From IMG/VR virus record IMGVR_UViG_3300027734_000054: a DNA stretch of 20,000 nucleotides; one strand, written 5' to 3'. Positions 1-20,000 of the stretch are shown here, piece by piece. Within the stretch, counting starts at the first letter, position 1, and each line of letters opens with the position of its first letter. The translations under genes and the position numbers were made by a program. The notes beneath the pieces were generated by a model. That model did not search any database and was not told the origin of the DNA. It saw only the letters and a program-made list of their open reading frames with translations. This DNA is from an uncultured virus (IMG/VR IMGVR_UViG_3300027734_000054) (lineage: Duplodnaviria > Heunggongvirae > Uroviricota > Caudoviricetes).

Positions 1-564
1 AATTTCTTTACTGATCTTCTTCGCGAATTTTTTAAATGTATCAGTTACCGTAGTATTATAAGTAGGAGACAATAGAAGAGTAGTTATAACTTTTGCTAGA
101 TTTGTGCCTGCAGTAGAATCGATGCAAATACCGGATCTTTCCATAAAATTTGCAAGTAGATCTATAGAATTTGAAGCATTATATAATTGACCGCTGGATT
201 TATCTGCGTCAAAATCTTCCATTTTAGTAATTGCTGCAGGATACCTATCATCCCCATCGACTCTTTCATATATGTAAGCGTATGATTTTCCCTGCTTTAA
301 TTCAGGGGGAGTCTTCTTATCAGCATAATTAGAGGAAGGAAAGTAAATTGATACACTTTTAGGACTTTCACCACCTTTACTAAAGCCAATAATTGTGTCA
401 TTACTATTTGTATCAACCGTCATTATATTAGCTTTCATGTTACCTAGCTTATCAGATCTATCGGTACCCAAATTATAAGGTACACCTGGTACGATATCGG
501 ATTCGTTAATAGGATTGTAATATTGATTTTCTAGAATAAAATCGTTGAATCTTTTAATTTTCAT
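1..564 (-). CDS. Hypothetical protein, partial (3' end runs off the window), N-terminus MKIKRFNDFILE
   Basis: Absent from the ORF track; translated by hand from ATG at 564 and open for 188 codons to position 1. N-terminus resembles the shared capsid-targeting-like motif. Confidence 0.8.
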   Translation of the reverse strand, partial: MKIKRFNDFILENQYYNPINESDIVPGVPYNLGTDRSDKLGNMKANIMTVDTNSNDTIIGFSKGGESPKSVSIYFPSSNYADKKTPPELKQGKSYAYIYERVDGDDRYPAAITKMEDFDADKSSGQLYNASNSIDLLANFMERSGICIDSTAGTNLAKVITTLLLSPTYNTTVTDTFKKFAKKISKEI

Positions 565-582
565 TTTTTTATATTTAATTTT

Positions 583-861
583 TTACATGCTCCAAGCTGG
601 ATTAGCTACAATTAACATATCTCCTTCTACTCTTGGTATTTGTTTAGTTGAATAAGCATCATCATATTGAATTTGCTCTGGATAAAATTTTTGTCCCTGG
701 AACATGATATAGTTTTCTTCGTCCTTACCCCTGTGGCTCCATCCTTGACCTCTAAGAGAATCGTGAGCAGCATCGTCAACTGTGGGTTTTCCGAAAAGTG
801 AATCCCAAAATCCTTCGTTAATTTTGGAATTGTTATCTTGATATTTTTTAAGGTGTTTCAT
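583..861 (-). CDS. Hypothetical protein with MKHLKKYQ N-terminal motif (possible head-internal protein)
   Basis: 92-aa ORF; GATATATA motif at 881-888 upstream; N-terminal motif followed by INE. Confidence 0.75.
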   Translation of the reverse strand: MKHLKKYQDNNSKINEGFWDSLFGKPTVDDAAHDSLRGQGWSHRGKDEENYIMFQGQKFYPEQIQYDDAYSTKQIPRVEGDMLIVANPAWSM

Positions 862-895
862 TTCTTTTTTTTATTTAATCTATATATCTAATATT

Positions 896-1738
896 TTATC
901 CACTATAAGGCATTCCTTCTCCATCTTCAATAGTGATCTCAGAATACATACCAGTTACTATATTAATTAGCTTGTTAATAGTGTCTAATCTTTTATATTC
1001 AACATCTAAATTTAATTTTTCAGCATGAGATAATCCTGGTAGTAATGTCCCTTCTTGAAACTCAAGTAAGCGTGTAATTACTTGTGAAAATGAAGCAGGC
1101 TCATATACAGCACTTATTGGTAATTCTAAGTCTGTAGTACTGGCTAATAATTCAGAATCGTATCTTTTTTTAATCAAAAGATAGCTCTCCTCAGCTGTTT
1201 TTAAAGTTGAACGAAGTTGTACAAAGTCAACGATATTATTTCCCGCCGACTCCAGATATATGTCGTCATTGTATTCTGAGTAATTGATTGAATCAAATTG
1301 TAAATATTTAGAAACAGTCCATTCAACTAATATATTATCTGAAGTAATTGAAGAAGCATATATTTCACTTTTTGGTACTTCGATAACAATTTTAAGTGCT
1401 ATTGTATACTTTTGATAATAGTTTTGGTAGAATCTATATGCTTCAGTAGAAAGAAAAGTTTTATCTAAGTTAATAACAGCTTGTCCTTGTTCATTTACCC
1501 TTGAGGACTGTTTTGATAAATAATCAGTTGAATCTATTATACTAGGTGTTTTAGAATTAAGTACTGGTTCCGCTTCATTTAAACCACTCCTAGATAATAA
1601 AGCTACCAACCCAACCATAACAGTTACACCTGTCTCTGGGTTAGCAGGTTGTGTGGTAGTGCTACCGTATTCATCAGTTACATCAATTACAAAATTAATT
1701 AATAACTCATTGTATTCATTTAATTTATACTCTTCCAT
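896..1738 (-). CDS. Hypothetical protein (280 aa, acidic)
   Basis: Long ORF with A-rich leader; no recognisable motif. Confidence 0.7.
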   Translation of the reverse strand: MEEYKLNEYNELLINFVIDVTDEYGSTTTQPANPETGVTVMVGLVALLSRSGLNEAEPVLNSKTPSIIDSTDYLSKQSSRVNEQGQAVINLDKTFLSTEAYRFYQNYYQKYTIALKIVIEVPKSEIYASSITSDNILVEWTVSKYLQFDSINYSEYNDDIYLESAGNNIVDFVQLRSTLKTAEESYLLIKKRYDSELLASTTDLELPISAVYEPASFSQVITRLLEFQEGTLLPGLSHAEKLNLDVEYKRLDTINKLINIVTGMYSEITIEDGEGMPYSG

Positions 1739-1841
1739 TATTTTATTAAGTTATAATACTCCTTAAAGTGATCTATTCTATCAGGTACCCCAATAATATC
1801 TTCCAAGGTTTTTTATCCATTCTATATATCTAATTATCCAA

Positions 1842-2693
1842 TTAGAATCCATTAGTTGATGTATTATAGAAAACCAATCCAGTTACATTAGTCGTTTTAG
1901 TAATAGTAGGAGTTGAGTAATTAAATGTCATTACGTCACCACCACTCAACTCTCCAAATTGTATTCTTATAGGATAATAAACACCCGAAGTTAAAGCGAT
2001 TGTCCCAGATTTTTCGATTGTACCGTGTAATCCACCGTTATTAACTGTTGAGTTTGTTGTAGTGAATCCACTAACAGCATTACTACCAACCCAAACATAG
2101 GAGGCATCATCAGATGAAGTAAAGAATGTGTAGGTTTCTGTGGTGGTTGGTTTGAAATATCCTAACCATTGACAACTGAAATTTTCTCCATCATTCTGAG
2201 AAGGTTCAAATATAGAAGTGGTTTGTACTGATGTTGCCGGATTTCCACCTACCGATGCGGGAGTCGCAGTTGCAAAGAAACTAACATTATCAGCAAAATA
2301 CCCAGAGTAAGTCGTCTTATATAAACCTGCAAGATATGGATTTCTGTTAGTCCAATAGTTATTTGCTGTTAACCAATCATTAGCTGCTGAAGCAGATGCT
2401 TGTGTAGTACCGCTTATTATTTGTACTGTAATTCGAAAAGCTTCATCTGTATTAGTACATCCCCAGAATTGTACAGTGCCTATATTACCTACTTGAGTTG
2501 GAAAGTTTCCAGAGGGTACATCTTTAGCTATTATATAAGAATTATCCTCGTCTGGACCCATCCACCAAGTTAATCCCCCGGGTTTTGCACCATAGTTTAA
2601 AGCAGATACACCTACACATAATGTACCTACGTTTGTAGTTCCTGAAATTGTTGCTTGTGTTGGATTATATGCGAAAGGTCTTGATGTTGGCAT
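1842..2693 (-). CDS. PA14/GLEYA-domain protein, probably virion-associated and carbohydrate-binding
   Basis: C-terminal PA14-like signature (NFSCQWLGYFKPTTTETYTFFTSSDDASYVWVG...YYPIRIQFGELSGG). Start moved to ATG 2693 (MPTSRPF) because the longer start overlaps a tRNA-like RNA and a GATATATA motif. Confidence 0.75.
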   Translation of the reverse strand: MPTSRPFAYNPTQATISGTTNVGTLCVGVSALNYGAKPGGLTWWMGPDEDNSYIIAKDVPSGNFPTQVGNIGTVQFWGCTNTDEAFRITVQIISGTTQASASAANDWLTANNYWTNRNPYLAGLYKTTYSGYFADNVSFFATATPASVGGNPATSVQTTSIFEPSQNDGENFSCQWLGYFKPTTTETYTFFTSSDDASYVWVGSNAVSGFTTTNSTVNNGGLHGTIEKSGTIALTSGVYYPIRIQFGELSGGDVMTFNYSTPTITKTTNVTGLVFYNTSTNGF

Positions 2694-2715
2694 ATAGTAT
2701 ATATCAACAAAAAAG

Positions 2716-2820
2716 TACAAGAGATTGGACTTGCACCAATATGAACTTTCATTCTCGGGTAGATTACCCTAGCGTCTATCTATCGGATCATTGCAATGAT
2801 CACACTTCCGCCACTCTTAT
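2716..2820 (-). ncRNA. tRNA-like RNA (Leu-type body, hairpin inserted in D-loop, aberrant anticodon loop and T-loop)
   Basis: Acceptor AUAAGAG/CUCUUGU; D-arm UGGCGGAA...AGACGC; T-arm AUUGG-UGCAAGU-CCAAU; variable arm GAAU-GAAA-GUUC. Confidence 0.65.
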
Positions 2821-2825
2821 ATATG

Positions 2826-2909
2826 TACCCGGGACGGGAATCGAACCCGTACAACCAAATGGTTACAGCATTTTAAGTGCTGCGTGACTACCAATTCCAC
2901 CACCCGGGC
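2826..2909 (-). tRNA. tRNA-Leu(UAA)
   Basis: Cloverleaf: acceptor GCCCGGG/CCCGGGU, anticodon arm CAGCA-CUUAAAA-UGCUG, long variable arm, T-loop UUCGAUU. Confidence 0.95.
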
Positions 2910-2925
2910 GAATGTGTAATTTTTG

Positions 2926-2999
2926 TGGTCCCTCACGGGCTCGAACCGTGGACCTACTGATTATGAGTCAGTTGCTCTAACCTACTGAGCTAAAGGACC
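2926..2999 (-). tRNA. tRNA-Ile2(CAU), lysidine type (elongator Met not fully excluded)
   Basis: Anticodon arm ACUGA-CUCAUAA-UCAGU; acceptor GGUCCUU/AGGGACC with C4-G69 and C5-G68 as in ileX-type TilS substrates; no initiator features. Confidence 0.85.
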
Positions 3000-3003
3000 T
3001 AAG

Positions 3004-3077
3004 TAGAGACTATGGGAGTCGAACCCATGACCGCATGCGTATAAGGCATGTGCTCTAACCAATTGAGCTAAGCCTCT
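3004..3077 (-). tRNA. tRNA-Ile(UAU)
   Basis: Acceptor AGAGGCU/AGUCUCU; anticodon arm CAUGC-CUUAUAC-GCAUG; T-loop UUCGACU; discriminator A. Confidence 0.9.
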
Positions 3078-3085
3078 TGGGGCTG

Positions 3086-3158
3086 TCGGGATACCAGGAC
3101 TCGAACCTGGGGCCTCCTGGTCCCAAACCAGGCGATCTACCAACTGATCTACATCCCG
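3086..3158 (-). tRNA. tRNA-Pro(UGG)
   Basis: Acceptor CGGGAUG/UAUCCCG; anticodon arm CCUGG-UUUGGGA-CCAGG; C1-G72 and A73. Confidence 0.95.
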
Positions 3159-3333
3159 AAATTGTATGTCTTTAAATATCCCCAGAACATACAAACTGTG
3201 CTAACCCACGATTTAGAGAATAAGTGTGCATATCATTAAAGAATACCGAAATATTCTAACTGTCTACGTTGTAGAGGCATATTCTATCTTCGATCCATAC
3301 CCAGCGCTAGGCAGAGGGCTTTTTATTTTTTAG

Positions 3334-3405
3334 TACCCCCGGCGGGAATCGAACCCACATTGACGGTTTAGAAAACCGCTGTTCTATCCGTTGAACTACG
3401 GAGGC
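3334..3405 (-). tRNA. tRNA-Arg(UCU)
   Basis: Acceptor GCCUCCG/CGGGGGU; anticodon arm GCGGU-UUUCUAA-ACCGU; T-loop UUCGAUU. Confidence 0.93.
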
Positions 3406-3408
3406 AAT

Positions 3409-3498
3409 TGGAGGAGAGTGAGGGATTCGAACCCCCGGTAGCTTTCACTACGTCAGTTTTCAAGACTGGTGCATTAAACCGGGCTCTGCCAACTCTCC
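3409..3498 (-). tRNA. tRNA-Ser(UGA)
   Basis: Acceptor GGAGAGU/ACUCUCC; anticodon loop CUUGAAA; long variable arm; encoded CCA. Confidence 0.95.
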
Positions 3499-3514
3499 AA
3501 TTTGATAATCCAAC

Positions 3515-3526
3515 ATGTCAAAGAAC
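3515..3526 (-). promoter_or_regulatory. boxA-like antitermination element GTTCTTTGACAT
   Basis: Resembles rRNA-operon boxA (GCTCTTTAACA); lies just 5' of the first tRNA; near-identical copy at 7017-7028. Confidence 0.55.
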
Positions 3527-3528
3527 AC

Positions 3529-3561
3529 AAAAAAACCGGGACTTTTTGAAGGTCCCGGTTT
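3529..3561 (-). terminator. Intrinsic terminator in the tRNA-operon leader (attenuator)
   Basis: AAACCGGGAC-CUUCAAAAA-GUCCCGGUUU stem ending in a 7-U tract; its 5' arm can alternatively pair with 3587-3595. Confidence 0.85.
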
Positions 3562-3594
3562 AGTTAATGATTATTTTTTATTAACACAGGACCT

Positions 3595-3654
3595 TTAGGA
3601 TCGTCTTATCGACGGTCTTAATATTGAAGGTGATATGTTAAATATTGTTTTCAT
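3595..3654 (-). CDS. Putative 19-aa attenuator leader peptide MKTIFNISPSILRPSIRRS
   Basis: ATG AAA ACA ATA TTT AAC ATA TCA CCT TCA ATA TTA AGA CCG TCG ATA AGA CGA TCC TAA; below the ORF-track cutoff; codons match the downstream tRNA anticodons. Confidence 0.75.
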   Translation of the reverse strand: MKTIFNISPSILRPSIRRS

Positions 3655-3660
3655 TTGAAC

Positions 3661-3698
3661 TTTATATATCGTATTTGTTGTTTTGTTTCACAAATATA
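3661..3698 (-). promoter_or_regulatory. Stacked promoter motifs for the tRNA operon
   Basis: TATATTTG (Bacteroidota -7 TAnnTTTG) at 3691-3698; GAAAC-N18-TATAAA at 3661-3689; GATATATA at 3663-3670. Confidence 0.6.
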
Positions 3699-3704
3699 GA
3701 TATT

Positions 3705-3986
3705 TTATCTTATATAAAAAAATGATTTTCTGAAATCTTGAAGATTTATTTTTTTAGACTTACCTAAGTAAGAAGCGATATCTTCTGCAGTCTCTTCATC
3801 TTCGAGATCACATAGTATGTAGAAATCTGCATCATCTCTAAAATCTATTTTAGATTCTGTATAGAAAAATACATCATCAGATTCTTCTCCTTGATTTGGA
3901 TCTGAAAAATCTGATTCTAAATATTCGCAGATCTCTTCTTCCTCAAATTTAAATTCTTCGTATCCTGTATAGACTTTAATTGACAT
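3705..3986 (-). CDS. Hypothetical acidic protein
   Basis: 93-aa ORF starting just after the stop of 3989..4339. Confidence 0.7.
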   Translation of the reverse strand: MSIKVYTGYEEFKFEEEEICEYLESDFSDPNQGEESDDVFFYTESKIDFRDDADFYILCDLEDEETAEDIASYLGKSKKINLQDFRKSFFYIR

Positions 3987-3988
3987 AA

Positions 3989-4339
3989 TTAGATTTCTTC
4001 TACTAATACTTTTTTAAGTTCGTATGCGCCGTCCTGTCCAGGTACTTCATCATAATATCCAACGATTGAATATCTTCTTCCGTCAGAGCTTGAATCTTCT
4101 ATCATCTCGATATTGCTTACCATTGAACTTCCAACGTATTCTGGTTCAGAAGCGCCAGCAATTTCTATTGTTGTATCTTCCCCGTCTGCATTTTGAAAGT
4201 TAACAATGTAATTACCTTCGCTATTTCCGTCGGTAGGTCTAAAATCTGTAGTTTCTGCTTCAAAATGAACATCACTCATAGTGTCTTCCATAGGCATAGC
4301 CTCAGTGGAATATTGTTCGTAAATTCTTAGATATTTCAT
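3989..4339 (-). CDS. Hypothetical acidic protein with MKYLRIYEQY N-terminal motif
   Basis: 116-aa ORF; GATATATA at 4354-4361. Confidence 0.8.
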   Translation of the reverse strand: MKYLRIYEQYSTEAMPMEDTMSDVHFEAETTDFRPTDGNSEGNYIVNFQNADGEDTTIEIAGASEPEYVGSSMVSNIEMIEDSSSDGRRYSIVGYYDEVPGQDGAYELKKVLVEEI

Positions 4340-4365
4340 CTTTTTTTTTATTTTATATATCCTTA

Positions 4366-4512
4366 TTATTTACCTTGACCAACGTAAGCTTTCTTGTAGT
4401 TCTTAGAATTCTTACTTACACTACTTTTACACTTGGAATGAATTCCTGGTCTTTTTTTCTTAGAGCTGCGCTTGTGGTTCTTGCTAGAATCTGTAGTTTT
4501 AGGTTTAGCCAT
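4366..4512 (-). CDS. Small, highly basic 48-aa protein (MAKPKTTDSSKNHKRSSKKKRPGIHSKCKSSVSKNSKNYKKAYVGQGK)
   Basis: Translated by hand; fills the gap between flanking minus-strand genes; A-rich leader. The KxYxGQG C-terminus recalls small basic phage proteins. Confidence 0.75.
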   Translation of the reverse strand: MAKPKTTDSSKNHKRSSKKKRPGIHSKCKSSVSKNSKNYKKAYVGQGK

Positions 4513-4521
4513 TTTTTATTT

Positions 4522-4800
4522 TTATTTGAGCTTAGCTGGGGTATCTTTTTTAGAGATGAATCCTCCTTTGTTAAACATATTTTGGTTTACAGTAAATCTT
4601 TTTGAGTTTTGATTTAGGTTCTGTAGGGTGATAATAGTATCAGATACTTCATAAACTTCACAAGGAGCTCCCATATAAACTAATTTGTCACCTACTGATA
4701 AATTTGAAAATGGAAATTCTTCTCCGTATCCTTTTAATATATTAGAACCAGAAGTATAAACCTCGTAACTGTGATTCTCAAATGTCTTTAAATTTTTCAT
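4522..4800 (-). CDS. Hypothetical protein with MKNLKTFENH N-terminal motif
   Basis: Start moved to ATG 4800; the longer start lies inside a terminator hairpin. GATAAATA at 4808-4815. Confidence 0.75.
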   Translation of the reverse strand: MKNLKTFENHSYEVYTSGSNILKGYGEEFPFSNLSVGDKLVYMGAPCEVYEVSDTIITLQNLNQNSKRFTVNQNMFNKGGFISKKDTPAKLK

Positions 4801-4837
4801 ACAAGTATATTTATCCAATATCTTACTAGAAACCCAC

Positions 4838-4866
4838 AAAAAAATCCCTAGCATTGCTAGGGATTT
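4838..4866 (-). terminator. Intrinsic terminator after the TROVE gene
   Basis: AAATCCCTAGC-AAT-GCTAGGGATTT ending in a 7-U tract. Confidence 0.8.
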
Positions 4867-4882
4867 AAAATAATGGTTTTAT

Positions 4883-6529
4883 TTAGGCTTCTACTGAATC
4901 CCAAATGTCTATAATTGCTTTAGCAAATATTGGTTCTTTACCTGTCCATCCTGCTAATATTCCTCCTCTATAAAGAGCTTCAGGAAGCACGGTGTTATTG
5001 TAGCCACCCACCTGTACAGTAAATAAATTAACTTTAGGATTAACCTTTTCCCTGTATTCCTGAGCCATAGCAAGTACGTCTACGTGTGTTCCCCCTCCTT
5101 TCGGGTGGATAAATTTACTTGATCCTACTGTTTCTCTGTGTCCAAAAAGACCTCCGTGCCCTGCCTGCATATCTGAATAGATAAAGATGTTGTCGTAATG
5201 GACTTTATTTTTAATAGCTTCATCAAAGAATACCCAAATACCATTTTCTGTACCACCTCCTTGAGCTTTACCTCTTTTAGATGTTTCATCCAATTGAGTA
5301 AGAAGACCGTTTCTTTTAGATACACCTTTTAATGAAAGGTTATCTCCAAATACTCCAACCTCTCCAGAATCGGATTGTAGTGAGGTAATTAAAGAAGACA
5401 AGTTAGCAATTTCTGCCACGGTAACTGTTCCATATTCGCTATTGAAAGCTCCCCATGCAGATCCGGAGTTATCTGAAAGACAAACTGTTTTACCTTTTAA
5501 CTTAGGCATATTCTCAACAGAGATATCTAAACATTCCTCTAAAGTATCCAAAACAAGTTGTTTGTGGTGGATCTGAGAATCTGTTACTGCTCTATAAGCA
5601 GACCAATATCTAAAAGGAAATTGTTTTCCCTTAACAACACCCGATTTTAATTGTGTTAAAATTCTAGCAGTAATTGTAGGATCTTCAACTTCAGTAAAAA
5701 TACCTCTAAGGTTTCTCAAAAGAGCCATGTGAGGGATTAAGATAGTATTTGTGATCTCTTCCCAAGATTTCTTTTCAGATCTTAAATTCTCCCAAGTTTT
5801 TTCCCGTTCTGTTATTTTTAATGTACCAGTTGACATTAGTTCGTTAATGTCCTCGCTTTTACCGTGGGAAATACGAACAAGATCTATTAATCTTTTACCT
5901 TTGTACTTATTCAATTGGTATCTAGAGAATTCAGAAAGTCTTTCTGCCCAAGTTCTTTTTACTAGTGAGGAAAGTCCTTTTTTGCTTCCGTTCTTATACA
6001 TGTAGTATTCAAACTGATTTGTTAAATCATCTGGACGTAGAGCAATTGACTTGCCTATCATTTTCATATATCCCGGATTTTCTTCGTTAAACTTCTGACG
6101 TCCTTCGTGCATACTCGCTTTCATGAATATTACAGCAGGATTTAAACGCATATAGTACTCGTTACGAAGTTCTAATGCTAAATCCAAGGTTGATTTAAAG
6201 TCGAAGTCCAATGATGCTTGTATGGCTTCCTCAAATATATCTACAACGCTCATATCGTCTTTTAAAGCTCCGGATTCGGATTTGAACATAGGAGCTAATA
6301 TAGAATAGTCAAGGATAGTGATAAGATTCTTAGGAGCACCTAATCCGTCTCTATAGTATTGTGGTTCACCAAAGATCGAAGACGCAGCAACAATCTTTAA
6401 AGTGTTTAGAGGCGATAAAACATAAGATGTTCCTCCCATGAAGTTCTCCACTCCTAGTGCTCCGTAAGTGGAGTTTTGTAAAATTTGCATTGCTGTTTTT
6501 TTGTCAGCAAATTCGCTTATTCTTGACAT
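4883..6529 (-). CDS. Ro60/Rsr-like TROVE-domain RNA-binding protein with C-terminal vWA domain
   Basis: 548 aa; TROVE motifs (FGEPQYY, YQLNKYK, LIDLVRISH, TWE, PHMALLRNLR, QFPFRYWSAY); vWA MIDAS motif DNSGS plus SDMQ. Confidence 0.93.
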   Translation of the reverse strand: MSRISEFADKKTAMQILQNSTYGALGVENFMGGTSYVLSPLNTLKIVAASSIFGEPQYYRDGLGAPKNLITILDYSILAPMFKSESGALKDDMSVVDIFEEAIQASLDFDFKSTLDLALELRNEYYMRLNPAVIFMKASMHEGRQKFNEENPGYMKMIGKSIALRPDDLTNQFEYYMYKNGSKKGLSSLVKRTWAERLSEFSRYQLNKYKGKRLIDLVRISHGKSEDINELMSTGTLKITEREKTWENLRSEKKSWEEITNTILIPHMALLRNLRGIFTEVEDPTITARILTQLKSGVVKGKQFPFRYWSAYRAVTDSQIHHKQLVLDTLEECLDISVENMPKLKGKTVCLSDNSGSAWGAFNSEYGTVTVAEIANLSSLITSLQSDSGEVGVFGDNLSLKGVSKRNGLLTQLDETSKRGKAQGGGTENGIWVFFDEAIKNKVHYDNIFIYSDMQAGHGGLFGHRETVGSSKFIHPKGGGTHVDVLAMAQEYREKVNPKVNLFTVQVGGYNNTVLPEALYRGGILAGWTGKEPIFAKAIIDIWDSVEA

Positions 6530-6557
6530 ATATTTTATTTTTTAATTTTTACGCAAT

Positions 6558-6590
6558 AAAAAAGGGTTTAAACCGTAGTTCAAACCCCTT
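6558..6590 (-). terminator. Intrinsic terminator between the ncRNA array and the Ro60 gene
   Basis: AAGGGGUUUGAAC-UACG-GUUUAAACCCUUUUUU. Confidence 0.8.
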
Positions 6591-6597
6591 AAAGTTA

Positions 6598-6672
6598 TAT
6601 CCTGAGTATTTTGACAAAGAGCGTTGTTTCGTGTAATTGTAGTGAAGTAACTCTTTATCCCGCTTCAGAATA
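6598..6672 (-). ncRNA. Candidate Y RNA-like stem-loop 1
   Basis: UAUUCUGA/UCAGGAUA terminal stem, AGCGG internal loop, GAUAAAGAG/CUCUUUGUC stem; adjacent to Ro60. Confidence 0.7.
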
Positions 6673-6680
6673 ATAATTTA

Positions 6681-6767
6681 AAAACCGAGAATAAATAAAC
6701 AAGGATGTTTTTCGTTTAAATTGATAAGAATGTAAATGATGTAATCCTTGTTCCCGCTTCGGAGTTT
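6681..6767 (-). ncRNA. Candidate Y RNA-like stem-loop 2
   Basis: CCGA/UCGG stem, AGCGG internal loop, GAACAAGGAU/AUCCUUGUUU stem; 5' strand UCCGAAG resembles the Ro-binding strand of Y RNAs. Confidence 0.7.
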
Positions 6768-6783
6768 ATTTTATTAATAATAC

Positions 6784-7010
6784 TTTCTTGAGAAATCTTT
6801 AAAAGGTGGTTCCTCCTTATGGGAGGTAATCATTCCCGCATTTCTAGTCAGGAGAATAAAACCGAGCTACTGTAATTCTTCTTTTAAATCCTTACGAAAA
6901 TAAAAGCGCCTCATCTATAGCAGTACTGAGACCTGGTGTAGATTAGAACCGGAGAACTAATCCTTTCGACGTTTATTGTATGGAGTAACCATTTAAACCG
7001 CTTCAAGAAA
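6784..7010 (-). ncRNA. Candidate long Y RNA-like RNA 3 (~227 nt) with a large structured inner domain
   Basis: UUUCUUGA/UCAAGAAA terminal stem, AGCGG internal loop, same UUACUCCA-UACA motif, several internal hairpins. Confidence 0.65.
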
Positions 7011-7016
7011 ATAAGT

Positions 7017-7066
7017 ATGTGAAAGAACTTTTTTTTAATAATACCTGCAAATATACTAAAAGTTTC
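7017..7066 (-). promoter_or_regulatory. Promoter motifs and boxA-like element for the ncRNA/Ro60 operon
   Basis: GAAAC-N18-TATTAT at 7038-7066; TATATTTG at 7048-7055; GTTCTTTCACAT at 7017-7028. Confidence 0.55.
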
Positions 7067-7382
7067 AAATAGGATTGTGCTCCTGTAAGAAATTTTTTAT
7101 TTGCTCCTCGTTTTTTACTCCTGAAAATCTTGCAACTTCTTCGCCGTCTCTAGTTAAAACACAAGTTGGTATGTTTCTAATATTAAATCTTTTTGTGGTT
7201 TCTTCTGCTGTACCAACCTCGGCTTTTATAAAATTATAACTCTCTGCAAGTTCAGTAGAAATTTTCTCAATAGTTGGCTTTAGCATCTTGCAAGGTCCGC
7301 ACCATTCAGCTGAAAACCATACAAGGGTTGTTTTTTTGCTATTTATTGCTTCGTTTAATTTTTCATCGCTGATAGAATCCAT
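7065..7382 (-). CDS. trxA: Thioredoxin
   Basis: WCGPC active site, cis-Pro motif NIPT, 105 aa. Confidence 0.93.
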   Translation of the reverse strand: MDSISDEKLNEAINSKKTTLVWFSAEWCGPCKMLKPTIEKISTELAESYNFIKAEVGTAEETTKRFNIRNIPTCVLTRDGEEVARFSGVKNEEQIKNFLQEHNPI

Positions 7383-7448
7383 TAGTCTTTGATTATTTGA
7401 TATGGTATATAACCATTTAAAGGATCAGTAAAGATGTGTTTTGTGGAA

Positions 7449-7802
7449 TTATTCCACATCACTAGATACCGGACCTTCCTCAATATCAGCTTGAGGAGCT
7501 TCTAAGATTTCTTCAGGCTGCGCTTCGTTCTCCTTTTCATCTTTAATATCGGATAATCCTGGTCCTTCTAAAATTTCAGCCGCTGAATTCACGTTTAGCT
7601 TTTTAGTAAATTCTGAACCGATTAAAAGCTGTCCTTCGCCTTCTCTAATTTCTGGAGTTTCTGTTGATTGGGTTTGCATTAATTCTTGTTGCTTTGCAAT
7701 CAACTCCATCAGGTGTTTCATTTTAGTTTTTGATATTCCCTGAGGCTTCGGAGTATATTTAACCGGTTTACCTTTTTTCTTTCTTACTCTACTTTTAGGC
7801 AT
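7449..7802 (-). CDS. Hypothetical protein with basic N-terminus and acidic C-terminus
   Basis: 117-aa ORF; GAAAC-N18-TATGAT upstream at 7818-7846. Confidence 0.75.
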   Translation of the reverse strand: MPKSRVRKKKGKPVKYTPKPQGISKTKMKHLMELIAKQQELMQTQSTETPEIREGEGQLLIGSEFTKKLNVNSAAEILEGPGLSDIKDEKENEAQPEEILEAPQADIEEGPVSSDVE

Positions 7803-7874
7803 ATAAATTCTTTTATTATCATACCTAAAGGGGGATGCATAGTTTCGGAATAACCCGTTTATTCTTGGATTTTC

Positions 7875-8501
7875 TTAGACAATCTCTAGATTTTTCCAGT
7901 CATCTAGCCAATCGCCTTCAAAAGATTCTAGAACTTCGGATTTTAATTGTATGTCTTTATCCTGGTTTTTAAAATGTACCTGTCCTTCCTCGAAAATATC
8001 ATTAACTAGAACTGTCGGTACATTTAAAATATATGCTAGTCTTTCAGCAATTCCAACAAGATCACAAGGTTTTTCTCCTTCCGTTCTTACAAATATCCCA
8101 GATGGATTGTGTCGATAAAATCCGGAAGTTAGTATATCTTCAACATAAATACGATTCTCTGTCTTATAAAGATCCATCTCAGGATTTTCTGCCTTGACTA
8201 ATATAGTGTTATTTAGATACCACCAATTATTAGTTGATTCCTCGCATATCCAAACTGGTATTACTTGAGACATCTTTTGTAGAAAAGATGATTGTAGATT
8301 ATTGGAGTGATAAAAAGATTCTATAAAGTTACCTCTATCTACACTTGCCATTTTGAATTTGCCTTCATAAATAGCACAGGGTTCTCCTGTTCCGTCTAAC
8401 ATAAAACCGTCTACGTCCCACAAACAAAAATTTCCAGGAAGACATCTTCTATGTGCTTCTGAAAAAACATTTGATACCCCCCAATTTCTTTTTCTTACCA
8501 T
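7875..8501 (-). CDS. Hypothetical protein, possible PD-(D/E)XK nuclease fold
   Basis: DVDGF...IYEGK pattern (weak); GAAAC-N17-TATAAA upstream at 8526-8553. Confidence 0.55.
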   Translation of the reverse strand: MVRKRNWGVSNVFSEAHRRCLPGNFCLWDVDGFMLDGTGEPCAIYEGKFKMASVDRGNFIESFYHSNNLQSSFLQKMSQVIPVWICEESTNNWWYLNNTILVKAENPEMDLYKTENRIYVEDILTSGFYRHNPSGIFVRTEGEKPCDLVGIAERLAYILNVPTVLVNDIFEEGQVHFKNQDKDIQLKSEVLESFEGDWLDDWKNLEIV

Positions 8502-8559
8502 CTCAAATTACAATAACCTTTGTTTTTTATAGATTAAACTAAGGTTTTGTTTCGTAAAT

Positions 8560-8814
8560 TTAATAATTATTAGGTAGAATACCAGATTCGTATCTAGATT
8601 TTCCGTTTTTAAGTAGAAATTCTAATTCAATCCACTGTTTGTTTGATAGTGATTTTTTTGTCTTTACTTTATCCCAAAGACCAGAGAAGAATTTATTGTA
8701 TCTGTACTTCTCATGAAGCCAATCCCATAATTTCTGGTAATATTGAATTTCAGAATCAGTAAATTCCTTTCTCATCCCCTGGTTAAAATTCTCGAATAAT
8801 TGGATATGATTCAT
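8560..8814 (-). CDS. Hypothetical protein with MNHIQLFENF N-terminal motif
   Basis: 84-aa ORF; GATATATA 4 nt before the ATG. Confidence 0.75.
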   Translation of the reverse strand: MNHIQLFENFNQGMRKEFTDSEIQYYQKLWDWLHEKYRYNKFFSGLWDKVKTKKSLSNKQWIELEFLLKNGKSRYESGILPNNY

Positions 8815-8836
8815 GACTTATATATCTTAAATATTA

Positions 8837-11800
8837 TCAAAGCTTATGTATAATAAACTGTGTATTCAAATCTCCTCTAATGTACTCACCGGATAGAGCT
8901 GTGGTGGTACTTAATGTTCTAATTTTAACGTCTATCGTAGATGCTGTATCGTATATCATATCAAGAGTGGCATCACTGGTATTATAACTACCGGAGGTTG
9001 GCTGTATCTGTTCAACAGTTGGACCCAATTGATTGTTTGAGGTGTCAAACAAAGAAAACTGTAATAAATAATTAGCAGCCATACTCCAAGATAGTCTTGC
9101 TGTTATTCTATAGGTTCCCGCTGTTAGAGTTGCTATTCCAGTTGATGTGTTGTATGATATGTTATTAGAATAGACTTGATTATTGAAAACAATATCCCTA
9201 CTCGCCCAGCTACCTGATCCTATTGTTTGATTCGTGTTTCTTGTTACATAAAGCCAAGCATTTGGTGAAAGGTTTGTAGCAACCCCAGCGGTTTGTGTTG
9301 TCAGATCAATATAAGCACCCCTAGCAGAACCTCCAGATTCAAAGATTCGAAGTCTATTTTGATAGAGGTCAATCGTAACACCAGTGCTGATAGATGTATT
9401 GGTAACCGGTTTGTTTAAGAATATTTCCCCACCCTCATCTCCAGACTGTGCAAGCATTTTAAGAGTTACTCCATCATACGTTAATGTAGATTCACCGTTG
9501 GCTTGACCAGAAACACCGGTTGCTGTTAGAACGTTGTTATCTGTATTATTTAATACTGTAAAGGAAGTACCTGAAGTACCCGATGAACCAGAAGATCCGC
9601 TTGAACCTGATGTTCCTGAAGATCCACTTGAACCACTTGTTCCTGAAGATCCTGATGTTCCTGAAGATCCACTTGTTCCTGAAGATCCACTTGATCCTGA
9701 TGTTCCCGATGTTCCATTTATAAGAGGAGAATATCCAGAAATAACTTCTATGTCAAACCATGGGTATGATCCTGCAGTGGCAAAATCGCTATTTCCCCCC
9801 AGTGCTGTTACTGAATTGTTGGTTGTTATTCTGTAAGATATTACTGTAGATGAAGCGGTGGACAATATTACTTCAGAGGGACCACCAAAAGTTGCATAAG
9901 CAGCACCATTAGTGGGTGAGTATGTCGATGATAGACTACCTATATAAGCGCCCGAGGTTTCATTATACCAGCAAAGTGCCATGCTTCCCCCACTGCTAAC
10001 TATATTAGGAACTTGTCCTAAAATTCTATACGTTTTATTAGCAGCAAGTGTAATCTGTCCTGTACTAGTGTTTAATGAAATATCCGATCCTGTTGAAATA
10101 TCCGTTTGAGTAAAAACAACTAAACTATTAGCAGTTAAGCCTGTAGTCTGTTGAGCTGAACGAGATCCCCTCATAAAACTTGCGGAGACACTTAAGCCTG
10201 AAGTTCCACTAGATCCAGAAGAGCCACTAGAACCACTTGTTCCAGAGGAACCTGAAGAGCCTGAAGTACCACTTGAGCCTGATGTTCCAGAAGTTCCACT
10301 TGATCCAGAAGTTCCACTTGATCCAGAAGTTCCTGATGTTCCCGAAGAACCAGAAGTTCCGGATGTACCACTTGATCCAGAAGTTCCTGATGTACCACTT
10401 GTTCCTGAAGAACCAGATGTACCACTTGTTCCTGATGTACCACTAGATCCTGAAGAACCAGATGTACCACTAGATCCTGAAGTACCGGAAGTTCCAGAAC
10501 TACCACTTGTACCAGAAGATCCAGATGTACCAGAAGAACCACTTGTTCCACTTGAACCTGATGTTCCACTAGTCCCTGAAGAACCTGACGTTCCACTAGA
10601 TCCACTTGTTCCTGAAGTACCACTTGTTCCTGATGTTCCAGAACTACCACTTGTTCCTGAAGAACCACTCGTTCCTGATGTTCCACTTGAACCACTCGTT
10701 CCTGATGAACCACTTGTTCCACTTGATCCCGAAGTTCCACTTGTTCCTGAAGAACCTGATGTTCCACTCGTTCCTGAAGTACCACTTGAACCAGAAGTAC
10801 CACTTGTTCCTGAAGTACCACTACTTCCAGAAGTTCCTCTTGTTCCTGAACTACCACTTGTTCCTGAAGAACCAGATGTTCCACTAGTTCCTGAAGAACC
10901 ACTAGTTCCTGATGTTCCTGAACTACCACTAGAACCTGAAGTTCCACTACTTCCACTTGTTCCGCTTGTTCCTGAACTACCACTTGATCCCGAAGTTCCA
11001 CTTGTTCCTGAACTACCGCTTGTACCGCGAGTTCCAGAGCTACCTGATGTTCCAGAGCTACCGCTTGTACCGTTTGTTCCGCCAGCAGCAAATAACTGCC
11101 ATTGAACGCCCAGACCTTCTGATGGATTAATGTCTATAGAAGATGCTATTGCAATATAAGTGCTTCCAAGAAATTCAACAAGATCGTTTATTTGGTAAAC
11201 GTTGCTTCCATTCCATGTTCCTTGCCAGTAGAAACTAGTTCCACTAGTTCCACTAGTTCCACGAGTTCCGCTACTTCCACTAGTTCCTGAGCTACCCGAT
11301 GTTCCGCTACTACCGCTAGTTCCACTGGTTCCACTTGAGCCGGACGTTCCTCGTGTACCACTTGTTCCAGAGCTACCACTACTTCCAGACGTTCCTGAAC
11401 TACCACTACTTCCTGATGTACCTGAGCTACCACTAGATCCACTTGTTCCTGAACTACCGCTGGTTCCACTGGTTCCACTAGATCCGCTTGAGCCCGACGT
11501 TCCACTTGTTCCGGAACTACCAGATGTTCCACTTGTTCCTGAAGTTCCGCTAGTACCTGATGATCCACTAGTACCTGATAATCCACTTGTTCCTGAAGAC
11601 CCACTAGATCCTGAAGTACCGCTAGATCCAGAAATTCCACTTGTTCCTGATGAACCACTGGATCCTGAATTTCCACTAGACCCGGAGGTTCCACTCGTTC
11701 CCGAAGTTCCACTCGTTCCCGAAGTTCCACTCGTTCCCGAAGATCCACTCGTTCCCGAAGATCCACTAGATCCTGAAGTACCGCTAGATCCAGAAATTCC

Positions 11801-12940
11801 ACTTGTTCCTGATGAACCACTGGATCCTGAATTTCCACTAGACCCGGAGGTTCCACTCGTTCCTGAAGACCCACTAGATCCGGAGCTTCCGTTCGTTCCG
11901 CTTTCACCAGAAGATCCACTAGATCCTGAAGTTCCGCTAGTTCCTCTTGTTCCTGAAGTTCCTGAGCTACCATTAGCTCCTGGACTTCCGCTAGGTCCTA
12001 TTCCTCCTGAAGTACCTGAAGTACCTGAAGTACCACTTGATCCTGAAGATCCTGAATTTCCGCTGGGTCCTATTCCTCCAGATGTTCCACTAGTTCCACT
12101 TGATCCAGAAGATCCAGGACTTCCACTTGGTCCTATTCCACCAGAAGTACCAGAAGTACCACTTGATCCTGATGAACCAGATGAACCTGAAGTTCCCACC
12201 CCGCTAGTCCCGCTCGTAACACCGTAGAAGGATGTTCCAGATGTTCCAGATGTTCCCGCCACTCCTGACGTACCTGATGATCCAGAGGATCCATCGCTTC
12301 CTATTCCGCTTGTTCCCGATGAACCTGATGTTCCTGAGCCTGTGCCTGATCCAGTTCCAGAAGTACCACTAGTTCCAGAAGTACCACCACCGGAGGGAAC
12401 TGGAGGTATAAATGTAGGTGATATAAAAGTTGACTTTGATTCGTCAAAGAATATTATTGAATTTGTGTCAAATGTAGTAGGAGAAATAGTTGCCGTTGGG
12501 TAGCACATTAGAAAATCAGAAACACCAGCTACAGAATTATTTCTATCATTGTTTTTGAAATAAATGATCGGACATTTAACCTTAGCTATTACACCAGCGG
12601 TTTTTTGTGTTAATTCAGGGGATGCAAAAGGATTATCTTTAGAGAAATAATTAGGAATACCACTAACTAAATCAGATATAGATGTATCAATAGTAGCACT
12701 GGTTACACCTGTTACTAAACATGCAGGTATTCTGACTATATTATCTGTAGAAAATAATGTACCATTCCATTCTGCACAATAGAAAAAATCAACAGAAGCT
12801 GAAAATTGTTCTCTATTGTAACCCGTCCAGAATCTTAAACTTGAAATGCCTGTATCTATGACTTTAGCAAGTACCGGGTTTATAGAAATCTCGTATGTTT
12901 CTGGGTTGTATGTTCTCCCCGTTATTACTAATCCAATCAA
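8837..12940 (-). CDS. Large fibre-like virion protein with (G-S/T-S)n repeats, a CBM5/12-like module and beta-rich C-terminal domains
   Basis: 1367 aa; long Gly-X-Y tracts; WQGTWNGSNVYQINDLVEFLGSTY module; two BclA/C1q-like segments (ISLNTSTGQITL..KTYRI; ISYNTSTGIATL.AGTYRI). TTG start uncertain. Confidence 0.75.
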   Translation of the reverse strand: MIGLVITGRTYNPETYEISINPVLAKVIDTGISSLRFWTGYNREQFSASVDFFYCAEWNGTLFSTDNIVRIPACLVTGVTSATIDTSISDLVSGIPNYFSKDNPFASPELTQKTAGVIAKVKCPIIYFKNNDRNNSVAGVSDFLMCYPTATISPTTFDTNSIIFFDESKSTFISPTFIPPVPSGGGTSGTSGTSGTGSGTGSGTSGSSGTSGIGSDGSSGSSGTSGVAGTSGTSGTSFYGVTSGTSGVGTSGSSGSSGSSGTSGTSGGIGPSGSPGSSGSSGTSGTSGGIGPSGNSGSSGSSGTSGTSGTSGGIGPSGSPGANGSSGTSGTRGTSGTSGSSGSSGESGTNGSSGSSGSSGTSGTSGSSGNSGSSGSSGTSGISGSSGTSGSSGSSGTSGSSGTSGTSGTSGTSGTSGTSGSSGNSGSSGSSGTSGISGSSGTSGSSGSSGTSGLSGTSGSSGTSGTSGTSGTSGSSGTSGTSGSSGSSGTSGTSGSSGTSGSSGSSGTSGSSGSSGTSGSSGSSGTSGTRGTSGSSGTSGTSGSSGTSGSSGTSGSSGTRGTSGTSGTSFYWQGTWNGSNVYQINDLVEFLGSTYIAIASSIDINPSEGLGVQWQLFAAGGTNGTSGSSGTSGSSGTRGTSGSSGTSGTSGSSGSSGTSGTSGSSGTSGSSGSSGTSGTSGSSGTSGTSGSSGTSGSSGTRGTSGSSGTSGTSGTSGSSGTSGTSGTSGSSGTSGTSGSSGTSGSSGTSGSSGTSGTSGSSGTSGSSGTSGTSGTSGTSGSSGTSGSSGTSGTSGSSGTSGSSGTSGSSGTSGSSGTSGTSGSSGTSGSSGSSGTSGTSGTSGSSGTSGTSGTSGSSGTSGTSGSSGTSGTSGSSGTSGSSGTSGTSGSSGTSGSSGSSGTSGSSGSSGSSGTSGLSVSASFMRGSRSAQQTTGLTANSLVVFTQTDISTGSDISLNTSTGQITLAANKTYRILGQVPNIVSSGGSMALCWYNETSGAYIGSLSSTYSPTNGAAYATFGGPSEVILSTASSTVISYRITTNNSVTALGGNSDFATAGSYPWFDIEVISGYSPLINGTSGTSGSSGSSGTSGSSGTSGSSGTSGSSGSSGTSGSSGSSGSSGTSGTSFTVLNNTDNNVLTATGVSGQANGESTLTYDGVTLKMLAQSGDEGGEIFLNKPVTNTSISTGVTIDLYQNRLRIFESGGSARGAYIDLTTQTAGVATNLSPNAWLYVTRNTNQTIGSGSWASRDIVFNNQVYSNNISYNTSTGIATLTAGTYRITARLSWSMAANYLLQFSLFDTSNNQLGPTVEQIQPTSGSYNTSDATLDMIYDTASTIDVKIRTLSTTTALSGEYIRGDLNTQFIIHKL
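11601..11863. repeat. Exact 101-nt direct duplication (11601-11701 and 11763-11863) within the GSS/GTS tract
   Basis: Identical by eye, offset 162 nt (in frame), with 18-nt tandem units between the copies. Confidence 0.8.
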
Positions 12941-13009
12941 TTTGACAGCTTATTTTATTGTATATATTATACACTAAAACTTGGAAAATAATTCGTGGAT
13001 ATATACAAT

Positions 13010-13768
13010 ATGCCAAATGAACAATTAGAGAAATTAATAGAGTATCTTTCAGGTAAGCAGAAAGTGCTATTTTTAACAACCTCCAACAGATGGGAAGGGA
13101 GTAAGGAGATTCCTAAATCTACTCTTCTTGCGATGGATATTCAGAAAAAACTTAAAGGGACAACTGATGTAACTCTTTTGGAAATACCAAAATTAAAGAT
13201 ATTCCCTTGCGAAGGTAATGTATCTGGTGTTGATGGTAATAATTGCGGGGTTAAAGATGCACAACTAAATGACGAAGAGAAGGATCCTTCAGGAAATCAT
13301 AGATGCTGGGCTTCTCTTAATAATAAAGAAGATGAACTTTGGAAGGTTTCCAAAGAACTTTTTGAATCAGAAGCTGTTGTTTTCTTTATAAGTGTTAGGT
13401 GGGGTCAAGCAAACGCTTTTTATCAGAAGTTAATTGAAAGATTAAACTGGATTGAAAATAGGGCATCCACATTAGAAGATATAAACATAGTGGAAGGAAT
13501 AGATGCAGGGTGTGTTATCATAGGACAAAACTGGAATGAATCCGAAGTTTTAGAAACACAAAAGCAAGTTTATGAATTTTATGGCTTTAATGTACCTGAT
13601 GAAATTTCTTTTAGCTGGCAATTTACACAGGATTCTAATGACGAAAGACAGGAATCATACAAAGAAGCACCAAAACTTTTCGGAAGAGAATTCGAAATTT
13701 CAATTACTAGATTAAAAGAGTCCTTATCAAACCAATATAGAGGAATCAAAAGACTCTTTGAATTTTAA
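13010..13768 (+). CDS. Flavodoxin-like / NADPH-dependent FMN reductase family protein
   Basis: LFLTTSNR phosphate-binding-like loop, CEGNVS..C..C, SVRWGQANAFYQKLIERL. Start moved to ATG 13010, after GATATATA at 12998-13005. Confidence 0.75.
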   Translation: MPNEQLEKLIEYLSGKQKVLFLTTSNRWEGSKEIPKSTLLAMDIQKKLKGTTDVTLLEIPKLKIFPCEGNVSGVDGNNCGVKDAQLNDEEKDPSGNHRCWASLNNKEDELWKVSKELFESEAVVFFISVRWGQANAFYQKLIERLNWIENRASTLEDINIVEGIDAGCVIIGQNWNESEVLETQKQVYEFYGFNVPDEISFSWQFTQDSNDERQESYKEAPKLFGREFEISITRLKESLSNQYRGIKRLFEF

Positions 13769-14010
13769 TCTAATATCTCAAAATAGGTCTTATTGAAAAC
13801 TGATATACATTTATTCTCTGAATGTATAATCTTTAAGTAATGCCCAGACACGTCGCTTTGATCTGGATGAAGATAAATTGCATCGCCATTTTGCAAAGGA
13901 ACGAATATATGTTTCATCCATGACATATCTCCTACACCTTTTTTAACTGTTGCTCTTTTAAGTGATGTAGTATCACCTTCGTAAATGTTTAGATAATTTT
14001 TTAAATCCAT
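13765..14010 (-). CDS. Hypothetical protein
   Basis: 81-aa ORF, convergent with the flavodoxin-like gene. Confidence 0.65.
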   Translation of the reverse strand: MDLKNYLNIYEGDTTSLKRATVKKGVGDMSWMKHIFVPLQNGDAIYLHPDQSDVSGHYLKIIHSENKCISVFNKTYFEILD

Positions 14011-14021
14011 AATTTTAAATT

Positions 14022-14459
14022 TTATGTTGGGAAATTGATTGAATCAAATGATTCCCATATTTGTTCTATCTTTTTTTCAAAGAATTCTATATTGATTAAA
14101 GAATCTACATTCTTTCTAAAATCCCATTGTATAGTTTCTATACCTATTACTCCTCTCCCAGTTTCCATCTGTACTTCAAAACAAAATTCAAATGCTTCAG
14201 GATTTTCAACCATATCCTTAAGATCGTAACAGTAACAATAGATCGTGTATTTTAATCCTTTCTCGTTTTCAAAATCCTTATAATAAGCATCGTAACAAGT
14301 CTCGCCTTTTATTTTCTTAGCGTCAAACTTTAGGTACTTTTTAGTTACTAGGAGTTTTCTAAAGAATCCGGAAGAATCCGTTCCTTTTTGTAACTCGTCA
14401 ATAAGTAGAAAACTTTCCTTCGGAAAATCTGATTTCGATTGGTCTGTTTGTTGGCTCAT
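14022..14459 (-). CDS. Hypothetical protein
   Basis: 145-aa ORF; as called it overlaps the upstream phosphoesterase by ~60 nt, so the start is uncertain. Confidence 0.65.
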   Translation of the reverse strand: MSQQTDQSKSDFPKESFLLIDELQKGTDSSGFFRKLLVTKKYLKFDAKKIKGETCYDAYYKDFENEKGLKYTIYCYCYDLKDMVENPEAFEFCFEVQMETGRGVIGIETIQWDFRKNVDSLINIEFFEKKIEQIWESFDSINFPT

Positions 14460-15069
14460 ATCTTCTATTTAAGACACTACAATTTATAAATATAGTTTGA
14501 TCATCAGCATGAAGTCCGTAGCCCTCGTGTATGTGCCCAAACGCGCTTATTTTAGGGTTAACTCTCTTCTTGATTGTATTGTATAGATCCTCACATCCAA
14601 CATCTTCACCCTCCATAACCATTGACAAATAGTTTTCCATATAAGCAGGAGGCCCGTGAGTTAATAGAACATCTACAACATCTGGGATTTTATTCCAATG
14701 GTGTTCAATCTCTGATCCCCTATATCTATTAAAAGCCCAGCTGTGGAACCACGGAGTTATAGGAGATCCCCAAAATTTTATTCCTTCTATCTCAACACCA
14801 GAATCTATAAGACATATTATATCTCTTGACTCTACTATATTCTTTGCTTTATCATAATCTCTTTCGAAAAGAAAATCATGATTGCCAGGAATCATTATTT
14901 TGTGTTTATGAGGTAATGAAGAGAACCAATCTGAAAAGTCTATGATTTCATTTTCTGATCCTCTATACGAAACATCACCACAATGAATAATAAAGTCACC
15001 ATCTGGAACATCTATTATATTGTGCTTCGTATGAGTATCCGATATAAAAACTAGTTTCTTTTCTTCCAT
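14398..15069 (-). CDS. Calcineurin-like metallophosphoesterase (MPPED/239FB-like)
   Basis: Motifs SDTH, HCGDVS, GNHD, THGPP, FGHIHE. Confidence 0.92.
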   Translation of the reverse strand: MEEKKLVFISDTHTKHNIIDVPDGDFIIHCGDVSYRGSENEIIDFSDWFSSLPHKHKIMIPGNHDFLFERDYDKAKNIVESRDIICLIDSGVEIEGIKFWGSPITPWFHSWAFNRYRGSEIEHHWNKIPDVVDVLLTHGPPAYMENYLSMVMEGEDVGCEDLYNTIKKRVNPKISAFGHIHEGYGLHADDQTIFINCSVLNRRYEPTNRPIEIRFSEGKFSTY

Positions 15070-15254
15070 TAGATCTTAATAATACTATTTTCTAAAGCTT
15101 CATCAATTTCTTTCCAAGAGTATTTTTTATAAATATTCATTAGAAGTTCAAACTTCATTGCATCATCTAGGGTTTTGATTTTAATCTCGTTTTCTAAATG
15201 CCCAATAACTCTTGGTAATGTAATTCTAGCAATGTCTTCTGTATTTTCCCACAT
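15069..15254 (-). CDS. Hypothetical protein
   Basis: 61 aa; stop overlaps the next start (TAATG). Confidence 0.65.
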   Translation of the reverse strand: MWENTEDIARITLPRVIGHLENEIKIKTLDDAMKFELLMNIYKKYSWKEIDEALENSIIKI

Positions 15255-15271
15255 AATGTAAATTGTTTTAA

Positions 15272-15329
15272 ATCTTATTTATGTATTAGTAAATTGTTTC
15301 GGAACAAAACCAGATTAACGGGGTAAGAT
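15272..15329. promoter_or_regulatory. Back-to-back divergent promoter pair
   Basis: Minus strand GAAAC-N18-TAAGAT (15272-15300) abuts plus strand GGAAC-N18-TAAGAT (15301-15329). Confidence 0.65.
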
Positions 15330-15334
15330 TTAAT

Positions 15335-15643
15335 ATGACAACAGTAATGAAAAACAAAGTTAATCCGGATTACTTAGAAGATTGGTTGGTTAAAAACCCA
15401 GAGGAGGTTTATAAAAGATCCGTTGAAACTGCTTTAAGACTATTAAATAGCACAAAAAAAGAAGAAGCTTTCCTAGAATTCTATTGGGAAAACGAAGTCT
15501 ATTCTAAGATATACATGAAGAAAAGCGATATACCAACAGCAATGGATAAAGCAATAGAATATTTCGTTTCTCAGGAGTTATATGAACATGCCGTACAGGC
15601 AAAAAAAGCAAAAGATTCTTTCAACAATTTAGAAAATCTTTGA
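15335..15643 (+). CDS. Hypothetical protein (helical C-terminus, weakly UVR-like)
   Basis: 102-aa ORF just downstream of the promoter motif. Confidence 0.7.
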   Translation: MTTVMKNKVNPDYLEDWLVKNPEEVYKRSVETALRLLNSTKKEEAFLEFYWENEVYSKIYMKKSDIPTAMDKAIEYFVSQELYEHAVQAKKAKDSFNNLENL

Positions 15644-15732
15644 AAAAACGCGATTTTATTTTTTTTATTAACATCTTATTGTTAATTTAGCCTCAAGATA
15701 TTAAGGAATATATCTAAGTTTAACTAAATTTA

Positions 15733-15945
15733 ATGATAATGGAATCAAAAAGAAATTCCTTCAAGATGGAAGGAATTGACGTAAGAGACGAGAGAGAATT
15801 CAAACTCTGGGTTAAATTTATCGCATCAGTTCATAAAGATGGTGGAGATATAAATAAGCCTGTGGACATCTTATGGAAAAGCGTACAATCTGAAATTCAA
15901 TTAACAGAAAGGAAGCTAAAAAAATATAAATTCTCTCTTATTTAA
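15733..15945 (+). CDS. Hypothetical protein
   Basis: 70-aa ORF. Confidence 0.6.
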   Translation: MIMESKRNSFKMEGIDVRDEREFKLWVKFIASVHKDGGDINKPVDILWKSVQSEIQLTERKLKKYKFSLI

Positions 15946-16501
15946 AGGGAGAATTTATTTCTCTATTAACTATTCTAATATTTTTGTTGATAATTCCCTT
16001 GTCAATATCTATACGAGTTCCTGTATCGAATTTTATAGAATTAAAAAAGTTCTTATGAATCAATAATGACGATATATTGGTTTTTCCTAGAATCAAGCTT
16101 TTGCGTGGGAAAAGTATTTCTTTAATACTTCTTTTTTTAGGAAAAGGAAAAATGTAGATATTTTCTTCGGATAGAATATTGTTTAAACTATCCAATATAA
16201 AATCATTAGATTTAAAATTTGTTCCTGGTAATACAGAAAGAACGTAAAGACTATTTATATTATTAATAGTTTCCCAAATTTTACTAGGATCGTATTTTAT
16301 AGATTCTATTTTTAAAGTTCTAATATATTCAGATGATGCTTGTGCTGCATATTGATAGGATCCATCTTTAGAACCTAGATCTAAAACTAATACCCTTGTG
16401 GAATTTATTTTTGTTTGGGTAACTATATTCTCTATAGTTGATTTTAGCTCGTGTACCGAGTCTTTACACGGTATTACTATCGTTAATAAGGTAGATATCA
16501 A
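15938..16501 (-). CDS. Glycosyltransferase family 2-like protein (degenerate)
   Basis: N-terminal LTIVIPCKD...VLDLGSKDGS; no DxD visible. Confidence 0.65.
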   Translation of the reverse strand: MISTLLTIVIPCKDSVHELKSTIENIVTQTKINSTRVLVLDLGSKDGSYQYAAQASSEYIRTLKIESIKYDPSKIWETINNINSLYVLSVLPGTNFKSNDFILDSLNNILSEENIYIFPFPKKRSIKEILFPRKSLILGKTNISSLLIHKNFFNSIKFDTGTRIDIDKGIINKNIRIVNREINSPFK

Positions 16502-16507
16502 AATAAG

Positions 16508-16828
16508 TTATTTAAAAAAAATTTGGTGAATCATTAAAGCTACTGACCAAACAAATATAACTCTAAATAATCTGTTTATACTCGGTCCTGATATTTCTTT
16601 TATGAAATCCTTATTTGTAGTATTCTCGTCTCTCATCTTAATTCTATTTCTAGTCATCATGTAAATGAAGCTTAATCCAAGAATTTGATAATATTGGAAA
16701 TTAATGAAGTAAGGGATCTCGTATATGGAGATAATACAATAGATCATTAAAGCTTCTAAAAATGCTAATGGTAAAGCTATAAGGAGAGCTAAAAGTATTG
16801 CTGATGATATTCTTTTTATTAGTTCCAT
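16508..16828 (-). CDS. Hypothetical membrane protein
   Basis: 106 aa with about three hydrophobic segments. Confidence 0.7.
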   Translation of the reverse strand: MELIKRISSAILLALLIALPLAFLEALMIYCIISIYEIPYFINFQYYQILGLSFIYMMTRNRIKMRDENTTNKDFIKEISGPSINRLFRVIFVWSVALMIHQIFFK

Positions 16829-16840
16829 TGTAGTATATAT

Positions 16841-17254
16841 TTAAACAGTGTGAGGAATCTGTACTCTTATACAATTCTGAGGAAGTCTCTTATTCTTTAG
16901 ATAATTATTAATGTATCCCATCATATTGGCAGATCCTACTGGATTTGCACTATGTACTGTTATTGTTGGTAAATCTATCTCCTCGTCTATACTCTTATTA
17001 ACTATCCATTTTGTGCAATCATATCCGGTTTTTTCATGAATATTATTGTAATCGATAATATAGTTTTTAGAAGTATTCTTAAAATACTCCCTTATTGCAG
17101 TTTGCCCTAAATCGTGATCTAAAGAAATCAATTCTATATTTTCGAGACCTGTGTCGCTAACCTTTTGTACAAATTCTTCGTAATTCCTACATATAATCCA
17201 ATCTGTCTCCAGAGGGGTTCTTATATCATCTAAATATATTCTTACTTTTTCCAT
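16841..17254 (-). CDS. Cyclic-phosphate-processing receiver-like domain protein
   Basis: YLDDIR...ISLDHDLG...TGYD...VHSANPVG signature. Confidence 0.8.
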   Translation of the reverse strand: MEKVRIYLDDIRTPLETDWIICRNYEEFVQKVSDTGLENIELISLDHDLGQTAIREYFKNTSKNYIIDYNNIHEKTGYDCTKWIVNKSIDEEIDLPTITVHSANPVGSANMMGYINNYLKNKRLPQNCIRVQIPHTV

Positions 17255-17257
17255 ATT

Positions 17258-17677
17258 CTACTTATTATCGTCAATAACCTGCGATTCGATCATTATATTT
17301 ATTCTGTTCCTACCTTTTTCTCCAATAGGAATAGGATTTCCTTCCTCGTCTATATGTACGAATTTAATATGTGTTTTTAAAACTAGAACCTGTTTTCCCG
17401 TGTATACATTATGTGCTCTTGCTTCCATATAAAGGGTTACTGATGAATTACCGACACTGGTGGGAAACCCATATATTTTAAGGAGCTGACTTTCTTTTGC
17501 AGGTTTCTCGAAGTTACATTTGTCTATTGATACTGTTACCATTCTAGGGGTATCGCACATCTGCATAGAATAACCTGCTGCTGCTGCATCTATCCACGCC
17601 AAGAGTTTACCACCAAAAAGATTACCATGAAAACCGAGATCAGATTTTTTAATCGGGTGTGTGTTTAATAATTCCAC
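17258..17677 (-). CDS. Acyl-CoA thioesterase (hotdog fold, YciA-like)
   Basis: DLGFHGNLFGGKLLAWIDAAA...VGNSSV...FVHIDEEGNP. Confidence 0.9.
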   Translation of the reverse strand: MELLNTHPIKKSDLGFHGNLFGGKLLAWIDAAAAGYSMQMCDTPRMVTVSIDKCNFEKPAKESQLLKIYGFPTSVGNSSVTLYMEARAHNVYTGKQVLVLKTHIKFVHIDEEGNPIPIGEKGRNRINIMIESQVIDDNK

Positions 17678-17678
17678 T

Positions 17679-18086
17679 TTATTCTATTTTATTTAATTTC
17701 CAGCATATCTCAGTAAGTAGAGAGTTTTTATTTTCTTGTTCTTTTAGTAAATTTTCTAGAAGATCTTTTTTGTGCTCTTCGCAGCATTTAAGTGCTTCTT
17801 CCTTATTCTCTTCCTTACAATGGTATCCTATAAGATCGTAATGATTTAAGTAAGCTAGCCTTACAAATTCATTATAATCCTTATCATCTATTTTACCTTT
17901 TAGTGCCACTATTCTACAAAGACAAGAATCCAAAGAAAACTTTCTTCCATCGTAGAAAAGCCAATAATAATCCATGTCGTCTTCTACAACTCCGACAATT
18001 CTTTTAACCTTCCAATCACCTGCTACGACAAACTGGCCTTTGAGTGATTCGAATTCTTCAATTACTAATTTTTTATTATCCTGCAT
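17679..18086 (-). CDS. Hypothetical protein
   Basis: 135-aa ORF in a tightly packed operon. Confidence 0.7.
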   Translation of the reverse strand: MQDNKKLVIEEFESLKGQFVVAGDWKVKRIVGVVEDDMDYYWLFYDGRKFSLDSCLCRIVALKGKIDDKDYNEFVRLAYLNHYDLIGYHCKEENKEEALKCCEEHKKDLLENLLKEQENKNSLLTEICWKLNKIE

Positions 18087-18384
18087 TCTTGATTTTAAAT
18101 TCTATTTTTTCTTCAAACTTGTCTGATCCGACTATAACTTTATCTCCCGTAGATTCGACAACTTTAAGATCCCCAACATATCTAGAGTTAGTTTCGTTTA
18201 GATATTTAGTATCAACTGAAACGTAATTTGCGTATCCGTTTCTGCCTAAAAATGCTATTGCATTAGATGCAGATAGTATTCTGGCTACCAATTTTCTATT
18301 TATTGCTAGGGGATCATTGATATCAGTAAGATCTAGCTCATTGGAAAATCCTATCGATTTTAGTTTTTCTTCTGCGATAAACAT
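18076..18384 (-). CDS. Hypothetical protein
   Basis: 102-aa ORF in a tightly packed operon. Confidence 0.7.
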   Translation of the reverse strand: MFIAEEKLKSIGFSNELDLTDINDPLAINRKLVARILSASNAIAFLGRNGYANYVSVDTKYLNETNSRYVGDLKVVESTGDKVIVGSDKFEEKIEFKIKNAG

Positions 18385-18387
18385 ATT

Positions 18388-19500
18388 CTAGTTGCTTAAA
18401 GGTGCTTTAATTGCTGGGTGTGATTGATAATTACTTAACTGAATATCTTCTTCTATTAAACATCTGCAGAAGTTATCATCTTTAAATCCTTTAAATACTG
18501 CTACTGCATCTAATATGCCTTCTCCGCCTTCTCCGCCTTCGGTTGGCCAAAACTCCGTGTTAATATTCAATTGAGATAATGGCATTGGTTCTCGTGTCAA
18601 TTGCTCTTTTGCTTGATCGATGTGATTGGAATATAAATGTGTGTCACCTAAGTTACCAATCAATTCATCAGGAACCATATTTGTCGCTTTTGCAATTATT
18701 TCTAATAACAAAGCGTAAGATGCGATATTGAAAGGTAAACCTAAAAAGGTATCAACACTTCTTTGATTCCACATTAAAGAGATTGCTCGTTTAGGGTAAC
18801 CATTATCATCTAACCATTTAGAGTATGGATAATCTCTATCTAAACTATCATTATGACCAAATAAATCACATCTTTCTTTATGACTCAACTCTCTTGTATA
18901 AACTTGAAATCCATAATGACAAGGTGGAAGAACCATTTTGTCTAATTCTCCTACATTCCAAGCATTAACCATTAATCGTCTTGAGTCTGGATTTGTTTTA
19001 AGGTCGTTGATTAGGTTTGCGATTTGGTCTATCGGATTATACTTATAATAAGTAACCCCATCTATGTGTTCTCTTGAAGTTCCCCACGATCTCCACTGGT
19101 GACCGTAAACCGGACCTAGATCACCCCATTTCTTAGCAAATTTTTCGTCGGATTTAATCATTTCAACGAAAGCTTCTTCTTTCGTTACGAATGGACCCCA
19201 ATCAATTTCTCCTTTGTTCTTCTCATAGTTTTTCATTGCATCTCCATTCCAAATATGACAATTGTTATCAACAAGGTATTTGATGTTAGTATCACCACGT
19301 AAAAACCACAGAAGCTCGGTTGTTATTGTTTTGAATGGCATCTTCTTGGTTGTCAATAAAGGAAAACCTTCACTCATTTTATGCCTGATCTGTCTACCAA
19401 ATACTGAAATAGTACCGGTTCCTGTACGATCTTCTTTTTTCACTCCATTATCTAATATGTCCTGAAGTAATAATAGGTATTGTTTGTCTAGGCTGTTCAT
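18388..19500 (-). CDS. thyA: Thymidylate synthase
   Basis: DRTGTGT, FPLLTTKK, LGPVYGHQWR, PDSRR, LPPCH, QRSVDTFLGLPFNIASY, HLYSNH. Confidence 0.97.
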   Translation of the reverse strand: MNSLDKQYLLLLQDILDNGVKKEDRTGTGTISVFGRQIRHKMSEGFPLLTTKKMPFKTITTELLWFLRGDTNIKYLVDNNCHIWNGDAMKNYEKNKGEIDWGPFVTKEEAFVEMIKSDEKFAKKWGDLGPVYGHQWRSWGTSREHIDGVTYYKYNPIDQIANLINDLKTNPDSRRLMVNAWNVGELDKMVLPPCHYGFQVYTRELSHKERCDLFGHNDSLDRDYPYSKWLDDNGYPKRAISLMWNQRSVDTFLGLPFNIASYALLLEIIAKATNMVPDELIGNLGDTHLYSNHIDQAKEQLTREPMPLSQLNINTEFWPTEGGEGGEGILDAVAVFKGFKDDNFCRCLIEEDIQLSNYQSHPAIKAPLSN

Positions 19501-19510
19501 CTATTTTTTA

Positions 19511-19720
19511 TTAGTGTGTTCCGTTAGCTATCGATATTCCGTGATTTATTCCTGATATTAAATCATCTTTCTCCCATCCGAATGAATTATCAGAAATGTA
19601 TTTTCCTAGAATTATTCCTATTTCATTTCCTATGTCAGATACGTCTCCGTTATCGTAGGGTAGAGCTGATAATCTTTCAGATATTTCAAGAGATGCTTTT
19701 TTGAATTCGTTTATTTCCAT
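19511..19720 (-). CDS. Hypothetical protein
   Basis: Likely start MEINEFKK at 19720, overlapping the upstream stop. Confidence 0.65.
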   Translation of the reverse strand: MEINEFKKASLEISERLSALPYDNGDVSDIGNEIGIILGKYISDNSFGWEKDDLISGINHGISIANGTH

Positions 19721-20000
19721 ACAAGCTGTATTATTAATATTGCTGCAGATAACATGAGACACACTAATGTTTTAGTTGTTATTGGTTCATTAAATACAGA
19801 CCAGCTAAGCGCAGAAAAAACAATTGCTCCTATACTAAATCCTATTAAGCGTGAAGGCCACATTTGACCGTCAAAAGCCATTACCATATTTTTAACCGAA
19901 TACATAAATAACATAGAAATAGGAATACCCATTAGTACATTTATCCAGTAATATTTTTTAAGCAAGTCGTATTTTAAGGGACCTTGTAATTGGAAAAAAA
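19711..20000 (-). CDS. Small membrane protein, partial (5' end outside the window), weakly DMT/SMR-like
   Basis: Frame stays open to the window edge (FFQLQGPLKYDLLKKYYW...); three hydrophobic helices; FNEPIT motif. Confidence 0.6.
   Translation of the reverse strand, partial: FFQLQGPLKYDLLKKYYWINVLMGIPISMLFMYSVKNMVMAFDGQMWPSRLIGFSIGAIVFSALSWSVFNEPITTKTLVCLMLSAAILIIQLVWK

Follow-up and report, generated by a model that had tools for sequence, protein, structure and literature searches.

Organization of the tRNA operon and its upstream region

The window, that is the 20,000-nucleotide stretch analysed here, derives from a large, uncultured freshwater phage carrying three blocks of tRNA genes, each with its own upstream leader; the near-identical record G001 served in place of the window's own assembly. 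ARAGORN detects six tRNA genes on the minus strand (3498-2825; Table 1). The tRNA with the anticodon CAU is labelled Met by this program. Its closest full-length E. coli matches, sharing 80% identity, are annotated as tRNA-Ile, which supports its earlier assignment to Ile2 from the letters of the window alone (hereafter the sequence-only reading). The spacer separating the tRNA-Arg and tRNA-Pro genes is 166-174 nt long in most relatives and 5 nt in G006. It has no notable fold (z = +0.65) and is spanned by contigs of two RNA libraries with zero differences. The fold of the tRNA-like element at the 3' end of the operon is not significant (z = -1.1). Homing-endonuclease genes sit inside the tRNA arrays of the phage.

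The 19-codon open reading frame (ORF) that the sequence-only reading had placed ahead of this operon was found exactly there, on the minus strand. Further upstream lies the box TATATTTG, presumably a counterpart of the Bacteroidota-type -7 element, whose consensus we take to be TAnnTTTG. The block surrounding it is invariant in 9/9 aligned sequences, and similar boxes also precede leaders 2 and 3. Closer to the start codon, a motif of the GATATATAA type precedes all three leaders of the phage, and GGTATAAT or GTATATTAT precedes the leaders of a second phage lineage (G002, see below). GATATATAA could act as an alternative -10 element, giving rise to a leaderless or near-leaderless mRNA. A scan with the sigma-70 consensus returned zero promoters in the leader region.

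Table 1. Features of leader 1 and of the tRNA operon behind it (window positions, listed in the direction of the minus strand)
Feature	Position	Strand	Remarks
Promoter-like box TATATTTG	3691..3698	-	within block CTATATTTGTGAAACAAAA
GATATATAA motif	3662..3670	-	TATAAT-like; 7 nt ahead of ATG
Leader ORF 1, MKTIFNISPSILRPSIRRS	3595..3654	-	19 codons plus TAA; ATG at 3654, TAA 3597-3595
Segment 1 (UUAACAUA..ACCUU)	3627..3641	-	pairs with segment 2 (AAGGU..UGUGUUAA); candidate anti-antiterminator
Control codons 7-17 of leader 1	3604..3636	-	each decodable by the six tRNAs downstream
Small hairpin CGUC-GAUAA-GACG	3602..3614	-	within the ORF; possible pause or spacer element
Antiterminator 5' strand AAGGUCCUG	3587..3595	-	overlaps final base of stop codon
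Antiterminator inner helix	3563..3585	-	GUUAAU (3585-3580), 11-nt loop, AUUAAC (3568-3563)
Intrinsic terminator	3529..3561	-	10-bp stem, 9-nt loop, U7; -15.0 kcal/mol
Conserved 12-mer GTTCTTTGACAT	3515..3526	-	between terminator and tRNA-Ser
tRNA-Ser (UGA)	3409..3498	-	
tRNA-Arg (UCU)	3333..3405	-	
Spacer within array, 174 nt	3159..3332	-	between tRNA-Arg and tRNA-Pro
tRNA-Pro (UGG)	3085..3158	-	
tRNA-Ile (UAU)	3003..3077	-	
tRNA with anticodon CAU	2925..2999	-	probably lysidine-type tRNA-Ile2
tRNA-Leu (UAA)	2825..2909	-	
Operon 3' end	2714..2824	-	tRNA-like multibranch element, then terminator-like hairpin and T run (2737-2714)

The leader ORFs are written in the codons of the tRNA genes that follow

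Codons 7-17 of leader 1 read ATA TCA CCT TCA ATA TTA AGA CCG TCG ATA AGA, which confirms the claim of the sequence-only reading that 11 consecutive codons match the array. Scoring of the codons assumes that tRNAs with U34 read CCU and UCC at box level. On this basis, 13/18 codons of leader 1 are cognate to its own array (background 0.23, p = 1.4e-5), as compared to 0/18 for array 2. The codon set of the sequence-only reading accounts for 16.9% of the codon usage of the phage (14,898 codons), and the run of 11 exceeds every other such run in the 49,176-bp record (six frames, intergenic DNA included); the runner-up for the same codon set comprises 9 codons and lies in a PSPPSPPS repeat. The number of 11-codon cognate runs expected by chance is ~0.0003-0.003, that is, the odds which the sequence-only reading had proposed to calculate are negligible. 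CCG and TCG, as well as CGC, GCG and GTG, are rare in the codon usage table of the phage, which is AT-rich and has ATA, TTA, TCA and AGA among its commonest codons.

Each of the two further tRNA operons possesses its own short ORF and terminator, the ORF being written in the codons of its own array. Leader 2, MKHFLNIAIDFQLHKEDDLLEDTIKCQRK followed by a stop codon, precedes the genes for Glu-UUC, Asp-GUC, Met and Leu-UAG and has 9/28 cognate codons (p = 0.038). Its run GAA GAT GAC CTT CTA GAG GAT is the joint longest in the record, and its enrichment over the whole length is weak (p = 0.004-0.17 among relatives). Leader 3, MKNCSKHNINRMISQINGCYQTVAFWAKGKEPDRS and stop, precedes 15 tRNA genes detected by ARAGORN plus a probable Ser-GCU. 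It matches its own array at 31/34 codons (p = 2.4e-4), or at 28/34 when Ser-GCU is left aside (p = 4.5e-3), and contains a codon for all 15 tRNAs, which is the case in 6.5e-5 of random 34-codon strings. Comparison of the leaders with the arrays of the other operons revealed no enrichment. When ranked among the cognate runs in six frames of 49 kb, leaders 1, 2 and 3 come first, tied first and second, respectively, and combining the three leaders by Fisher's method gives p = 4e-8 to 5e-7. Thus, leader codons and array content, for which the sequence-only reading had suggested a comparison, track one another across three leaders and three arrays of one genome.

The same co-variation is seen in the second lineage, in which the arrays are grouped differently. 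In the G002 lineage (250 kb), tRNAs for Cys, His, Leu-UAA and Arg-UCU are grouped behind the leader MKTLSLHRLSLCTHRSRSEGLKS, again closed by a stop codon, and 9/22 of its codons are cognate at a background of 0.086 (p = 4.4e-5). In L132/G007, a relative of G002, the array gains tRNA-Arg(ACG) and the leader replaces CAC by CGC, leading to 11/22 cognate codons (p = 7.6e-7). The leader of the main G002 array is not enriched for its own array (26/42, p = 0.25); an alternative ATG ORF is present in another frame of this region, and we counted this leader as neutral evidence. In G002, the tRNA genes that stand alone (Ser-UGA, Leu-UAG) lack a leader.

The leader and its alternative pairings are conserved

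The sequence-only reading had made its case dependent on conservation of the ORF and of the alternative pairing in relatives. Both the frame of leader ORF 1 and the two helices are kept in 9/9 sequences; the start codon is kept in 8/9 and replaced by ATA in L097. In 8/8 relatives, 11/11 control codons stay within the array set, while residues 8, 10, 11, 12 and 16 of the peptide vary among Ser, Leu and Ile. The leader of L117 carries 7 nucleotide differences, and only 0.2% of random mutants remain in the codon set. In the alignment, 97.5% of cells are paired for the antiterminator with 3557-3549 and 98.9% for the terminator stem. Across 9 sequences, 94% of cells of the helix formed by segments 1 and 2 are paired and none of its pairs changes on both sides, and the 4 pairs of the small hairpin at 3602-3614 are invariant in 9/9. 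In L098, L102, L110, L119 and L097, a UUAGUUU/AAACUAA helix, as read by eye, replaces GUUAAU/AUUAAC. Compensatory changes were found at 0/15 pairs of the antiterminator, 0/10 of the terminator and 0/17 of the 1:2 helix, so that the argument for the structures of leader 1 is one of conservation; covariation shuffle controls are uninformative as most pairs never vary.

An ORF and a terminator are present upstream of 21/24 arrays in 9 records, which are related and hence non-independent. No leader precedes the arrays in the more distant L066, L070, L073, L074 and L077; what lies ahead of them is either an ordinary gene or a plain promoter. In the search for cultured relatives, blastn of 3499-3705 against 50,697 phage records yielded zero matches, and blastn of 2700-4400 yielded similarity at the level of tRNAs only, covering at most 13% of the query. 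Two pattern scans were also carried out: in the first, 27/36 matches represented unrelated GC-rich coding DNA, and in the second, 2/4 matches were unrelated; these were rejected.

Ribosome position is predicted to decide between terminator and antiterminator

Both the terminator and the antiterminator pairing that competes with it, as postulated by the sequence-only reading, are present at their positions, including the inner GUUAAU/AUUAAC helix. The arms of the terminator, AAACCGGGAC (3561-3552) and GUCCCGGUUU (3542-3533), are followed by a run of seven T residues ending at 3529. A consensus terminator scan did not report this hairpin, because its 9-nt loop is longer than 8 nt. AAGGUCCUG can form 9 pairs, one of them G-U, with CGGGACCUU (3557-3549), which comprises part of the terminator 5' arm plus three loop bases, making the two structures mutually exclusive. 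The leader region folds better than 200/200 shuffles (z = -4.43). The 1:2 pairing belongs to the minimum-free-energy fold, and in nascent RNA without a ribosome the antiterminator is predicted to dominate (P = 0.91).

In the equilibrium fold of the full-length RNA, the terminator has P = 0.97 at every ribosome position (leaders 1 and 3). Since folding of the full leader is flat across positions, the ribosome-covered segment was masked in nascent RNA, before the 3' arm of the terminator has been made; likewise, a switch would require kinetic, co-transcriptional folding. Under these conditions, the terminator 5' arm of leader 1 is sequestered (P ~0.9) with the A site at codons 2-17 and freed (0.0-0.5) with the ribosome at codons 18-20. 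That is, in the folding that the sequence-only reading had proposed, the antiterminator indeed gives way to the terminator at the point at which the matched codons run out. Sequestration of the 5' arm lasts up to codon 17 in leader 1, codon 22 in leader 2 and codon 29 in leader 3, beyond which the arm is freed. These boundaries coincide with the points at which the stretches of matched codons end, and they hold for ribosome masks of +9, +12 and +15 nt.

The layout recurs among leaders of different sequence. The terminator hairpins, with stabilities of -11 to -21 kcal/mol and T runs, lie 23-36 nt past the leader stop codon. In 5/5 unrelated leaders, a segment at the 3' end of the ORF can pair with the terminator 5' arm; shuffles equalling this pairing numbered 173, 7, 22, 0 and 69 per 2000, respectively (combined p = 9e-7).

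A model for attenuation of phage tRNA operons

We propose that the element is a ribosome-mediated transcription attenuator of the trp/his type with tRNA genes as the regulated genes, a reading to which we assign a probability of roughly 0.8. This was also the interpretation of the sequence-only reading, and folding, conservation, the odds of the codon run and co-variation now speak in its favour. What can be read directly from the letters of these genomes comprises the parts and their conservation, the match between codons and arrays, and the fact that the two pairings exclude each other. According to the model, transcription would begin at the promoter-like box (~3698-3691) or at the TATAAT-like motif (~3670), and a ribosome would translate the 19-codon leader behind the advancing RNA polymerase. 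If AUA, UCA, CCU, UUA, AGA, CCG and UCG are decoded fast, the ribosome would arrive at the end of the ORF and cover AAGGUCCUG, the terminator hairpin would form and transcription would end at ~3529. If charged tRNA is scarce, the ribosome would stall on any of codons 7-17 and leave AAGGUCCUG free to pair with CGGGACCUU in the terminator 5' arm, thereby permitting read-through into the six tRNA genes. The outcome would be negative feedback on the supply of precisely those tRNAs that are polled. The direction of control, i.e. that stalling leads to read-through, is what the folding model suggests, and translation of the ORF as well as slow decoding as the physiological trigger are inferred along with it. 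Leaders written in array codons and followed by a switchable stop imply that the tRNA set is probably made only when those codons are decoded slowly. The same design would be used three times in this phage, every tRNA operon having a leader in which the codons of that operon are listed.

Alternative explanations

The attenuators might be real and yet sense general translation status, such as a low number of ribosomes, stress or the stage of infection, the codon match being secondary. The folding model needs only a ribosome that fails to reach the end of the ORF, the enrichment of leader 2 is weak, and some leaders do not track their arrays: in G004, nine tRNAs of array 3 are lost with the leader retained, in G003 Leu-UAA is absent with two TTA codons still in the leader, and the main-array leader of G002 behaves in the same manner. 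However, a sensor of this kind would not explain why one genome has three non-overlapping codon sets, each matched to its own operon, why substitutions are confined to the codon set and why the second lineage has codons for Cys, His, Leu and Arg together at the place where the corresponding tRNAs are grouped. We therefore regard a general sensor as unlikely.

Alternatively, promoter, ORF and an always-on terminator could constitute a separate gene for a micropeptide or small RNA, and the arrays would start downstream, perhaps at a GTTCTTTGAMAT box. The pattern G.TCTTTGA[AC]AT, to which the conserved 12-mer belongs, has exactly three copies in the 49-kb record, one after each attenuator terminator, and GTTCTTTGA has one exact copy within the window. 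As the 12-mer occurs only at these places and contains TTGACA or TTGAAA, it could be an unrecognised promoter element, and the terminator is strong and favoured at equilibrium, as an independent gene would have it. However, no -10-like or TAnnTTTG box is found after the 12-mer, 5-30 nt before the tRNA, and the G002 lineage shows the same leader design without a 12-mer. A contig from an RNA library (231 nt, 2 differences, 3413-3641) reaches from tRNA-Ser across the terminator into the leader ORF, most of which it contains, though its depth is low (2.4) and DNA may be present in the RNA libraries. Swaps among Ser, Leu and Ile at five positions also suit a peptide function poorly, and both the codon-anticodon matching and the complementarity of the antiterminator would be left unexplained, which renders an independent gene quite improbable. 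All four RNA runs were available as contigs, from which transcript ends, strand and expression levels are unreadable; they do not cover 3671-4100, which is uninformative either way. Most pieces from the RNA libraries, 90-95% alike and corresponding to tRNA parts of other organisms, were discarded.

T-box riboswitches (RF00230) recognise uncharged tRNA by direct contact and work independently of a ribosome. They would have in common with the phage leaders that the choice of terminator or antiterminator ahead of translation-related genes depends on the state of a tRNA. Hence, the codon row could represent multiple specifiers of a translation-independent, T-box-like RNA to which tRNAs bind directly: codons complementary to the anticodons of the array do lie upstream of an antiterminator/terminator pair, and one relative lacks the ATG. 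In contrast to a T-box, the matched codons of the phage leaders reside in a presumably translated frame, a single one in leader 1 (1/17 and 0/17 cognate codons in the other two frames), whose start is kept in 8/9 and whose stop in 9/9 sequences. Rfam searches returned no match to a T-box or other riboswitch, either at E up to 1 in 2400-4100 or at E up to 0.01 at the loci of leaders 2 and 3 and of the main G002 leader, and we know of no precedent for up to 29 consecutive specifiers. Taken together, this makes direct tRNA binding very improbable. Finally, an intergenic ORF that happens to contain AT-rich codons beside a terminator ending the upstream gene has a negligible probability, for although ATA, TTA, TCA and AGA are common here and ORF and codon window were picked after being seen, the run exceeds every other across the six frames of 49 kb, intergenic DNA included, the design recurs at two more operons and in a second lineage, and the ORF is conserved in relatives.

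Comparison with known attenuators

Leader-peptide attenuation is a textbook mechanism for genes of amino-acid biosynthesis and tRNA charging. As in the enterobacterial leaders trpL, hisL, leuL, thrL and pheL and the multivalent ilvGMEDA and thr leaders, the attenuator proposed here combines a short ORF and a row of control codons with an ORF end that overlaps the antiterminator strand, and antiterminator and intrinsic terminator compete just ahead of the regulated genes, with the position of the ribosome deciding. The use of rare codons as sensitive probes is likewise shared; CUA serves as such a rare probe codon in leuL. Unlike these systems, the phage leaders would regulate the tRNAs themselves rather than enzymes of amino-acid biosynthesis, so that the loop closes on tRNA supply. 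Moreover, one leader would poll up to 15-16 tRNA species, as compared to one to three amino acids, and to our knowledge such leaders would be the most multivalent attenuators known. In addition, the element resides in a phage and has promoter boxes of the Bacteroidota type. Comparison of leader 1 with Rfam gave scores below gathering thresholds for the best leader match, Thr_leader (RF00506; 25.7 bits vs. 55), and L20_leader (22.4 vs. 58.7), and no Rfam leader family was found at the loci of leaders 2 and 3 and of the main G002 leader at E up to 0.01. Only tRNAs scored above threshold; YrlA, sX4 and other sub-threshold matches were not used.

The pheM leader of the E. coli pheST operon, which encodes phenylalanyl-tRNA synthetase, mediates attenuation by the level of charged tRNA. 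In both systems, leader-peptide attenuation would act on part of the translation machinery according to the level of charged tRNA, the output being a synthetase and a single amino acid being sensed in the case of pheM, whereas many codons are polled and tRNA genes are the output in the phage. We know of no leader-peptide control of T4-type phage tRNA clusters. A full-text literature search retrieved no published account of leader-peptide control of tRNA genes or phage tRNA clusters, in agreement with the sequence-only reading, to which no phage tRNA array controlled in this way was known. With the T4-type clusters, the arrays share that they complement the host pool and that homing-endonuclease genes are inserted; in T4, according to PMC2330249, the segB gene lies within the tRNA cluster. 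For E. coli, PMC4824070, which deals with the effect of the distance between stop codon and terminator on intrinsic termination, describes a terminator a few bp past a gene that is repressed by the ribosome. Modulation of a nearby terminator by a ribosome that has reached the ORF end would be a shared trait; in contrast, the phage stop codon is located 23-36 nt before the terminator 5' arm, so that the ribosome should cover the antiterminator strand, not the terminator.

Implications for tRNA genes of phages

If the attenuator model holds true, phage tRNA genes would be under direct feedback from decoding speed. This would newly answer a long-standing question, namely why phages carry tRNAs and when they do so. 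The order of tRNA genes would become interpretable, with operons representing co-sensed sets. As the leader codons would set what is sensed, such a leader would be a compact sensor of natural origin that can be programmed to report how available an individual tRNA is.

More tentatively, and with less confidence than in the attenuator as such, the three leaders may form a system that supplies tRNAs on demand and at the same time serves as a sensor for counter-defence. Each leader would then be a multiplexed probe, polling 4 to 16 tRNA species per ribosome pass, and a fall of any polled host tRNA would switch on the matching replacement set within seconds. Triggers would include a mismatch in codon usage, shut-off induced by the phage and, as a matter of pure conjecture, cleavage by host anticodon nucleases. 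In this scenario, the need for co-induction would have shaped which phage tRNA genes share an operon, and large phages of Bacteroidota may commonly use the design. Under the attenuator model itself, the proposed arms race between phage tRNAs and tRNA-cleaving defence would become directly testable: cleavage of one tRNA species should induce exactly one operon.

Leader 1 and its codon content

In the sequence-only reading, a 19-codon ORF (leader 1, L1) in front of a six-tRNA operon (array 1) was taken as a trp/his-type leader-peptide attenuator that mirrors, and controls, this operon. The ORF and its codons 7–17 are present exactly as claimed, and the terminator, the pairing competing with it and the inner helix were likewise found, as were the six tRNA genes. 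The CAU tRNA is called Met by ARAGORN; its top full-length matches in E. coli genomes (80% identity) are annotated tRNA-Ile, which makes the label 'Ile2' reasonable. The fold of the leader region beats 200 of 200 shuffles (z = −4.43).

Features of the leader 1 locus, its neighbourhood and related loci (L plus three digits, locus with its own coordinates; other positions refer to the window)
Feature	Position	Strand	Description
Leader 1 ORF	ATG at 3654, TAA 3597–3595	minus	MKTIFNISPSILRPSIRRS (stop), 19 sense codons; sequence reading
Leader 1 codons 7–17		minus	ATA TCA CCT TCA ATA TTA AGA CCG TCG ATA AGA
Six tRNA genes (array 1)	3498–2825	minus	Ser-UGA, Arg-UCU, Pro-UGG, Ile-UAU, CAU tRNA, Leu-UAA; ARAGORN and Rfam
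L1 terminator	3561–3529	minus	AAACCGGGAC, 9-nt loop, GUCCCGGUUU, U7; −15.0 kcal/mol
L1 competing pairing	3595–3587 with 3557–3549	minus	AAGGUCCUG with CGGGACCUU
L1 inner antiterminator helix		minus	GUUAAU/AUUAAC
12-mer	3515–3526	minus	GTTCTTTGA(C/A)AT
tRNA-Arg/tRNA-Pro spacer	3159–3332	minus	174 nt
Element after tRNA-Leu	2714–2824	minus	~100-nt tRNA-like multibranch fold, acceptor-like closing stem, T-arm-like UUGGUGCAAGUCCAA
TROVE (Ro60-like) protein	4883–6529	minus	548 aa; Pfam PF05731, 35.9 bits; PHROG 850 'RNA-binding protein'
PA14/GLEYA carbohydrate-binding domain protein	1842–2720	minus	292 aa; gene after tRNA operon
GCU tRNA-like gene, array 3	L003 ~2140–2226		between tRNA-Cys and tRNA-Ile-GAU
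Gene inserted in array 2	L127 5540–6136		between tRNA-Met and tRNA-Leu-UAG; HNH-like motif (by eye)
Two tRNA-like sequences (G002)	L125 ~12860–13060	reverse-complement coordinates	after tRNA-Leu-UAG

Since the phage's tRNA complement offers a U34 tRNA for every four-codon box, each U34 tRNA was counted as serving its whole box ('box-level'), and classical wobble counts were computed as well. Across 48 long ORFs totalling 14,898 codons, the codon set of the earlier reading makes up 16.9% of codons and the box-level array-1 set 21.3%; the background used for the leader 1 matching test was 23.1%, ATG included, which is conservative relative to 21.3%. Leader 1 contains 13 cognate codons out of 18 in frame, compared with 1/17 and 0/17 in the other two frames. 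Its run of 11 is the longest array-1 codon run in the six frames of the near-identical 49-kb record G001, intergenic DNA included, followed by a run of 9 within a PSPPSPPS repeat. The expected number of such 11-codon runs is ~0.0003–0.003, which bears out the view that the run is not a chance product.

Phage and genomic neighbourhood

The window matches G001 with 100% identity over 1701 nt. The phage is large, because this 49,176-bp virus record is estimated to be only 17% complete; its relatives are uncultured IMG/VR contigs of 100–290 kb. Leader 1 has no match in 50,697 deposited phage genomes, and the RNA libraries in which parts of the region turn up carry the labels freshwater, river and lake metagenome. 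ARAGORN detects 25 tRNAs in three clusters, to which one probable Ser-GCU is added, and all 20 amino acids are covered.

Neighbouring genes encode, among others, a collagen-like tail fibre, thymidylate synthase, and the TROVE and PA14/GLEYA proteins. The TROVE protein, encoded 1.4 kb upstream of array 1, shares 51.6% identity with gp540 of Bacillus phage G and has weaker matches in crAss-like Bacteroides phages; no Y-RNA partner of it was identified. The element following tRNA-Leu ends in the terminator-like hairpin of the operon; its fold does not reach significance (z = −1.1), and no Rfam family matches it. Given the nearby TROVE gene, a Y-RNA-like role is conceivable. Homologues of the PA14/GLEYA protein occur in 79 viral loci, only some of which adjoin tRNA arrays. 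The tRNA-Arg/tRNA-Pro spacer, which measures 166–174 nt in most relatives and 5 nt in the relative G006, has no notable fold.

The leader unit recurs at all three tRNA clusters

The most informative result is the replication of the leader unit at all three tRNA clusters. The other two are each preceded by the same succession: a promoter-like box of the form TAnnTTT(G/A), then the motif TATATAA(T), a short ORF (leaders 2 and 3; L2, L3), a terminator and a 12-mer. The latter, G.TCTTTGA(A/C)AT, has exactly three sites in G001, each directly after an attenuator terminator and 5–30 nt before the first tRNA; it is absent from the lineage of G002 and G007, and is a candidate promoter element, processing site or binding site.

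Leaders, their arrays and the pairing of the ORF end with the terminator 5' arm (shuffles, number of 2000 matching the real pairing)
Leader	Sequence	Array	Own-array codons	ORF-end segment	5' arm partner	Shuffles
L1	MKTIFNISPSILRPSIRRS (stop)	array 1	13/18, p = 1.4e-5	AAGGUCCUG	CGGGACCUU	173
L2	MKHFLNIAIDFQLHKEDDLLEDTIKCQRK (stop)	Glu-UUC, Asp-GUC, Met-CAU, Leu-UAG	9/28, p = 0.038	UCAGAGG	CCUCUGA	7
L3	MKNCSKHNINRMISQINGCYQTVAFWAKGKEPDRS (stop)	Phe, Lys, Trp, Arg-ACG, Cys, Ile-GAU, Val, Asn, Tyr, Gly, Ala, Met, His, Thr, Gln, GCU tRNA-like gene	31/34, p = 2.4e-4; without Ser-GCU 28/34, p = 4.5e-3	AUCGAAGCU	GGCUUUGAU	22
G002 main		13 tRNAs	26/42, p = 0.25	CGAGGUUC	GAACCUCG	0
G002 Cys-His-Leu-Arg	MKTLSLHRLSLCTHRSRSEGLKS (stop); TTA x4, CAT, CAC, TGT, AGA x2	Cys, His, Leu-UAA, Arg-UCU	9/22, p = 4.4e-5	CUUAAGUC	GGCUUAAG	69

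Own-array matching of the three leaders gives a Fisher's combined p of 4e-8 to 5e-7, and when each leader is scored against the two other arrays, none of the six comparisons shows enrichment. The leader 2 run GAA GAT GAC CTT CTA GAG GAT is the joint longest array-2 run in the record, and the leader 3 run of 31 is second, after a collagen-like repeat. All 15 ARAGORN tRNAs of array 3 have a codon in leader 3, which happens at a frequency of 6.5e-5 in random 34-codon strings.

The GCU gene of array 3, named for its anticodon position, has a long variable arm and was missed by ARAGORN; in Rfam its score, 36.6 bits as tRNA-Sec, stays under the threshold of 47. It is probably a tRNA-Ser(GCU), and the 236–237-nt gap holding it is the same in all relatives. 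Protein-coding genes lie within tRNA operons of relatives, namely between the leader 1 terminator and tRNA-Ser in L083/L087 (contig of L006) and in array 2 of L127; these genes probably encode homing endonucleases, a parallel to the tRNA cluster of T4. In two relatives (L126, L127), the ~100 nt separating the leader 2 terminator/12-mer from tRNA-Glu hold an additional structured element that is conserved, AGGAATAAGG...CCTTATTCCT with a T run after it.

Predicted coupling of ribosome position and termination

Five leaders of unrelated sequence, L1–L3 plus a pair from the G002 lineage, each contain a segment, within their final codons or directly after them, that can base-pair with the terminator 5' arm; the stop codon lies 23–36 nt before the terminator. 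Shuffling the 39-nt stretch that surrounds the stop codon yields a combined p of 9e-7; the weak figure for L1 is explained in part by the test taking the stem only, while 3 of its 9 pairs use loop bases. The ribosome was modelled by masking its footprint, −15 to +9, +12 or +15 nt relative to the A site, and folding the nascent RNA as far as the terminator loop. The terminator 5' arm is sequestered (P ~0.9–1.0) with the A site at codons up to 17 (L1), 22 (L2) and 29 (L3), and sequestration drops to 0.0–0.5 with the ribosome beyond those codons or at the stop. In each case the switch falls at the last matched codon (17, 22 and 29–30, respectively), and the few unmatched codons that close the ORFs form the antiterminator strand. 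The G002 main leader switches at codon 32–33, the Cys-His-Leu-Arg leader near codon 15 and less sharply.

From this profile, the terminate-or-read-through logic of the sequence-only reading follows as a model result: a ribosome running to the ORF end would cover the antiterminator strand, leading to termination, and one stalled on a polled codon would leave this strand free, allowing polymerase to read through. The full RNA at equilibrium favours the terminator regardless of the ribosome, and the switch must therefore be kinetic. The 1:2 pairing is present in the minimum-free-energy fold and is not dominant in the nascent ensemble.

Leaders and arrays in relatives

A pattern scan returned 36 places, nine of which are leader 1 homologues. 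The reading frame is kept in 9/9 and the ATG in 8/9; L097 has ATA instead and a rearranged downstream array as well (Arg, Ile-UAU, Glu). Codons 2–6 vary freely outside the array-1 set, whereas codons 7–17 stay within it (11/11) in all eight relatives of the window-like sequence, with residues 8, 10, 11, 12 and 16 changing among Ser, Leu and Ile (TCA, TTA, ATA; plus TCC, TCT, CCC). Only 0.2% of random stop-free mutants keep the set as well as L117, which differs at 7 of 33 nt, and 2.6% as well as L097, two tests that are not independent as the sequences are related. In one subgroup, a 1-nt insertion shifts the stop five codons on, past AAGGUCCUG, so that a terminating ribosome would stay over that strand; here, UUAGUUU/AAACUAA replaces the inner antiterminator helix (by eye). 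The L1 helices are 95–99% paired in the relatives, and covariation adds nothing because no L1 pair changed on both sides. The leader 3 terminator has one compensatory change (GGCTTTGAT/ATCAAAGCC to GGCTTCGAT/ATCGAAGCC).

The other lineage, G002 (252 kb, 93% complete) and G007 (253 kb, 94% complete), has a different tRNA arrangement: a small array groups Cys, His, Leu-UAA and Arg-UCU, which the window's phage splits between arrays 3 and 1. The G002 leader of this array is enriched over a background of 8.6%. In G007, the small array gains tRNA-Arg(ACG), the leader has CGC at the position of G002's CAC and matches at 11/22 codons (p = 7.6e-7), and the antiterminator strand carries two changes with pairing kept. 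The leader of the main array in G002 shows no enrichment for codons of its own tRNAs and contains five Asn and two Lys codons. Since the G007 main array (17 tRNAs) does include Asn and Lys tRNAs, the comparison suggests that G002 lost them, with the leader lagging behind. Likewise, G004 lost nine array-3 tRNAs and G003 is without Leu-UAA, each with an unchanged leader. Co-variation of leader codons with array content was seen in the three leaders of one phage and in the small array, but not in the G002 main, G003 and G004 leaders, which argues that leaders track arrays over longer evolutionary spans and not over short ones. One of the two L125 tRNA-like sequences scores below the tRNA threshold (25.8 bits); the other, ~105 nt with a T-arm-like end, may be an interrupted or unusual tRNA.

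Overall reading

Rfam searches ruled out a T-box and membership of an Rfam leader family (Thr_leader, 25.7 bits versus 55). Four RNA libraries were compared with the window, all as contigs, which show no ends, strand or levels. One contig (231 nt, 2 differences) spans 3413–3641, thereby joining tRNA-Ser and the terminator to the greater part of the leader ORF, and contigs from two other RNA studies cover the tRNA-Arg/tRNA-Pro spacer with no differences. They are compatible with read-through transcripts, as weak evidence, because depth is 2.4 and DNA may occur in RNA libraries.

Every computation that could be run supported the attenuator interpretation, and we consider it likely (probability about 0.78) that the tRNA operon is controlled by a ribosome-mediated attenuator with codon specificity. 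A full-text literature search, with thin coverage of subscription journals, returned no account of tRNA genes or phage tRNA arrays being controlled by a leader peptide or an attenuator. A link of the switch to host anticodon nucleases would be attractive but is speculative. Leader-peptide attenuators control amino-acid operons and pheST, and the tRNA–leader unit would work alike. In contrast to these systems, however, the phage unit would regulate the very tRNAs that read its control codons, and it would be more multivalent, polling up to 15–16 tRNA species.
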